The position numbers and the translations under genes were made by a program. Positions 1-64,000 of a stretch of 64,000 bases of DNA are shown here, piece after piece; the stretch's first letter is position 1; every line of letters starts with the position of its first letter. The notes below the pieces were generated by a model. The model saw nothing but the letters and a program-made list of their open reading frames with translations, did not search any database and was not told the origin of the DNA. The stretch is from Solirubrobacteraceae bacterium (GTDB taxonomy: Bacteria; Actinomycetota; Thermoleophilia; Solirubrobacterales; Solirubrobacteraceae), in NCBI GenBank assembly GCA_035487855.1, contig DATHLT010000005.1, positions 3,338 through 67,337 of the forward strand. Direction: 5' to 3'.

Positions 1-980
1 GACCCGGCAAGCGCGAGCGTGCTCACGCGGTGGCCCTCGCGACGCACCAACAGCTCTGGGCTCGCCGCGATCAGGGTCGCGTCACCGCGCCCTACGCAAA
101 ACACGAAGCACGACGGGAACTCCTCGCGCAACACGCCGAACACGGCTGCCGGGTCGTATTCGCTCGGCGCGTGCACCTGCACTTCGCGCGCGAGCACGAT
201 CTTCTTCATTTCCCCGGCGGCGATCAGCTCGACCGCGCGCGCAACGGCCGCCTCGAAGTGCTCGGGCGGCATCGCGCTTGCGACCTGGAAGCGACCGGTG
301 GGCGCGGGGTCAAGCAGCGGTAGCGGGCGCGAGCGCAGCTGCGCCAAGCGGCTCTCCAGGCGCGCAAGCAACTCCTCGGCGACATCATCCGGGCGGGCGA
401 GTGCCGCGAGCGTCATCCGCACCTTCGGCTGGCCGTGGCGCTCGCTACGCACGAGCGCCACCTCGGGCACGGTCAGCGATGCGGGCTCGAACCCGTGCCA
501 GTGCGGTGCGGCGCCGCCGTCGGGAGCGAACGCGAAGCCCCCGACCGCCACAGGCCCTGCGTCGGCCGGGTCGTCCGCGGGATCGGTGACCGCCGCCGCT
601 GACAATGCGCGCCAGCTATCGGCCACCGTGGCAAAACGCTCCGAGCCTGAAGCGTGCAGGCTACGCACCTCTCCCAGGCCAGCCAGCGCCGCACGACCAC
701 GATCGGGCTGCTCGAACACGAACCAGCGCTCGCCTGGGCGACGTGACGCGCAAACGACCGCCGACGGGTCCACATCAGCGGCAAGCGTGACCGAGATCGT
801 CGCCAGCACCTCCCCGCCACTCCGACGCGCGCGCCTGACCGCCAGCGCCAGGCGTGCGGACAGCCGCTCGCGGTCTTCCACGCTCAGCGCAAAAGCTTGG
901 CTGCCTGCATCGCGGCGGCTGGCGTAGGGGCTCGCGAGCGTGCCTCCCGGAAACTCCTCGCCATTGCCGCTCGCCCTCAC
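1..980 (-). CDS. menF: Isochorismate synthase (MenF/EntC-type chorismate-binding enzyme); 3' end lies beyond the window edge
   Basis: Manual translation from GTG at 980 (not in the ORF track because it has no stop): ...GGFAF...KKIVLAREV...LIAASPELLVRREG..VSTLALAG, typical chorismate-binding fold motifs. Start lies 1 nt after the ilvN stop. Confidence 0.8.
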   Translation of the reverse strand, partial: MRASGNGEEFPGGTLASPYASRRDAGSQAFALSVEDRERLSARLALAVRRARRSGGEVLATISVTLAADVDPSAVVCASRRPGERWFVFEQPDRGRAALAGLGEVRSLHASGSERFATVADSWRALSAAAVTDPADDPADAGPVAVGGFAFAPDGGAAPHWHGFEPASLTVPEVALVRSERHGQPKVRMTLAALARPDDVAEELLARLESRLAQLRSRPLPLLDPAPTGRFQVASAMPPEHFEAAVARAVELIAAGEMKKIVLAREVQVHAPSEYDPAAVFGVLREEFPSCFVFCVGRGDATLIAASPELLVRREGHRVSTLALAG

Positions 981-981
981 C

Positions 982-1554
982 CTAGGTCTCGCTGCGCCCC
1001 CGCGAGATGGCGATCTCGCCCGTGCGCATCATCTCGATCAGACCGAAGGGACGGACCATCGTCTCGAACGCCTCGATCTTCTCGGTGGTACCGGTCACCT
1101 CGATGATGATCGCGCGCTTGGTCACGTCGACGACCTTGCCGCGAAAGATCTCAGCGATCTGCATCAACTCGCCGCGTTGGACGCCGTCAGCGGTCACCTT
1201 GAACAGCGCGAGCTCACGCGAGACGGTGTCGGCCGGCTCGAGATCGCGGATCTTCAACACGTTGATGAGCTTGTGTAGCTGCTTGGTGACCTGGTCGATG
1301 GGATGTAGCGCTCCGTCCACAGTGAGCGTTACCCGCGAGACCTGTTCGTCCTCCGTGGGCCCGACGGTGAGGGTGTCGATGTTGAACCCGCGCCTGGCGA
1401 ACAGGCCGGCGATGCGCGTCAGCACACCGGACTTGTTTTCGACGAGGATCGACAGCACGTGCTTGCGGCCCGTGCGCATGCTGGTGGCAGCCTGCAACTC
1501 TTCGAGGCTCAGCGGCTCCTTGGTTCCTGGTTCACCCATAATTGCCCCCATCAC
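982..1554 (-). CDS. ilvN: Acetolactate synthase small regulatory subunit
   Basis: ACT motif LVENKSGVLTRIAGLFARRGFNIDTL; C-terminal IEMMRTGEIAISRG; overlaps the ilvB stop. Confidence 0.96.
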   Translation of the reverse strand: MMGAIMGEPGTKEPLSLEELQAATSMRTGRKHVLSILVENKSGVLTRIAGLFARRGFNIDTLTVGPTEDEQVSRVTLTVDGALHPIDQVTKQLHKLINVLKIRDLEPADTVSRELALFKVTADGVQRGELMQIAEIFRGKVVDVTKRAIIIEVTGTTEKIEAFETMVRPFGLIEMMRTGEIAISRGRSET

Positions 1555-3254
1555 CCCACCATCTCGCGCGCGGCCATGCCGGCGGGGATCATCGGGTAGG
1601 TGTTCTCCTCGCGCGTGACACGCACATCGACGAACACAGGACCCTCGGTGGCGATCGCGCGCTTCATGTCCTCCACCAGCGTGTTCTTGTCCTCGAAGCG
1701 CATGCCGGTAACGCCGTAGGCCTCCGCGAGCTTGACGAAGTCGGGGAACTCACCCATGTCCACCTGGCTGTATTTGCCGTCCCAGAACAGCTCCTGCCAC
1801 TGACGGACCATGCCGAGATAGCCGTTGTTCATGATGAACACCTTGATGGGAATCTTGTTCTGCGCGCATGTGGCAAGCTCCTGCGCGTTCATCTGCACGG
1901 AGCCATCGCCAGCGATGCAGCACACCAGCTGCTCGGGCATGCCGACTGCTGCGCCCATCGCGGCGGGCAGCCCGAAGCCCATCGTGCCGAGACCGCCGGA
2001 GTTGATCCACCGCCGCGGCGCGGGGAAGTCGTAGTGCTGTGCCGCCCACATCTGATGCTGGCCGACGTCGCTGGTGATGATCGCCTCGCCGCCGGTGGCC
2101 TCGTGTAGCGCTTTGACCATGAACTGCGGCTTGATCTCCGCGTCAGTGGTTTCCTCGAACGCGAGCGGGTACTTCGCTTTCCAGCCCTCGATCCGGCTCC
2201 ACCAGGCATCCAGCCGCGCCGGATCGGCGCCCAACGCGCGGTACTCGATCACGAGCTTGCTCAACACGTGCTTGGCGTCGCCCACGATTGGGATATGCGC
2301 GGGCACGTTCTTCGATATCTCCGCCGGGTCAACGTCGATGTGAATGAACTTCGCCCGCGGCGCGAACTCCGAGAGCTTGCCGGTGATGCGATCGTCAAAG
2401 CGCGCACCGACGGCGCAGATCAAATCGGCCTCATCCATCGCGTAGTTGGCAGACCGCGTGCCGTGCATGCCGAGCATTCCCAGCCACTGGCGATCGGGCT
2501 GCCACCCACCCTCTCCCTGTACCACCGCGGGAAAAGCGCCGAGTCCCATCAGCGTGCAGGTCACGGGGAAGCGATCGCTGCGCGCAAACTCCCGCAGCTC
2601 CTCGGAGGCGTTGGCGTTGACGACGCCGCCACCGGCGTAGATCACCGGCCGCTGCGCGGCTGCCAGCGCCTTCGCCGCCTGGCGCACCTGCTTTTGGTTG
2701 CCTTCCACGCGGGGCTGATAGCCGGGGAGCCGCACGTCGGTGACCGGCTCGTAGTCAATTTCCGCGCGCGAGAGATCGAGCGGGATGTCCACCAGCACAG
2801 GACCCGGGCGTCCGCTGCGGGCGATGTGAAACGCCTCGTGGATCGCACGCGGCAGCTCCTGCGGGTGCTGGATCATGACTGAGTGCTTGACCACCGGCAT
2901 CGTGATGCCGAGCGTGTCCGCCTCCTGAAAGCCGTCAGTACCGAGCAGGTCGGTGCGCACCTGGCCGGTGATGAACACCACCGGCACCGAGTCCATCATC
3001 GCGTCGCAGATCGGCGTCACCAGGTTGGTTGCACCGGGGCCGCTCGTGGCGAACGCCACCCCCACTTTGCCAGTGGCCTTGGCGTAGCCCTCGGCCGCAT
3101 GCCCGCCACCGGCCTCGTGCCTGACGAGGATGTGGCGAATACCGCCGGTGACGAGAGCGTCATATGTAGGAAGGTTGGCACCGCCGGGTAGACCGAAGAC
3201 GACGTCCACGCCCTCCGCCTTCAAACATTCCATCAACGCATCAACTGCGCGCAT
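1551..3254 (-). CDS. ilvB: Acetolactate synthase large subunit (ThDP-dependent)
   Basis: FGLPGGA, RHEAGGGHAAEGYA, TSGPGATN, GDGSVQMN ThDP motif, NNGYLGMVRQWQ; GGAGG RBS at 3261-3265. Confidence 0.97.
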   Translation of the reverse strand: MRAVDALMECLKAEGVDVVFGLPGGANLPTYDALVTGGIRHILVRHEAGGGHAAEGYAKATGKVGVAFATSGPGATNLVTPICDAMMDSVPVVFITGQVRTDLLGTDGFQEADTLGITMPVVKHSVMIQHPQELPRAIHEAFHIARSGRPGPVLVDIPLDLSRAEIDYEPVTDVRLPGYQPRVEGNQKQVRQAAKALAAAQRPVIYAGGGVVNANASEELREFARSDRFPVTCTLMGLGAFPAVVQGEGGWQPDRQWLGMLGMHGTRSANYAMDEADLICAVGARFDDRITGKLSEFAPRAKFIHIDVDPAEISKNVPAHIPIVGDAKHVLSKLVIEYRALGADPARLDAWWSRIEGWKAKYPLAFEETTDAEIKPQFMVKALHEATGGEAIITSDVGQHQMWAAQHYDFPAPRRWINSGGLGTMGFGLPAAMGAAVGMPEQLVCCIAGDGSVQMNAQELATCAQNKIPIKVFIMNNGYLGMVRQWQELFWDGKYSQVDMGEFPDFVKLAEAYGVTGMRFEDKNTLVEDMKRAIATEGPVFVDVRVTREENTYPMIPAGMAAREMVG

Positions 3255-3288
3255 TTGTCGCCTCCCTTCCTTGTATGTGATTGACGAA

Positions 3289-3331
3289 GAGGGGTCCAGC
3301 TGGTCGGCCTACGGCCGACTGCGTCACCCTC
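3289..3331 (-). repeat. 43-nt hairpin element, copy 1 (ilvB 5' leader)
   Basis: Sense GAGGGTGACGCAGTCGGCC-GTA-GGCCGACCAGCTGGACCCCTC; 7-bp inner stem and 5-bp outer stem; 36/43 identical to 36119-36161. Confidence 0.8.
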
Positions 3332-3346
3332 TAGGGGGAAAATCCC

Positions 3347-3370
3347 AGTGTACCAGCGGGTTTACACCCG
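3347..3370 (-). promoter_or_regulatory. Putative ilvB -10 box (TACACT) with upstream inverted repeat
   Basis: TACACT at 3352-3347 on the minus strand; CGGGT-N4-ACCCG palindrome at 3357-3370. Confidence 0.4.
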
Positions 3371-3411
3371 GAATCGCAAGCTCCTGCAAGCGCCCACTCG
3401 GAACGCGGCGG

Positions 3412-3954
3412 TTAGGAGGACCCTATGCCTACGCCGATAGCAAGAACGATGGCGCCGCCGACGGTAACGACTAGCAGCGACGAGCGCAGCGAGACCTCGA
3501 GGAAGCGATTTCTCACCCATGCGATCGCGAACAGCTCGAACGCGACGACGCAACCGGCTACGAGCAGCGCTTTGTTTACGTTCGAGATCAGGAACGGCAG
3601 CGTGTGGAAGATCCCCCCGAGCGTGGTCATGCCGCCGGTAATGGCGCCCCGCACGACCGCCGAACCGCGGCCGGTCTGCTCGCCCGTATCAGACAGCGCC
3701 TCCGACCAGCCCATGCTGACCCCTGCGCCCAGGGCGGTGGAGAAGCCCACCAGCAGCGCGGTGTGCGAGTCGGCGGCAATCGCGGCGGCGAAGATCGGCG
3801 CAAGCGATGAGACGGTGCCGTCGATCATGCCCACAAGCGCCGGCTGCACTACCCGCAGCACGAAGTCAGCCTCGTCCTTGAACCCGGAGCGGTGGATCCA
3901 CCGGGTAAGCATGGATTCCTTGGCTTGCGACGCTGTCTTCACCTGAGTGCTCAT
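3412..3954 (-). CDS. VIT1/CCC1-family membrane transporter (stand-alone, resembles the MbfA membrane domain)
   Basis: QPALVGMIDGTVSSLAPIFAAA, GAGVSMGWSEALSDTG, GGIFHTLPFLI; about five hydrophobic segments. Start taken at ATG 3954. Confidence 0.75.
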   Translation of the reverse strand: MSTQVKTASQAKESMLTRWIHRSGFKDEADFVLRVVQPALVGMIDGTVSSLAPIFAAAIAADSHTALLVGFSTALGAGVSMGWSEALSDTGEQTGRGSAVVRGAITGGMTTLGGIFHTLPFLISNVNKALLVAGCVVAFELFAIAWVRNRFLEVSLRSSLLVVTVGGAIVLAIGVGIGSS

Positions 3955-4091
3955 GGCAGCGACAATGTAGGGCAAGAACCCACTTAGGGCGGACTAAATC
4001 TGGTTAGGGAAGCCGAACGCGGACGTTGACGTCAGCCCACCGAAGCGAGCTGCAAAAAAACACAGCGGGATGCGGCCTGCGGGGAAGACGC

Positions 4092-4391
4092 TCAGGAGGA
4101 CGGCGAGGCGGGCACGCGCTCCCACGATTCGGGCGCGACGGCCACTTCGGGGAAGTCGAGCTCTGTGCCGCAACGCATGCAGATGGCGTCGTAGATCTTC
4201 ACCACCCGCCCGCAGGTGGGGCACTGTCGGCGCATCTCATCGCGCTCGAAGCGATAGGCGATCGCCGCGAACAGGCCGAAGAACGGGATTGCCCCGGAGA
4301 TGAGGAACCACAAGATGAACGAGCTGCCCTTGATCTTGCCTACGATGCCGCCGGCGAGCCCGAAGCAGGTGGCGATAACGACGTAGGCCAT
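4092..4391 (-). CDS. Small membrane protein with C-terminal zinc ribbon
   Basis: Two hydrophobic helices followed by CPTC...CMRC. Confidence 0.7.
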   Translation of the reverse strand: MAYVVIATCFGLAGGIVGKIKGSSFILWFLISGAIPFFGLFAAIAYRFERDEMRRQCPTCGRVVKIYDAICMRCGTELDFPEVAVAPESWERVPASPSS

Positions 4392-4401
4392 CGCGGCAGG
4401 C

Positions 4402-4599
4402 TTACAAAAGAACGCGCAACGCCCAGATGATCGCGACAATCGCGAGGATCACGGCGACGGTGCCGGCAATCGCGACGGCGATCCCGATCACGATCTTCAG
4501 GAGGATATAGCCCGCAACCAGGACCACGAGCCCGGCCAGGACTGTCTTGCCGATGGAGCGGGAGCTGGCCGAAGACTCATTCATCAGAGAATCATCCAA
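4402..4599 (-). CDS. Small two-helix membrane protein (start may be ATG 4584)
   Basis: 65-aa strongly hydrophobic ORF, co-oriented with the downstream membrane gene. Confidence 0.65.
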   Translation of the reverse strand: MDDSLMNESSASSRSIGKTVLAGLVVLVAGYILLKIVIGIAVAIAGTVAVILAIVAIIWALRVLL

Positions 4600-4608
4600 T
4601 GGTAGCGC

Positions 4609-5140
4609 GGCCCCGGCCTGAGAGCGCCCTACCGCGCGCTCTCAGTAGCTTGGTAGGGCTGCAGAGCCAGCCGATGAAGGACGAAGCGCGGCCGGACAGG
4701 AAGTCCTACCCCTGCCCGGCCGCACCCCGATTGCGCCGGCTGAGGGAAGCCGACACTGTCGATGTGGGAGGAATCGCTATGTACGACCCAGCCAACCGAT
4801 CTCGCGGGCCGTCCGTGCCCGAGCAAGATCGACGCTGCTGACGCCGGCACGCCGACGTCCCGCACCCTGCCCGACACTGGTGAGTTGATAACGGCGGATA
4901 CGCAGCCCGTGACCTGAGCCACCCACCGTCTCCTCGGGCAGCAGAATGAACCGCCGAGGAGAGGAAACGCTTTGGTTTGCTGCCGAACGGTTCATGTCAA
5001 GCATATTGCCGCCGCAGCCGATTCTTGCCTTTGGCCGGAAGTCCAAAATGTGATGTGCCACGGTCTCCTAAGTGGCAAACGCGCTGCACGTCGATGGCGC
5101 CACGGCGCCTAGTAGGTCCGTCAGGCGTGCGGCCGGGGCC
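4609..5140. ncRNA. Candidate large structured RNA, pseudoknot-rich; strand and boundaries uncertain
   Basis: No convincing ORF. Perfect helices: 4618-27/4636-45, 4626-33/4652-59, 4678-82/4703-07, 4688-95/4716-23, 4929-37/4954-62, 4937-43/4978-84, 4946-53/4988-95; terminal inverted repeat 4609-18/5131-40. Confidence 0.45.
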
Positions 5141-5145
5141 ATTGC

Positions 5146-8082
<2,937 letters not shown>

Positions 8083-8086
<4 letters not shown>

Positions 8087-8379
8087 GCCTGTGGGCTTGG
8101 GACCAAGAAGCCATCGTCAGCGACCACGGGCGCCTGCGCGAGCGCGACCTCCCGCGGCAGGCACGGACGTGGCTCATCCGGGCGCAGCGCGCCGGTGATC
8201 TCGACCACATGAGCGGTCGGCGCCACGTCACCCAGGTCCAGCTCGGCGATTTTCGCGACGTGGTCGAGCACAGCGGAGAGCTCGCGAGCCATCGGCTCGA
8301 TCTCATCCTCGCTGAGCGCCAGTCGCGCCAGCCGCGCCACGTGCAGAACTTCGTCGCGTTCGATCACAGTGGCGCCCAT
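8083..8379 (-). CDS. gatC: Asp/Glu-tRNA amidotransferase subunit C (true start may be GTG 8367)
   Basis: [13 protein letters not shown]...LRPDE...F.VP; first gene of gatCAB. Confidence 0.93.
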
Positions 8380-8436
8380 TCTATGGGCGGGCGGATCGTG
8401 TTGGCCGGCACGCCCCTGTGCAGGCCTCCCGACCTG

Positions 8437-9621
8437 TCAGCTGAACGGACTCGTTTTCTTGTATCCCACTTCTTCAGTGGCGTCGTACGCCGTCAGCACG
8501 ACGTAGTACCGCCTAGAACTCGATGGCAGCGGTACCCAGCAGGTGCCCCTGAGCACTTCAGGATCATGCTTGGGCTTGACCCTCCTGATGACCACCGTGC
8601 CGAGATACCATTCCGGTGGGGGCGGCTCGTTGGTCTGCACGAGCGAGTAGGTCACGACGACCACTTTGCCCGCCAGCGCCTTGAGGGTCACTTCGTAGTG
8701 GACCCTGGCGCCAGCACTCCGATTCACAGTCTGGACCTTCTGCACCGCGGCCGCCGTGTTGTTGGCGCTGTCTTTGAGCACCTTTTCAACGAGTGGCTTC
8801 AGACCACAGGTGGGGCGACAGCGCTCCGGTAGCTGTGCGTCGTGGAGGACTTCTTCCACCCGGCTCGCTGGCGTACCCGCTTCGAGCCGCCGCTGTGTGA
8901 GCGGCCGGGCTGCCTCCTGCCTCTTTGCCCGCACCGTCGCCTTTGCCTTCTCCACAGCCTTCCTTGCGGTCGCTTCTTCTAGCAGGGCTTTCGTCGTACC
9001 GTGTGTCTTGGTTTCCTCGGCGCGTTTCTGGGCTTCGCGCTCCTTCTTCTGTTCTTCGCGAACTCGCGCTTCAGCGCTTTCCTTTTCTGCCGCGGCCACG
9101 CTGGCTTCTTGGTGGACGACTTCTTCGGCGTGCTTGGCTTCTTCGCGCACCTGTGCGCCTTCTACCCTGATTTTCTGTTCGGCGCTGGTGGTCGTGCTCT
9201 GGCCAGCGCCGTCTGTTTGTTCTTCCGAAACGCCGACGACGAGCTCACTTGTGCGAGAAGGCTCACTCGTGGACGCAGAGTAAGTGGCGAAGCGATATTT
9301 GGAACCTAGCGCAGACGATCCTCTGGGAGCGACAGCCGCGGTCGCACCCGACCCCTGACCCATCAGCTGGGCTTGCGCGTCGAACTCGCGGAGGGTGATG
9401 AAGGGATCCACTTCCGCGACAATGGTCGCTGCTGGGGGGACGGGGGGTGGCGCGGGGGGAAAAAGAATTTCTTCGAGCTTTTGCCAATTCGTCACGATCG
9501 CCACCAGCGCCACGAGGATCGCCGCCACGGTGGCGAGACCCTTCTGGCCGCCGGTGACGAAGTCCCGCAACTTGGTCCACCACTTGGTGAGCTGGTTGGG
9601 CGGATGCCTTGCCCTGCTCAT
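8437..9621 (-). CDS. Hypothetical membrane-anchored protein with E/K/A-rich coiled coil and beta-rich C-terminal domain
   Basis: One TM segment (GLATVAAILVALVAIV), Pro-rich linker, charged helical stalk, C-terminal alternating beta strands. Confidence 0.7.
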   Translation of the reverse strand: MSRARHPPNQLTKWWTKLRDFVTGGQKGLATVAAILVALVAIVTNWQKLEEILFPPAPPPVPPAATIVAEVDPFITLREFDAQAQLMGQGSGATAAVAPRGSSALGSKYRFATYSASTSEPSRTSELVVGVSEEQTDGAGQSTTTSAEQKIRVEGAQVREEAKHAEEVVHQEASVAAAEKESAEARVREEQKKEREAQKRAEETKTHGTTKALLEEATARKAVEKAKATVRAKRQEAARPLTQRRLEAGTPASRVEEVLHDAQLPERCRPTCGLKPLVEKVLKDSANNTAAAVQKVQTVNRSAGARVHYEVTLKALAGKVVVVTYSLVQTNEPPPPEWYLGTVVIRRVKPKHDPEVLRGTCWVPLPSSSRRYYVVLTAYDATEEVGYKKTSPFS

Positions 9622-9879
9622 GCAAGTCGCCTTTCCGTCCAGCGAAACGCACCATGCGCTTGCCGCGTCGACTTGCCTTCACCGGGGTCGAGCCCGACCG
9701 TCACCACATCCCCCATCTCGATTCACTGTCGGTTTCGAGCGATCGAGATTATCACGCCTCGTCCATCACATGGACGAATTCTAGTTAGTCGTGAGGATGG
9801 CTGCGATGCCACGAGCGAACCAGCTCTCGGGGTACCTGGCGTGCAGCTCGCGGCTACGGGAAAGGCGAGTCGACGGCCG

Positions 9880-10317
9880 CTAGGGTCGCGGGCGCGACTC
9901 GGGCAGTGCGGGCGGGTACAGCGAAGGTCGTTCATCGCGTAGCGCAAGCCATGCGCCGACGAGGATCAGAGCGGCCCCGATGAGCGCGAGCCACACCCCG
10001 TAGCAGGCCTCGGTGGCGTGTTCTGGTCGTGCGAGAGCCCGCACGAGCGCCGCGATCACCGAGACCAGACCGAGCAGCACACACCACACCGCAGTGGAGA
10101 CGGGAAGCGCGGTACTGCGCTCGGTGAGCGCGCTGATGACGGTGGCAAGCGCCGCACAGATGGCAGCCAGCTCGAGCGCCACCCCAGGGCCAAACGTGTT
10201 CCACGCATTCAGGTACCCGGCGGGGCCGTAGTAGGAGCGCACGAACAACGACACGATCAAACAGATCACGCCCACAAGCACCGTCGACTCCCCCACGCGC
10301 AACTGCCGGAAGTTCAT
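9880..10317 (-). CDS. Hypothetical four-TM membrane protein
   Basis: Starts MNFRQLRVGE, followed by four hydrophobic segments. Confidence 0.7.
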   Translation of the reverse strand: MNFRQLRVGESTVLVGVICLIVSLFVRSYYGPAGYLNAWNTFGPGVALELAAICAALATVISALTERSTALPVSTAVWCVLLGLVSVIAALVRALARPEHATEACYGVWLALIGAALILVGAWLALRDERPSLYPPALPESRPRP

Positions 10318-10378
10318 CGGCGCACCCCTTGTGCGTGCTTGGCGGCGTCGCACGCACGCCTGACATCCCGAGGTGTCC

Positions 10379-11290
10379 TCATTCGATCTCCTCATCCATC
10401 TCCGAGAGCATCATCTCTAGCTCCGCCTGATAGCGAGCAGCCTGCAACGTGTTGCGCAACAGCATCGCGATCGTCATCGGGCCGACGCCACCTGGGACGG
10501 GCGTGATCGCGGAGGCGACCTCGGCGGCAGCGGCGAAGTCCACGTCACCGACGAGCCCGCTCTTATTGCCGGCTTCCTCGGGGGTGAGACGGTTCATGCC
10601 AACGTCGATCACCACGGCACCGGGTTTGACGAAGTCGCCCTTGACCAGTCGCGCGCGCCCGACAGCCACAATCAGCACCTCCGCGCGCGAGCACACCTCG
10701 CGCAGATCACGTGTACGCGAGTGGCAGACGGTCACGGTGGCGTTCTCGGCAAGCAGCAGCTGCGCCATTGGCTTGCCGAACAGGTTGGAGCGCCCGACCA
10801 CCACCGCTTCTGCGCCTTCCAGCTGGACGCCCGTGTCGGCGAGCATCTCCATTACCCCAGCGGGCGTGCACGGCCGCAATCCCGGGCGTCCGAGCGAGAG
10901 CAGCCCGGCGTTGACCGGCGTGAGACCGTCGACGTCCTTGTCCGCGCTGATCATGCCCGTGAGCGCCGGCCCGTCGAGATGCTCGGGCACGGGCAGTTGC
11001 AGCAGGACGCCGCTGACGGAGCGCTCGGCGTTGAGCATTTCGAGTTCTTCGGCCACCTCATCAAAGGAGGCATCGGCGCTCAGGCGACGATCAAACGGAA
11101 CCATCCCAACCTCAGTGCACGCGCGCTGCTTACCGCCCACATACACCGCCGAAGCAGGGTCCTCACCGACAAGCACGGTCGCCAAGCCGGGCGCCTTACC
11201 GAAGCTGCCGGTGAAGCTCTCGACCTCGCGAGCGACGTCTGCCCGTACCCGCGCAGCGATTGCCTTGCCGTCGATGATCGTTGCGCTCAT
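10379..11290 (-). CDS. folD: Methylenetetrahydrofolate dehydrogenase/cyclohydrolase
   Basis: PGLATVLVGEDPASAVYV, KDVDG, PCTPAG, GRSNLFGKP, TPVPGGVGPMT. Confidence 0.97.
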   Translation of the reverse strand: MSATIIDGKAIAARVRADVAREVESFTGSFGKAPGLATVLVGEDPASAVYVGGKQRACTEVGMVPFDRRLSADASFDEVAEELEMLNAERSVSGVLLQLPVPEHLDGPALTGMISADKDVDGLTPVNAGLLSLGRPGLRPCTPAGVMEMLADTGVQLEGAEAVVVGRSNLFGKPMAQLLLAENATVTVCHSRTRDLREVCSRAEVLIVAVGRARLVKGDFVKPGAVVIDVGMNRLTPEEAGNKSGLVGDVDFAAAAEVASAITPVPGGVGPMTIAMLLRNTLQAARYQAELEMMLSEMDEEIE

Positions 11291-11329
11291 GGGCAGATGC
11301 TATGCGTTGTAGCGGGGAGAGCGCGCTTT

Positions 11330-13753
11330 TTAGCGTCTGCTGACAGGAGCGTACTCGGCCATGAGCTTACGTTCGGAGCCATCGTCAGCGAAGCGCACGA
11401 CGATCACACCACCCGGCTCGACACCCGTGATCACGCCATCACCGAACGCAGCATGGACGACATCCTCGCCCAGGCGAAACTGGGTGGTGGCCGCCTGCGA
11501 CTCACGCGCACGCGTCCCAGAAGCGCCCCGCTCGGGCATCCCCCGCTCATACCAGCCTCCCTGTGCGCCCGAGCCATGAGCACCCCTGGAGCCGCCCACC
11601 CCAGCGAAACCACTGGACACGGCGCTCGCCCGCAAGACGGTCTGTCGCGGCTCCTCCAGCAGGTCGGCTGGGATCTCATCGAGGAAGCGGCTGCGCATGC
11701 CGAACGTTTGCGCCCCGAACACCGCGCGGCGGCGCGCGTATGTGAGATACAGCTGGCGCATCGCCCGTGTGATACCCACGTAGAACAGACGGCGCTCCTC
11801 CTCCAGGCCGCCCTCATCGATCGCACGCGAATGGGGGAACACGCCGTCCTCGCAGCCGGCGATGAACACGATCGGATACTCCAGGCCCTTCGCGTTATGC
11901 AGCGTCATCAATGTCACGAGGCCCTGGTCATCGCTACGGGTGTCGGCGTCGGCTACCAGTGCGATCTGCTGCAGGAACACGTCCAGCGTGTCTTCGTCCT
12001 CGGGAGCGCTCGCGTCGAACTCACGACCGACCTCGACCAGTTGCTCGAGGTTCTCGATCCGCCCCTGCGCCTCGATCGTCCGCTCCGCTTCGAGCGCCTC
12101 GATGTAGCCGGTCTGCGAGAGCATCGCCTCGAGCAGGTCACCCACGGGAACGCCCAGCGGCACCGCCGCCTGCACTGCGCCAAGCTCCCCATCATGCGAG
12201 CCACCGCGATCATCCTGGCCCATGCCGGCCATCGCCCGGAGATCGTCCATCGTGTCCATGAACCGCCGCAGCGCCTTGACCGCGGCAGCGCCCAGCCCAG
12301 GGACCTCTTCAGGCACAGCCGCCGCGTCCCACACCGAGATGTCGAGCGCCGACGCGTGGGCGAGGACACGCTGCAGCGAGGTCTGGCCGATGCCGCGCCG
12401 CGGCGAGTTGACCACGCGCGTGAAGCTGACCACGTCAAATGGGTTGGCGAGCAATGACAGGTAGGCGACCGCGTCCTTGATCTCCGCCCGTTCGTAGAAC
12501 TTCGTGCCGCCGATCACCTGGTAGGCGATCTCACGACGCACGAGCGTGTCCTCAATCACCCGTGACATCGCGTTCGTGCGATACAGCACGGCTATCTCCG
12601 CCCGCGAGGCGCCCTCGTCGACCAGCCGCTCGATCTCACCCACCACGAACCGCGCCTCGGCGTGCTCGTCCTCGAGGTCGCGCAACTGAATCTGATCGCC
12701 CTGGCCGAGCTCGCTCCACAGCCGCTTGGCGATCCCGCCGTGGTTGTTCGCGATCACCGCGTTGGCAGCCGACAGGATCGTCTCGGTGGAGCGGTAGTTC
12801 TGCTCGAGCTTGACCACGCGCGCATCCGGGAAGTCCTCCTGGAAGTCGAGGATGTTGCGCACGTCAGCTCCGCGGAAGCCATATATCGATTGCGCATCGT
12901 CGCCCACCACCGCCAGGTTGCGATGACCGACCGGCCCGGCATACGTGGGCCTGTCCCCCGGCTGGGACTCGCCGCGTTCGACGGCATCACCGCCCGCTCG
13001 CCCGCCGCCGACGAGCAGCTGCAGCAGCCGATACTGGGCGTGGTTGGTGTCCTGGTACTCGTCCACGAGCACGTGCCGAAAGGTGTTGGTGTAGCGGTCG
13101 CGGACCGCCTCGAACAGCTCCAGCAGGTTGACCGTGCGGAACAGCAGATCGTCGAAATCCATCGCGTTCATGCGGTGCAGGTCGCGCTCGTAGATGTCAT
13201 ACACGTCGGCGACCATCTCCTCGAACTGCGAGCCCACCGACTGGCGGTAGGAGTCGGCATCGATCAGCTTGTTCTTGGCCGCGGAGATCTGGTTGTGCAG
13301 CGCCGACGGGGTGAAGCGCTTGGGGTCCACGCCCACCGCGTCCGCGGAGCGCTTGGTCAGACGCCGCGCGTCCGATTGGTCGTAGATCGTGAACTGGCGC
13401 GTGTAGCCGAGACGGTCGGCCTCCGCCCTCAGTACGCGCGCGCACGCCGCATGGAACGTCAGTAGCCACATGGGTGGGCGGGAAATCGATCCCCGACCGA
13501 GCAACCGTTCGACACGCTCACGCATCTCGCTGGCAGCCTTGTTCGTGAACGTAATCGCCAGGATCTCCCCCGCCTGCGCCTGGTCGGTGTAGATCAGGAA
13601 CGCGATCCTGTGCGTGAGCACACGCGTCTTGCCGCTACCCGCACCCGCGAGGATCAACAGCGGCCCCTCGCCGTGCGTCACAGCCTCCCGTTGGGGCTCG
13701 TTCAGGCCCTCCAGCAGCTCCTGGAGGTGCGCGGCATGAGGGTTCTCAGGCAT
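11330..13753 (-). CDS. pcrA: ATP-dependent DNA helicase PcrA/UvrD
   Basis: AGAGSGKT, VDEYQDTN, VGDDAQSIYGFRGA, LEQNYRS, LMTLHNAKGLEY, EERRLFYVGITRA; C-terminal Tudor-like domain. Confidence 0.97.
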   Translation of the reverse strand: MPENPHAAHLQELLEGLNEPQREAVTHGEGPLLILAGAGSGKTRVLTHRIAFLIYTDQAQAGEILAITFTNKAASEMRERVERLLGRGSISRPPMWLLTFHAACARVLRAEADRLGYTRQFTIYDQSDARRLTKRSADAVGVDPKRFTPSALHNQISAAKNKLIDADSYRQSVGSQFEEMVADVYDIYERDLHRMNAMDFDDLLFRTVNLLELFEAVRDRYTNTFRHVLVDEYQDTNHAQYRLLQLLVGGGRAGGDAVERGESQPGDRPTYAGPVGHRNLAVVGDDAQSIYGFRGADVRNILDFQEDFPDARVVKLEQNYRSTETILSAANAVIANNHGGIAKRLWSELGQGDQIQLRDLEDEHAEARFVVGEIERLVDEGASRAEIAVLYRTNAMSRVIEDTLVRREIAYQVIGGTKFYERAEIKDAVAYLSLLANPFDVVSFTRVVNSPRRGIGQTSLQRVLAHASALDISVWDAAAVPEEVPGLGAAAVKALRRFMDTMDDLRAMAGMGQDDRGGSHDGELGAVQAAVPLGVPVGDLLEAMLSQTGYIEALEAERTIEAQGRIENLEQLVEVGREFDASAPEDEDTLDVFLQQIALVADADTRSDDQGLVTLMTLHNAKGLEYPIVFIAGCEDGVFPHSRAIDEGGLEEERRLFYVGITRAMRQLYLTYARRRAVFGAQTFGMRSRFLDEIPADLLEEPRQTVLRASAVSSGFAGVGGSRGAHGSGAQGGWYERGMPERGASGTRARESQAATTQFRLGEDVVHAAFGDGVITGVEPGGVIVVRFADDGSERKLMAEYAPVSRR

Positions 13754-13897
13754 TCAACCCCAGCATAGATGCGCATTCGGGCGACTGATGTGGCCGATGG
13801 ATCGTCGTTCCTGGCAAGGGATCGATGCCCACCTACCCGCGTGGCATGCGTCGCACACGAGCGACCGAGGACGCTGCAAGGAGCGACGAGGCGCCGG

Positions 13898-14641
13898 TCA
13901 GCCGCCCGCTGGGTTTGGGCCTCTGACTGTTCTTAGCGGCCTCACCTCAGCAGGCTCCGCGTCACTCTCGGTATCGGACAGCTCGGCGATCAGGCGTTCC
14001 AGCGTGACAATCCGCCCGGAGAGCGCCTGGATGGCCTCTGCGATCGGGTCGGGCAGGTGGATCCAGTCGGCGTCAGGACCCTCGACGCGGCGACCGTCGA
14101 CGCGCACTGGGTGGCCGGGGTTGCCCACCACGGTCGAGTTCGGTGGCACGTCGGTGATCACCACGCTGTTGGCGCCGATCTTCGCGCCGTGGCCGATCGT
14201 GATCGGCCCCAACAACTTTGCGCCCGAGCCGATCGTTACGTTGTCCTGCACCGTCGGATGGCGCTTGCCGGTGGCAAAGCCCGTGCCCCCGAGCGTTACC
14301 CCCTGGTAGAGCGTTACGTCATTGCCGATGTCTGCTGTCTCGCCGATCACCACGCCGATGCCGTGATCGATGAACAGCCCGCGACCGATACACGCCGAGG
14401 GGTGGATCTCGATGCCCGTGAGCGCTCGCGTGAACATCGAGATCAGCCGCGGCAGCAATGGCACGCCCGCGAGTTTCAGCGCGTGTGCGACGCGGTAGGC
14501 CAGCAACGCGTGGATTCCCGGCCAGGTCGCAAGGATCTCCACCGGCGATACGCCCCGCGCCGCCGGGTCACGATCGCGAGCCGCCAGCACGTCGCGGCGC
14601 ACCTCCTTGACAACCCGCGCGACCTTGCCGAAACCGGCCAT
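13898..14641 (-). CDS. cysE: Serine O-acetyltransferase
   Basis: RDPAAR, TGIEIHPSA, FIDHGIGVVIGETA, KRHPTV; hexapeptide repeats. Confidence 0.95.
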   Translation of the reverse strand: MAGFGKVARVVKEVRRDVLAARDRDPAARGVSPVEILATWPGIHALLAYRVAHALKLAGVPLLPRLISMFTRALTGIEIHPSACIGRGLFIDHGIGVVIGETADIGNDVTLYQGVTLGGTGFATGKRHPTVQDNVTIGSGAKLLGPITIGHGAKIGANSVVITDVPPNSTVVGNPGHPVRVDGRRVEGPDADWIHLPDPIAEAIQALSGRIVTLERLIAELSDTESDAEPAEVRPLRTVRGPNPAGG

Positions 14642-14699
14642 AGCAACAGCGTAGCGGCGAATTCGCGAATGTTGACCGTGCAACCGAATCCGCGGGCCA

Positions 14700-15644
14700 T
14701 CAGGGTGCGAAGAAGGCTTGTGAGACGTAGCGCTCGCCGGAGTCGGGCATCATCACCACAATCCTCTGCCCCTTGGACTCCGGGCGTTGGGCGACCTGCA
14801 GGGCCGCCCATAGCGCCGCCCCACAGGAGATGCCTGCAAGCAGGCCCACGCGTTTGGCGCAGCTCCACGCGGTCTCGATCGCGTCGTCATCGCTGACCGG
14901 GATGACCTCGTCGATCAGCTCCCTGTTGAGGACCGGCGGCACGAACCCCGCGCCGATGCCCTGAATCCGGTGCGGGCCAGGCTGGCCTCCCGAGAGGACC
15001 GCCGAGCCACGCGGCTCAACCGCCACCACCCGCAGTTTCGAGTTGTTGTGCTCACGCAGGTACTCCCCCACACCCGTCAGCGTGCCCCCCGTTCCTACCC
15101 CCGCCACGAACACGTCCACGCGGCCATCCAGCGCACGCTCGATCTCCGGCCCCGTCGTGCGTCGATGCACCTCCGGGTTGGCAGGATTTGAGAACTGGTC
15201 AGGCAGGAACACCTCATCGTCACGCGCCATCGCGCGGGCGGCCGCCACCGCCTCGCCCATCCCGCCCAGCGACTCGGTTATGTCAACCCGTGCCCCATAC
15301 AGACGCAAAAGGCTCTCGCGCTCGCGGCTCATGCCTTGCGGCAACGTCAGGACGAGGTCATATCCCTTGGCAGCGCATACGAACGCAAGCGCGATGCCCG
15401 TGTTGCCGGAGGTCGCCTCCACGATCGTCGTGCGGCCCGGCTCGATCCTGCCTTGCGCCTCCGCCGCCTCGATCATCGCCACACCGATGCGGTCCTTCAC
15501 GCTGCCACCCGGGTTGAACGCCTCGAGCTTGGCAAACAGCTCCACCCCGTTCTCCTGCGCGACGGTCCCCTCGAGCATGCGCGGTAGACCGACCAGCGGC
15601 GTCCCCCCAACAAGCTCCGCAATGTTGATCGGGATTAGGGACAT
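14700..15644 (-). CDS. cysK: Cysteine synthase A
   Basis: NPGGSVKDR (PLP lysine), TSGNTG, GVGTGGT, HRIQGIGAGFVP, PDSGERY. Confidence 0.96.
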   Translation of the reverse strand: MSLIPINIAELVGGTPLVGLPRMLEGTVAQENGVELFAKLEAFNPGGSVKDRIGVAMIEAAEAQGRIEPGRTTIVEATSGNTGIALAFVCAAKGYDLVLTLPQGMSRERESLLRLYGARVDITESLGGMGEAVAAARAMARDDEVFLPDQFSNPANPEVHRRTTGPEIERALDGRVDVFVAGVGTGGTLTGVGEYLREHNNSKLRVVAVEPRGSAVLSGGQPGPHRIQGIGAGFVPPVLNRELIDEVIPVSDDDAIETAWSCAKRVGLLAGISCGAALWAALQVAQRPESKGQRIVVMMPDSGERYVSQAFFAP

Positions 15645-15764
15645 ACCCCGACAATAGTGGGCCGGGAGGGTGTTCGCGTGCCCGGTACGTGGCGGCTAGG
15701 ATGCTGAGGAAGAAGTTCTGGCGCACGGTCTTGCCTGGCGGCACAACGACTGACTCGGAGATCG

Positions 15765-16157
15765 TCAGATGTGGTACATGCTCGCGCCGGCGTCGCGCAT
15801 CTCGCGATCGAGCACGTCGGCGATCGTCGTCTGGCCGAGCACCTTGCGTGCCGCGTTGGCGGCGTCCTCGAACACGCCCTCCGCGTCACGTCCGACGGGA
15901 CCGTCGAGCAGCTCTACGACGTCCAGCACGGTGATCGTCGAAGGCTCCCGCGCGAAGCGGTAGCCGCCCTTCACGCCACGCTGCGAGCTAATGATCCCAC
16001 CTCGGCGAAGCACGGCGAACAGCTGCTCGAGGAACTGCACCGGCACATCGCGCTTGCGCGCCAGCTCACCAATTGGCACCGGATGCTCGCCAGTGCCGCG
16101 CGCGAGCTCAACCAGTGCGAGCACCGCGTATGGAGACTTGCTCGTGATCGAGATCAC
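15765..16157 (-). CDS. Rrf2-family transcriptional regulator (CymR-like; lacks Fe-S cysteines)
   Basis: FLEQLFAVLRRGGIISSQRGVKGGY; no Cys in the protein; immediately upstream of cysK-cysE. Confidence 0.9.
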   Translation of the reverse strand: MISITSKSPYAVLALVELARGTGEHPVPIGELARKRDVPVQFLEQLFAVLRRGGIISSQRGVKGGYRFAREPSTITVLDVVELLDGPVGRDAEGVFEDAANAARKVLGQTTIADVLDREMRDAGASMYHI

Positions 16158-16203
16158 ACAGCGATGCTACGCAATGCCCCACCGAGACGGCCAGGCGAGC
16201 ATC

Positions 16204-17412
16204 TCAGAGCCAGCCGCGCTCGGTGGCGATCAACACCGCTTGCGCACGATCGACGGCGCCTAGCTTGCCGTAGATGTTGTGCAGGTGGGTGCGCACAGTG
16301 CTCGTTGACAGCGTCAGCTCGTGGGCGATCTGCTTGTAGACCTTGCCCTCGGCGAGGCGCTGCAGCACACCCAGCTCGCGCCCAGACAGCGGGCACGGGT
16401 CGACATGACGCTGACGCTGGCTCGGCGGGCTCGGCAGTTCATACATCACGCGCCTGAGCTCCTCGGGGCCAAGACCGATGCTGCGCGCGGTGTGAAGCAT
16501 TTCCGACGGTGACACGCGCCCGCCCTGCTCGTAGTGGGCGAGCATGTCAGCCAGGCGAATGAAGGCAGCCTCGCCCTCGGCGTCGGGGTTGTGGTGACGC
16601 TCGATCGGCGTGGCAAGCGTGCCTGGCAGGCCCCAGCGACGGATCAAGACTCCACCCACGAGCGCATGATCGACACCGAGCTCACGACGCTCTTGATGCA
16701 AGCGCTCCTCGGGCGTCCGCGCGCCGCGGTGAACCTGTGAGGGGTACCCCGGGTAGGCGTGCAGCAGCACCAGCTTTCCCACGTCGTGCAGCAGGCTCGT
16801 AACCGTAAGTCGGTCACGGTTCTCATAGCCAACCTCGCTGGCGATGCGGTCGGCCGCGTGCTGGGTTGCGAGCGCGTGCAGCCGGAAGCGCTCCGGAGCG
16901 CTATCCCACACGCTTGCCCGCTCGAAGAAGTCAAAGGTGCGTACGCGGTTGGCAACAGCCTGCACCGTGTGCGAGCTCAACACCTCCACAGCCGTGACAG
17001 CGGTGTCAACGCGCGAACGACCCTCTTGCGCACGGTTGGCAAGGCGCAGAACGGCAATGATCAGCGCGACATCAGACTCGACGGCGGAGACGACATCGGC
17101 CGTGGCCACGTGGTCACGAGAGACCACCGACAGCAAACGGTCGCGCGACTCTGCCAGTGCGGGGAAAGCCTCCAGCGCTTCAAAGGCCATCGTCAAGCGA
17201 CGCCCGTGGCCCTCATTCTGGTGGCGCTCACCGGAGCTGGCTCCAGCGGCGTGCGAGCGTCGGGTATCCAACGAGCGGGGTGCGCCCGTACCCGGCGATC
17301 TTTTGATCGGCGTCGGCCCAGCTGCGGACGTCGGCTTCTTCGCTACCGTCACCTTCTTTGCCGGAGTCGCCTTGACGGCGGCCGGCTTTTTTGCTGCGGC
17401 GGTTGCCTGCAT
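16204..17412 (-). CDS. HDOD-domain / LuxR-HTH transcriptional regulator with Ala/Lys/Pro-rich N-terminal extension
   Basis: ESDVALIIAVLRLAN and LLHDVGK (HDOD/HD fold); C-terminal LSGRELGVLQRLAEGKVYKQIAHELTLSTSTVRTHLHNIYGKL. Confidence 0.88.
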   Translation of the reverse strand: MQATAAAKKPAAVKATPAKKVTVAKKPTSAAGPTPIKRSPGTGAPRSLDTRRSHAAGASSGERHQNEGHGRRLTMAFEALEAFPALAESRDRLLSVVSRDHVATADVVSAVESDVALIIAVLRLANRAQEGRSRVDTAVTAVEVLSSHTVQAVANRVRTFDFFERASVWDSAPERFRLHALATQHAADRIASEVGYENRDRLTVTSLLHDVGKLVLLHAYPGYPSQVHRGARTPEERLHQERRELGVDHALVGGVLIRRWGLPGTLATPIERHHNPDAEGEAAFIRLADMLAHYEQGGRVSPSEMLHTARSIGLGPEELRRVMYELPSPPSQRQRHVDPCPLSGRELGVLQRLAEGKVYKQIAHELTLSTSTVRTHLHNIYGKLGAVDRAQAVLIATERGWL

Positions 17413-17499
17413 GCCTTACGTAACCCCTTCCTTGGGTTCGCCGGCCATCCGGGCCGGTGATTCCAGCGTTGCTCACGTATCGGCATCCCCGCATAAAAA

Positions 17500-18882
17500 T
17501 TAAGCGCTGGTTTCGGATTTCCCATCGGCCAGCACCACAGCAATACGCCGCAATGTCTCCTCGCGACCCAGTAGCGCCACGATCTCGAAGATCCCAGGTG
17601 AGATCGTCGTGCCCGTAATCGCCACCCGCAACGGCTGGTAAACATCGCGCGGCTTGGCCTGCCTGCGCTCCACGACAGCCGTCAGTATCTCCCCCACGGA
17701 CTGCTCATCAAAGCACTCGCTGGCGGCGAGCGCCGCGCTCACGTCTGCGAGCGCGGCGAGGCTGTCCTCACCCAGCCAGCGCTCCCGTGCCTTGGGATCG
17801 TCGCTGGGACCATCAAACAGTGAACCGGACAGCGGCCAAAAGTCGGCAAGCGTGGAGATCTTCTCCTGGCTGATGCGTACAGCTTCTTGGAGACCCTCGT
17901 GGCCGGTGAACGCTTCCAGACGGCACGTGAGCTCTGGCACGCTTAGTTTGCGAATGTACTGACCGTTCAGCCAGCGCAGCTTGACCTCATCGAAGCGTGC
18001 CGGGTTACGGCTCACGCGCTCGAGCGTGAAGCGCTCGATCAGCTCATCGGTCGAGAGCACCGTCTCGTCATCTCCCGCACCCCATCCAAGCAATGCGAGA
18101 TAGTTGCGCACCGCCTCCGGTAGATAGCCCGCATCTCTCAGCTCCTGCACCGAGGCGGCACCGTGGCGCTTTGACAGCTTCTTGCCATCCGGCCCATGCA
18201 GCAGCGGCAAGTGCGCATATACAGGCAGTGGTGCCGGCTCGCCGGTCGCGGCACGATCCAGACCCGCAGCGCTCGCCGCCTCCAGCACGAGCAGCTGCTT
18301 GGGCGTATTTGAGAGGTGATCCTCACCGCGGACCACATGCGTGATACCCGCATCAAGGTCATCAATGGCGACGGCGAAGTTGTAGAGCACTGAGCCGTCC
18401 GCACGCGCGATCACAGGATCGTCCAAGTGCACATGCTCAAAGCGCGTGTCGCCACGGATCACGTCGTGCACCACGGTGGCGCCCTCTGCGGGGACCCGCA
18501 GGCGCACGGCACCATCGGCTTCTGCCTCACCGCGGAACCCGCGCTCGGCGCCGTGCGCGAGCTTGTATGCCTTCACGTCCTCCGCGGTGGCGTTTGAGCG
18601 ATACGCGTGACCTGACTCCAGCAGCGCCGCCAGCGCTTGCCGATGTCGCTCAGAGCGCGCAGTCTGCATGATCGGGCCCTCATCCCAGTCGAGCTCCAGC
18701 CAACGCAACGCGTCGAGGATCTGCTCAACGTTCTCCGGCGTGGAGCGCTCGCGGTCGGTGTCCTCGATCCGCAGCACCAACTCGCCGCTGTCGTGGCGAG
18801 CGAGCAACCAGTTGAACAGAGCCGTGCGGGCGCCGCCGATGTGCAGCGCCCCGGTGGGCGATGGCGCGAAGCGAACTCTCAT
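17500..18882 (-). CDS. gltX: Glutamate--tRNA ligase
   Basis: RVRFAPSPTGALHIGG (HIGH), LRIEDTD, HVVRGEDH, KKLSKR (KMSKS). Confidence 0.96.
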   Translation of the reverse strand: MRVRFAPSPTGALHIGGARTALFNWLLARHDSGELVLRIEDTDRERSTPENVEQILDALRWLELDWDEGPIMQTARSERHRQALAALLESGHAYRSNATAEDVKAYKLAHGAERGFRGEAEADGAVRLRVPAEGATVVHDVIRGDTRFEHVHLDDPVIARADGSVLYNFAVAIDDLDAGITHVVRGEDHLSNTPKQLLVLEAASAAGLDRAATGEPAPLPVYAHLPLLHGPDGKKLSKRHGAASVQELRDAGYLPEAVRNYLALLGWGAGDDETVLSTDELIERFTLERVSRNPARFDEVKLRWLNGQYIRKLSVPELTCRLEAFTGHEGLQEAVRISQEKISTLADFWPLSGSLFDGPSDDPKARERWLGEDSLAALADVSAALAASECFDEQSVGEILTAVVERRQAKPRDVYQPLRVAITGTTISPGIFEIVALLGREETLRRIAVVLADGKSETSA

Positions 18883-18943
18883 TGAAAGCAAACCCTCATA
18901 GGATGCGCCGCATGCTAGTCGTAGCCGCTCCGCGCCACCAGCC

Positions 18944-19810
18944 ATGCTGATCGGCGCGCATGTATCACCCGCGGGTGGACTGCCGAAGGCGATCGAGCGC
19001 GGCGTCGAGCGCGGTTGCCGCTCGATCCAGATCTTCAATCAGTCGCCGCGGATGTGGAAACCGTCGGTCTACCGCGATGAGGACGTGGCGGCGTTCCGCG
19101 AGGCAATGAGCTCAAGCCCGATAGACGCGGTGTTGATTCACGCCGTGTACCTACTCAACTGCGCCAGCGACGATCCCGACATTCGCTCGAAATCGCTGGC
19201 GTCGCTGACCTATTCGCTGCAGGTAGGCCACGCGATCGGAGCGAGCGGCGTGGTCTTGCACCCCGGCTCTGCCAAGACGGGCGATGTCGGTGAGGCAATC
19301 GCACGCGCGGGAGCAACGATTCGCGAGGCGCTACAGGAGAGTGAAGGCTGCCAGCTACACCTGGAGAACACTGCCGGCGCCGGTGGCACACTCGGACGCT
19401 CGTTCGATGAGCTGGCAAGCCTTGTGGAGGCGGCGGGCGCTGGGGAGCGCCTGGGTGTATGCCTTGACTCCTGCCACCTATTTGCGTCCGGCTATGACAT
19501 CCGCAGCACCGCGGGCATGACCAGCATGCTGCGCGAGTCCGGCCGTAAGCTCGGCCGTGGGCGCGTACGCTCGCTACACCTGAACGATTCCCAGACAGCG
19601 CTCGGCTCAAACCGCGACCGCCACGCCGACATCGGCAAGGGGGAGCTCGGCGAGGACGGGTGTGCGTCGTTTCTCTCAGCGCCCGGGATTCAGGGTCTGG
19701 CCTGCGTGCTCGAGACCCCCGGGCCGGATCGCAAGGGCGCCACGGCGGACGAAGTGACTTTCGCCGTGAAGCTGAGAGATCGCGGTATCGCGGCGCGGCG
19801 CACGACGTAG
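18944..19810 (+). CDS. nfo: Endonuclease IV (AP endonuclease)
   Basis: IGAHVS, HAVYLLN, HPGS, LENTAG, CLDSCH, HLNDS, RDRHADIG, LETP. Confidence 0.94.
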   Translation: MLIGAHVSPAGGLPKAIERGVERGCRSIQIFNQSPRMWKPSVYRDEDVAAFREAMSSSPIDAVLIHAVYLLNCASDDPDIRSKSLASLTYSLQVGHAIGASGVVLHPGSAKTGDVGEAIARAGATIREALQESEGCQLHLENTAGAGGTLGRSFDELASLVEAAGAGERLGVCLDSCHLFASGYDIRSTAGMTSMLRESGRKLGRGRVRSLHLNDSQTALGSNRDRHADIGKGELGEDGCASFLSAPGIQGLACVLETPGPDRKGATADEVTFAVKLRDRGIAARRTT

Positions 19811-19906
19811 TAGCTGCCCGGGCCTCGTCGGAGTCGTTGCTCGCGCCATCGTCGCCGCCCGCAGCCCGAGCGCTCCTCGCGCTCTCCGTCTCAGCCGGCG
19901 GCTCCG

Positions 19907-22900
19907 TTAGCCGGCGGCGGCCGCCGACATGGCAGCAGCGGTGGCGGAGGCGTTCGGGGCAAGCGCCTGTTCGAGCTCGGCCAGCAGCGTCGGCGTGTGG
20001 CCCACGTGGTACTCCTTCGGGAGCAGCAGCAGCCGCGGGCCGGCGCTCGTTTCGATCTCAACACGCACCTCGGCCGGGCCGGGGCAGTCCTCGAGCACCT
20101 GCCTGAAGTCTTCCAGCGAGCTCTGCGATAGGTGAGCGGCAGCGACGCGCAGATGCACTGGACGTGCCAGCGCGGTGGCAGCGCGCGAGGCCGCACGTGC
20201 CTGCGCCTGCGCCTGCTCAATCTCATCCTTCGTCGGTGCAAAGCGCTCGACGCTCTGCACGACCACACAGGTCTTGCCCGCTTCCTTGTGATCGATGCGG
20301 CCCTTCACGATCACCACCTCATCCACCGCCAAAGCGGCCTCATGCTCAGCGAGCGCCTTGCCGAACACCAGTATCTCCACCGCGCCTGCCAGGTCATCGA
20401 GGGTCGCGAACATCATGTGATCACCGTTGCGGGTACGGATGCGCTTGGCCTCGGTGATGATCCCGCCGACCGTCACCCACTCCTTGTCGCGGCGGTCCTG
20501 TAGCGATGAGATTGGGCAATCTACCCGTGCGCGCAGCGCCTCGCGCAGCGGCTTCAGCGGGTGTGCTGAGACGAACAGCCCGATCGCTTCCTTCTCCGCG
20601 GCGAGCAGCGCGGGCTGGTCGAACTCATCCAGCGGAATCGGCGGGTGCACTGGGCGGGCGAGTCCCGCGCCGGGTGACGTCGCACCGGCTGCCAAGTCAG
20701 AAGCATCGCCGCCGACGTCTTCTTGGAGGTCGAAGATCGACCCCTGGCCGATCAGCGCGTCCTGCTGGATCTTCTGGCCGTTGGCCTGCGCCTGCTCGAG
20801 CACTTCCAGCATGCCCTTGCGGGTCGCACCGGTGGAGCCGAAAGCGCCGCACTTGACGAGCGCCTCGATCGCCTTCTTGTTGACCGTGCGGCTGTCGACG
20901 CGCTCGCAGAAATCCCACAGTGAAGTGAATGGATGCCCAGCATCAGGCTGGACCGGCTGCGTCTCGTCGCGTGCCCGTTTGATCGCCTCGACCGCCTGAT
21001 AGCCCACGCCCTTGACCGCGTCCAAGCCGAAGCGAATGCTGCCGAGGCCGCCCTCATCGACAGGCGCACCGACGGTGAACTCGTGGTCGGACAGGTTCAC
21101 GTCCGGCGGCAGAATCTCAATCCCCATCTCCTCGCAGCGCGCCACGAAGAACGGCACCTTGTCCTTCGTCGACATCACCGATGAGATCAGCGCCGCCATG
21201 TACTCGGCGGTGTGGTTGGCCTTCAGCCAGGCGGTGCGGTAGGCGATCAGCCCGTAACAGGCGGCGTGACTCTTGTTGAACGAATAGTCCGCTGACTTTT
21301 CGTTCGTGTTCCATAGGAACTCGATCACATCGGCCTTGGTGCCCGATGCCTTGCAGCCCTCCACGAACTCGGGCTTCAGCGCGGCCATCGCCTGGCGGTT
21401 CTTCTTGCCGATCGCCTTGCGCAGGTCGTCCGCCTTTGCCCCCGAAAAGCCGGCGAGCTCCTTGGAGATCTGCATCGCCTGCTCCTGGTAGAGGATCACA
21501 CCGTTGGAGGACTCGAGGATGTGACGCAAGCGCTCGTCTGGGTAGGCGATCGACTCGGGCTTGTGCTTGCCCTTGGCATACACCGGGATTTGGTCCATCG
21601 CGCCCGGGCGATACAGGGCGTTCAGCGCCACAAGGTCGTTGAACTCGTCCGGGCGCACCTTCTTCAGCGCCTCGCGCATGCCCTCAGACTCAAACTGGAA
21701 CACGCCGATCGAGTCGCCCCGCGCGAGCATCGCATATGTGCGCGCATCATCCAACGGCAGCGTCGTCATATCCGGGCGCTCGCCGCTCGAGCGCTCGATG
21801 ATGTCCAGAGCATCCTCGATCACGTCGAGGTTGCGCAGCCCCAGGAAGTCCATCTTGAGGATGCCGATCTCCTCGATTGGCTTCATCGAGAACTGGGTCA
21901 CCGTGCGGAACACCCGCTCGCCGTTCTCGTCGGTGCCCGCGTCGGCTAGCTGTAGCGGCACGATGTCCGTCAGCGGCCGGTCGGCGATCACCACCGCGGC
22001 GGCGTGGATCGACGAGTTGCGCACGATCCCCTCGAGGCCCTGAGCGACATCGATGATCTGCTTGGCGACGGGTTCCTCATCGCATGCCTTGCGCAGCGGC
22101 TGGCCGGCTTTCAGGCATTCCTCAAAGGAGGGTGAGCGGCCCATGATCGGATCAGGGATCAGCTTCGCCAAGCGATCGCCAGCGCCATAGTCATAGCCCA
22201 GCACCCTTGCCGCATCACGGGTGGCCGCACGCGGGAACATCTTGCCGAAGGTGACGATCTGCGCGACCGACTCGCGACCGTACTTCTCGGTCACATATTT
22301 CATGACTCGCTCGCGTCCACGCACCGAGAAATCGATGTCGATATCAGGCATCGACACGCGCTCGGGGTTCAGGAAGCGCTCGAACAGCAGGTCGTACTCC
22401 AACGGATCGACATCGGTGATCGCCAGGCAGTAGGACACGATCGAGCCAGCCGCCGAGCCACGTCCCGGACCCACGGCAATGCCGTTCTCCTTGGCGAACT
22501 TGACGAAGTCCCAGACGATCAGGAAATAGGCGTTGAAGCCCATCCGGTCGATCACGTCGAGCTCCATCTCCATCCGCTCCATCGCCGCGGCCGACGGCGG
22601 GTCGCCGTAGCGCAGGCTGAGGCCCTCGAGCACCCGCTCGCGCAGGTACTCGCGCTCGCTCAAGCCCGTGGGCGTCTGATAGCTCGGGATCAGCTGCTTG
22701 CCCAGCTCGATCTCCACCGAGCAGCGCTCGGCGATCTCCAGCGTGCTGGCGATCGCCTCCGGCCACTCCGCGAACTTGCTCGCCATCTCCTCGCTGTCGC
22801 GCAGGTAGAACTCGTTCGTGTCGAACGTCATCTTCGGCGCGGCGATCGTGCTCTTGGTCTGCACACACAAAAGCGCCGTGTGGTGTTCGTAGTCCTCACG

Positions 22901-23539
22901 GCGCAGGTAGTGAACATCACCGGTGCCTACGAGGCTGCCGCCCAGCTCACGAGCGATCTTGACGATTCCCTCGTTGCACTTGTCCTGGGGGACCAGGCCG
23001 TTCTTCTGCACCTCGAAGTACAAGTTCTCCGGGCCGAAGATCCCACGCAGGTCCTCCGCGTGGGCACGCGCCTCGACGTCGCGATCCTCGAGCAGCCGCT
23101 GGCAAAAGCGCGAGGCCAGACAGCCGGTCAGCGCGATCACGCCCTCGGAGTAGCGCTCAACCTGGCCGAGGTCCACGGTCGGCTTGCCTCGTTGCAGACC
23201 CTCCAGGAAACCCGCCGATGAGAGCTTTACGAGGTTGCGATAACCCGCGTCGTTGGCCGCCAGCAGGGTCAGGTGGTTGCGCTCCATCTTCGTGCCCGCC
23301 GCCGCCCCGACATGATCGTCCACGAGATAGATCTCACAGCCGATGATTGGCTTGACGTCGTGCTTCTTGCACGCCTTGTACATCTCCACCGCGCCGTTCA
23401 TCACGCCGTGGTCGGTAAGGCTCAGCGCCGGCTGACCGAACTTCGCGGCGCGCTCGGCAAGCGCTTCGATCTTGCACGCGCCGTCGAGCAACGAGTACTC
23501 GGAGTGGACGTGGAGGTGGGCGCAACAGGGGCTACTCAC
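19907..23539 (-). CDS. dnaE: DNA polymerase III alpha subunit
   Basis: HLHVHSEYSLLDG (PHP domain), GPGRGSAAGS, MPDIDIDF, KMDFLGL, FNKSHA; OB fold; no intein-sized insertion. Confidence 0.98.
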   Translation of the reverse strand: MSSPCCAHLHVHSEYSLLDGACKIEALAERAAKFGQPALSLTDHGVMNGAVEMYKACKKHDVKPIIGCEIYLVDDHVGAAAGTKMERNHLTLLAANDAGYRNLVKLSSAGFLEGLQRGKPTVDLGQVERYSEGVIALTGCLASRFCQRLLEDRDVEARAHAEDLRGIFGPENLYFEVQKNGLVPQDKCNEGIVKIARELGGSLVGTGDVHYLRREDYEHHTALLCVQTKSTIAAPKMTFDTNEFYLRDSEEMASKFAEWPEAIASTLEIAERCSVEIELGKQLIPSYQTPTGLSEREYLRERVLEGLSLRYGDPPSAAAMERMEMELDVIDRMGFNAYFLIVWDFVKFAKENGIAVGPGRGSAAGSIVSYCLAITDVDPLEYDLLFERFLNPERVSMPDIDIDFSVRGRERVMKYVTEKYGRESVAQIVTFGKMFPRAATRDAARVLGYDYGAGDRLAKLIPDPIMGRSPSFEECLKAGQPLRKACDEEPVAKQIIDVAQGLEGIVRNSSIHAAAVVIADRPLTDIVPLQLADAGTDENGERVFRTVTQFSMKPIEEIGILKMDFLGLRNLDVIEDALDIIERSSGERPDMTTLPLDDARTYAMLARGDSIGVFQFESEGMREALKKVRPDEFNDLVALNALYRPGAMDQIPVYAKGKHKPESIAYPDERLRHILESSNGVILYQEQAMQISKELAGFSGAKADDLRKAIGKKNRQAMAALKPEFVEGCKASGTKADVIEFLWNTNEKSADYSFNKSHAACYGLIAYRTAWLKANHTAEYMAALISSVMSTKDKVPFFVARCEEMGIEILPPDVNLSDHEFTVGAPVDEGGLGSIRFGLDAVKGVGYQAVEAIKRARDETQPVQPDAGHPFTSLWDFCERVDSRTVNKKAIEALVKCGAFGSTGATRKGMLEVLEQAQANGQKIQQDALIGQGSIFDLQEDVGGDASDLAAGATSPGAGLARPVHPPIPLDEFDQPALLAAEKEAIGLFVSAHPLKPLREALRARVDCPISSLQDRRDKEWVTVGGIITEAKRIRTRNGDHMMFATLDDLAGAVEILVFGKALAEHEAALAVDEVVIVKGRIDHKEAGKTCVVVQSVERFAPTKDEIEQAQAQARAASRAATALARPVHLRVAAAHLSQSSLEDFRQVLEDCPGPAEVRVEIETSAGPRLLLLPKEYHVGHTPTLLAELEQALAPNASATAAAMSAAAAG

Positions 23540-23574
23540 GGGGTCCTCATGCTAGGCGTCCGAGCGGCGGAGGA

Positions 23575-24624
23575 TCAGAGCCCGCGCCGCTGTTTGCGTC
23601 TTATCCGCTGGCGTTTGATCCACGACATGCTGTGCTTGTGCGTGGCGCGCGCGACCGGCGCCTGCGCTGGGTGCTCAACGACCGGCGCGAACCGCTCGGG
23701 CTCATCCGCCGAAGCTTGTGCCAGCGGCTTGGCCAGCGAGGTCGACTCCCCCGCGAGCGTTTCCGACAAAGCCGGCACGGCCTCGGCGCGAGCCCGCAGG
23801 CGCTCGACGGCCGCCGCCAACGCGTCCGCCATCTCGGCACCTCGCTGCTCTGCCGCCAACGGCTCTGCGGACGCATCTTCGTCGCTGTCGCGGGCCAACG
23901 CGGAGCTCGCACGCGTGACGATGCCCTTGATCTCTGCGACCAGCCCTTCCATCCTCCCGTGGCCCTCGCGCATGCTTTCCAGCAAACGCTCGGAGCGCCC
24001 GCGTGCGGCGCGCTCGTCGCGCAAGCCGCTTTCGATCTCGGCCGCCCGGCGCTCCAGCTCGGCGATGCGCTCCTGCAGGCTCTGCTCGGCGATCGATCGC
24101 ACCTCAGCGCGCACCGCCGCTCGTTCGGCCGCCGCGGCCTGCTCAGTCTCTGCCAGCTGACGCTGCACGCCATCCAAGCGCCGTACAAGCTCGCGCGCAT
24201 CGTGCTCACTCGCGCTCAGCCGGTCGCTGAGCAGCTCGATCTCCACACGGCTGTCGCGATCGGCCTGCAGCAGCCGGTCCTCAGCCTCGACCCGCAGCTG
24301 CTGCTCGGCATACTCGCGCTGCTTGACGCGCCGCAGCTCATGCTCGCGCTCGAGTGCTGCCGCGCGCTCGGCCTCGACCAGCTCGCTCACGCGCGCATGC
24401 TCATCCTCGGCCTCGATCAGACGTTGCTGCAGGCTTGCCACGTGACGTTCGAGTGTCTGCACCGTGGCTTCGGCGGCCTCAGCCCGACGCGTGAGCGCGA
24501 TCTCGCCACTCTCGGCTGCCCGCCGCGCGCGGCGTTCTGCGAGCAGATCGCCCTCGCTACGACGTCCGCGACCCTCGGGGCCTATGCCCTGTTCTCCGCT
24601 TGGCGTCTCGCTCCCCTCGGCCAT
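23575..24624 (-). CDS. Hypothetical long coiled-coil protein with polybasic C-terminus
   Basis: E/R/A/L heptad-rich over about 250 aa; ends HKHSMSWIKRQRIRRKQRRGL. Confidence 0.7.
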   Translation of the reverse strand: MAEGSETPSGEQGIGPEGRGRRSEGDLLAERRARRAAESGEIALTRRAEAAEATVQTLERHVASLQQRLIEAEDEHARVSELVEAERAAALEREHELRRVKQREYAEQQLRVEAEDRLLQADRDSRVEIELLSDRLSASEHDARELVRRLDGVQRQLAETEQAAAAERAAVRAEVRSIAEQSLQERIAELERRAAEIESGLRDERAARGRSERLLESMREGHGRMEGLVAEIKGIVTRASSALARDSDEDASAEPLAAEQRGAEMADALAAAVERLRARAEAVPALSETLAGESTSLAKPLAQASADEPERFAPVVEHPAQAPVARATHKHSMSWIKRQRIRRKQRRGL

Positions 24625-24668
24625 CAACTTGCCTGGGAACTTAGATGGCACGCCGGACGACGCCGACT

Positions 24669-24833
24669 TCAGGACGCCAGGCGTTTGGCGGCCAGCGCCG
24701 CGGCTGTCAGCATGCCGACCGCGGCTACTGTGCCGACGGCGAGCTTGCGTGCGGAACGCACGTGTTTACGCAGATACCACTTGCCGCCCTGCCACACAAC
24801 GAAGCCCACGAGCTTGTAACGAGTGCCGTTCAT
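24669..24833 (-). CDS. Small 54-aa basic/hydrophobic protein (not in the ORF track)
   Basis: MNGTRYKLVGFVVWQGGKWYLRKHVRSARKLAVGTVAAVGMLTAAALAAKRLAS; fills the argG-to-coiled-coil gap on the same strand. Confidence 0.6.
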   Translation of the reverse strand: MNGTRYKLVGFVVWQGGKWYLRKHVRSARKLAVGTVAAVGMLTAAALAAKRLAS

Positions 24834-24856
24834 TGCAGCCACTCTACCCGCCGCGG

Positions 24857-26134
24857 CTACTCGTTACGCAAGCGCCACGCCATGCGCGACTGCAGCGACC
24901 ACAGCTCGATGAAACCGGGCGAGGCCGTCTGTGAGAACAGACCGCCCGACTCCGCGAACGACGCGAGGCTGGCGTCATACACGGCGTTCGGCGAGGAGCG
25001 GGTGACGACGCGCACGTGGCCCTTGTAGAGCTTCAGGCCGATCGAGCCCGTGACCCGCTCGTTGACCTCGTTCATGTACGCATCCAGGTCGCTGCGCAGT
25101 GGCTCCCACCACAGGCCCGCGTAAATCAGGTAGCCCCATTGCCGATCCAGGTCGCCCTTGAACTGGTTCTGGTGGATCGTGCACACCAGCCGCTCGAGCT
25201 CCTTGTGGGCGGGCAGGATCAACGCAGCCGCCGGCGCCTCGTAGATGTCTCGCACCTTCAGCCCCACGATGCGATCCTCGATGTGATCGAGGATCCCAAC
25301 GCCGTGGCGCGCACCGATCTCAGCCGCCGCTTCGATCAACTCGACCAGGCCCAAACGCTCGCCGTCGAGCGCCACGGGAACTCCTCTATCAAAATCGATC
25401 TTGACCGTCTGCGGCTCGTCCGGCGCGAGCTCCGGGCGTGTGACGAGCTGAAAGACGTCGTCGTCGGGAGCGTGCTCGAGATCCTCAATCCAGCGGCCCT
25501 CCGAGGAGCGACCCCAGAGGTTGTCGTCGATTGAGTACGGGGCTTGAGCCTCGGTGCCCTGGGTTGGGTGGGACTTAATCGGAATACCGTGCTCGCGCGC
25601 GTAGGCGATCTCCTCCTCGCGGCCCATCTGCCACGAGCGCACCGGCGCGATCACCTTCAGCTCTGGCGCCAGCGTGGCGATCGTCGCCTCGATCCGTACC
25701 TGGTCGTTGCCCTTGCCCGTGCAGCCGTGGGCAATCGTGTCGCAGTTCGTTTTGCGTGCGTACTCGACCGCAAGCTTGGCGATCAAAGGGCGTCCGAGCG
25801 AGGTGAACAGCGGATAGCCGTCTCCGTAGACGGCGTTCGCCTTGATCGCCGGCACCAGGTACTCCTGCGCGAACTGCTCGCGGGCGTCCACCACATGGCA
25901 CTCCAGCGCCCCCAGCTGTATCGCCTTGCCTTCGATCACCGCATAGTCCTCACCGGGCTGGCCCAGGTTGACGGTCAGGCACACGACCTCAGCTTCGTAG
26001 GAGTCCTGGATCCACTTCAGCATCACGCTCGTGTCAAGGCCGCCCGAGTACAGCAGCAGCACACGGTGCACCTGCTCGGGGTCAGCCTCGTAGGAGGCAG
26101 TGCGGGTCGTTGGGATCTGCTCTCTGGCACTCAT
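24857..26134 (-). CDS. argG: Argininosuccinate synthase
   Basis: LLYSGGLDTS, HGCTGKGNDQVR, YSIDDNLWGRS, EDRIVGLKVRDIYE. Confidence 0.96.
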   Translation of the reverse strand: MSAREQIPTTRTASYEADPEQVHRVLLLYSGGLDTSVMLKWIQDSYEAEVVCLTVNLGQPGEDYAVIEGKAIQLGALECHVVDAREQFAQEYLVPAIKANAVYGDGYPLFTSLGRPLIAKLAVEYARKTNCDTIAHGCTGKGNDQVRIEATIATLAPELKVIAPVRSWQMGREEEIAYAREHGIPIKSHPTQGTEAQAPYSIDDNLWGRSSEGRWIEDLEHAPDDDVFQLVTRPELAPDEPQTVKIDFDRGVPVALDGERLGLVELIEAAAEIGARHGVGILDHIEDRIVGLKVRDIYEAPAAALILPAHKELERLVCTIHQNQFKGDLDRQWGYLIYAGLWWEPLRSDLDAYMNEVNERVTGSIGLKLYKGHVRVVTRSSPNAVYDASLASFAESGGLFSQTASPGFIELWSLQSRMAWRLRNE

Positions 26135-26580
26135 GGGCGGGCATCGTATCCACGCCCGCGTTCCATCAACGGGTAGGTGGGCAGTCCTTCAGCGAAACCA
26201 AGCTTCTTGTAGAGCCCCTGAGCGTCTGCTGTGTGCAGCAGCCAGCGCACGTTTGCGGCGTCAGCGCCGGTCGCCCCCTCGATCATCTCGCGCACCAGCT
26301 CCAGGCCGAGTCCGCGGCCGCGATAGGCCGGGAGCACATACACATCAGCCAGATAGCCCACCGTCACGCCATCGGACACCGCCCGCGCGAAGCCCACCTG
26401 CTCGGCTCGATGGTAGAGACCCATCACCCGTGTGGAGCCGTCGATCGTCTGCTGCACGCGCTCGCGCGTACGTCCGCGCCCCCAGTAAGACTCGCGGCTG
26501 ATGAACGCTTGCACCGCGTCCACGTCGATCCTGTCCCGGTCATCGTCGAGCTCAAAGCCGCCCGCAAGCTCGCGCCGCAC
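26131..26580 (-). CDS. GNAT-family N-acetyltransferase
   Basis: QVGFARAVSD, YLADVYVLPAYRGRGLG, LYKKLGF; overlaps the argG start. Confidence 0.88.
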   Translation of the reverse strand: MRRELAGGFELDDDRDRIDVDAVQAFISRESYWGRGRTRERVQQTIDGSTRVMGLYHRAEQVGFARAVSDGVTVGYLADVYVLPAYRGRGLGLELVREMIEGATGADAANVRWLLHTADAQGLYKKLGFAEGLPTYPLMERGRGYDARP

Positions 26581-26584
26581 CCGC

Positions 26585-27742
26585 TCACTCCCCCAGCGCG
26601 CCCGCCAGCCGAGTGAGCGCCTCGTCGACCTCAGCCTCAGCGATCGTCAGAGGCGGTAGTAGGCGCAGCGTGCTCGCGCCGGTGGCGTTGATGATCAGGC
26701 GCTGCTCGAGCAGCGCCCGGCGGACAACCTGCGGGGCGTTGATGTCAAGCTCGCACGCCAGCATCAACCCGCGGCCGCGCACAGCCGTAACGTGCGGCAG
26801 CCGTGCGAGGCCATCTCGCAAGAGCTCCCCCAGCTCTCGCACCCGGCTAAGCAATTTCTCATCCGCGGTCAGCTCGAGCGCCGCGAGCGCCGCGCTTGCC
26901 ACTACCGGGCCACCGGCGAAGGTCGAGCCATGATCGCCAGGCACGAGCACGTCCGCCAAACGCGGACCCGTGACGAGCGCCCCGATCGGCATGCCGCCGC
27001 CGAGCGCCTTGGCGACGGTCATCGCGTCGGGCACAACACCCAGCGACTCGTAGGCCCACAGCGACCCCGTGCGACCCATCCCGCATTGGATTTCATCAAA
27101 GATCAACGCCGCGTTGTGCTCATCGCACGCCTCGCGTGCCGCCTGAAGTAGCTCAGTGGCGAGCACGTGCACGCCGGTCTCACCTTGGATCGGCTCGATC
27201 ATCACTGCCGCCGTGTTCGCATCGACCGCGGCGCGTAGCTCGCTGGGGTCTGGCGCCACCGGGCGAAAGCCGGGTACCAGCGGCGCAAACGGCGCCTGCT
27301 TTGCCTCCTGTGGGGTCGCCGACAGGGCGCCGTAAGTGCGACCGTGGAAGGCGCCGTGTACGACCACCACATCCCCGCCCGCCCGCGCCTTGCGCGCGAG
27401 CTTGATCGCTGCCTCGTTCGCCTCCGCACCGGAGTTGCAAAAGAACACCTTGCCGCCCAGGCTCGACTGCGACAGGCGCTCGGCCAGGCGCATCGCCGGC
27501 TCGGTGTAGAAAAGGTTGCTCGCGTGCATTAGCTGACCCACCTGCTCGCGCACGGCCGCCACCACGAGCGGATGGCAGTGCCCCAGGCTCGTCACCGCGA
27601 TGCCGCACAGGAAGTCGAGGTACTCGTTGCCATCCACGTCCCACAGCCGCGCGCCCTCGCCCCGCACCAGCTCCACCGGCAGGCGGGCGTAGGAGTGGAT
27701 CACACTCGTGCGCTCGAGCTCCTGTAGCTCCGCCAGGCTCAC
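26585..27742 (-). CDS. argD: Acetylornithine aminotransferase
   Basis: FFCNSGAEANEAAIK, FHGRTYG, EPIQGETG, DEIQCGMGRTG, AKALGGG. Confidence 0.94.
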   Translation of the reverse strand: MSLAELQELERTSVIHSYARLPVELVRGEGARLWDVDGNEYLDFLCGIAVTSLGHCHPLVVAAVREQVGQLMHASNLFYTEPAMRLAERLSQSSLGGKVFFCNSGAEANEAAIKLARKARAGGDVVVVHGAFHGRTYGALSATPQEAKQAPFAPLVPGFRPVAPDPSELRAAVDANTAAVMIEPIQGETGVHVLATELLQAAREACDEHNAALIFDEIQCGMGRTGSLWAYESLGVVPDAMTVAKALGGGMPIGALVTGPRLADVLVPGDHGSTFAGGPVVASAALAALELTADEKLLSRVRELGELLRDGLARLPHVTAVRGRGLMLACELDINAPQVVRRALLEQRLIINATGASTLRLLPPLTIAEAEVDEALTRLAGALGE

Positions 27743-27761
27743 GCGGCACACCCGCACACGT

Positions 27762-28610
27762 TCATGGCGCCGCCTCGATCTTGGTCCCAATGCCGGCATC
27801 CGTAAAGAGCTCCAGTAGCAGCGAATGAGCGATCCTGCCGTCGAGGATGTGTGCGGCGCTGACGCCGTCATCGATCGCCGCCACGCACGCCTCCAGCTTG
27901 GGGCGCATACCTCCGTCGAGCTGGGCGAGCGTCTGCCTGACGTGCTCGGCACTCGCCTGCCTGATCAGGGTGTCCGGGTCGCTGGGATCGTCGAGCCAGC
28001 CTGCTACATCCGTCAGGAACACGACCTTGTAAGCGCCAAGCGCACCCGCAACCGCACCTGCCGCCTCGTCGGCGTTGATGTTGTAGGAGTTGCCCTCGCG
28101 GTCGGCACCTACGGAGGCGATCACCGGGATGTACGTGCTCGAGATGTGCTCAATCACGCCGATGTTCACGCGCTTGATGCGCCCCACGAAGCCGATGTCC
28201 TCGCCGCCGGGGGCCGCTCGCCGTTCGACATAAAACAGCGAGCCGTCATCGCCGCAAAGCCCCACCGCGGGTTGGCCATGGCGGTTGACGCGTAGCACGA
28301 TCTCCTTGTTGACCTTGCCGACCAGCACCATCTTCGCGACCTCCACGGTCTCCTCATTGGAGACGCGCAGTCCGCCGACGAACTCCACGGGGAGGCCGAG
28401 GCGCTCCATGTAGCCGGTGATCTCCGGGCCGCCGCCGTGCACCACGATCGGGTTCAACCCGACGTACTTCAGCAGCACCACATCACGGGCAAACTCCTCA
28501 CGCAGCTGCGGATCCTCCATCGCCGCGCCGCCGTACTTGATAACCACCGTCTTGCTGTGGAACTCCCTGATGTACGGGAGCGCCTCGAGCAGCGTGCCTA
28601 CGTCCCGCAT
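27762..28610 (-). CDS. argB: Acetylglutamate kinase
   Basis: VIKYGGAAM, VHGGGP, NINADEAA, GGMRPK, LLELFTDAGIGT. Confidence 0.96.
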   Translation of the reverse strand: MRDVGTLLEALPYIREFHSKTVVIKYGGAAMEDPQLREEFARDVVLLKYVGLNPIVVHGGGPEITGYMERLGLPVEFVGGLRVSNEETVEVAKMVLVGKVNKEIVLRVNRHGQPAVGLCGDDGSLFYVERRAAPGGEDIGFVGRIKRVNIGVIEHISSTYIPVIASVGADREGNSYNINADEAAGAVAGALGAYKVVFLTDVAGWLDDPSDPDTLIRQASAEHVRQTLAQLDGGMRPKLEACVAAIDDGVSAAHILDGRIAHSLLLELFTDAGIGTKIEAAP

Positions 28611-28620
28611 CCCTGCCCCC

Positions 28621-29925
28621 TCATGTGTGGTAATCCGCATTCACCGTTACGTACTCATGCGACAGATCGGAGAAGAAGACCTCTGTCTCCGCACCATCGC
28701 CTGGGAGACCGATCTCGTATTCCACTTCGTTCGCCTGCAAGGCGCTAACCAGCGCGTCCTCGTCATAGGAGATGGCGACGCCCGCCGAGCAGACGTGGAT
28801 GCCCTCGAGCGTGAGGTCGACGGCAAGCGGCGTCGGATAGCCATCTCTACCGCCGAGGGCGCCTCCCACGGATTGGATGATCCTTCCCCAGTTGGGGTCG
28901 CCGCTGTGAAGCGCCGCCTTGACCAGCGGCGAGTTGGCGACCGCACGCGCCGTCGCCTCTGCGCCGTCGAGCTCGCCGCCCCGCACGACCACCCGCGCGA
29001 TCCGAGCCGCGCCCTCGCCGTCGGCGACCATCATGATCGCCAGCTGACGCAGCAGCGCATCGAGTGCCTCGCCGAGCAGCAGCTCGTCCTCGCTCTGAGG
29101 CGCGACGGTGACGCCGCTGGCGCCCGAGGCCATGAAGATCGCCGTGTCGTTGGTCGAGAGCTGACCGTCGACTGACGCGCGGTCAAAGGAGCGCTTGACG
29201 CATACCCCGAACAGCAGGTCTGCCGTCTCGGCGCTGAGCGCAGCGTCGGTCTGCACGAAGCAGAACATCGTGGCGAAGCGCGGGGAGATCATGCCCGCGC
29301 CCTTGCACTGAGCGCTCAACCTAACTGTGCCGGACGGCAGCTGGACCTCGAGGTTGGCGCGCTTCTCGAACGCGTCTGTCGTTTGGATTGCCTTTTGCAG
29401 GTCGGTGTCGCCCTCGCGGCGCAGCTGTTTGCTCGCAGCCAGGGTGCCCTTCACGATCAAGCCGACCGGCAGGTAGTCGCTGATGCCCCCGGTCGAGGCC
29501 ACCGCCACCGCTGACGGATCGACCCCCACCGCAGCGGCTGCTGCGCCCTGCGTCTTGGCGGCATCTTCGAGGCCGCGCTTGCCGGTGGCGGCGTTCGCGC
29601 ACCCCGAGTTGGCGAGGATCACACGCAGGGCATCGAGCTGACAGCGCTCCTTGGTGAGCAGGACCGGCGCGGCGGGAACCGCGGTGGCGGTGAAGCGCGC
29701 GGCGCTGACCGGTGTCTCAGTGTCACATACGAGGATCCCCAGGTCGGGGTTGCCGCTGGGCTTGATTCCACATGTCACGCCCGCCGCGCGGAAGCCACCA
29801 GGGAGCCCCGAGTCCGGCGCGAGTTCATGCACATGCACCGGCGCTGGGACCCAGCGCGAGCGGAAGAAGGGCGTGGGCGGCCCGTCGGAGTCCCGGTCGC
29901 CGAACACGTCTTTGCCGGCGCTCAC
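28621..29925 (-). CDS. argJ: Ornithine acetyltransferase / N-acetylglutamate synthase
   Basis: NSGCANAATG, KGAGMISPRFAT, STNDT, NSPLVKAA, DPNWGR, NADYHT; GTG start overlaps the argC stop. Confidence 0.94.
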   Translation of the reverse strand: MSAGKDVFGDRDSDGPPTPFFRSRWVPAPVHVHELAPDSGLPGGFRAAGVTCGIKPSGNPDLGILVCDTETPVSAARFTATAVPAAPVLLTKERCQLDALRVILANSGCANAATGKRGLEDAAKTQGAAAAAVGVDPSAVAVASTGGISDYLPVGLIVKGTLAASKQLRREGDTDLQKAIQTTDAFEKRANLEVQLPSGTVRLSAQCKGAGMISPRFATMFCFVQTDAALSAETADLLFGVCVKRSFDRASVDGQLSTNDTAIFMASGASGVTVAPQSEDELLLGEALDALLRQLAIMMVADGEGAARIARVVVRGGELDGAEATARAVANSPLVKAALHSGDPNWGRIIQSVGGALGGRDGYPTPLAVDLTLEGIHVCSAGVAISYDEDALVSALQANEVEYEIGLPGDGAETEVFFSDLSHEYVTVNADYHT

Positions 29926-31013
29926 AGTAGGCCTCTCGTCTCGGGGAGGCCGAACATCAAGTTGAGGTTCTGCACCGCCTGCGATGAGGTCCCCTTCCAA
30001 AGGTTGTCGATCGCGCCAAAGGCGATCACCTTGCCGGTGTGACTGTCCGCGGCGGCATACACCCGGCAGTAGTTCGTCTCGCGGACCTCCAACACCCCCG
30101 GAGGACCGTCGAGTAGTAACTCCACGAACGGCTCTGATTGGTAGGTCTCTGTGTACATGCGCCGCAGCTCATCGTTGGTGACGGGACGGGTGGTGGTGAC
30201 GTAGCAGCTAGCCATCTCGCCCTGGTCGAGTGGAACGAGGTGTGCCTGGAACTGGACCTTCAGCTCGTTCGCCGTGCCGGCGGGTGCTCCTGCCGCGGCG
30301 GCTGAGCTGATCAAAAGCGCCAGCTGCTCCTCGATCTCGGGGGTATGCCGGTGGGCGGCCACCTTGTACGGGACGATGTTCTCGCCGGCCATCGACAGGT
30401 GGGTACTCTCGTCAAATACTCGCCCTGCGCCCGAGATGCCCTGCTTGGCGTCGATCACCAAGTCGGCGATCAGCCCAGCGCGGGCGAGCGGGGCGAGCGC
30501 TAGCAGCGACGCGGTGGGGTAGCAGCCGGGGTTGGCAACGATCCCCGCGCCAGCGATCTGATCGCGATGCAGCTCTGTCAGCCCGTAGACGGCTTCGCCG
30601 AGCAGATCCGGGCACGGATGCTCGCCGTAGGACTGCTCATACGCCGCTAGCGAGCGGAGGCGGAAGTCGGCGCTGAGGTCGACTACGCGGATGCCCCGCT
30701 CGCGCAACGCCGCCACGGTCGGAGCGGCAGCGGCGTGCGGGTAGGCGACAACGGCCGCGTCGATGCCTTGCAGGCGCTCGACCTCGAGCGCCTCGAACAC
30801 CAACGGCACGCGGTAGCGCGGGTATACCTGCTGCAGTTGCCGGCCAACCTCAGAGCGCCCAGTTACAGCCACCAGCTCGAAATCGGGATGACGCCACAGC
30901 AGGTGCGCCGCGAGCGCGCCGGTGAAGCCGGTGGCGCCGGCGACGATCACCCGCGGTCCGTCCACCGCGCTTGGCTGGACCGCGGCCGCCCCGTGCACGG
31001 TCGGGCTAGCCAC
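29922..31013 (-). CDS. argC: N-acetyl-gamma-glutamyl-phosphate reductase
   Basis: GATGFTG, DLSADFRL, VANPGCYPT, SGAG, IDNLWKG..QAVQNLN. Confidence 0.95.
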   Translation of the reverse strand: MASPTVHGAAAVQPSAVDGPRVIVAGATGFTGALAAHLLWRHPDFELVAVTGRSEVGRQLQQVYPRYRVPLVFEALEVERLQGIDAAVVAYPHAAAAPTVAALRERGIRVVDLSADFRLRSLAAYEQSYGEHPCPDLLGEAVYGLTELHRDQIAGAGIVANPGCYPTASLLALAPLARAGLIADLVIDAKQGISGAGRVFDESTHLSMAGENIVPYKVAAHRHTPEIEEQLALLISSAAAAGAPAGTANELKVQFQAHLVPLDQGEMASCYVTTTRPVTNDELRRMYTETYQSEPFVELLLDGPPGVLEVRETNYCRVYAAADSHTGKVIAFGAIDNLWKGTSSQAVQNLNLMFGLPETRGLL

Positions 31014-33519
31014 GCAGCTCACCGCCCAGCTCAGCGAGCGCCGCCACGATCTTGCCCCGGATGGGCCCGATGTCCTCGTCGGTGAGTGTGCGGTCGAGCA
31101 CACGGAACGACAGCGCGAGGGCGAGCGAACGGCGCCCCTCCCCTACCTGCGCACCGGTGTACACGTCGAACACCTGCACGTCCTCGAGCGTCTTGCCGGC
31201 GGCTGCGCGCACGGTTGCGAGCACCTCTGCCGCCGTGACAGCCTCGGGCAGTATCACTGCGAGATCCTGGCGCAGCGGCGGGAACGGCCCGAACGCGGTG
31301 AACTCGACGATCGGCGAGGTAACGCCTGCGAGCTTGCCGAGGTCGATCGCGAACGCGGCCGCGCGCGGCAGATCCCAGGCGCTGGCCACAAGCGGATGTA
31401 GCTCGCCGATGAAACCGAGACGGACGCTCGCCTCATTCCCGTTCGCACCGGCGAGCGCTGAGCCGTCAGCGGCCACAACCTCCACCGCAGCGCTACGGCC
31501 GGGGTGAAGGAATGACCACGCGGCAGCCCTTACAGACCAGTCCAAGCGGAAGCGCTCGAGCAGCGCCCCGAGCAACCCCTTGGCGGCGAAGAAGTCGGCC
31601 TCGCGACGCTCGCCACGCCACGCCCGCGGCTCCAGGCCACCGCTCAGGAGCACCCCGAGCGCGTGGTGCTCATCGGCTGGAAGATCGCTCGTATGTCCCG
31701 CGACGTGTGCACGGTAGACGGTGCCCGACTCGAAGATCGCCACGTCGGGGTCGTTGCGTGCGATGTTGTGCCTGGCAGCGTCGAGCAGCGACCCGAGCAG
31801 CGTGGGGCGCATGATCGACTGCGTGTCTGAGAGTGGGTTCTCGAGCGCCACCACCCGACGGAGGTCGTGATCGGCTCCGAGCAGCAGCCGGTCGAGCAGC
31901 TCGGGGTCGGTGAAGCTCCAGCCGACGATCTCGTGCAGGCCGCGTCCAACCATCGCGTCCTCAGCCGCGCGCCGCACGCGTTGGGCATGAGAGAGCTTGC
32001 CGGCTGCGCCGCGACGCGCAGGCAGCGTGGCAGGCAATCGCTCGACGCCATCGATCCGCGCAATCTCCTCGATCAGATCGATCTCGCGGGTGACGTCATC
32101 GCGCCTGAGCGCTGGAACGGTCACCGCGAGACCCCCCTCGCGCGGTTCGGTCGCGAAGTCCAGCGCGCCCAGGATCTCAGCCTGTCGCTCGCTCGTGACG
32201 GGAAGGCCGAGGATCGCCTGCACGCGTGCCTCACGCAGACCGATCTGGGCATGCGCGGCGATCGCGTCAGCGGACTTCAGCCCGACGTCGATCGTACCGG
32301 GGGAAACCGTCGCGCCGCACAGATCGATCATCAACTGCGTGGCAACCGCCTGGGCATGCAGGCACTGCTCAGGCTGCAGTCCCTTCTCAAATCGCGACGA
32401 TGCCTCGCTGCGCAGTGCGAGCACCCACGAGCTGCGGTGGATATTGGGGCCATGCCAGTTGGCGACCTCCATCAACACGCGCTTGGTGTCGGGCGCGACC
32501 TCAGAGCGCGCGCCGCCCATCAGCCCAGCAATCGAGGTGGGGCCGTCGGCGTCCTCGATCACGAGCATCTCCGAGTCAAGCGTGCGGGTCTGGCCATCGA
32601 GTGTCTGCACCTGCTCGCTGTCGTGCGCGCGACGCACGGTCAGCCGTGCGCCGGCGACGCGGTCGAGGTCGAACGCGTGCAGTGGCTGCCCGGTGAGCAA
32701 CATCGCGTAGTTGGTGATGTCGACAACGTTGTTAATGGGGCGCTGCCCGGCGGCTGTGAGTCTCGCCTTCAGCCACGGCGGCGAGGGCGCAATCGTGACG
32801 TTCTCGAACACGCGTGCGGTGAAGCGCGGACACAGCTCGGGAACCTCGAGGATCACCTCTGCGCCTGAAACAAGGCCGACAGAGCCGGGGTCTTCGCTCC
32901 ACGGCGCATCGGCAAGTGGCGCGCCGGTGGCGGCGTGGAGCTCGCGCGCCACGCCGTAAACGCCGAGGCAGTCGGGCCGGTTGGGCGTGATCTCGAGCTC
33001 GAGCACATCAGTGGAGATCGCGAGCACTTCAGCCAGCGGCGTGCCCGGGGCGAGCTCCGCGTCGAGCATCTGGCCGTCGAGGACCATGATGCCTTCCGGG
33101 GCAGGCGGGCCCGAATTAATCTCGAGCTCGGACTCCGAGAGGATCATGCCTTCCGAGACCACGCCGCGGAGCTTTGCCTGCTTTAGCTTCGTGCCATCCG
33201 GCATCACCGCCCCAGGGCGCGCTACCGCGACCGTCTGCCCAGCAGCGACGTTGGGAGCACCGCAGACGATCGTGGCCGGCGTTGCATCGCCGTTCTCGTC
33301 ACTGGCACCGACATCGACCATACACACCTTCAGCCGGTCGGCGTCCGGGTGCTGCTCGGCGCTGAGCACGTGTCCGACGACAAAGCCATCGGTTGCAGGC
33401 ACACCGTGATGGTGAATCGCCTCGACCTTCGTGCCGGTCATCGTCAAGCGCTCCTCGATCGCGTGCACGTCGAGCGGCGGGTCGCAGTATTCGCGCAGCC
33501 AGGGCAGCGGGACCTTCAT
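31006..33519 (-). CDS. pheT: Phenylalanine--tRNA ligase beta subunit
   Basis: HPDADRL, VCGAPNV, ITPNRPDC, RFEKG, DLIEEIARI; C-terminal anticodon-binding domain. Confidence 0.97.
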   Translation of the reverse strand: MKVPLPWLREYCDPPLDVHAIEERLTMTGTKVEAIHHHGVPATDGFVVGHVLSAEQHPDADRLKVCMVDVGASDENGDATPATIVCGAPNVAAGQTVAVARPGAVMPDGTKLKQAKLRGVVSEGMILSESELEINSGPPAPEGIMVLDGQMLDAELAPGTPLAEVLAISTDVLELEITPNRPDCLGVYGVARELHAATGAPLADAPWSEDPGSVGLVSGAEVILEVPELCPRFTARVFENVTIAPSPPWLKARLTAAGQRPINNVVDITNYAMLLTGQPLHAFDLDRVAGARLTVRRAHDSEQVQTLDGQTRTLDSEMLVIEDADGPTSIAGLMGGARSEVAPDTKRVLMEVANWHGPNIHRSSWVLALRSEASSRFEKGLQPEQCLHAQAVATQLMIDLCGATVSPGTIDVGLKSADAIAAHAQIGLREARVQAILGLPVTSERQAEILGALDFATEPREGGLAVTVPALRRDDVTREIDLIEEIARIDGVERLPATLPARRGAAGKLSHAQRVRRAAEDAMVGRGLHEIVGWSFTDPELLDRLLLGADHDLRRVVALENPLSDTQSIMRPTLLGSLLDAARHNIARNDPDVAIFESGTVYRAHVAGHTSDLPADEHHALGVLLSGGLEPRAWRGERREADFFAAKGLLGALLERFRLDWSVRAAAWSFLHPGRSAAVEVVAADGSALAGANGNEASVRLGFIGELHPLVASAWDLPRAAAFAIDLGKLAGVTSPIVEFTAFGPFPPLRQDLAVILPEAVTAAEVLATVRAAAGKTLEDVQVFDVYTGAQVGEGRRSLALALSFRVLDRTLTDEDIGPIRGKIVAALAELGGELRG

Positions 33520-33538
33520 GTCGCCTTCACCTCAGCGC

Positions 33539-34612
33539 TCACGCGAATTGCTCCAGGAATCTCAGATCATTCTCGTAGTAGAGCCGCAGGTCAGGAATAC
33601 CGTGCTTGAGCATGGCGATCCGCTCTACACCCAGTCCCCAAGCAAAGCCCTGAATCTTCTCGGGGTCATAGCCGGGGGCATTGGCGTCGGTGGTCGGCAC
33701 GCATGCGTAGACGTTGGGGTCGACCTCGCCGGCGCCGAGCACCTCGAGCCAACCCTCTCCCTTGCACAGGTAACAGCGCGAGCCGTCCTTGAGGAAGCCC
33801 TTGCCGGAGCAGTGAAAGCAGGAGACGTCCACCTCCACCGAGGGCTCGGTGAAGGGGAAGAAGTGCGGTCGCAGCCTGACGTCTCGCTCATCGCCGAACA
33901 CGGCACGTGCAAACGACAGCAGCGTCCCCTTCAGGTCGGCGAGGGTGATGTCCTCGTCAACGGCGAGGCCCTCGATCTGGTGGAACTGCGGTGTGTGGGT
34001 TGCGTCGAGATCGCGCCGATACACACGACCTGGGATGACCACGTAGAGCGGCGGCGGATGCGCCTCCATCGCCCGCACCTGCATCGGCGAGGTGTGCGTC
34101 CGCAGGACGAGGTCGGTGTCGTCCTCTACGTAGAATGTATCGGTACGCGCCCGCGCGGGATGCGTCGGGCTGTGGTTGAGCGCGTCAAAGTTGTAGTGGA
34201 CGGTCTCGATCTCGGGACCCTCCATGACGGTGAAGCCGAGACCGAGGAAGATGTCTTCAAGCTCGCGGCGGGTCGCGCTGAGTACGTGCAGGCGCCCGAT
34301 CGGCTGCGGCGGCGCGCCTGGCAGCGTGACGTCGATGCGATCGGCGAGCAGTCGTTGTTGGAGCTCGCCGGCGCTCAGCTCATCGGTGCGTGCCTGGATC
34401 TGCGCCTCGAGTGCTTGGCGCGCCTGGTTGGCGGCCTTGCCGACGGCGCCCCGCTGCTCGACTGGTAGCGCGGCGACGCCACGCAGCAATTGCGGCAGCT
34501 CAGCCTTGCGTCCGAGGAAGCGCACGCGCAGCTCCTCGAGCTCGGCGCTCGATCCGACGCCGGCAATCGCGCTCTCGGCCTCGCCTTGTAGCTCTTGGAT
34601 GCGATCGATCAT
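33539..34612 (-). CDS. pheS: Phenylalanine--tRNA ligase alpha subunit
   Basis: LRTHTSP, GRVYRRD, HTPQFHQIEG, FPFTEPS, GLGVERIAML. Confidence 0.97.
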   Translation of the reverse strand: MIDRIQELQGEAESAIAGVGSSAELEELRVRFLGRKAELPQLLRGVAALPVEQRGAVGKAANQARQALEAQIQARTDELSAGELQQRLLADRIDVTLPGAPPQPIGRLHVLSATRRELEDIFLGLGFTVMEGPEIETVHYNFDALNHSPTHPARARTDTFYVEDDTDLVLRTHTSPMQVRAMEAHPPPLYVVIPGRVYRRDLDATHTPQFHQIEGLAVDEDITLADLKGTLLSFARAVFGDERDVRLRPHFFPFTEPSVEVDVSCFHCSGKGFLKDGSRCYLCKGEGWLEVLGAGEVDPNVYACVPTTDANAPGYDPEKIQGFAWGLGVERIAMLKHGIPDLRLYYENDLRFLEQFA

Positions 34613-35403
34613 GACGCGGGGACCGTATCGTGGTGGCGCCCACCCTGGCAGGTCATCTCGTAAAGCGCCACTGTGGCAGCCATGGCGGCGTTCAGCGAAT
34701 CGGAGGCAATCGGGATGCGGACGACACGATCGCAGGCAGCGGTGACGGTGTCGGGCAAGCCCTCACGCTCAGCGCCGATCAAGAGGGTGATTGAGACTCT
34801 GCTCGTGCTATCTGCTGCGTCGGGCTCACTTGTGGCGGTGGCTGCTTGACCGTCATCGAATGGGCCACGCAAGGTTTCCTCAGCGTCGACGGCGAGTGCG
34901 ATGAGCTCTCCCGGGAGCTGAGCCAGGTCACTTACGCGGGCAAGCTTGGCGGTAAAGATCGCGCCCATGCTTGCGCGTACCGCCTTTGGACTGTGGGGGT
35001 CTGCGCAGCCGGGACCAAGCGCGACGCACGAGGCACCGAATGCTTGGGCGGAGCGCAGCACGGTGCCGACGTTGCCCGGGTCACCAACGCGGTGTAGGTA
35101 TACGCACAGCGGCCCGGCCGCGGGAGCCCAGCGCTGCTCGTAGACAGCGAGCACGCGGGTGCTAGAGCCGAGCGCAGACACGCTCGCCAGCGCCGAGCGC
35201 TCGACGTCGTGAAAGCTCTCATCACCCAGGCCGCAGCCGGCGAGCCTGTAGCCCTCGAGCACGGGGCGTCCGGCGCGCTGCGCGGCGGCGATCAGGTCCT
35301 CGCCTTCGGCCAGAAAGGTGGCGCTGCGGGCACGCTCGCGCTTGGTGTGCAGGCGGCGCACGGCCTTCAGTCGTGGGTTTTGAGGGGATTCGATCTGACT
35401 CAT
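34609..35403 (-). CDS. TrmH/TsnR-family SPOUT RNA methyltransferase
   Basis: DPGNVGTVLRSAQAFG, KAVRASMGA, GAEREG, SLNAAMAA; typical position upstream of pheS. Confidence 0.9.
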   Translation of the reverse strand: MSQIESPQNPRLKAVRRLHTKRERARSATFLAEGEDLIAAAQRAGRPVLEGYRLAGCGLGDESFHDVERSALASVSALGSSTRVLAVYEQRWAPAAGPLCVYLHRVGDPGNVGTVLRSAQAFGASCVALGPGCADPHSPKAVRASMGAIFTAKLARVSDLAQLPGELIALAVDAEETLRGPFDDGQAATATSEPDAADSTSRVSITLLIGAEREGLPDTVTAACDRVVRIPIASDSLNAAMAATVALYEMTCQGGRHHDTVPAS

Positions 35404-35471
35404 GCGCTTGGGTGATAGGTGTTGGGTTGCTGTTATTCGCTGCTGTTTGCGTAGTAGTTCGTTGGGGCAAC

Positions 35472-35505
35472 AAAAAGGGCGCCGTCCTTTTCAGGAGCGA
35501 CGCCC
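35472..35505 (-). terminator. Intrinsic terminator after rplT
   Basis: Sense GGGCGTCGCTCCT-GAAA-AGGACGGCGCCC followed by TTTTT. Confidence 0.8.
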
Positions 35506-35548
35506 GGGAGGCTGTCTGTCGTTTGCCGGGTCCCCGGCGCTTGCGGGG

Positions 35549-35908
35549 TCAGGCAGCCGACGCCTCGCGGGCGACCTCGGCAAAACGTCGGAACGCCTCT
35601 GCGTCGCGCACGGCGATGTCAGCGAGCACCTTGCGGTCGAGCTCGACACCGGCGAGTGATAGGCCGTGCATGAACTGCGAATAGCTCATGCCGTTGAGCC
35701 GTGCGGCCGCGTTGATGCGGGTGATCCACAGCTTGCGGAAGTCACGCTTGCGGTTGCGCCGGTCGCGATAGGCGTATTTGTCAGCCTTCAGCAGCGCCTC
35801 CTTGGCACGCCTGTAGTTCGAGTGCGCCTCGCCGCGGAAGCCCTTGGTCTGCTCGAGAACTGCGCGGCGCTTCTTGCGCGCGTTGACGGAGCGCTTGACC
35901 CTGGTCAC
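35549..35908 (-). CDS. rplT: 50S ribosomal protein L20
   Basis: [42 protein letters not shown]. Confidence 0.98.
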
Positions 35909-36105
35909 TTGCCCACCCCCAACATGCGCTTGACCCGTGGCACGTCATCCTGATGCAGGATCTTCGGGCCGCCGAGGGCGCGCTTCTTTTTGGGCGACTT
36001 CTTCTCGAGGATGTGGCTCGTGAAGGGGTGGCGTCCGCGCACCTTGCCGGTGCCGGTGACTTTGAAGCGCTTCTTCGCGCCGGAGTGTGTCTTCATCTTG
36101 GGCAT
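35905..36105 (-). CDS. rpmI: 50S ribosomal protein L35
   Basis: [21 protein letters not shown]...HILEKK. Confidence 0.98.
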
Positions 36106-36118
36106 AGGATCAAAGATC

Positions 36119-36161
36119 GAGGGACCCGGCTGGTCGACCTACGGTCGCCTGCGCCACCCTC
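36119..36161 (-). repeat. 43-nt hairpin element, copy 2 (rpmI 5' leader)
   Basis: Sense GAGGGTGGCGCAGGCGACC-GTA-GGTCGACCAGCCGGGTCCCTC; 36/43 identical to 3289-3331. Confidence 0.8.
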
Positions 36162-36172
36162 AAGGCACAGGA

Positions 36173-37012
36173 TTATGACACGGTGCTGCCCGCGGCCGCA
36201 GTTCCGCTGTTGCCGGCGGGTTCATCGACGGTCTCAGAGAGCTCTGGGGCGGCAGCTGTAAGCGACGGCTCGGCGTCCTCGACGGCGCCGGTATCAGCTG
36301 TCGGCTCGCCTGCCGGCGCGGCCTCAGTGGCGCTCGTGTCGCTAGCGACTGGAGTCTGGATCGCGGTGGAGGCGACGTCGCCAACGTGCGGGGCGTCGTG
36401 TGCGGCGGGTGCGGTGGACTCGCCGTCTGAGCCCTCGCCTGCAGCATCGACGCGGCCGGTGAGAACGGCTTTGGAGGGCGCCATCATCATCGTCATGTTG
36501 CGCCCTTCCTGCATGGGGCGCTGCTCGACGACGCCGATCTCAGAGAGTTCCTCTGCGAGCCGGTCGAGGATCGCGGTGCCGCGCTCGGGGTGGGTGACCT
36601 CACGGCCGCGGAACATGATCGTGACCTTGACCTTGTCCTTGTGCTTGAGGAAGCGCTCGACGTGGTGCTTCTTGGTGTCGTAGTCGTGCTCGGCGATCTT
36701 GGGGCGGAACTTGATCTCGCGGACGGTGATCTGCTGCTGGTGCTTACGTGCCTGCTTGATCTTCTGCGCCTGCTCGTACTTGTACTTGGAGTAGTCGAGC
36801 ACGCGGCATACCGGCGGACGCGCCTCGGGCGCAACCTCGACCAGGTCGAGATCGCGTTCTTGAGCGAAGACGAGGGCGTCGGCGGTCTTCAGCACGCCGA
36901 CCTGCTGTCCCTGGTCGTCGATCAGACGCACCTCGGGGACGCGAATACGCTCGTTAATCCTGGTCGTGTCCCGCTCAGGCGGGCGCCGGTCGAAGCGGCG
37001 AGGAACCGGCAC
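36173..37012 (-). CDS. infC: Translation initiation factor IF-3 with long acidic low-complexity C-tail
   Basis: RINERIRVPEVRLI, LDLVEVAP, VCRVLDYSKYKY, EIKFRPKI, FRGRE. Confidence 0.97.
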   Translation of the reverse strand: MPVPRRFDRRPPERDTTRINERIRVPEVRLIDDQGQQVGVLKTADALVFAQERDLDLVEVAPEARPPVCRVLDYSKYKYEQAQKIKQARKHQQQITVREIKFRPKIAEHDYDTKKHHVERFLKHKDKVKVTIMFRGREVTHPERGTAILDRLAEELSEIGVVEQRPMQEGRNMTMMMAPSKAVLTGRVDAAGEGSDGESTAPAAHDAPHVGDVASTAIQTPVASDTSATEAAPAGEPTADTGAVEDAEPSLTAAAPELSETVDEPAGNSGTAAAGSTVS

Positions 37013-37086
37013 TAGCTGTAGTGACCGCGCGTCAAGCGAACGTCACGCTTGGCGTTCTGGGATTTGCCGGGCTTCAATGAAGTGGA

Positions 37087-39051
37087 TTATAGCTCGCCGG
37101 TCAGCCGTCTCGCGAATTCCGCGATCGACTGACTCCCGATGTTCCCGCCGCCGTGCTGACGTACGGCGACCGCTCCCTCTCCCTGCTCGCGATCTCCAAC
37201 CACGAGCATGTAGGGGATCTTGCGCAGCTCCGCGTCGCGAATCTTACGGCCGATCGACTCGCTGCGACCGTCCAGCTCGACGCGAAAATCCTCCGTGCGT
37301 AGCGTGTCTCTGACCGAGCCGGCGTAATCGTTGAAGCGATCTGAGACAGGCAGCACGATCGCCTGCACGGGCGCCAGCCACAGTGGCAACTCACCGGCGT
37401 AGTGCTCGATCATGATCCCGATGAAGCGCTCGTAAGAGCCAAACAGCGCACGGTGGATCATCACCGGCATGTGCTCCTGGTTATCGGCGCCGGTGTAGCT
37501 GAGCTCGAAGCGCGCAGGCATCGAGTAGTCCAGCTGCACAGTCCCTAGCTGCCAAGAGCGCCCGAGCGAATCGGTCATGTGCATGTCAATCTTGGGGCCG
37601 TAGAAGGCGCCGTCGCCGGGGTTCAGGTCGTACTCGAGGCCGAGTTCGGCGAGCGTGTGCATCAGCTTCTGCTCGGCGCGGTCCCACATCTCATCAGTTC
37701 CCACCCGCTGCTCGGGACGAGTGGAGAGCTCGAGCTTCACATCGAGGTCGAACAGCTTGTAGGTGTCGAAGGCCATCTCCAAGCAGCCCTTGACCTCTTC
37801 CCGAACTTGCTCCTCGGTGCAGAAGATATGCGCGTCGTCTTGCGCGAAGTGCCTGACACGCAGGAGCCCGTGCAAGACGCCAGAGGCCTCGTTGCGGTGC
37901 AGCAGGCCGGGCTCGAAATAGCGAACGGGCAGGTCGCGGTAGGAATGGCGGCTCGAGCCGAACAGGTGGGCGTGGCCGGGACAGTTCATGGGCTTCACGC
38001 CCATCTCGCGGTCCTCGACGTGCACGGTGAACATGTTCTCCCGGTACTTGCCCCAGTGGCCGGAGGTCTTCCACAGCTCCGCGTCGTAGATCTGCGGGGT
38101 CTTAACCTCGCTGTAGCCGTGCTCGACCCCCATCCGACGCGACAGGCCAACTAGCGAGTTGAACACGCTAGTACCGGCGCCCGTCCAGAAGGCGGCACCA
38201 GGCGAGACCTCCGAGAACGTGAACAGCCCGAGCTCGCGCCCGAGCTTGCGGTGGTCGCGTGCCTTGGCCTGCTCGATGCGCTCGAGGTGCTGCTCGAGCT
38301 CGACATTCGAGAAGAACGCGGTGCCGTAGATGCGAGTGAGCATCGTGCGGGTCGAGTCACCGCGCCAGTAGGCACCGGCTACGGAGTTCAACTTGAAGGC
38401 GGCGACCGTCTTGGTGCTGGGCGCGTGCGGCCCGCGGCAGAGGTCGGTGAAGGGGCCGTTTGTGTAGAGCGAGACGGTCTCGAGCGCCTGGCGGTGTTGG
38501 CTGTGCTCGGCCGCGGTAACGAGATCGTCGATCAGCTCGACCTTGTAATCCTGGCGCTCGGCGAGGAAACGCTCGCGCGCCCGCGCAACGGGCACCTCTT
38601 CACGCTCAAAGGGCTCAGCGGCCTTGATGTGCACACGCATACGCTCTTCGATCTGCGGGAAGTCCGCCTCGGAGATGGCCACTCCTTCGGGGAACTCGAA
38701 GTCGTAGTAGAAGCCCTCGGCGATCGGTGGGCCGATCGAGATCTTCACTCCTGGGTAGAGCTCCATCACAGCCGCCGCCAGCACATGCGCGGCGTCGTGG
38801 CGAATCAGCTCGAGCGCCTTCGACTCGTCGTTCTTGGTGACGATTGCGAGCTGCACTCCGTCTGGGAGTGGCCGAGACAGGTCGCGTATCTGCGGACCGT
38901 CGCCGTTGTCGTAGCCGCCACCGCCCGCAAGCTCGACTGCCAGCGCGGCGCGTGCGAGACCCGGCCCGATCGCGGCGGCGGCGTCGGCGCCGGTAGCGCC
39001 GTCGGGCAGCGCGAGCTGCTTTCCGTCCGGGAGTGTGACCGTCACTGACAT
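37087..39051 (-). CDS. thrS: Threonine--tRNA ligase
   Basis: TGS domain, RHDAAH, DLCRGPH, RDHRKLG, KPMNCPGH, GAFYGPKID, IHRALFGSYERF. Confidence 0.98.
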   Translation of the reverse strand: MSVTVTLPDGKQLALPDGATGADAAAAIGPGLARAALAVELAGGGGYDNGDGPQIRDLSRPLPDGVQLAIVTKNDESKALELIRHDAAHVLAAAVMELYPGVKISIGPPIAEGFYYDFEFPEGVAISEADFPQIEERMRVHIKAAEPFEREEVPVARARERFLAERQDYKVELIDDLVTAAEHSQHRQALETVSLYTNGPFTDLCRGPHAPSTKTVAAFKLNSVAGAYWRGDSTRTMLTRIYGTAFFSNVELEQHLERIEQAKARDHRKLGRELGLFTFSEVSPGAAFWTGAGTSVFNSLVGLSRRMGVEHGYSEVKTPQIYDAELWKTSGHWGKYRENMFTVHVEDREMGVKPMNCPGHAHLFGSSRHSYRDLPVRYFEPGLLHRNEASGVLHGLLRVRHFAQDDAHIFCTEEQVREEVKGCLEMAFDTYKLFDLDVKLELSTRPEQRVGTDEMWDRAEQKLMHTLAELGLEYDLNPGDGAFYGPKIDMHMTDSLGRSWQLGTVQLDYSMPARFELSYTGADNQEHMPVMIHRALFGSYERFIGIMIEHYAGELPLWLAPVQAIVLPVSDRFNDYAGSVRDTLRTEDFRVELDGRSESIGRKIRDAELRKIPYMLVVGDREQGEGAVAVRQHGGGNIGSQSIAEFARRLTGEL

Positions 39052-39102
39052 GTTGCCTTGCAGGCTACCCGGAGCTGGCGAGACTTTTTCGGGCGCCGCG
39101 CT

Positions 39103-39981
39103 TCAGAGCAGATGCCACAGCGCGTCGTCGGCCAAGGCCTCGCGCTTGACTGCGCCTTCGCCGACCAGCTCGATCAGCGCGCGCTCGGCGGCGTCGCGGT
39201 CAGGAAGCTGGTTGTTTTGGGCGAGGATGGCGGCGATCTCGGCGGTCACGAGCCCATCGGGGAAGCCGCGCAAGGCGTCGATCGCCTGGTCGGGCGGCGC
39301 TTGGCGCTCGAGCATCGGGTCGAGGTTAGCGATCACCACGTCGTAAGCCTCGATCGTCTGAAAGCCGCCGGCCTCCAGACGCAACCCGGCCTCGTTGTGA
39401 AAGACGAGCGATGGCGCTGAGTAGCGCACGGGGCCGTCGGTCTGGCGTGCCTTGCCCTGGAACTCGGTTGGCCCCCCTTCCGCGCTGCGGGTCTGCTGCT
39501 TGTCGTCCTCGTATGCCGCGAGCGTGTCTGGAGCGTCGATGGCAGCGAGCACCCCGTCGAGGTCCAACCCACCTATGCGTGTGAGCGCCTGTGCGATGTC
39601 GGCATCCTCGTCGAGCAACAGCGGTGTGGTGAACCAGGCGAGCTGTAGCGCGCGCAGCACCTCGTCCTCGCGCCCCGGGTAGCGCAGTCGCGTGGCGACG
39701 ATCGCACGACAGGCGCGCGAGGTGGCGGTAACGCGAGCCCGCGGCTCCATCAACAGCGGCATACCGAAGCGTTTGAAGTAGCTCTGCTGGCCAAGCGTGG
39801 AGCGAGTGGGCGTGTAGCCGGAGTCTATGTAGCGCTGGGGATCCTCGGCGAGCCCGATCGTGACCAGGTGCCAGTCGAGCTGATCGCGGTAGCGCCAGCG
39901 CAGCACTGCGAGCGCGGGGCTCGCGGAATAAGCAAACGGACAGCCGGGGTCGGTGAAGTGCGTGACGGTGATCTTGCTCAT
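39103..39981 (-). CDS. DsbA/FrnE-like thioredoxin-fold protein (single-Cys CPFA motif)
   Basis: N-terminal HFTDPGCPFAY; cis-Pro-like YSAPS; C-terminal winged-helix-like extension. Confidence 0.7.
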   Translation of the reverse strand: MSKITVTHFTDPGCPFAYSASPALAVLRWRYRDQLDWHLVTIGLAEDPQRYIDSGYTPTRSTLGQQSYFKRFGMPLLMEPRARVTATSRACRAIVATRLRYPGREDEVLRALQLAWFTTPLLLDEDADIAQALTRIGGLDLDGVLAAIDAPDTLAAYEDDKQQTRSAEGGPTEFQGKARQTDGPVRYSAPSLVFHNEAGLRLEAGGFQTIEAYDVVIANLDPMLERQAPPDQAIDALRGFPDGLVTAEIAAILAQNNQLPDRDAAERALIELVGEGAVKREALADDALWHLL

Positions 39982-39991
39982 AGGACAATGA

Positions 39992-40119
39992 TTGCACGTG
40001 CAAGCAACTAATCCGTCGCGACGTTGTCACCGGCCAGCCGCAGGCGCAGCTAACGAGCGCGACCAGGACCTAGATCGAGATCATGCAGACAATCGTCTGC
40101 AGCATGTGAGACCATCTCA
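39992..40119. promoter_or_regulatory. Palindrome cluster in the divergent DsbA/HTH intergenic region (putative operators)
   Basis: TTGCACGTGCAA 39992-40003; TGCAGAC-N4-GTCTGCA 40084-40101; TGAGA-N3-TCTCA 40107-40119. Confidence 0.45.
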
Positions 40120-40121
40120 AG

Positions 40122-40469
40122 ATGACAAAGAACGAGCAGCAACAGCCAATCTCAATCACCCTCTACCCCACCCAGATCGACGCGATCGTAAGAGCCGCTG
40201 CTCGCAGCCGTGCTCCGAGCGTCTCGACCTTAATCGGCGGCTACATGCCCCCGGACACGGACGACCCGCGCATATCGCGTTCACTACTGCGGGGACTGTC
40301 GATCCTGACGTGCTTCAGCCCGGATGGCGACCCTCGTGGAATCCTCGAATTGGCACGAGAGCTCGATTTGAGTCCAAGCACTGCACATCGCTATGCAATT
40401 ACGCTCGTCGAGTTGGGGCTGTTGGAGCGCTGCCCAAAGACACGCAAGTACCGGCTGCCGGGTACCTAG
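40122..40469 (+). CDS. Small DNA-binding protein with an IclR-type winged HTH only (no effector domain)
   Basis: SRSLLRGLSILTCFS...GILELARELDLSPSTAHRYAITLVELGLLER...KYRL. Confidence 0.8.
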   Translation: MTKNEQQQPISITLYPTQIDAIVRAAARSRAPSVSTLIGGYMPPDTDDPRISRSLLRGLSILTCFSPDGDPRGILELARELDLSPSTAHRYAITLVELGLLERCPKTRKYRLPGT

Positions 40470-40490
40470 CGATAGCCGAAACCCTAGATT

Positions 40491-40529
40491 CGGTCGGTAC
40501 CCGCGCGCATGACGAGCGGGTACCGACCG
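40491..40529. terminator. 14-bp perfect hairpin downstream of the IclR-HTH gene
   Basis: CGGTCGGTACCCGC (40491-40504) / GCGGGTACCGACCG (40516-40529), 11-nt loop; no U-tract. Confidence 0.55.
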
Positions 40530-40611
40530 GCCAGCGCCGTCTGTGGGGATGGCGTGACAGCAGCAAGATACCAGCAGCTTGCTGTCTGGCTATTGCTACG
40601 GACGAGATGCG

Positions 40612-40866
40612 ATGTTTCTGATTGTGTCCGCACCCTCGCAGGCAGACCCCGCCCTCGCAGCCACTCTCAGGCGCCTTCGCATCGAGCGCGGGGAGACCCA
40701 GGAGGACCTTGCACACCGCGCAGGTTTGACGGTCGCTGCCTTCGCGCGGATCGAGCGTGGCAACGCCAATCCAACGTGGACGACAGTGAGACGAATAGCT
40801 GTAGCCCTGGGAATCAGCCTGGCGACGCTGGCGGAGGCAGTAGAACGCACCAAGCCCCGTCGCTGA
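40612..40866 (+). CDS. XRE-family HTH transcriptional regulator
   Basis: LRRLRIERGETQEDLAHRAGLTVAAFARIERGNANPTWTTVRRIAVALG. Confidence 0.9.
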   Translation: MFLIVSAPSQADPALAATLRRLRIERGETQEDLAHRAGLTVAAFARIERGNANPTWTTVRRIAVALGISLATLAEAVERTKPRR

Positions 40867-40882
40867 GCGCTGCGCGCCGGCG

Positions 40883-41746
40883 TTAGGCGCCCATCCCACC
40901 CAGCACGCGAACTGGCTCGGGGGCCTCGAGCGCACGCAGGTGCTCGTCCACGCGACGCACCCATTCCTCGGATATCGCATCCGCCTGCACCGACAGGCGC
41001 GGCGCCGTTACAGCAAGATCCGCGGGCACGGGGATGCCGAGGTGCTCGAGCACGCGGCGCACGACCTCATCAGTGCTCTCAGCGAGCTCCTCATAGGTGA
41101 GCTTCAGCGGCTCATACCCAAGCCCCAGGAAGTAAGCGTCCCACGAGGCATCATGGGCAGTGAGCAGGCGCACCAAGTAGTTGATCGCGCGGAAGGAGAA
41201 GACCAGCTCCACCGGGCGCTCATCCTCCCCGGGCTCTCGCTTCCAGGTTTGAGTCTGCACGGCCTTCCACAGTGAGACGGCCTGTCTGATCTTGTTCTCG
41301 CGCGTGATCTGGATGTAGCGCAACCCAGGAAAGGCGCGACCGAGCAGCTCCGGCAGCGGCCTGTCAGCCATCCCCTCGATCCCGCGCAGCAGTTGCGCGA
41401 AGTCACCGAGATACCCCCACATGAGCTTGGCGCCGAAGACCCCGTTGGGGGTAGTGCCCCGCTCGAGCGCCCACGCGAGGTAGCGGTCATAGGTGTCCGG
41501 ATGCCACAGCGGATTCGGCTTGGCGTCCCCATCGGGCATCTCACGAAAGGCGAGCCGCTCGACGATGTTCGCGTGGCGTTGAGGGTCAAAGTACTCATGC
41601 GGCCGGCGAGGAAGCCCGGAGCGGCTCAGCGCCTCGAAGTACTCATCGGGGTGCCCGGCCACTCCGGTCGCATCGAGCGCATGGCAGAGTAGGGTGCTGC
41701 CGCTTCGCGGCGTCGCACAAACCAGGTAGGCAAGCATCGGCGTCAT
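40883..41746 (-). CDS. Stf0-family PAPS-dependent sulfotransferase
   Basis: YLVCATPRSGSTLLC (5'-PSB), G.P.EYF, TPNGVFGAKLMW, RENKIRQAVSLWKAVQT, LTYEEL. Confidence 0.88.
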   Translation of the reverse strand: MTPMLAYLVCATPRSGSTLLCHALDATGVAGHPDEYFEALSRSGLPRRPHEYFDPQRHANIVERLAFREMPDGDAKPNPLWHPDTYDRYLAWALERGTTPNGVFGAKLMWGYLGDFAQLLRGIEGMADRPLPELLGRAFPGLRYIQITRENKIRQAVSLWKAVQTQTWKREPGEDERPVELVFSFRAINYLVRLLTAHDASWDAYFLGLGYEPLKLTYEELAESTDEVVRRVLEHLGIPVPADLAVTAPRLSVQADAISEEWVRRVDEHLRALEAPEPVRVLGGMGA

Positions 41747-41790
41747 CGCAGAGACCCAAGCAAATTCATAGTCTTAGTGAACAATACTCC

Positions 41791-43095
41791 GTGATGGGCT
41801 TCCCGAACATCCTCTACCTGCATTCGCATGACACCGGGCGCTACGTGCAGCCCTATGGCGAGCAGGTGCCGATGCCCAATGTGCAGGCGCTCGCCGATCA
41901 GGGTGTGCTCTTCCGCCAGGCGTTCTGCGCGGCGCCAACGTGCTCCGCCAGCCGCGCTTGCCTGTTGACAGGCCAGTACGGCCAAAGCAACGGAATGCTC
42001 GGCCTGGCCCATCGCGGATGGTCGTTGCGTGATTACCGCCACCACATCGTGAACGTGCTTCGTGGCGCCGGCTATACCTCGACGTTGATCGGCGAGCAGC
42101 ACATCTCCAAGGAGCCCGAGGTGATCGGCTACGACGAGGTGTTGAAGATCCCCACCACTCGCGTTGAGACGGTCGCGCCGCTGGCGATGGAGGTACTGCG
42201 ACGCAAGCACGAGCGGCCGCTGTTCGTGTCGATTGGCTTCTTCGAGACACATCGAGAATTCCTCGGTCCAGGCTCGCTCAGGGACGTGCACTACTCAAAG
42301 CCCCCGAACAACCTGCCGGACACGCCGGAGGTGCGTGCAGACGTGGCGGCGTTCAAGGCGAGCGCCCGCTCCCTGGACCACGGTGTGGGCATGGTGCTCA
42401 ACCAACTGGACGCATCCGGCCTGTCCGAGAACACGCTGATCATCTTCACCACCGACCACGGGATGCCGTTCCCGGGCGCCAAGGCGACGCTGTATGACCG
42501 TGGTCTCGGCGTAACGCTGATCCTGCGCGGCCCCGAGCCCTTCCACGGCGGGCGCGTGATCGACTCGCTCGTGTCACACATCGACATCTATCCCACCGTG
42601 TGTGAGTACCTTGGCATCGAGCGCCCAACGTTCCTCGAAGGCGTTTCGCTACTGCCATTGCTGCGCGGTGAGACGACGAGCGTGCGCGATGAGATCTTCG
42701 CCGGCTCGACGTGGCACGCCGCGTATGAGCCTCAGCGCGCGATCCGAACAGCGCGTCACAAGTACATCCGCCGCTGGGGCGATCGTAAGACGCCCGTCCT
42801 ACCCAACACCGACGATGGTCCCAGCAAGGATGTGTTGCTGGGCGCCGGCTGGGCCAAGCGAGAGATCCCCAAAGAGCAGCTCTACGACCTCCTATTCGAC
42901 CCCAATGAGGCTGACAACCTCGTCTCTGACCCGGCTCACGCGCCGCTGGTCGAGGATCTTCGCGCTCGCCTGGGCGCGTGGATGCGTGAAACCGATGATC
43001 CACTTCTTGCCGGCCACGTCGATCCGCCCTCGGGCGTGGAAATCAACCTTCCCGATCAGCTATCGGCAACCGAACCGACGACCCGCATCGACTGA
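41791..43095 (+). CDS. Formylglycine-dependent sulfatase (SGSH-like)
   Basis: PNILYLHSHDTG, FCAAPTCSASRACLLTG, FTTDHG, KATLYDRGLGV, SHIDIYPT, QLYDL..DPNE..NL. Confidence 0.92.
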   Translation: MMGFPNILYLHSHDTGRYVQPYGEQVPMPNVQALADQGVLFRQAFCAAPTCSASRACLLTGQYGQSNGMLGLAHRGWSLRDYRHHIVNVLRGAGYTSTLIGEQHISKEPEVIGYDEVLKIPTTRVETVAPLAMEVLRRKHERPLFVSIGFFETHREFLGPGSLRDVHYSKPPNNLPDTPEVRADVAAFKASARSLDHGVGMVLNQLDASGLSENTLIIFTTDHGMPFPGAKATLYDRGLGVTLILRGPEPFHGGRVIDSLVSHIDIYPTVCEYLGIERPTFLEGVSLLPLLRGETTSVRDEIFAGSTWHAAYEPQRAIRTARHKYIRRWGDRKTPVLPNTDDGPSKDVLLGAGWAKREIPKEQLYDLLFDPNEADNLVSDPAHAPLVEDLRARLGAWMRETDDPLLAGHVDPPSGVEINLPDQLSATEPTTRID

Positions 43096-43121
43096 GCGTG
43101 TCCCGGGATCGGCGTGTCTTT

Positions 43122-43946
43122 TCAGTCCACTGTGAGCCGAGGAACGCGCCGCTCGAGAAAGTCGACGAGCGAGCGAGCTGCCGGCTGCGGCTGATCGTCC
43201 CATACGAAATGCCCCGCCCCGTCGAAGATCGCGAGCTCTGAGCCAGGAATCTCATCGTGGAAGCGATGTGCCATCGCCACACCGGCGAAGCGATCCTCCC
43301 CACCCCAGATGATCAGTGCGGGGACGTCTAGCTTGGCAAGTGCGCCCTCATAGGGGACGAGCTTCTCGAACTCCCCGGAGCGATAGAGCGCTAGCTGAGC
43401 AAGACGTCGCCTGTCGTCTGCAAATGCCTTCCAATACTCGGCGATCGCCTCGTCGTCCATACCGCTCGAAACCGCTCGCATCGCCGCGGCGAAGCCATCG
43501 CGGGTGTAGGCGTGGATCAGCTTCTCGCCCTCGCCTGGTGTGCGCATCACGTTCGCGAGGTCGTGCCAGCGACGGTCCGAGAAGAAGCCGCCGTCGGAGA
43601 TTACGGTGGCGCTGATTGAACCAGGGTGATCGCATGCCCAGCGCAGCCCGATCGGCACGCCCCAATCGTGTGTGACGAGCACCACCGGCCCCAACCCGAG
43701 CTCGTCAACGAAGCGTTGCAGTGCCTGCATATGCTCCTCCCATGTCCCTGACTCGCCGGGCTCGGAGTCGCCATAGCCAGGCAGGTCGGGAGCGAGCGCG
43801 CGCCAGCCCCCATCGGCAAGGGGCGCGAGCGTGCCATGCCACATATAGGAGGACTCCGGGTAGCCGTGCACCAGCAGCACCGCAGGGTCTGACGGGCTTC
43901 CCGCCTGTCGATAGGCCAGGCCGGCTGCTCGTGCAAGGCCGCTCAC
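43122..43946 (-). CDS. Alpha/beta hydrolase (haloalkane dehalogenase/epoxide hydrolase-like)
   Basis: LVHGYPESSYMW, APDLPGYGDS, THDWG nucleophile elbow, GAGHFVWDD. Confidence 0.88.
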   Translation of the reverse strand: MSGLARAAGLAYRQAGSPSDPAVLLVHGYPESSYMWHGTLAPLADGGWRALAPDLPGYGDSEPGESGTWEEHMQALQRFVDELGLGPVVLVTHDWGVPIGLRWACDHPGSISATVISDGGFFSDRRWHDLANVMRTPGEGEKLIHAYTRDGFAAAMRAVSSGMDDEAIAEYWKAFADDRRRLAQLALYRSGEFEKLVPYEGALAKLDVPALIIWGGEDRFAGVAMAHRFHDEIPGSELAIFDGAGHFVWDDQPQPAARSLVDFLERRVPRLTVD

Positions 43947-44027
43947 GCGCCTGAGTGTAGAGCCCGTGTGGCCCACCCGGTACCCGCCTCGAGCACCTAG
44001 CGCGGCGAGTTGGGTTACGGTCTGTAG

Positions 44028-45275
44028 ATGAGCTCCCCCACCGTCCAGAGCGACCATAAACTTTCACAGCCGCCCTGGCTCGCAGCGGAGCTCCGGACGG
44101 TGGTCCGCGAGCTCGCGAGCTTTCCGCGAGCATCAGCCTCGCCCGGCGAGCGTCGCGCCGCCGAGTGGATCGCCGAGCGTATTCGCGAGCACGGGCACGA
44201 CGCGAGCCTCGAGGTGGAGCGCGCGCACGGTGGCTACTGGTGGCCGCTGGGCCTGCTCAACGGTGCTGTGGCAGCAGCGGGACTGACCGCACGTCGCTCG
44301 CGCTCACGGGGTATACGCCTCCTGGCAGGCGCCGTCGGCGCCGGCGCCACGGCAGCCATCTGGGATGAATTGGGCGGCGGGCGGCTGTGGTTTCGCCGTG
44401 CCGCGCTGCCGCATCGAGACACCTACAACGTGATCGCTGAGGCAGGCGACCGCGACGCCGCAGAGACGCTAGTGGTGGTGGGCCACCACGACGCCGCCCA
44501 CGGCGGACTGGTCTTTCACCCATTCCTGCCGGAGTGGTTCGCAGAGCACTTCCCCGAGCAGCTGGAGCGCTCCAATCAGACCGTGCCGATCATGTACGCG
44601 ACCTGGCTTGGGCCGGTGCTCGTGGCATTGGGTGCGCTCATCAGACGCAGAGGCCTGTTGCGCGCAGGCTCCTGGCTCGGTGCCGCAAGCGCGGCGGCGA
44701 TGGTGGACATCGCCCGTAGCGATGTGGTTCCGGGCGCCAACGACAACCTGAGCGCGGTTGCTGTGCTGCTTGCCCTGGCGCGCTCGCTCGGCGAGCGCCC
44801 GGTGGCCGGCGTACGGGTGTTGCTGCTGTCGACCGGCTCGGAGGAGTCGTTCATGGAGGGCATGCAGGGCTTCATGCGCCGCCACGGCGCAGACCTCGAT
44901 CCAGCCCACACGACGGTGCTGTGCCTCGAGTGCGTGGGCAGCCCCACGCTTACCCTGATCGAGGCCGAGGGCATGCTGCGGATGCGCCTCTACAGCGAGT
45001 CGGCACGCGCACGCGTCGCCGCTGCGGCGCAGGCGGTTGACGTGCAGCTCGTGCGCGGGCTGCGCACGGTGCTCGCCACCGACGCGCTCGTGGCGCTACG
45101 TCGCGGCTACGCAGCCGTCACGCTCGCGTCGATCGACGCGACAAAGTTCCCTTCCAACTACCACTCGCCCAGAGACACACCCGAGAACATCCACTGGGAC
45201 ACGATCGAGCGCGCCTTCGCCATTACCGAGCGCTTCGTGCGCGCCGGCGATCCGACAGCCGGCAGACCGCTCTGA
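44028..45275 (+). CDS. M28-family Zn metallopeptidase with membrane segments
   Basis: VVGHHDAA, PGANDNLSAVA, TGSEESFMEG, LECVG, NYHSPRDT. Confidence 0.85.
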   Translation: MSSPTVQSDHKLSQPPWLAAELRTVVRELASFPRASASPGERRAAEWIAERIREHGHDASLEVERAHGGYWWPLGLLNGAVAAAGLTARRSRSRGIRLLAGAVGAGATAAIWDELGGGRLWFRRAALPHRDTYNVIAEAGDRDAAETLVVVGHHDAAHGGLVFHPFLPEWFAEHFPEQLERSNQTVPIMYATWLGPVLVALGALIRRRGLLRAGSWLGAASAAAMVDIARSDVVPGANDNLSAVAVLLALARSLGERPVAGVRVLLLSTGSEESFMEGMQGFMRRHGADLDPAHTTVLCLECVGSPTLTLIEAEGMLRMRLYSESARARVAAAAQAVDVQLVRGLRTVLATDALVALRRGYAAVTLASIDATKFPSNYHSPRDTPENIHWDTIERAFAITERFVRAGDPTAGRPL

Positions 45276-45285
45276 TCTGCGGTAG

Positions 45286-45762
45286 TCACTCGCTCCACCA
45301 CAGGTCGTCCTCGGCCGCTTGTTGCTCAATCTGCTCTAGCGTGAGATCGGTCTGACGGTCCTCGACCATCGTCTGCAGCGCTTGGCCGATCGTCGGCGCC
45401 CACACCCGTCGTGCGACCGCGATCCTGCCCGACTCCTCCTCAAACTGCTTCCATTCCAGCTCGATCAAGGGCACGCGCGCGGGCGGTGCATCAGCCGGCA
45501 CGGGGGCACCCCATCCATACACCGTGATCTGCGCTTGCCAACCATACGGGCACAGCTCGCCCATCACGGCCAGCGCCTGCCACTGGTCGTTTACGGGCTT
45601 CGGGCGGCGATTGCGCCGGCGTAGGTAGACGACAACGAACCCCAATGCAATCGCCATCGCGGCGATTAGCGCTCCGATCACGAGCGTTTCATAACCGGGC
45701 GCCGGCGCATGCCCTCCCTGAACGCCGCTGGCGATGATCGGAGTGGCGGTGGCAAGGCTCAT
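45286..45762 (-). CDS. Hypothetical protein with one N-terminal TM helix
   Basis: LVIGALIAAMAIALGFVVVYL followed by RRRNRR; 158-aa ORF with typical codon usage. Confidence 0.65.
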   Translation of the reverse strand: MSLATATPIIASGVQGGHAPAPGYETLVIGALIAAMAIALGFVVVYLRRRNRRPKPVNDQWQALAVMGELCPYGWQAQITVYGWGAPVPADAPPARVPLIELEWKQFEEESGRIAVARRVWAPTIGQALQTMVEDRQTDLTLEQIEQQAAEDDLWWSE

Positions 45763-45983
45763 GGCGCACTCAACTTCCCGCCCGATCCGGCCGGAGGAAG
45801 CAGATGCAACCCGCTCGCTTTCATCGTCCCTCCACAGTACCCACTCTGACGCCGGTCACACGCCGGATGTGGCCTCCATATCAGTGGCGGGAAACTACGG
45901 CACTTATTTGCGCGGGCACTGGGCGAACGTCTCTGACTCTTTCACCCAGAAGCGGTCATTGCTCGCCGGAACAGGCCGGCGTC

Positions 45984-46283
45984 TCACACAGAACAAGGAC
46001 GTGAGCGGCGGTCTATGCCGACTTCGGTGATGCCCGCCGAGGTGATCTTGATCCGCGTGGGCACGTTCCCGCGCTCGAGCAGCTTACGCAGCACCGACTC
46101 CCCCTTGGACTGAATGCCCGATCGCAGCGGCTCGTCAAACGCCTCGGCGCGTAGCGAGCTGGCGATCTGGACATACACATGCTGCTCAGCCCGATCGTTG
46201 AGAACCTTCCAGCGGTACATGTCGCCGTCGCGGGGGATCGGGATCGGAGTGGGACCGTCGATGATCTCAAGATCGCTTGGCAT
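45984..46283 (-). CDS. Hypothetical 99-aa soluble protein
   Basis: Globular composition; TACTCT -10-like box 4 nt upstream of the ATG. Confidence 0.55.
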   Translation of the reverse strand: MPSDLEIIDGPTPIPIPRDGDMYRWKVLNDRAEQHVYVQIASSLRAEAFDEPLRSGIQSKGESVLRKLLERGNVPTRIKITSAGITEVGIDRRSRPCSV

Positions 46284-46401
46284 GGCGAGAGTATCGATTA
46301 CCGCACCGCCGCGGAGAAGGGCCGATTGGCCAGTTTCACTGCCTGGGCGTTTGGACAGATGCTCAGTTGCGCACGCACCGAGTTACGGCGGCTACCGGTG
46401 G

Positions 46402-47622
46402 TTAGTCAAGCTGAAACTGGCCGTCGCGGTAGATGACCCGCTGCTCGCCACCCGGCAAGGTCGCTGTCACAACACGCTCGGTGGTCGAGACGATGTCAGT
46501 GTGAACACTCGAGTTGTTGAAGCCGAGTCGCTGCCATTCCTCGTCGCTGACCAACGCCGGGTCACCATCGAATGCATCCTGATAGGAACGTCCCACTGCT
46601 ATGTGGGTGTTGCCGAAGGTGCCGCCGACGTTCTCGTCATACAGCGTCTGGGCCATGAAGCGGGTAATCCGCGAGAAGCGACGATCGGTGAGCGAGAACT
46701 CCCCCACGCGATCGGCCCCCTCGGTGGCAATCATCTCCTTAAGGATCTGCTCGTTGCTCTCAGCGCTGGCCTTGGTTACCCGCCCGTCGACAAACTCAAG
46801 ACGGATGCCCTCGACGAGATTCCCATAGCGATACAGCGGCTGGTTGCAGTAGATCCATCCTTCGGTGCCACGCCAGTCAGGGCTGGTGAAGAGCTCGAAG
46901 CTGGGGATATTGCGCCCGCGTCCTCCCAGCCACCGCCGCTGCTCGCCGACACTCACCCACAAGTCGACGTCCTCGCCCTCGATGTGCAGCCGCTCGATCC
47001 TCAGCGCATCGAGTCGCTGGCGGGTGTCATCCAGGCGCTGTCCAATCTCGCGCCAGCGCGCCACGGGGTCCTCGTCGTCGAGGAAGCACGCGTGCACGAT
47101 CTGCTCCCAGTACTCCTCGAGCTCCATGCCCGCCTCGCCTGCCATCCCGGACGTTCCGTAGAGACCGAGCGTCCAGGTAAAACGCCCTGCGTTCTCCTTC
47201 TCTCCACGCCAGTCGAGCAACGGACGCATCGCCTCACCGCGGCGCATGATCCGTGCCGGGTCGGCGCCATCCAGGGCACGTGGATCGCTGGGAGCGATGA
47301 CCGTCACCTGGTGGTCGATCTCATCGATCAGGCCACGCGTGTAGTGCGCGGGGAAGTGCTCGAGCTGCTCCGCCCTGGCAAGTTCGTAGAAATCGCGGGA
47401 GAGGTTGGCAACGTGATCGTCGTCGGGCTGGTAGGAGCCGATGACATGGCCGCCGGCACGCCATACCGCCCTGTTGAGCGCCGCATACAGAGGCTTCGCG
47501 CTCTCCGGCGCAACCACACGAACCACCTCGCCTTGCTGCACGCCACGGCCACCGCCAAGGGCAAAGTCGATCAGTATCGAGGCGTAGCGCTCGAGGATCT
47601 CTGGCGGCGGGACGTAGGCCAT
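46402..47622 (-). CDS. M29-family aminopeptidase (AmpS/AmpT-like)
   Basis: NIPSFELFTSP, GEFSLTD, LYDENVGG..GNTHIAVG, FNNSSVHTDIV. Confidence 0.9.
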   Translation of the reverse strand: MAYVPPPEILERYASILIDFALGGGRGVQQGEVVRVVAPESAKPLYAALNRAVWRAGGHVIGSYQPDDDHVANLSRDFYELARAEQLEHFPAHYTRGLIDEIDHQVTVIAPSDPRALDGADPARIMRRGEAMRPLLDWRGEKENAGRFTWTLGLYGTSGMAGEAGMELEEYWEQIVHACFLDDEDPVARWREIGQRLDDTRQRLDALRIERLHIEGEDVDLWVSVGEQRRWLGGRGRNIPSFELFTSPDWRGTEGWIYCNQPLYRYGNLVEGIRLEFVDGRVTKASAESNEQILKEMIATEGADRVGEFSLTDRRFSRITRFMAQTLYDENVGGTFGNTHIAVGRSYQDAFDGDPALVSDEEWQRLGFNNSSVHTDIVSTTERVVTATLPGGEQRVIYRDGQFQLD

Positions 47623-47668
47623 GACTGAGCGCACGATAGTGCACCTCACTCCGGCTTCAAGGGCCGGT

Positions 47669-48184
47669 TCACAGCTTTGGGGGCGTGGCCTTGTGCGCCA
47701 GGTACCAGAGTTGGGAGATGCCTTCGTTCCATGATGTGCGCCCGCTGGCGAGCTTGCTCCGGTATTTCGCGAGCGTGACCGCCTCCGGCAGACGCGCATA
47801 GGAGCCCAACGACGACATCGCTGCGGCGAGTGCTTCGGCCCCTTCGGCCAGCTGCGTCTCAGCCCTTGGGACGTCTTCTTCTTCGACCCCTTCTTCACCC
47901 TGGCCGGCCACCTGCCAACCACTCACTTGCAGAAGACGGGTGTACATTTGCGAAGCGTCGGCGGCGAGCATTGTCAACTGTGATCGCGTCGGCGATGTGG
48001 ACAGGCGCGAGATCTCAAGCTCGACAGCCTTGGTGGCCACCGCGATGCCGGCGGCAGCTTTGGCGTGTTCTTCGTAGAAGCTCTTGGCACCCATCTGGGG
48101 GCTGCCCGACGCACAGCCGGCACACACTATGGCCGCAATCGTAAGGGTCACGCCGAAGCGCGGACGGAACTCGACGGTTGGCAC
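47669..48184 (-). CDS. Putative lipoprotein, alpha-helical
   Basis: Basic N-terminus, hydrophobic stretch, lipobox-like IVCAGC. Confidence 0.65.
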   Translation of the reverse strand: MPTVEFRPRFGVTLTIAAIVCAGCASGSPQMGAKSFYEEHAKAAAGIAVATKAVELEISRLSTSPTRSQLTMLAADASQMYTRLLQVSGWQVAGQGEEGVEEEDVPRAETQLAEGAEALAAAMSSLGSYARLPEAVTLAKYRSKLASGRTSWNEGISQLWYLAHKATPPKL

Positions 48185-48331
48185 GTGGGAACCCTATAGC
48201 CGTCAGGCGGCCTCGCGTGAGGCCGGTGTCAGCGGCGATAGCCACAACCGTGGCGCCCTCTGATGTTGGCGTCGGCTACCGTTCGCGACTGGGGGCTATC
48301 GCGGTCCCGTCCACGACCGCAAGGAGGTTGT

Positions 48332-49171
48332 ATGCACAGGAGATCCAGACGGTCCCTCGTAGGAGTTCTCGTGGCGCTGGGAGCTCTTGCGGCCTGTGCG
48401 CTGACCCCGGCGAACATCGGTGCAACCAGCGTCCAGCCGGCTCGGCTGCGGGCAGTGGAATTCTTTGCGCACAGCCAATACGGCAGCATCTCATGCGCGG
48501 TGTACGACGGCTACGGCGGTACGCCTGTTGCGTTCTGTGAGAGCGTCGGCCCTCACGGCGAATCGAAGACGACCCTAAATGCGAGCGGAGAAGTACAGAC
48601 GTGCTACTCGCACAGCACGCGGAGGAACAGCTGTGGGCTGGGCAACGCCGGCACACGTACGCCGACCTACGCCTATGGACATGCGGTCACAGTGGGACGC
48701 TTCCGCTGTGTGGTGCTGCGCAAGGGCGTGCAATGCACAGTGCGCGCGACGCAAGCGGGCTTTCTCTTCAACCCTCGTAGGACAAGCTCTGTAGGCGGCG
48801 CACACATCGCCCCCGCGCCGCTGCAGCTAAGTGAATTCCTGTCACCCGACCGCGACGTGTGGTGTGAGACGGGGACATTCTGCGGCACAGGGGCAGGGCC
48901 TGGGACTACAGCGAGCTCGCGCATAAGCCATGCCACGATCAGTGGTAACGGTGGGGTTACGATCTGCGCGTATGAACACAACGCCCCTCCTGGCTACTGC
49001 CTACAGAACTGGAACGAAAAAGCACCGGTTCTGCAGTACGGCCAGCAAGCCGAACTGGACGGCGTCCTCTGCACGTCTGCCACGGACGGGGTCACCTGCG
49101 TGAAGGTCGCTGAACCGGGCAAAGGCAAAGGTTTCAGGATCGACAAGACCGAAGCTGTTGAAATCGGCTAG
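48332..49171 (+). CDS. Secreted Cys-rich protein with two homologous domains (DUF6636-like)
   Basis: AAGGAGG RBS; signal peptide; two repeats of F...C...C...Y G...G..C....G..C...GF. Confidence 0.75.
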   Translation: MHRRSRRSLVGVLVALGALAACALTPANIGATSVQPARLRAVEFFAHSQYGSISCAVYDGYGGTPVAFCESVGPHGESKTTLNASGEVQTCYSHSTRRNSCGLGNAGTRTPTYAYGHAVTVGRFRCVVLRKGVQCTVRATQAGFLFNPRRTSSVGGAHIAPAPLQLSEFLSPDRDVWCETGTFCGTGAGPGTTASSRISHATISGNGGVTICAYEHNAPPGYCLQNWNEKAPVLQYGQQAELDGVLCTSATDGVTCVKVAEPGKGKGFRIDKTEAVEIG

Positions 49172-49176
49172 TGCTA

Positions 49177-49719
49177 CTAGAGCGGCGGAACCTGGTTGTT
49201 GACCTGGGCTCCGTGGTACAGGTGATCCTGGTCCTTGCAGGCAGCGGGGAAGAAAAACTGGACGCTGTCGCTACGAACGCCGTTGTAACTAGCAAATAGG
49301 GTGGCGTGCCCGACTGTGCCGACTTCACACCCTGGATCGTTGCTGGCCTGCACACGGACGACGATCTTCATGATGTTGCCTGGATACCCCCACATCGTCG
49401 CGTAGTGGGAGTGGTAGACGAGGTGATGCTCAACCGTCATCGTGATCGACCTCGTGGGCTGGTCTCGGAAGTGCAGTTCCTGGCAGATAATCCCGGAGAC
49501 GGTGTTCGCTTCCAGGTTGATTTCTCCGTGGCCGCGGGCGAAGCCGCCCGATGCGCCGGCGGGAGAGCCCGTGTGAAAGCCCCAGGGCGGAATTCCGTAG
49601 ACGATTGGGACGTTGCCGCAGCCGGCCGAGTAGCCAGCGGCCACACCAGTGGCGCCGAGCGCCAACGTTGCCGTCACTGCCATTAGCACTGCGGCACCAA
49701 TAGCTCGCCTCCATGTCAT
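49177..49719 (-). CDS. Secreted beta-rich hypothetical protein
   Basis: Signal peptide MTWRRAIGAAVLMAVTATLALG; four Cys; converges tail-to-tail with 48332-49171. Confidence 0.7.
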   Translation of the reverse strand: MTWRRAIGAAVLMAVTATLALGATGVAAGYSAGCGNVPIVYGIPPWGFHTGSPAGASGGFARGHGEINLEANTVSGIICQELHFRDQPTRSITMTVEHHLVYHSHYATMWGYPGNIMKIVVRVQASNDPGCEVGTVGHATLFASYNGVRSDSVQFFFPAACKDQDHLYHGAQVNNQVPPL

Positions 49720-51254
49720 CGGGACGAGACTATATCCGTACTGTTCGTCATACCGAGCGGACTTGGACGCATAGAGAAGCGCAGTACGCCGTCCGCGAGC
49801 GGCCCGTGACGCAGCCGCTCGAGGTCATCTCGGTAGCTCATCTTGACTTCCCACGCACCTGTTCCCTGGCGGGGAAAGCGATCGACAGCGCGCTGCACGT
49901 ATCCTGCACCGAAGTCGAGCATCGGGCGCGTTGGCATGCCCAGATCAGGATTGACCGGCACACAACTCGAGTAGCCGCCGCGGTCCATCATCGCGATGAG
50001 CTTGCAGATATAGTCACAAACGAGATCTACCTTGAGCGTCCATGACGCGTTGGTGTAGCCGAAAACGAACAGCATGTTGGGCAGGTTGCTGATCATTGCG
50101 CTCTTGTAGATGAGCTGGTCGGGTAGCGAGACCTGCTCGCCGTCGACGCTCAACTCGACGCCACCCAGAACCTGCAGGTCGAGACCGGTAGCGGTGATGA
50201 CGATGTCAGCCTCGAGCTCAGCGCCTGACTCGAGCATGATCCCCTGCTCGGTGAACGTGGAGATCCTGTCGGTCACGACGGATGCGCACCCCGATGAGAT
50301 CGCCGCGAACAGATCCCCATCTGGCACGGCACACAAACGCTGATCCCATGGGCCGTACGCAGGGGTGAAGTGAGTGTCGATGTCATAGCCCGCGGGCAGG
50401 CTCCTTTCCAGGCCCTTGCGCAGCAGCCACTTGACCAAGCCTGGCCGCCTCTGACTGAGTTCGTAGAACGTACGTTGCATCCAAACGTTCTTACGCCGGG
50501 TGATGGCGTAGGCACGATCGGCCGGAAGAACTCGCTTGAGCAGGTTCGCGATCGTATCCTTTTCAGGGAGACTCACGACGTAGCTGGGCGAGCGCTGAAG
50601 CATCGTCACATGCGCCGCGCGCTCGGTCATCGCCGGCACGAGCGTCACCGCAGTGGCGCCGCTACCGATGACGACGACCCGCTGACCGCTGTAGTCGAGA
50701 TTCTCCGGCCAGTGCTGTGGATGGATCAGCTGGCCTTGGAATCGCTCGACACCCTCGAAGTCGGGCATGTAGCCCTGCTCGTAGCGGTAGTAGCCGGCGG
50801 CACCAAACAGCCACGAACACTCGAACACGACCGTCTCCCCCGTGTCGTTGCGTTGCGCCTGGACTGCCCACAGGGCCTGCGCGCTTGACCACGAGGCGCG
50901 GACCACGCGATGACCAAAGCGGATGTGCCGATCGATGCCGTTCTCGCTCGCGGTCTCGCGTATGTAGTCGAGGATCGCCGGCCCCTCGGCAATCGACTTC
51001 TCATCGGTCCAGGGCTTGAATGCGTAGCCGTAGGTGTGCAAGTCAGAGTCCGAACGGATGCCCGGGTAACGAAACAGATCCCACGTGCCACCTGTGCTGT
51101 CGCGATTCTCGAGGATCGCGTAGGTCTTGCCGGAAAGGCGATGCTCCAGGTACCAGGCAGCGCCGATGCCCGACATACCCGCACCAACGATGACCACGTC
51201 CAGGCGCTCGGTCTCTGTGCTCTTGTGTTCTTCGATCCCGGCCGCGCTGGCCAT
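49716..51254 (-). CDS. EthA-like flavin-containing (Baeyer-Villiger-type) monooxygenase
   Basis: GAGMSG, GGTWDLFRYPGIRSDSD, FQGQLIHPQHW, GSGATA, LQRSPSY, TATG. Confidence 0.92.
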   Translation of the reverse strand: MASAAGIEEHKSTETERLDVVIVGAGMSGIGAAWYLEHRLSGKTYAILENRDSTGGTWDLFRYPGIRSDSDLHTYGYAFKPWTDEKSIAEGPAILDYIRETASENGIDRHIRFGHRVVRASWSSAQALWAVQAQRNDTGETVVFECSWLFGAAGYYRYEQGYMPDFEGVERFQGQLIHPQHWPENLDYSGQRVVVIGSGATAVTLVPAMTERAAHVTMLQRSPSYVVSLPEKDTIANLLKRVLPADRAYAITRRKNVWMQRTFYELSQRRPGLVKWLLRKGLERSLPAGYDIDTHFTPAYGPWDQRLCAVPDGDLFAAISSGCASVVTDRISTFTEQGIMLESGAELEADIVITATGLDLQVLGGVELSVDGEQVSLPDQLIYKSAMISNLPNMLFVFGYTNASWTLKVDLVCDYICKLIAMMDRGGYSSCVPVNPDLGMPTRPMLDFGAGYVQRAVDRFPRQGTGAWEVKMSYRDDLERLRHGPLADGVLRFSMRPSPLGMTNSTDIVSSR

Positions 51255-51429
51255 CGCTCTACCTCCGCGTTCTTGATCTTGGCCCGGCTCGATCTTGCCA
51301 TCGATTGTCGCTGACGACGACACGACTGAATAGGGTCATAAAGACCATCTATTCTCGTCTACATATGCACTTTGGTGCGCCGCGGGCTCGACGACCGCGC
51401 CACCGAGGCATATCGCGCCGGCCAGAATG

Positions 51430-52022
51430 TCGCGTGGCGCCGCTGGTGAAGGTCGTCAGCTTGATCCCTCACCGGCGCGCCGATTCCCGTCGACCGCGCG
51501 AGTACTCGTCTTCAGTACGAGCTGCGTCGCTAACACGTCGCAGCAATCCTGTGGAGCCCCGCCGCCGCCGACCAGGGCGCGATCGGCCATGCGGCGGACG
51601 CGATCGCGCGAGGGGCCAGCCCAGGGCGGGCGTTCACCGTCCCTCCCAGCTCCGCCTCTGTGTGGATGTGGCTCGCCTCTGCGCAGGCACCCGGCGCCGA
51701 GATGCTCACAGCGGCGCTCGAGGACATACCGGCCGTGCGCGTGGCAATTGGATCGGCGGACTCCGGCATGACTGAGTTCAGGCGCAGTTACAGCGATGCC
51801 CTGGCCACGCAGCGGCTGATGCTCCGTTCCCGCGAGGACGTGAGATTCGCACGCTACGACGATCTGCACGCCGTGATCCTCGCATCCGCCGACGAGAACG
51901 GCGCGCGCGAGTTCACGACGAGGGCAATCGGCGAGCTCGCCCTCGCGGACGAGGCGGGCAGGACGGTCGAGGTCGGGCTCGCGCTTGCGCGCTGGCTGGG
52001 TACCACTCGGCCGACGAGCTAG
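51430..52022 (+). pseudogene. Degraded PucR/CdaR-family regulator
   Basis: Reconstruction VKVVSLI/(frameshift)LTGAPIP...YELRR*HVAAILW...VRVAIG...FRRSYSDA...RYDDL; in-frame TAA; C-terminal HTH missing. Confidence 0.7.
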
Positions 52023-52050
52023 ACGCGTGGCTTGCGCTGGCAGGCAGCCG

Positions 52051-52350
52051 CTAGGGTGAGTCTGCTGAGATTTGCACGGCCGTGCGGCTCGCGGCCATCG
52101 CGCGTAGCTTCGCGACCACCGCGACGTGCTGGGGATGATCGAGATAGCGCCTCAGCGCCTCGGGACTGGCTACGGCGGCGATGATCGCCAGGTCTCCGGT
52201 ACCTTCTGTGAGCCCCAGATCGGGTGCGGCGAGGTAGCTCTCGAGCGCATCGATCGCGTCGGGGAGAGCGTGCAGTTCATCCAGCACAGCCGCTACGTCT
52301 GCCTCGCTGACCTCATCGCGCCACTTGAAGATGACGATGTGCTTGATCAC
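52051..52350 (-). CDS. Dabb-family (stress-responsive A/B barrel) protein
   Basis: IKHIVIFKW...Y..HPQH. Confidence 0.85.
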   Translation of the reverse strand: MIKHIVIFKWRDEVSEADVAAVLDELHALPDAIDALESYLAAPDLGLTEGTGDLAIIAAVASPEALRRYLDHPQHVAVVAKLRAMAASRTAVQISADSP

Positions 52351-52433
52351 GTCGTTGATCTTCTCACGCCCGCATATATTTAGGCTGGAGTGAATCTCTC
52401 GACTCAAGGACAGTCGTTAGGGAGGCTTCAAGC

Positions 52434-53438
52434 ATGCTGGAGATCGTCTTCGATACTGAGGCTCTGACGCGTGTTCGCTTTGCGATCTCGCCGACGATCG
52501 AGTTGGTCGCAAGCACGGCGGTCCTCAAGGACCCCAGCCGGGGGGCGCTGCACCTGCCATGGGTGGAGCGCGCGAGACAGCGAACAGCCGACCTCGATAT
52601 CTCCGCGCTCCGGGCGCTTCAGGGCTCCGACACTTATAACCCGGATTTCATCCACCCGGTGCCGACGAGCCCGCTGACGCGCTTCGAGGATGAGCTCGAC
52701 AGGATGGTGGCGACCCCGCCCGAGCAGATTCGGGCGGAGGTACGGGTCGCCTATGAGGGGCATGCGATCCCTGCGGTGCTGAATCCATTCCTGACCGACC
52801 CCCGTGCCGCGGTGCAGAATCTCGCGGAGCTGATGCGCCGCTACTGGGAGAGGGCGATCGCCGATGACTGGGAGCGGATCCGCTCGCTGCTCGAGCACGA
52901 CATCCTTTACCGCTCGCGTCAGATCGCCGACGGCGGCACGCGCGCGCTGTTCGCTGACCTCGACGAGACGGTCAGATGGGAGGACGGCGTGCTGCATATC
53001 GATAAAGACTGCGAGGGTCACCAGAAATTCTGGGGCGGTCGGCTCGACCTCGACGACCGTGGCCTGCTGCTGATCCCGAGTGTGTTCGCCTGGCCGAAGG
53101 TGTTCATGGTGACCGCACCGCCGTGGCAGCCGGCGCTGATCTACCCGGCGCGCGGCATCGGGATGCTGTGGGAGTCTCAGCGAGCCTCCGCTCCGGACGC
53201 GCTGGCGCGTTTGCTGGGACGAAACCGCGCGGCAGTCCTGATGGCACTGGACTGCCCCCGCTCGACAACAGAGCTGGCGGGACTATTGGGTGTTACCAGC
53301 GGCGGTATCTCACAACAGCTGACGGTGCTCGCTGAAGCCGGCCTGGTGAATCGCAGGCGGGTGAGACGCCATGTGCTCTACCTGCGCACACTGGACGGGG
53401 ATGCGCTCGTCGACGCGGTCGCTGCGGCACCTGCCTGA
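52434..53438 (+). CDS. ArsR-type winged-helix regulator with N-terminal DUF5937-like domain
   Basis: RVRFAISPTIE, PDF, GLLLIPSVF.WP, LIYPARG, ALARLLGRNRAAVL...STTELA; GGGAGG RBS. Confidence 0.85.
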   Translation: MLEIVFDTEALTRVRFAISPTIELVASTAVLKDPSRGALHLPWVERARQRTADLDISALRALQGSDTYNPDFIHPVPTSPLTRFEDELDRMVATPPEQIRAEVRVAYEGHAIPAVLNPFLTDPRAAVQNLAELMRRYWERAIADDWERIRSLLEHDILYRSRQIADGGTRALFADLDETVRWEDGVLHIDKDCEGHQKFWGGRLDLDDRGLLLIPSVFAWPKVFMVTAPPWQPALIYPARGIGMLWESQRASAPDALARLLGRNRAAVLMALDCPRSTTELAGLLGVTSGGISQQLTVLAEAGLVNRRRVRRHVLYLRTLDGDALVDAVAAAPA

Positions 53439-53511
53439 GCCTTGACACATCCAGCTCTCAGGTGAGGCTAAATGTGTTGAGCGAACGTCGCCTTTGCACA
53501 AGAGTGAGCGC

Positions 53512-53739
53512 ATGCTTGGTGATCACATTGCACGTGCCATGGCGCTTGAGCGCCAGCGGGATCTAGTACCCGAGCTGCGCAAGGTCAAGCTCGCGCGGGA
53601 GACCTCTGACGTCGAAGATGGTGAAGCCGGCGGAACTCTAGCGGCTAGTACCCAATCTGAGGCCGCAAGCCGAGCGCGATACCGCCTTCGGTCGAGCGCC
53701 AAAGCGCGCGGCGCCAAGTGCCGGATCGAGACCCGGTAG
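53512..53739 (+). CDS. Possible small hypothetical protein
   Basis: MLGDHIARAMALERQRDL...; fills the gap between the regulator and the hydrolase on the same strand. Confidence 0.4.
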   Translation: MLGDHIARAMALERQRDLVPELRKVKLARETSDVEDGEAGGTLAASTQSEAASRARYRLRSSAKARGAKCRIETR

Positions 53740-53825
53740 CAGACGCTTGCCGGGCGGCCCTCCGCCAACGGCCTCGAGCGGTACCGTTCGGCTGGGCCCA
53801 GAACAGCACAGGAGCGTTGACTGCA

Positions 53826-54728
53826 ATGAAGGCGTACCAGCTTCGCAGTGTCACCCTGCACGGCAACCGCTACGCCTACCGTCAGGCCGGAGCCGGCCCG
53901 GCAGTGGTGTTGATTCACGGCATCACGTCGGACTCGACGACCTGGGCGCAGGTCATGCCCGGCCTGGCCAAGCACTTCACGGTCATCGCACCCGACCTGC
54001 TCGGCCATGGCGGCTCAGCCAAGCCGACGGGCGACTATTCGCTGGGCGCCCACGCGAGCCTCGTGCGCGACATCCTGCAGGAGCTCGGACATGACCGGGC
54101 GACTTTCGTCGGGCACTCGCTCGGGGGCGGCGTCGCGATGCAAATGGCCTACCAGTTCCCCGAGCGCTGCGAACGGCTGATCCTCGTGGACAGCGGCGGT
54201 CTGGGCCGCGAGGTCAGCCTTCTGCTCCGCGCGGCCACGCTTCCCGGCGCCGAGTACGTCCTGCCAATCCTCACCAACGGACGGCTGCTCGATGCAGGGC
54301 GAATAGTGGGAAAAGTGATGGGAGCAGTCGGCCTGCAGCCCAGCACGGATCTGCGCGAAAGCGCCCGCGGCCATGCCACGCTCGCCGACCGGGTCACCCG
54401 TGAAGCGTTCCTGCGCACGTTGCGCTCGGTCGTCGAGCCCAGTGGCCAGCGGGTCGACGCCACTGATCGCCTGTACCTGGCCGAACGCGCGCCGATGCTC
54501 TTCGTCTGGGGCGAGCACGACACGCTGATCCCCGTCTCCCACGCCCACAGCGCACACACCCAGGTCCCTACCAGTCGTCTGGAGGTCTTTGAGGACTCGG
54601 GTCACTTCCCCCAGCTGGACGAGCCCAAGCGCTTCGTGGAGGTGCTCGGCGCGTTCATCGCCACCACCGAGCCCAAAGCGCTCGAGGCGGATCACTCGAC
54701 CCGCCGGCGCCTGGCGAGACGCTTATAG
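53826..54728 (+). CDS. Alpha/beta hydrolase (GHSLGG nucleophile)
   Basis: LIHGI, APDLLGHGGS, GHSLGGG, WGEHD, SGHFPQ. Confidence 0.9.
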   Translation: MKAYQLRSVTLHGNRYAYRQAGAGPAVVLIHGITSDSTTWAQVMPGLAKHFTVIAPDLLGHGGSAKPTGDYSLGAHASLVRDILQELGHDRATFVGHSLGGGVAMQMAYQFPERCERLILVDSGGLGREVSLLLRAATLPGAEYVLPILTNGRLLDAGRIVGKVMGAVGLQPSTDLRESARGHATLADRVTREAFLRTLRSVVEPSGQRVDATDRLYLAERAPMLFVWGEHDTLIPVSHAHSAHTQVPTSRLEVFEDSGHFPQLDEPKRFVEVLGAFIATTEPKALEADHSTRRRLARRL

Positions 54729-55352
54729 AAACGCGAAAGGGAACGCTGCGCTGAGCCCCGCCTCCCTCGTGCCGGCTGCCATATCTAAAGCCTCGGGAGC
54801 CGGCACCCGACGGTGGGCAACGGCCGCCCCGACGGCCTGGGCCGGAGATGCGTGGGCGCTGAGTACCGCGTAGCCCGTGCTGCGGAAACGTCTGGCTGCG
54901 CGTATCCGCGGCAGGCCGGCGACGAGTCCGAGCCGAAGACCACCCAAGGGACCACGAACTGCTCTGCACCGTAGAATCCGAAGTACGGGCATTTATGCGA
55001 TGAGCGATACTGGGCTCGAAGGAGCAAGACTGGGTGTTCTCGGGTCGCGTCCGGCGTGCGCGCGGTTCTGAGGTGCTCTGGATCACCTGAGATTCGCTCA
55101 CTTAGGGACCACGGCAAGGACCATGCGATCGTGGACGTCGATCACCCCCTAGTCCTCAAGGAGCGCTCCGGCGGCATCGGCGGGTCCGCGGCCTGCCGCG
55201 CGAGGTGCGCATCACCCTAGACCCCAGGTTTGAGCTTTCTTGCTCGTCCCCAGCCATCCTCTACGGTTCACAAGATGAAGGCGGTCGGGTCACGCGGCGT
55301 TTGCGCCTGTGGGCATGGCGCTGGCCGAACCCGGCAGGTGGGGCCCCTAGCG

Positions 55353-55911
55353 ATGAGCTTCACCGTCTCAGCTGAAGCATATGACCGTTTTATCGGCAGA
55401 TACTCTGCTGGGCTTAGCCTGCGCTAGCTGATTTCGCGGGCGTCGTGGCCGGCCAGCGTGTGCTCGACGTCGGCTGCGGCCAGGGGCGCTCACCGCCGAG
55501 CTGGTCAGGCGGCTGGGAGCGGCCTTCGTGTCGGCGGTTGATCCCTCAGAGACGTATGCGTCGGCAGCAATGGAGCGGCATCCTGGGATCAAGGTGCAGC
55601 TCGCCTCTGCTGAGCATCTGCCATTTGCGGACCAAGTGTTCGACGCGACGCTGGCACAACTCGTAGTCCACTTCATGTCAGATCCCGCGCGGGCGTGGAC
55701 GAGATGACACGCGTCACTCGGCCGGGCGGTGTGGTGGCGGCATGCGTCTGCGATCACGCCACCGGTCATGGGCCACTCAGCTCATTTTGGGAGGCGGCTC
55801 GCGAACTGGATCCGGACATCCAAGATGAGTCGCGAACATTGCCAGGAGGCGCTGCCCGCGGCACCTTTCTCGGTGCGCGTCGAGGTCTGGGCCGCACGAG
55901 GGCTCGTCTAG
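55353..55911 (+). pseudogene. Class I SAM-dependent methyltransferase pseudogene
   Basis: Fragments in different frames: AYDRFIGRY, VLDVGCG, AEHLPFADQVFDATL..VVHF, TRPGGVVA; at least three frameshifts; degenerate 3' end. Confidence 0.8.
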
Positions 55912-55974
55912 CACCGCAGTCGCACTCGCCCCGCGCGTCGGCGAGTAGGGGTGGACCCCGTGATGCCACGACCA

Positions 55975-56033
55975 TTGACACCAGCATCAGCCTGAGTTAC
56001 TCTCGTCGCGTCCTGCGGACATCTTACCGGAGG
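55975..56033 (+). promoter_or_regulatory. Near-consensus sigma70/SigA promoter plus RBS for the 84-aa gene
   Basis: TTGACA 55975-80, 17-bp spacer, TACTCT 55998-56003, GGAGG 56029-33, ATG 56039. Confidence 0.75.
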
Positions 56034-56038
56034 TCTCC

Positions 56039-56293
56039 ATGCCCAAAATAGTTGCCACACTCGAGGGTACGTACAAGGAAAATCTGGAAGCCGTTCAGGT
56101 TGGGGCGGCGAAGTGGGGCAACAACGCGCATGCCTGGGGAACCAGTCTTGACGTCCAAGCAGGGGCAAACGTACCGGCCGCCATTACCTACCGACAATCT
56201 CACAAGAGCGGCACGGTAAGCGTTGAGCCTGGATATAGCAAACTCGTGGTTGACGCTTATGGCGAGGCCGACGCCCGTTTGACATTCGGTTAG
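56039..56293 (+). CDS. Orphan 84-aa beta-rich protein
   Basis: Own promoter and RBS; visibly more A/T-rich than flanks; no motif recognised. Confidence 0.7.
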   Translation: MPKIVATLEGTYKENLEAVQVGAAKWGNNAHAWGTSLDVQAGANVPAAITYRQSHKSGTVSVEPGYSKLVVDAYGEADARLTFG

Positions 56294-56313
56294 GTCGGTT
56301 CTTTCCTTCCGCG

Positions 56314-57678
56314 GTGTTCGCGAAGGTCCCGACCGGTGGGCCGGAGGACATGGCCGCAGCTATCAAGGCGGCCGCCGATGCCTTCCCGGCATGGGCGCGG
56401 ACGACACCTTCCGAACGCGCGCAGCTGCTCCAGAATGCCGTCGACATCGTCAAGCGCCGACGGGACGAGATTGCTGAGCTGTCGGCCCGCGAGACCGGGA
56501 GCACCGTGCCGTACTCGGCGTTCCAGCAGGATCTCGTCGCCAACACCCTGCAGCAAGCCACCGGCTGGGTCTACCTCAACAAGGGCGAGGTGCTGCAGAG
56601 CAATCAGCCTCACCACACCCACTCGATCGGCGTGCGCCGCCCGCTCGGCGTGGTCGTCAGCTTCACGCCGTGGAACGGCGCGAACATCCTCTCCTGGCGC
56701 GCGGTGATCTCGCCGGTCGCCGCCGGCAACACAGTCGTCGTCAAGCCGTCGGAGTTCGCGCCCGTCAACGCCGGCATCCTCCTCGCGGAGATTGCCGAGG
56801 AGGCCGGTTTCCCGCCTGGGGTCATCAACGTCGTCACCCACGCACCGGGCGCGGCTCCCGCCATCTCCGACGTCGTGTTTGGCAGTCAGGACGTCCGTCT
56901 CATCAACCTGATCGGTGGCGTCAAGACGGCGCGCCTTCTCGCCAAACGCGCTGGCGAAACGTTGAAGCGGACCGTGCTGGAGCTCGGCGGCTTCAACCCG
57001 ATGCTGGTTCTTGACGACGTTGACATGGACTACGCGGTGCGGACAGCCACCTTCGGCTCGTTCTTCCACCAGGGCCAGATCTGCCTCAACACCCGCAAGA
57101 TCATCATCCACCGCTCGATCTACGACGAGTTCGTGGAGAAGTTCGTCGCCCGAGCCGGCAGCCTGAAAATGGGTGACCCGCTGGACCCGACCACGATCAT
57201 CGGCCCACTCATCACCCAGAATGCTGTCGATCTCGTGCACGAGCGGATCAAGGATGCGGTCGGCAAGGGCGCGGTCGTCCGGGCCGGTGGCAAATCGGAG
57301 GGGCTGGTTGTCGAACCGACGATCCTGACCGACGTCCCCTATGACGCGATCGCCGCGAACGAGGAGACCTTTGGCCCCGTGGTCATCGTGGAACCCGTCG
57401 ACAGCGACGACGAGGCGGTCGCCGCTGCCAACCGTGTCATGTACGGGCTGACGTCTTCGATCCTGACGGGCGATACCTACCGCGGCTTCGATCTGGCGCC
57501 GCGCATCCTTACGGGCATCGTGAACGTCAACTCACCGACGGTCAACGACGAGATCCACGCCCCGATGGGCGGGGTGCGCGACAGCGGCTGGGGTCGCACC
57601 GGCCCAGACGGCCTCGCCGACTTCTGCGACGTCATCTGGATTAGCTCGCACTCAGGAAGGCGCGAGTACCTGTTCTAG
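56314..57678 (+). CDS. Aromatic-type aldehyde dehydrogenase, apparently 5'-truncated
   Basis: TPWNG, KPSE, LELGG (catalytic Glu), GQICL (catalytic Cys), EETFGPV, PMGGVRDSGWGR; no RBS; lacks the usual N-terminal 30-odd residues. Confidence 0.8.
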   Translation: MFAKVPTGGPEDMAAAIKAAADAFPAWARTTPSERAQLLQNAVDIVKRRRDEIAELSARETGSTVPYSAFQQDLVANTLQQATGWVYLNKGEVLQSNQPHHTHSIGVRRPLGVVVSFTPWNGANILSWRAVISPVAAGNTVVVKPSEFAPVNAGILLAEIAEEAGFPPGVINVVTHAPGAAPAISDVVFGSQDVRLINLIGGVKTARLLAKRAGETLKRTVLELGGFNPMLVLDDVDMDYAVRTATFGSFFHQGQICLNTRKIIIHRSIYDEFVEKFVARAGSLKMGDPLDPTTIIGPLITQNAVDLVHERIKDAVGKGAVVRAGGKSEGLVVEPTILTDVPYDAIAANEETFGPVVIVEPVDSDDEAVAAANRVMYGLTSSILTGDTYRGFDLAPRILTGIVNVNSPTVNDEIHAPMGGVRDSGWGRTGPDGLADFCDVIWISSHSGRREYLF

Positions 57679-57691
57679 ACACTCGCGACCA

Positions 57692-57717
57692 GGGCCGGGC
57701 GCTGTGAGGCCCGGCCC
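57692..57717. terminator. Intercistronic 9-bp hairpin
   Basis: GGGCCGGGC / GCCCGGCCC with an 8-nt loop between the ALDH and amidohydrolase genes. Confidence 0.45.
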
Positions 57718-57738
57718 GTCCGGGGGGCAGAGGATGCA

Positions 57739-58701
57739 ATGAGCCTCACCGTCGACCTACATCACCACGCCGTGCCCGACTTTTACTGGGAGGCATCCAA
57801 CGAGGACGGCGAGGCCACCGGCGGCATCACCCCGCCCGGCTGGAGCGCGGCCGGCGATCTGGCGTACCTGGACGAGGCCGGTATCGACCTTGCCGTGCTG
57901 TCGATCAGCGCGCCGGGCGTCCACTTCGGCGATGACGCCGCCGCCCGGACACTCGCAAGGCGCAGCAACGAGTATCTGGCCGACCTCGTCCGCGATCGCC
58001 CTGACAGGTATGCAGCGCTCGCTGCTATCCCGCTCCCCGACCTCGATGGGGCGATCACCGAGCTCGACTATGCCCTGACGACGCTTGGGCTCGATGGTGT
58101 CGCGCTGATGAGCAACGCCGGTGGTCGCTACCTCGGCGACAGCCACTTCGATGAGCTGTTCGCCGAACTGCAGCGCCGTGCTGCCACCGTGTTCGTCCAC
58201 CCAACCGTCTCACCCGATCCGATCGCCCACACGCTCGGTCTACCGGACACGCTGCTCGACTTCCCCGTAGACACCTCACGGGCGATCGCCAAGCTCCACT
58301 ACAGCAACACCTTCGCACGCACGCCCGACATCAAGTACCTGTTCGCGCACGCCGGCGGAACGATCCCATACGTCGCTTCACGGTTCGCCATCGTCGATGA
58401 CATGGGCGTGATCCCAGGGGTCGAGGAGCGCGGCCCGGTGCTCGACACACTCCCCCATCTCTACTGGGACACCGCGTCGGCGTTCAGCGATCCGGTGCTG
58501 CGCCTTCTGCGCTCCGTGACGGGGCTCGAGCACGTCGTGTTCGGCAGCGACTACCCATACCCCCTAGACCGGATCTCCATCGGTGGGCTCCGTCGACTCC
58601 AGCAAACCTCCGAGCTCGACGACGGCGAGCGGGCGAGCCTGTTCGGCGGCGCAGCCACCGAACTCCTCCCCTCGCTGCGCAACCGGACCTCGGCGGGGTA
58701 G
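57739..58701 (+). CDS. Amidohydrolase-2 family protein (ACMSD/LigW-like decarboxylase or hydratase)
   Basis: VDLHHH, VFVHP, AHAGGTIPY, LYWDTA, VFGSDYPY; GAGG RBS. Confidence 0.9.
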   Translation: MSLTVDLHHHAVPDFYWEASNEDGEATGGITPPGWSAAGDLAYLDEAGIDLAVLSISAPGVHFGDDAAARTLARRSNEYLADLVRDRPDRYAALAAIPLPDLDGAITELDYALTTLGLDGVALMSNAGGRYLGDSHFDELFAELQRRAATVFVHPTVSPDPIAHTLGLPDTLLDFPVDTSRAIAKLHYSNTFARTPDIKYLFAHAGGTIPYVASRFAIVDDMGVIPGVEERGPVLDTLPHLYWDTASAFSDPVLRLLRSVTGLEHVVFGSDYPYPLDRISIGGLRRLQQTSELDDGERASLFGGAATELLPSLRNRTSAG

Positions 58702-58850
58702 CTGGGCCTCCGTTCTTGAAGGGACCGAAATCACCGTTATGCGGTGATGACGTCTCACCCGGACATTCGTGAACGTTCGCCAGGTGAATCGATCCCAAGC
58801 ACAGTGGCCCAGGCCGACAGCCGGGCGAAACCCCTACCCGGAGGCGCCAT

Positions 58851-59519
58851 ATGCCCGAGCCCGTTGACCCACAACATCTTCTGCTGATTGGCGCCGGACC
58901 CGGAGTCGGCGCCGGTGTTGTTCGACGCTTCGGTCGGGAGGGCTTCCGCAGCACGCTCATCTCCCGCGGCGACACCGAGGTCGCTTCTGAACTACGCAGC
59001 GACGGCCTCGAGATAGAGGCGATCGCCGCGGACATCGAGGATCTCGACGGGTATCGCAAGACACTCCAACGGATCTTCAGCGCTGGCGGAGCGCCGGGCG
59101 TCGTGGTCTACAACGCGGCCCTGCCCGATCCTGGCCAGATCCTCGACACCACCGTCGAGCGGCTGCGGACCGCCCACGACGTCGATGTAATCGGTGCCGT
59201 CGTCGCAGCACAAGTCGCGGCACCCGTCCTGCGGGCGGCCGGCGGCGGCACTCTGTTGGTCACGAGCGGCGGGTTCGCCGACAATCCCGTGCCGGCACTG
59301 GCGACCCTCTCGATGGGGAAGGCCGCCCTGCGCTCGGCGCAGACGCTGGTTGCCGCCGGTGTCGCAGAGGACGGCATCCATGCCGCGACGGTCACGATCG
59401 TCGGTGCCGTCAAGCCGGGGACGGCTTTCGATCCGGACAACATCGCGGAGCTTTTCTGGACCGCTCACACCGACTCGAAGGACGCTTGGCAGACCGAGTA
59501 TCGGTTCACCGGCGCATAG
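58851..59519 (+). CDS. Short-chain dehydrogenase (atypical SDR)
   Basis: GAGPGVG, VVYNAA, LSMGKAALRS (YxxxK Tyr replaced), DPDNIAELFW; GGAGG RBS. Confidence 0.85.
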   Translation: MPEPVDPQHLLLIGAGPGVGAGVVRRFGREGFRSTLISRGDTEVASELRSDGLEIEAIAADIEDLDGYRKTLQRIFSAGGAPGVVVYNAALPDPGQILDTTVERLRTAHDVDVIGAVVAAQVAAPVLRAAGGGTLLVTSGGFADNPVPALATLSMGKAALRSAQTLVAAGVAEDGIHAATVTIVGAVKPGTAFDPDNIAELFWTAHTDSKDAWQTEYRFTGA

Positions 59520-59635
59520 TGCGGCTGATTGACGCGGCGACAGGATGACCGAGTTGGGCTAGATGAGGCCCGAATGTACGGCGCCGCCCGCCATGCGCGG
59601 CGCTGCTCGCTGTCCGGATAACGCAGCGCGGCGCG

Positions 59636-60535
59636 CTAGCCAGTGAGCTGGAGATGGGCTTGTAGGAATGCCCCGGTGCGCGTGAGCGCAGCCTCGGCCT
59701 CCTCGAGCTCCGGCGCGGCGGCCTGGAAGACGTGCGGAACTTCCGGCGTGACGTCAAGTTGGACGGCGACGTCGGCGCTGGCAGCGGCCGAGGCGAGGCG
59801 TGTAGCGTCGTCCAGCAGCACCTCGTTGGAGCCGCACTGGACGAGAAGCGGGGCGATTCCGTGCAGATCGGCGAACAGCGGACTCATCTCGCCGCTCGCC
59901 GGATCGGCGCTGCCCGCGTAATCGGCCACGTTGAGTCGTAGGCGGTCGGGTGCGAGGACGACGTCGACGGCTGCCCTCGTCTTCATGCTGGCGCCGGCGA
60001 GCGTCATGTCGAGCCAGGGTGAGTACAGCACCGCTGCGGCGGGCTGCGCGAGCCCGGCATCGCGTGCGGCGACGAGCGTGCCGAGCGCTAGAGCACCACC
60101 GGCCGACTCGCCGAAGAAAGCGATGCGCTCTGGGCGGATGCGGGTTTCGAGCAGGCCGCGGTAGGACGCGAGAGCGTCGTCGGGAGCCGCCGGGTATGGA
60201 TTCTCTGGAGCAAGCCGGTAGTCGACGGAGAGCACCTTTGCGCGGGCCTGTCGCGCGAGCAGGCACGCGAGGCCGGCGCTCGCACGAGCAGACCCAAGCG
60301 CGAAAACGCCGCCGTGGAAATACAGGACCGCGGCGTCCGCGGTCGCCTCGGGCACCGCGATCTCCAGCGCCGGAACACCGCCAAGCGTCGTTTCGGTGAG
60401 CGACACGTCAGACGGAAGCGGCGTTTGGAGCATGAACTCCTCAAACAGAGGTCGAAGCCGCGACAGATTGCCGCGCTCCTCGGGAGGTACCGCGCTCAAC
60501 AGTTCCGGGAACGACTTCCTTTCGGGCTGGCTCAT
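59636..60535 (-). CDS. HSL-family esterase/lipase (alpha/beta hydrolase-3)
   Basis: YFHGGVF, VDYRLAPENPYPAA.DD, GESAGG, EVLLDD, HVFQ. Confidence 0.92.
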   Translation of the reverse strand: MSQPERKSFPELLSAVPPEERGNLSRLRPLFEEFMLQTPLPSDVSLTETTLGGVPALEIAVPEATADAAVLYFHGGVFALGSARASAGLACLLARQARAKVLSVDYRLAPENPYPAAPDDALASYRGLLETRIRPERIAFFGESAGGALALGTLVAARDAGLAQPAAAVLYSPWLDMTLAGASMKTRAAVDVVLAPDRLRLNVADYAGSADPASGEMSPLFADLHGIAPLLVQCGSNEVLLDDATRLASAAASADVAVQLDVTPEVPHVFQAAAPELEEAEAALTRTGAFLQAHLQLTG

Positions 60536-60701
60536 GGGGCGCATCATCCCGACGGGGCAGGTGAGACAGCATCACCTAACTCCGGTGAGTTCGTGCCGTG
60601 CAAGCCCGACGCGGTCCCTAAACCGGGTCTTCGGATGTCGGTCGTCGACGTGGACAGCTAACGATCGACCCGACTATGCTTGATCGGACTGTGGGATCGA
60701 C

Positions 60702-63407
60702 ATGAGGGGCTCGGCAACAGCGCAGCGTAGGGAGGGTCTGGAGCCGCCGATTGCTCCAGGGGTTCCAGTCGCCCACGGCCTGCTTGACCGGGAGCACCTT
60801 CTGCGGATGCTGGATCGCGCTGTGACGAGGAGAGTGACGGTCATCTCAGCGCCGGCGGGAAGTGGCAAGACCTCGCTGTTGCGTGCGTGGGCTGACCGTT
60901 CGACCAACGCTCCCAGCGTCGCGTTCGTGTCCGTCGACCGCGACGAGCAGGAGGCGCAGCGGTTCTGGTCCACCGTTCTGGATGCGATCCACGGCCCAGT
61001 AGCCTCGACCGATCGTCAGACGCAGCCGGCGGCTGCCGCGGTCCCCGGCGACGAACTCCTTGACGCGATCGTTTCGGAGTTGGCCGAGCAAGCCGAGCCG
61101 TTCGTGCTGATCATCGACGATCTCCACGAGCTGAGGTCCGCTGAGGCCCTCGCGCAGCTAGAGCGGTTGCTCGCGGTGCTGCCGAGCTCGGCGCGCGTGG
61201 TGCTGTCCTCTCGCCGGGATCCCTCGATCAGGCTGCACAAGCTCAGGCTTGCCGACGAGCTCGCTGAGCTGCGGGCCGGCGATCTCCGGTTCAGTGAGAG
61301 CGAGACGCACGAGCTGCTTGCTGCGTCGGGGATCAGTCTGTCCGACGACGGGGCGGCCGCGTTGCACGAGCGCACGGAAGGTTGGGCAGCTGGCCTGCGG
61401 TTGGCGATGATCTCCCTCAGCCGCCATGCCGATCCCGAGCGTTTCGTGGCTGAGTTCTCGGGCACTGACAGGGCGATCGGGGAGTACCTGATGGCCGAGA
61501 TGCTCGAAGGCCAGCCGAGCGAGGTTCAGAGCATGATGTTGCGAACCTCGCTCGTCGATCGGATGAACGGCGAACTCGCCGACCTGCTGGCAGGCCGCTC
61601 AGGCTCCGAGCAGATGCTGCTGGAACTAGAGGACGCCAACGCGTTCGTGGTATCGCTGGACACTCAGCGCACCTGGTTTCGCTACCACCACCTGCTAGCG
61701 GACTTCCTTCGGCTGGAGCTTCGCCGAACCTCAGCAGATGAGGTTCCCGACCTACACCGCCGAGCCGCCCGCTGGTTCGCTGACCACGGGGACATCGTCG
61801 AGGCTGTGCGGCACACACAAGCCGCCGGGGATTGGCCCGACGCCGCGCGGCTGCTCGCAGACCACCTGTTCAGCTTGACGCTCGACGGGAACGAGGGAGC
61901 GATCGCCGTGCTATTGCGGTCATTCCCAGAGGGGCTGTCAGCCGATCATCCGGAGCTGGCTTTGGCTCACGCGGCAGTTCAATTGGCGCAGGGGCGGTTG
62001 GAGGAAGCGGCTGCTCAGCTCGCGCTGGCCGAGTCCCACGTCGAAAGCGCCCAACCAGCTAGGCGTTGGCGCCTCATGGTGGCCACCGCGTCGCTGCGCT
62101 TGGCACTGGCACGGCGTAGTGGTCAGTTCACGGAGGTGATCGAGCAGGTGAGTCTGCTCGATACTTCGATCGCAGACGAGTCGAGCGAATCGATCGCAAT
62201 GAGCAGCGATCTGCGCGGAGCCGCGCTGATGAACCTCGGAATCGTCGAGATGTGGTCTGGGCGACTCGCGGACGCCGACCGGCACCTCGCCGAGGGAGCC
62301 GAGCTCGCCCAGACGATTGGGCGCCCTTACCTGGAGGTCGCGTGTCTCGCACACCGATGTTTCGCGTCAAAGCTGGTGCCGGTCGCGACCGCACGTGAGC
62401 GCGGTGAGCAGGCGGTCGCGCTCGCTGAGCGCTACGGCTTCGAGGACCGCTCGATTCTCACACCCGCACTCGCGGCGCTCGGCGCCATCGCGGTCTGGAT
62501 GGGCGAGTTCGATGAGGCAGAGGGTTGGCTGCGGCGTGCGTGGGAGGTTGCCGAGCCAGACGTTGACCCGGCCGCCGCGGTGTTCTTGTACGTCGCGACA
62601 GGCCAGCTGCACGCCGGACGCCAGCAACATCAATCGGCGCTGGAGCAGTTCGCAGCGGCAGCCCGCACGCAAGCGATGCTCACAGGAGTGCACGCACTGG
62701 CACCGCGGATTGCCGGGTGCCTCGCAGCAACGCAGGCTCGCCTCGGGATGCTGGATGAGGCTCGCACAACGCTCAGCGACTACTCCGCCGCACCCGAGCG
62801 GATGGGTGCCGTCCACGCGATCGACAACGCGCGCGCAGTGATCTTCATGGCGGAAGGTGATGCTGCGGCGGCCTTGGAGGCACTCCGAGACGTTCAGGAC
62901 GCGACCCAGGGCGTCGCCGCGTTCACGCTCGTTGAGACACATCTGCTTGCTGGCATCGCGCACATGGTCTTGGGAGATCAGAATGCCGCGGCTGCCGCAG
63001 CCGAGGCGGCGCTCGCAGCCGCCGAGCCAGACCGCCTGGTGTTTCCGTTCGCGATGACTGGCGCTGCGGAGCTACTCGACGCGCTTCCGCGTCACAAGAC
63101 CGCTCATGGCGCCCTGCTCGTCGACATCCTCAACCTGCTGCGAGGCGAGTCCGTCCCGAGCATCGATCGTGAGCGCCTCGCGGAATCAGAAGAGCTAAGC
63201 CCGAGCGAGCTGCGCGTACTGCGATACCTCCCGACAAATCTCACCCGGCCCGAGATCGCGAGCGAGCTTTACGTCTCCATCAACACGGTCAACACGCATC
63301 TCCGCAACATCTACTCCAAGCTCGGCGTCCGCAACCGTTCCTCCGCCGTTCGCCACGCGCGCGAGCTTCGGCTCCTCTCAATCAGCCGCTCCCCAACATC
63401 GCGCTAG
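60702..63407 (+). CDS. MalT-like STAND ATPase/LuxR transcriptional regulator
   Basis: APAGSGKT (Walker A), IIDDLH, RTEGWAAGLRL, WFRYHHLLADFL, TPR-like middle, C-terminal LuxR HTH. Confidence 0.93.
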   Translation: MRGSATAQRREGLEPPIAPGVPVAHGLLDREHLLRMLDRAVTRRVTVISAPAGSGKTSLLRAWADRSTNAPSVAFVSVDRDEQEAQRFWSTVLDAIHGPVASTDRQTQPAAAAVPGDELLDAIVSELAEQAEPFVLIIDDLHELRSAEALAQLERLLAVLPSSARVVLSSRRDPSIRLHKLRLADELAELRAGDLRFSESETHELLAASGISLSDDGAAALHERTEGWAAGLRLAMISLSRHADPERFVAEFSGTDRAIGEYLMAEMLEGQPSEVQSMMLRTSLVDRMNGELADLLAGRSGSEQMLLELEDANAFVVSLDTQRTWFRYHHLLADFLRLELRRTSADEVPDLHRRAARWFADHGDIVEAVRHTQAAGDWPDAARLLADHLFSLTLDGNEGAIAVLLRSFPEGLSADHPELALAHAAVQLAQGRLEEAAAQLALAESHVESAQPARRWRLMVATASLRLALARRSGQFTEVIEQVSLLDTSIADESSESIAMSSDLRGAALMNLGIVEMWSGRLADADRHLAEGAELAQTIGRPYLEVACLAHRCFASKLVPVATARERGEQAVALAERYGFEDRSILTPALAALGAIAVWMGEFDEAEGWLRRAWEVAEPDVDPAAAVFLYVATGQLHAGRQQHQSALEQFAAAARTQAMLTGVHALAPRIAGCLAATQARLGMLDEARTTLSDYSAAPERMGAVHAIDNARAVIFMAEGDAAAALEALRDVQDATQGVAAFTLVETHLLAGIAHMVLGDQNAAAAAAEAALAAAEPDRLVFPFAMTGAAELLDALPRHKTAHGALLVDILNLLRGESVPSIDRERLAESEELSPSELRVLRYLPTNLTRPEIASELYVSINTVNTHLRNIYSKLGVRNRSSAVRHARELRLLSISRSPTSR

Positions 63408-63462
63408 CAGCGCGACCCTCTCCGCGCCCGGCCTGGCGATTGCCGGCAGACGCCTTTGCCCG

Positions 63463-63825
63463 CTAACCGCCGACTTGGTCGTCTGTCTGCTCGACGAACT
63501 CGATGATGTAACCGTCAGCGTCTCGGGCCAGGATGCTGCCTGGTGAGCCGAGTGAGCCTGTGATCGTCCAGCCGGCCGCTTCGAGTTGCGCCCTTGTGGT
63601 TGCGAGCGAATCCACCAAGGCCGAGGCCACCAGCGAGTCGGCCCGGGCGAGCGCTTCCTCTGTCCCACTCAAGATCGACACTCCAGGGAGCACGGAGACG
63701 GTGAGCCTGGTGTCACCGATGGCGAACTCGTGGAGGACGTCTGACTCGAGCAGGCTGCTGTAGCGCTGGACGGCCGCGGTACGGTCCGTCGACTTGACCA
63801 CGAGCGCGATGCTCTGGATGCTCAT
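63463..63825 (-). CDS. VOC/glyoxalase-like protein
   Basis: C-terminal RDADGYIIEFVE; size and beta-alpha-beta pattern; ATGA overlap with the upstream gene. Confidence 0.65.
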   Translation of the reverse strand: MSIQSIALVVKSTDRTAAVQRYSSLLESDVLHEFAIGDTRLTVSVLPGVSILSGTEEALARADSLVASALVDSLATTRAQLEAAGWTITGSLGSPGSILARDADGYIIEFVEQTDDQVGG

Positions 63826-64000
63826 GCCGTGCTCTGCTTGGCGTCGGTGAACGGCTGCAGGGTCCCGCTCGCGTACTCGCTTGGCGTGACCACCACTCGC
63901 GCGTCCGGGGAGCGGAACGCGTCGATGTCATTGGAGGCGATGTTGCTGAACTGGACCGTCAGCACTCTGGGCTGGTCCCATTCGCCGAGGGCATCGAAGC
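63822..64000 (-). CDS. C-terminus of an ABC substrate-binding protein (LivJ/PBP1-like); 5' part outside the window
   Basis: Manual translation FDALGEWDQPRVLTVQFSNI...VVVTPSEYASGTLQPFTDAKQSTA*. Confidence 0.55.
   Translation of the reverse strand, partial: FDALGEWDQPRVLTVQFSNIASNDIDAFRSPDARVVVTPSEYASGTLQPFTDAKQSTA

Follow-up and report, generated by a model that had tools for sequence, protein, structure and literature searches.

The two similar hairpins found upstream of ilvB and rpmI in the window (the whole 64,000-nt stretch of Solirubrobacteraceae DNA analysed here) are probably copies of a dispersed repeat that is low in copy number and confined to one clade, behaving as a small non-autonomous element liable to insertion and deletion, much as MIRU, RPE or REP sequences do. 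The element occurs at about 20 unrelated sites and is absent from ilvB in half of the sampled lineages and from rpmI in all sampled relatives; the likeness between the two copies would therefore reflect membership of one family rather than co-regulation. It is a previously undescribed MIRU/RPE-like repeat of an uncultured but abundant clade of soil and peat actinobacteria, and a search of the literature on palindromic repeats in Solirubrobacter found no relevant description.

The two copies in the window

Copy A lies in the 5' untranslated region of ilvB and copy B in the intercistronic spacer between infC and rpmI, both on the minus strand (Table 1). Their sense sequences, GAGGGTGACGCAGTCGGCCGTAGGCCGACCAGCTGGACCCCTC for copy A and GAGGGTGGCGCAGGCGACCGTAGGTCGACCAGCCGGGTCCCTC for copy B, are identical at 36 of 43 positions and differ at seven, confirming what had been read from the letters. 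A degenerate consensus allowing up to three mismatches matches the window at these two places only, with 0 matches expected from 100 dinucleotide-preserving shuffles, and more than 70 further copies with the same consensus exist elsewhere. Chance similarity of two G+C-rich hairpins, for which nothing speaks except the high G+C content of the genome, can thus be dismissed. A covariance model, which the sequence-only reading had recommended building, was run over the window with filters off and recovers both copies (Table 1), the next match scoring 18 bits. This weak match, at 5284-5344(+) inside gatB and on the opposite strand (E ~0.007), was judged to be a chance G+C-rich hairpin. No further repeat families were found within the window, and ARAGORN detects no tRNA or tmRNA genes in its 64 kb.

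Table 1. Coordinates of the two repeat copies in the window and of the features next to them
Feature	Position	Strand	Remarks
ilvB, acetolactate synthase large subunit, downstream of copy A	1551..3254	-	Pfam TPP_enzyme_N/M/C
ilvB Shine-Dalgarno sequence GGAAGGGAGG	3261..3270	-	kept in relatives without the element
3' tail of copy A, TTCGTCAATCAC, fitting the family tail consensus TTCnTCrATCa	3277..3288	-	
Repeat copy A, 43-nt hairpin in the ilvB 5'UTR	3289..3331	-	covariance model 68.3 bits over 3275-3335
5' junction CCTA before copy A; over the sites, the 5' flank is most often (C)CTA	3332..3335	-	
TGGTACACT, extended -10-like motif of ilvB, independent of the repeat	3347..3355	-	conserved in every ilvB leader, whether or not it has the hairpin
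rpmI (L35), downstream of copy B	35905..36105	-	
3' tail of copy B, GATCTTTGATCCT, extending to the rpmI ATG	36106..36118	-	tail and hairpin both missing from the 16-nt spacers of relatives
Repeat copy B, 43-nt hairpin in the infC-rpmI intercistronic spacer	36119..36161	-	covariance model 72.9 bits over 36105-36165
infC (IF-3), TAA stop inside 'CATAAT'	36173..37012	-	

Both copies had been placed in 5' leaders, each behind a -10-like box. For copy A, which is 34 nt upstream of the ilvB ATG, the leader position holds, and its box TACACT (3352-3347), separated from the hairpin by 15 nt, is part of the conserved TGGTACACT, even if that motif does not depend on the repeat. Copy B, however, occupies a 67-nt spacer between two cistrons, and its supposed box CATAAT (36177-36172) includes the TAA stop codon of infC (36175-36173). 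A scan for canonical sigma-70 promoters calls none at either copy. The longer sequence AAACCCGCTGGTACACTGG (3347-3364(-)), which contains TGGTACACT, is conserved in front of ilvB in all Solirubrobacteraceae relatives examined, whether they carry the repeat or not; this region is probably the true ilvB promoter, though the simple sigma-70 scan makes no call there.

Both copies fold as hairpins of about -21 kcal/mol, with modest z-scores (-2.6 and -1.7). Sequestration of the Shine-Dalgarno sequence was considered and rejected: folds of the whole leaders are no more stable than those of shuffles (z = -0.45 and -0.65), and the rpmI leader favours an alternative fold. Rfam 15 returns nothing over the whole window at the gathering threshold and only spurious matches around both copies at E<=10, in agreement with the earlier impression that no known riboswitch is involved. 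A tail-like sequence is also present in two ilvB sites without the hairpin (L002 and L078), so that the tail of copy A may or may not belong to the insert at this locus.

Structure of the repeat unit

The unit is about 54-57 nt long and comprises a G+C-rich hairpin of 43 nt, capped by a C-GNA-G triloop, and behind it a tail of 11-14 nt rich in pyrimidines; (CC)TA usually precedes the unit. That hairpin and tail together form the unit follows from the tandem arrays, which are direct repeats with a period of 54-57 nt. The order is (CC)TA, GAGGGTGGCGCAGnCGGCCGnAGGCCGnCCAGCCGGGCCCCTC and then a TTCnTCGATCA-like tail, typically of about 12 nt and with the consensus TTCnTCrATCa, while the 5' flank is mostly (C)CTA. 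In the hairpin, the outer stem (GAGGG/CCCUC) is followed by a second stem (UGGC/GCCG) containing an invariant U.G pair, U6.G35. Internal loops (GCA in the 5' arm, CA in the 3' arm), together with a GGC bulge in the 3' arm, lead to an inner stem of 7 bp, which is closed by C-GNA-G.

The loop, at first thought invariant, is so between the two window copies, but over all copies it follows the pattern G-N-A, the middle base being free (T in 6, C in 12, G in 13 and A in 10 of 41 unique copies). GTAG occurs solely in the loop, when this base is T, that is in 6 of the 41. The compensatory change proposed for the inner stem is real at pair 17-25, which goes from G-C to A-U. Two other pairs differ as well: 14-28, a U-A pair in copy A, is broken to G.A in copy B, and 8-33, which is G-C in copy B, is A.C in copy A. 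Over the whole family, pair 14-28 covaries between C-G, U-A and G-C, and pair 17-25 between G-C and A-U.

Truncated and nested copies also exist. At four unrelated loci (L026, L039, L040 and L047) a full unit sits inside another unit, at the same internal point. The nested junction falls between ...GGCCGCCnA and CCGGGCCCCTC (L026:1700-1800, L039:2800-2950, L040:6820-6945 and L047:840-940). These composites suggest either a preference for self-targeting or a longer variant of the element. They were also considered as single, larger structured RNAs, an idea that was abandoned, their folds being not clearly beyond those of shuffles (z = -0.7 to -2.0).

Distribution across genomes

The IlvB proteins closest to that of the window are from named Solirubrobacteraceae/Solirubrobacterales MAGs. 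A loose pattern, in which the inner stem-loop was left free, was run over 185,579 species genomes and yielded 45 copies in 41 stretches; the 31 genomes that carry them all belong to uncultured Solirubrobacteraceae or Solirubrobacterales. Matches to the pattern are confined to three loci or fewer per species genome, including closed chromosomes of 2.9-4.7 Mb. The same pattern finds 29 stretches in JGI metagenomes, largely at sites already known from the genomes. The covariance model, made from the 45 copies, was applied to about 560 kb of flanking DNA and reveals almost no extra dispersed copies. With pattern matches in one clade only and so few additional copies in the flanks, the family is clade-restricted and low-copy. 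Dozens of randomly oriented copies and a match in Rfam, two outcomes that the sequence-only reading had singled out as telling against it, were looked for, and neither was found; its regulatory interpretation is rejected on evidence to which it had no access.

Genomic sites and orientation

About 20 recurrent sites were recognised, with flanking genes assigned by Pfam, and nearly all of them are inside transcription units. Sites in 5' untranslated regions precede ilvB, dnaK and the genes for a sigma-70 factor, a PstS-like binding protein, an IMPDH-family protein, an aldehyde dehydrogenase, an MBL hydrolase and a carbamoyltransferase. Intercistronic sites are those of infC-rpmI, threonine synthase-homoserine kinase (thrC-thrB), atpH-atpA, ylxR-infB and yebC-NTP-transferase; sites at gene 3' ends are found at pntB and an aminoacyl-tRNA synthetase gene. 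The upstream TAG stop codon overlaps the element at four sites, and at several intercistronic sites it is made from the TA of the element plus its first G. At least 12 genes have their start codon 13-38 nt downstream of the hairpin end. From one to three or more tandem units are present at the yebC-NTP-transferase and IMPDH-like sites. The orientation is sense at 17 of the 18 informative sites, and one copy lies antisense, downstream of a sulfite reductase gene.

At a further site, a convergent junction, metF is read antisense through the element, which thereby becomes a C-terminal extension. This extension of the metF product (MTHFR, L036:4583-5578(+)) is about 47 residues long, and its coding sequence overlaps the end of the convergent ORF; the 3' end of the gene looks as if it had been remodelled by insertion. 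Gene callers extend or mis-start ORFs across such units. In all six infB copies (L008, L029, L050, L057, L058 and L073), the AGG-GTG frame running through the element ends in a TGA overlapping the infB ATG (ATGA). The arrangement holds with spacers of 14 and of 17 nt, three of the copies have an ATG right at the 5' junction, and the frame may be a small coupling ORF. No consistent MIRU-style coupling frame through the element was found at ilvB, rpmI or thrB.

The hairpin, G+C-rich and followed by a UUCnUC tail, could be taken for an intrinsic terminator, an attenuator or an mRNA-stabilising module, acting as a leaky terminator or as a barrier to exonucleases between cistrons. Several copies that begin on the stop codon of the upstream gene (thrC, yebC and atpH), or sit at the 3' ends of pntB and the aminoacyl-tRNA synthetase gene, fit such a module. 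However, a terminator scan calls neither window copy, no T-run is present at either, and other copies are within essential ORFs or separate a gene from its promoter, positions at which termination would do harm. We therefore consider this reading very unlikely.

Presence and absence at ilvB and rpmI in relatives

The ilvB leaders of relatives were sampled through the IlvB protein, independently of the motif. The hairpin is present in the window, in L004, in L075 (with its inner stem disrupted) and in L077 (as a variant in which one pair has gone from C-G to U-A), and absent from L002, L003, L076 and L078-84. Four of the eight sampled lineages are without it, yet retain the promoter and the Shine-Dalgarno sequence. 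On the IlvB tree, presence of the hairpin is scattered over all clades, the element at ilvB having been lost or having decayed repeatedly. At the other locus, the infC-rpmI spacer of relatives, retrieved with three L35 proteins, is 16 nt long and free of the element in 28 of 28 places.

These empty 16-nt spacers (L085-L112, for instance L085:485-500) hold CGGCCGAAG or TCGGTCCGCGATC, which resemble the centre of the hairpin, CGGCCGAAGGCCG, plus the GATC of the tail; the resemblance may be due to chance, or mark a remnant or a preferred target.

Of its two interpretations, the sequence-only reading had preferred a cis-regulatory RNA by which the synthesis of branched-chain amino acids and the expression of ribosomal proteins would be linked. 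The absences described above, the association of the element with about 20 unrelated genes and its translation within gap and uppS leave this role without support. A tempting false lead, a riboswitch-like link between this pathway and the ribosomal proteins, is thereby removed.

In-frame insertions and copy-number change

At locus L031 the element is inside gap, and residues 40-60 of the encoded GAPDH (21 residues) have no counterpart in any GAPDH of the PDB. In uppS, near-identical strains carry 0, 1, 2 or about 3 units of 18 amino acids each. The UppS protein of 227 residues has none (...RRFKGE-TEEEF...), that of 245 has one (+18 residues, KRVAQAAEGRPAGPLxLxS), that of 263 has two (+36 residues) and that of about 280 has approximately three, the third being partly degenerate. 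P0241 (245 residues) and P0311 (227 residues) are identical everywhere outside the indel junction, and forms with one and with two units have about 98% identity once the extra unit is set aside. Some loci come from long-read MAGs with possible indel errors, an example being the broken uppS frame of L019.

Between near-identical strains the unit is thus gained or lost as a clean 54-nt indel; at the DNA level, 64 nt of the filled uppS allele take the place of 10 nt in its empty counterpart. Filled and empty alleles do not have the same codons at the junction (TAK...D versus KGE.T), indicating that the event was not a simple 54-nt insertion. The empty allele (L113:301-984, compared with L069) has AAGGGTGAGACC at the insertion point, with AGGGTG, the first bases of the element, already there. 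Copy-number polymorphisms of 54 nt, such as those of uppS, are possible strain markers in metagenomes, and the clean in-frame insertions in GAPDH and UppS are natural experiments on the tolerance of proteins to insertions.

Conservation and a possible role in the RNA

At fourfold-degenerate sites of ilvB, the genome of the window differs from the others by 34-45%, and over all pairs compared the range is 23-45%. For three pairs of ilvB copies obtained independently of the motif, the elements differ by 14-19% and the fourfold sites by 31-38%; the element thus changes at about half the rate of fourfold-degenerate sites, which leaves room for an effect on the mRNA. Most copies were gathered with a strict pattern, biasing the sample to conserved members and inflating apparent conservation. 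The unpaired positions 37, 38, 20 and 22 are conserved without having been forced by the search pattern. G.U pairs outnumber A.C pairs (14 versus 7), and the hairpin is thus maintained to a certain extent on the sense strand. The loop base is for the most part typical of the locus, with C at ilvB, A at uppS and infB and G at thrB, indicating vertical inheritance rather than recent transposition. As judged from these comparisons, the element is not neutral junk.

A host-level role of the RNA, as a stabiliser, as an insulator upstream of ribosome-binding sites or as a coupling device, is possible and is the main rival to the dispersed-repeat explanation. In its most explicit form, a trans-acting protein or RNA would bind the sense-strand hairpin just ahead of ribosome-binding sites and coordinate the translation or stability of about 20 housekeeping operons, among them those of ilvB, rpmI-rplT, infB, thrB, atpA, dnaK and a sigma factor. 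Such a multi-locus cis-acting RNA would account for the near-uniform sense orientation, for the hairpin ends 13-38 nt before start codons and for the reduced rate of change, as well as for the covariation at pairs 14-28 and 17-25, the C-G to U-A change in L077, the excess of G.U over A.C and the invariant U6.G35. Against these observations stand the in-frame translation of the element within uppS and gap, the variation from 0 to 3 copies among near-identical strains and the lack of the element in half of the sampled ilvB lineages and in all 28 sampled rpmI relatives. The antisense copy at the sulfite reductase gene, the copy read antisense by metF, the disrupted stem of L075 and host genes without obvious common physiology also speak against it, and we regard this form as improbable.

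We would likewise give a rather low chance to the element being a domesticated, strand-specific hairpin module with a dedicated trans-acting partner, either as a 'peel-and-paste' micro-transposon, whose 54-nt units would enter and leave seamlessly and even in frame inside essential genes, or as a clade-wide post-transcriptional operator just ahead of the ribosome-binding sites of about 20 housekeeping operons. Both forms would agree with a rate of change below that of synonymous sites, with the conservation of unpaired bases and with a sense orientation that is nearly absolute. If the sense bias and the conservation reflect a host function, the family would be a compact and tractable case of repeat domestication.

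Proposed mechanism of gain and loss

For the dispersed repeat that we favour, clean indels, a strand-specific C-GNA-G loop and a shared 5' CCTA suggest a mechanism based on hairpins in single-stranded DNA. Closed by a very stable C-GNA-G loop, the hairpin of the sense strand would form on single-stranded DNA and could drive duplication, deletion or insertion of the unit, through replication slippage or a putative HUH/RAYT-type enzyme. Once inserted, the unit would be co-transcribed and form a stable stem-loop, either 13-38 nt before a start codon or directly on the stop codon of the preceding gene. Its influence there on the stability of the mRNA or on translational coupling is probably slight and unspecific, and the unit may be tolerated or weakly favoured. 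Neither a transposase nor target-site duplications or terminal inverted repeats came to light for the element, so that it is solely from filled and empty sites that we infer mobility.

A more specific version of the dispersed-repeat explanation is an element of REP/REPIN type, or one derived from IS200/IS605, mobilised by a tyrosine HUH transposase (RAYT/TnpA). An enzyme of this kind, acting on hairpins in single-stranded DNA, would account for the seamless filled and empty sites and for the strand bias. The lack of target-site duplications at the clean indels fits such an origin, as do the sense-strand specificity of the C-GNA-G loop, the (C)CTA flank common to most sites and the copies nested at the same internal position at three or four unrelated loci. 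However, three or fewer strict copies per genome are far below the numbers in REP families, the tandem arrays are direct and contain no inverted doublets, and there is no conserved 5' GTAG. The 8-kb flanks hold no RAYT/TnpA gene, their sole transposase being of the IS630/DDE_3 type in L004 and unrelated to the ends of the element, and the junction bases of uppS differ between filled and empty alleles. We consider this version possible but unlikely.

Comparison with known repeats and leader RNAs

MIRU elements of Actinobacteria are about 40-100 bp long and occupy tens of loci, mostly spacers of polycistronic operons, where they are co-transcribed and vary in tandem number; they have filled and empty sites among relatives, overlap the ends of adjacent ORFs and have G+C-rich inverted repeats within the unit (Delihas 2011, PMC3184786). 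The present family is like them in organisation: a 54-57-nt unit with an internal G+C-rich inverted repeat at about 20 sites, mostly in 5' untranslated regions or between cistrons, in sense orientation, with a variable tandem number and with filled and empty sites among relatives. It differs in belonging to Thermoleophilia, in being dominated by a single strong 43-nt hairpin, in having fewer loci per genome and in occurring in frame inside enzymes. Tetranucleotide direct repeats, reported at filled MIRU sites, were not seen at the present element.

RPE are palindromic repeats that are located in frame in protein-coding genes and are translated (Delihas 2011, PMC3184786), as is the present element in gap and uppS. 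RPE, however, are about 105-146 bp long and belong to Rickettsia, whereas the unit described here has 54 nt, forms tandem arrays and is mostly found between genes. An interpretation as a CRISPR array was rejected, the 'spacers' being of 11-14 nt and identical within an array, compared with unique spacers of about 25-40 nt.

REP, BIME and REPIN sequences are present in hundreds of copies per genome, lie in both orientations and form inverted doublets; GTAG is conserved in them, and a RAYT gene goes with them. The element resembles them as a short, G+C-rich, imperfect palindrome in transcribed intergenic regions that sometimes abuts stop codons; it departs from them in copy number, in the absence of GTAG from its foot, in its sense orientation at nearly all informative sites and in forming direct arrays instead of inverted doublets. 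The earlier suggestion of a REP-like repeat is the closer one, but the element is no ordinary REP: it is low-copy, locked to the sense strand and arranged in direct tandem arrays, and it contains GTAG only when the loop base is T. With L20 leaders, ilvB leader-peptide attenuators, T-boxes and riboswitches, it shares the position upstream of rpmI or ilvB. Unlike these leader RNAs, it has no match in Rfam, is not specific to these genes and is dispensable in close relatives, and its host genes are heterogeneous rather than one coherent set.

Observations on neighbouring genes

In L004, an IS630-family (DDE_3) transposase gene (L004:260-1330) lies between a VIT1-like gene and the ilvB promoter and is absent from the other relatives; it was considered as a source of the repeat and rejected, being unrelated to the ends of the element. 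The IF-3 encoded upstream of copy B (279 residues) has a low-complexity C-terminal tail of about 100 residues past IF3_C, rich in Ala, Pro, Thr and acidic residues (36173-36480(-) in the window). The length and sequence of this tail differ widely in relatives, where gene calls range from 227 to 304 residues. Many L35 homologues of related bacteria have a basic C-terminal extension of about 20-25 residues that ends in ...GGDS, which is absent from the 66-residue L35 of the window.

Follow-up and report, generated by a model that had tools for sequence, protein, structure and literature searches.

The 67 nt at positions 4929-4995 on the minus strand are best explained as the 5′ coding end of a small-protein gene, probably leaderless, that contains an RNA hairpin maintained by selection and would act in cis on its own mRNA; we put the probability of this reading at roughly 0.78. 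All positions refer to the window, by which we mean the whole 64-kb stretch of DNA that was analysed. A sequence-only reading had taken this segment for intergenic DNA and had proposed that three mutually crossing helices within it formed either a nested double pseudoknot, of the kind found in small ribozymes and nuclease-resistant RNAs, or a conformational switch. The intergenic premise proved mistaken, because the segment comprises codons 1-23 of an ORF under purifying selection. The element as a whole appears to be an abundant small-protein RNA, probably leaderless and possibly dual-function, rather than a ribozyme-like triple pseudoknot.

A conserved unit downstream of gatB

The helices lie in a gap of 546 nt between the gatB stop codon (5146, minus strand) and a 65-codon ORF for a membrane protein (4599-4402). 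Comparison of gatB-linked loci using BLASTN and nhmmer showed that the window is conserved from 5075 down to 4685, at 70-87% nucleotide identity, and that the flanks on both sides are unalignable. The window derives from a member of the Solirubrobacteraceae, and the closest relatives of its gatB are found in MAGs of this family and share at most 82% identity with it. The conserved unit is about 380 nt long, and 93 full-length copies were recovered from gatB-linked and metagenome loci. The same set of parts is present at more than 90 loci in Solirubrobacterales: promoter-like boxes, an ORF that lacks a Shine-Dalgarno sequence, a 3′ hairpin that covaries and has a C-rich loop, and a terminator-like hairpin. 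The gene order (gatB, the unit, a membrane protein of ~60 aa, a protein of ~100 aa) is kept even in distant members. Conservation and base pairing were counted in a main alignment of 91 sequences, which are related to one another, and homolog counts given here accordingly overstate independence. We found no family for the unit in Pfam, NCBIfam or Rfam, a tRNA/tmRNA scan detected neither class of gene, and a literature search returned no description of the locus.

The coding part of the unit begins just after gatB:

4777-4995, minus strand: 72-codon ORF identified by dN/dS, codon-position variation and frame-preserving indels, with its stop codon (TAG) at 4779-4777

The product begins MNRSAAN..SPRRFILLPEE..RIRRYQLTSVG.. 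and the frame is open in every copy from the start codon at 4995 (ATG in 80 of 91 sequences and GTG in the other 11) to the stop at 4777, giving proteins of 61-80 residues that share an invariant core (RRF-LLPE, then R-RRY-L--G). The dN/dS ratio is 0.33 in frame compared with 1.2-1.5 in the shifted frames, differences are most frequent at third codon positions (0.52, versus 0.33 at first and 0.27 at second positions), and indels occur in multiples of three within the ORF but not past its stop codon. For the genome pairs compared, synonymous divergence across the whole ORF matches the value for gatB. On the strength of these comparative patterns, we conclude that 4995-4777 is a conserved and previously uncharacterised small-protein gene under purifying selection. 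Searches of Pfam and NCBIfam returned no family for the product, and an exhaustive profile search recovered only 67 representative clusters, nearly all of 41-124 aa together with four longer ones of 241-383 aa. AlphaFold2 supplied with the alignment predicted a mostly disordered protein with one helix (pLDDT 62).

Several other reading frames were considered and rejected. An overlapping +1-frame ORF from 4922 would have GAGGAG as its Shine-Dalgarno sequence 7 nt upstream; the shifted sense frames have dN/dS values of 1.2 and 1.5, its start is not conserved (GAT in 36 sequences, GAC in 25), and synonymous sites downstream vary freely. Plus-strand ORFs at 4599-4841 and 4972-5112 have no family match and, together with a 20-codon ORF at 4779, lie opposite conserved structures of the sense strand that need G-U pairs.

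A predicted promoter adjoining the start codon

Three conserved features precede the ORF:

5031-5046, minus strand: palindrome TTGGAC-N4-GGCCAA (second half GTCCAA in some homologs), operator-like and overlapping the -35-like box
5026-5031, minus strand: -35-like box AAGGCA, with the conserved block GGCCAAAGGCA and then a 17-nt spacer that is constant in length but free in sequence
5003-5008, minus strand: -10-like box CAATAT, 7 nt upstream of the ATG

The upstream part of the alignment takes the form ACATTTTGGAC-N4-GGCCAAAGGCA, which is nearly invariant and contains the palindrome TTGGAC-N4-G(G/T)CCAA. The palindrome is itself nearly invariant in the 91 homologs apart from its variable 4-nt spacer and has no second match in the window, and we infer an operator-like role for it. 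Within CAATAT, the second base (A) and the sixth base (T) are invariant across the 91 sequences. The putative promoter was assigned from conservation; a sigma-70/terminator scan called neither it nor the proposed terminator.

Between CAATAT and the start codon there are 6-9 variable nucleotides without a Shine-Dalgarno sequence. Indels of 1-2 nt in this interval break the upstream reading frame, and the interval is therefore not coding. For the same reason, neither of two more distal candidates is the start codon. The ATG at 5004, used in the 75-aa form favoured by gene callers, sits inside the -10 box and is put out of frame by these indels in several homologs. An in-frame extension to GTG 5061 (94 aa) would run through a spacer that varies at all codon positions, and its frame is broken in loci L010, L017 and L019. 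Most likely, the mRNA starts at or beside the start codon and has no leader, and the ORF is probably translated from this leaderless message; both statements draw on the alignment. Two marks of leaderless genes are present: no Shine-Dalgarno sequence precedes the ORF, and a -10-like element sits 6-8 nt ahead of the start codon. Leaderless mRNAs are common in Actinomycetota (PMC4633059), and the accessibility of the start codon is reported as a determinant of leaderless initiation in PMC8459731.

An abundant RNA covers the unit

Exact-match contigs from metatranscriptomes define one further feature:

4662-4982, minus strand: stretch covered by RNA

One contig (X2) spans 4662-4980 at a depth of 26.4 and another (X3) spans 4751-4982 at a depth of 63.8. 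Contigs end at 4980-4982 in five runs, that is, 13-15 nt inside the ORF; none covers 4983-5145, and gatB has a depth of 0. Other genes of the same organism in the first 20 kb of the window reach depths of 2-10, such that the RNA of the unit stands at 3-25 times the depth of neighbouring genes in two soil metatranscriptomes. Metatranscriptome runs that contain parts of the stretch number at least 24 and come from soil, peat, permafrost, rhizosphere and roots. The unit thus yields an independent RNA whose upstream end lies within ~15 nt of the ATG. The contigs are strandless, and we assigned the sense strand on the basis of the ORF and of the G-U pairs that the hairpins require. Their upstream ends are compatible with a transcript start at 4995 although, as contig ends, they are no proof of a 5′ end; the terminal 13-15 nt were presumably lost during library making and assembly. 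The full RNA would be about 310-330 nt long.

A selected hairpin in codons 12-22

The proposed helices and the hairpin discussed below are placed as follows, with offsets counted from the AUG:

4995-4988 (AUGAACCG) with 4953-4946 (CGGUUCAU), minus strand: helix A, 8 bp, perfect Watson-Crick; 5′ arm in codons 1-3 (start codon, Asn2 and the first two bases of Arg3), 3′ arm in codons 15-17 (Arg15, Phe16, Ile17)
4984-4978 (GGCAGCA) with 4943-4937 (UGCUGCC), minus strand: helix B, 7 bp, perfect Watson-Crick; 5′ arm in codons 4-6 (Ser4, Ala5, Ala6), 3′ arm in codons 18-20 (Leu18, Leu19, Pro20)
4962-4954 (UCUCCUCGG) with 4937-4929 (CCGAGGAGA), minus strand: helix C, 9 bp, perfect Watson-Crick; 5′ arm in codons 12-14, 3′ arm in codons 20-23
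4929-4962, minus strand: hairpin C+, 34-65 nt after the AUG; outer stem at offsets 34-41/58-65, inner stem at 42-45/53-56, loop at 4949-4943

All three helices are exact complements, just as the sequence-only reading had described them. Helix C (CUCCUCGG with CCGAGGAG) extends inward through GCGG/CUGC to give the hairpin C+ of about 12 bp, closed by a 7-nt loop that reads UUCAUUC in the window and UUCAUCC in most homologs. The inner pairs are C42-G56, an invariant G43-U55, G44-C54 or G44-U54, and U45-G53, with C57 bulged. Over the 91 sequences, the 10 core pairs are paired in 96% of alignment cells.

The clearest sign that this structure is under selection comes from codon choice. Rare codons are kept in the stem at Ser12 (TCT, 46/55), Pro13 (CCT, 81/87), Arg14 (CGG, 84/91) and Arg15 (CGG, 89/91), and also outside the hairpin at Ser4 (TCA, 58/68), Ala5 (GCA, 77/78) and Ser11 (TCA, 74/78). 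Genome-wide, each accounts for only 3-19% of its codon family. The equally invariant residues Arg32, Arg34 and Arg35 use CGT, CGC and CGG freely, and the codons of Gly30, Pro31 and Thr39 are likewise free to change. Relative to expectation, synonymous difference is 0.48 in codons 11-21 and 1.20 past codon 22 (Mann-Whitney p = 2e-5). A null more informative than shuffling holds the encoded protein fixed and redraws its codons from genome usage. In the natural sequences, the stem positions (offsets 35-45 and 53-64) had pairing probabilities of 0.7-0.99 versus 0.3-0.9 in this null, whereas the loop (offsets 46-52) was paired at 0.06-0.18 versus 0.37-0.64. Offsets 10-23 were also less paired than in the redrawn sequences.

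These observations bear directly on an alternative in which nothing at the nucleic-acid level is under selection and all three helices simply arise from encoding a conserved peptide with G+C-rich codons. For this protein, the 5′ 75 nt do have an ordinary folding energy (no lower than in codon-redrawn sequences, mean z -0.2 to -0.3), folding of single sequences on the two strands gives unremarkable z-scores of -1.5 and -1.2, and helices A and B are fairly likely to arise from chance coding. The 9 bp of helix C, on the other hand, arise with a probability of only 0.00026 under the same null, and a by-product would not account for specific rare codons being kept in 80-98% of the 91 homologs while other invariant residues switch codons freely. 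We consider this the least probable of the explanations weighed here, to the point of being hard to credit. The RNAalifold consensus is weak (-6 kcal/mol) and, taken with the ordinary total energy, indicates that the evidence supports a specific structure rather than added overall stability. Compensatory change in the hairpin is almost absent, being limited to U35-A64 replaced by A35-U64 in three sequences, because both arms encode invariant residues.

The same inverted repeat, CCTCGG-N16-CCGAGG, is equally a palindrome in DNA, and could act as an operator for a dimeric regulator bound downstream of the transcription start site, with the RNA hairpin incidental. The second palindrome over the -35 box suggests that the unit is regulated and would fit such an arrangement. 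Several conserved or recurrent pairs would however be mismatches in DNA, including the invariant G-U (91/91), the alternation between G-C and G-U (66 and 23 sequences) and the replacement of G-C by G-U at 40-59 (8 sequences), and the asymmetric inner part of the hairpin is conserved along with its bulged C. An operator at this position is thus very improbable, if marginally less so than a mere by-product of coding. From the codon and pairing patterns, we take helix C to belong to a genuine RNA hairpin that is under selection.

Distant homologs (L162-L167, L025 and L053) have a hairpin over the same codons in other registers. In L162, GAGGAG pairs with CUCCU from Leu codons, and in L025 CCGGGUC pairs with GACCCGG. 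G+C-rich coding RNA folds readily, and these hairpins are suggestive only.

Helices A and B and the pseudoknot alternative

The A/B/C set is the sole mutually crossing triple in the window when each helix must have at least 7 bp and the span is at most 70 nt. Such triples proved rare in shuffled sequence: any such triple occurred in 7 of 300 dinucleotide-preserving shuffles of the window, and one with at least 24 bp in 1 of 300. The per-window p is roughly 0.003-0.02, and on its own counts for little when many windows are scanned. Under the codon-redrawn null, helix A appears with a probability of 0.18, and helix B with 0.028 for 7 bp with wobble pairs or 0.15 for its 5-bp core. In the window RNA the energies are -18.4 kcal/mol for C+, -14.3 for C, -10.2 for B and -7.3 for A, and the nested thermodynamic ensemble assigns probabilities of 0.017 to A and 0 to B.

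Geometry also speaks against the full triple. Helix A′ directly adjoins C, B′ overlaps C′, and the gap between A′ and B′ is 2-3 nt. Base 4937 would have to pair in both B′ and C′, which prevents B and C from being full length together, and with linkers of 0-3 nt the simultaneous formation of A, B and C at full length would be impossible on geometric reasoning. The notion of a ribozyme-like or nuclease-resistant nested double pseudoknot in a non-coding RNA is not supported, given the coding context, the lack of compensation in helix A and the Rfam comparison, in which cmscan gave no relevant match for 4000-6000 at E <= 10 or for the whole window at the gathering score.

The pairs of all three helices are well retained in the 91 sequences (95% of cells for helix A, 95% for the C core and 73% for helix B), but this retention reflects sequence conservation and not covariation. 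Double-sided changes in the alignment affect 2 of 7 pairs in helix B, 0-1 in the C core and 0 in helix A. All 8 pairs of helix A are formed in 75 of 91 homologs, and in about 16 the helix is disrupted with no compensating change; Arg3 AGG (11 sequences) and Leu17 CUC (14 sequences) both disrupt it. Its positions are set by Met-Asn-Arg, Arg-Phe-Ile and preferred codons, with the exception of the G of Arg15 CGG, which hairpin C requires anyway. The alignment gives helix A no independent support.

Helix B is a subtler case. Its core (offsets 12-16/53-57) heads the 47 five-bp stacks for double-sided change among ORF stacks whose pairs are at least 75% canonical. G15-C54 becomes A15-U54 in 16 of 16 sequences carrying A15, which represents 2-7 events, and C16-G53 becomes A16-U53 in three sequences and G16-C53 in two. 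The rare GCA of Ala5 supplies A14, the partner of U55. A tree supports only two well-founded independent events in helix B, the pairs 15-54 and 16-53 rank an unexceptional 231st and 753rd of 22,578 column pairs for covariation, and the divergent members L015, L024 and L009 lack the helix. Since its 3′ strand is shared with the inner stem of hairpin C, helix B could be an alternative pairing or a pseudoknot stacked on C.

It is on this evidence that one must weigh the possibility that A, B and C, or two of the three, form a functional pseudoknot or a switch that toggles translation of the leaderless ORF. Two variants come to mind, one in which B stacks on C through the continuous 3′ strand 53-64, and one in which A and C make an H-type knot that hides the AUG, with loops (25, 0 and 8 nt) that appear workable on geometric reasoning. 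In favour of such structures, the stacks of the 216-nt ORF that pass the same 75% threshold include A as the only one of 8 bp and C as the best of 7 bp, alongside the B core as the leading 5-bp stack for double-sided change; the compensatory changes at 15-54 and 16-53 and the near-fixed GCA of Ala5 point the same way. Against them stand the tight linkers needed by all three helices together, the missing Rfam match, the uncompensated breaks in a helix A that 18% of random codings would produce, and, for helix B, the small number of well-founded independent events, the unexceptional covariation of its single pairs and its absence from divergent members. Overall, we regard a functional pseudoknot or switch as unlikely, though a good deal less so than the operator or by-product explanations. 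Of the three helices first described, C belongs to a selected hairpin, and the compensatory changes in B make it a candidate partner for C in a pseudoknot or switch.

The conserved TCA codons at Ser4 and Ser11 and the GCA at Ala5 are accounted for only by helix B or by a need for an open 5′ end. It may be that these A-ending codons serve to keep the 5′ end open rather than to form B.

The 3′ domain

Three features follow the stop codon:

4764-4773, minus strand: C/U-rich motif UUCCUCCCAC in the 3′ UTR just past the stop, identical in the closest homologs and variable elsewhere
4733-4756, minus strand: hairpin H1 in the 3′ UTR, with the anti-Shine-Dalgarno-like loop UUCCCUC(A/G)
4688-4723, minus strand: G+C-rich, terminator-like hairpin of 13 bp without a U tract

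H1 shows double-sided changes at 6 of its 8 pairs, is paired in 94% of cells and has a nearly invariant loop. The 13-bp hairpin is paired in 99.8% of cells, with double-sided changes at 5 of 13 pairs; many of its pairs are G-U and would function on the minus strand only. One RNA contig extends 26 nt beyond it, to 4662. In L011 and L014 the promoter and 3′ domain are kept and the ORF is lost, while L013 keeps the 3′ domain with no recognisable ORF; the C/U-rich motif is also retained in ORF-less loci. Because these loci keep it, the comparison suggests that the 3′ domain works as an sRNA by itself. The combination of an independent, abundant and short transcript with a structured, conserved non-coding domain is that expected of a dual-function sRNA. 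The Rfam 6C model did not match.

A model for the element and its relationship to known systems

Taken together, the data are consistent with a model in which the gene is transcribed alone from a promoter whose -10 box would lie just 7 nt before the ATG, and gives an abundant RNA of ~310-330 nt that would end in the covarying C-rich-loop hairpin and a terminator hairpin. Selection would act to keep a single hairpin (C+), the 5′ arm of which is built from rare U- and G-ending codons, and to hold the 33 nt before it less paired than chance coding would leave them. Such an open 5′ end would keep the terminal AUG accessible to 70S ribosomes. Helix A would then follow almost automatically from the Met-Asn-Arg and Arg-Phe-Ile codons, and helix B is perhaps an alternative partner of the hairpin's inner 3′ strand. 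The function would be to control, in cis, the translation or lifetime of the leaderless message; the hairpin is possibly a binding site for a factor, which might be the encoded arginine-rich protein itself, or a barrier to early elongation. A more elaborate model is that the 5′ 65 nt form a true pseudoknot or two-state switch in which B either stacks on C or is a competitor of the inner stem, the AUG may be masked by A, and translation is coupled to the activity of the C-rich 3′ domain. We think this doubtful, to about the same degree as the simpler pseudoknot variants; if correct, it would describe a self-regulating dual-function RNA of a new kind, restricted to Solirubrobacterales and, in soil, one of the most abundant transcripts of these bacteria.

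Under the preferred reading of a leaderless gene with one selected hairpin, the closest parallels are the leaderless small-protein mRNAs of mycobacteria (PMC4633059), with which the locus shares a start codon at the predicted transcription start, the lack of a Shine-Dalgarno sequence and a -10 box 6-8 nt upstream. The product is likewise small (72 aa), and the host belongs to Actinomycetota, a phylum in which such mRNAs are common. The locus differs from them in its selected hairpin, which spans codons 12-22, in its long and structured 3′ UTR, and in its origin in Thermoleophilia (Solirubrobacterales); the transcription start here is a predicted one.

The unit also resembles dual-function sRNAs, which combine a small ORF with a base-pairing domain (reviewed in PMC12612679), in that a small ORF lies on a brief, abundant RNA with a predicted promoter of its own and a terminator-like hairpin, and the loss of the ORF alone from L011 and L014 adds to the likeness. 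With the C-rich-loop sRNAs of actinobacteria (6C/B11) it shares a covarying hairpin and a conserved, C-rich, anti-Shine-Dalgarno-like loop. In contrast to most dual-function RNAs the ORF is far better conserved, the Rfam 6C model finds no match, and a base-pairing role is a candidate only. The likeness to the pseudoknots of twister, hatchet and xrRNAs is confined to the topology as drawn, with crossing helices within ~70 nt; unlike those RNAs, the element lies inside a probably translated ORF, two of its three helices show no covariation, and there is no conserved unpaired core.

A better comparison is with selected mRNA structures in coding regions, where, as here, synonymous change falls locally over a stable hairpin and rare codons persist because they pair. 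The present element is unlike those examples in being placed ~35 nt into a probably leaderless bacterial gene. It would offer a clean natural case of RNA structure selected within a leaderless coding sequence and made visible by conserved rare codons, as well as a candidate dual-function RNA. Solirubrobacterales are widespread soil actinobacteria for which, to our knowledge, there is almost no genetics. The locus also illustrates that a striking pattern of helices in an apparently intergenic gap can mark an unannotated small gene; elsewhere, 57 clusters of this family have been gene-called as 'hypothetical protein'.

Parts of the unit retained without the small ORF

Remnants of the conserved post-gatB unit were detected in three Solirubrobacterales genomes at loci from which a recognisable small ORF is absent between the kept parts:

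L011, 5483-5690: unit remnant without the small ORF
L014, 5601-5776: unit remnant without the small ORF
L013, 5600-5693: unit remnant without the small ORF

In the first two, the 3′ domain, which comprises a C-rich motif, a hairpin with the loop CUUCCCUC and the terminator, is retained together with the promoter-like region; at L013 the 3′ domain is the only part of the unit detected. Its persistence at all three ORF-less loci suggests that the 3′ domain functions as a small RNA independently of the ORF.

Expression and a putative operator

Pieces of the RNA of the unit or of its relatives were assembled in metatranscriptome runs X2-X36, which derive from soil, peat, permafrost and roots. Such pieces came even from very small datasets of 32-43 million letters, an indication that the RNA is very highly expressed throughout the lineage. 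Overlapping the -35-like box is a nearly invariant palindrome, the single site of its kind within the window, which looks like an operator for a regulator:

5031-5046, minus strand: palindrome TTGGAC-N4-G(G/T)CCAA

Further signals within the small ORF

The small ORF (4995-4777) has a second patch in which synonymous change is suppressed, smaller than the first; it covers codons 60 and 64-65 (~4818-4799) and may mark a further RNA contact. Ala60 is encoded by GCA in 71 of 83 sequences and Arg64 by CGC in 66 of 72, and the synonymous observed/expected ratio at Glu65 is 0.24. The +1 frame also contains an ORF:

4922 (GTG start), minus strand: 97-codon +1-frame ORF, SD-like GAGGAG 7 nt upstream

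The start codon is replaced by ATG in ~40% of homologs, and the SD-like element (4935-4930) would be masked by the hairpin. This ORF is probably not a gene, because its frame shows no purifying selection.

Downstream of the terminator

Two overlapping hairpins lie in the gap that separates the small RNA's terminator from the next gene, which starts at 4599:

4618-4627 with 4636-4645: perfect 10-bp hairpin
4626-4633 with 4652-4659: 8-bp hairpin

The stretch 4618-4659 is not conserved in L081, the closest relative, and the depth of RNA contigs drops to 0 over 4604-4637. Two membrane-protein genes lie downstream of the unit, neither product having a curated family:

4402-4599, minus strand: 65-aa single-pass membrane protein
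4092-4439, minus strand: 115-aa membrane protein, weak zinc-ribbon match

Those distant homolog loci that extend far enough carry small ORFs of ~60 and ~100 aa in matching positions.
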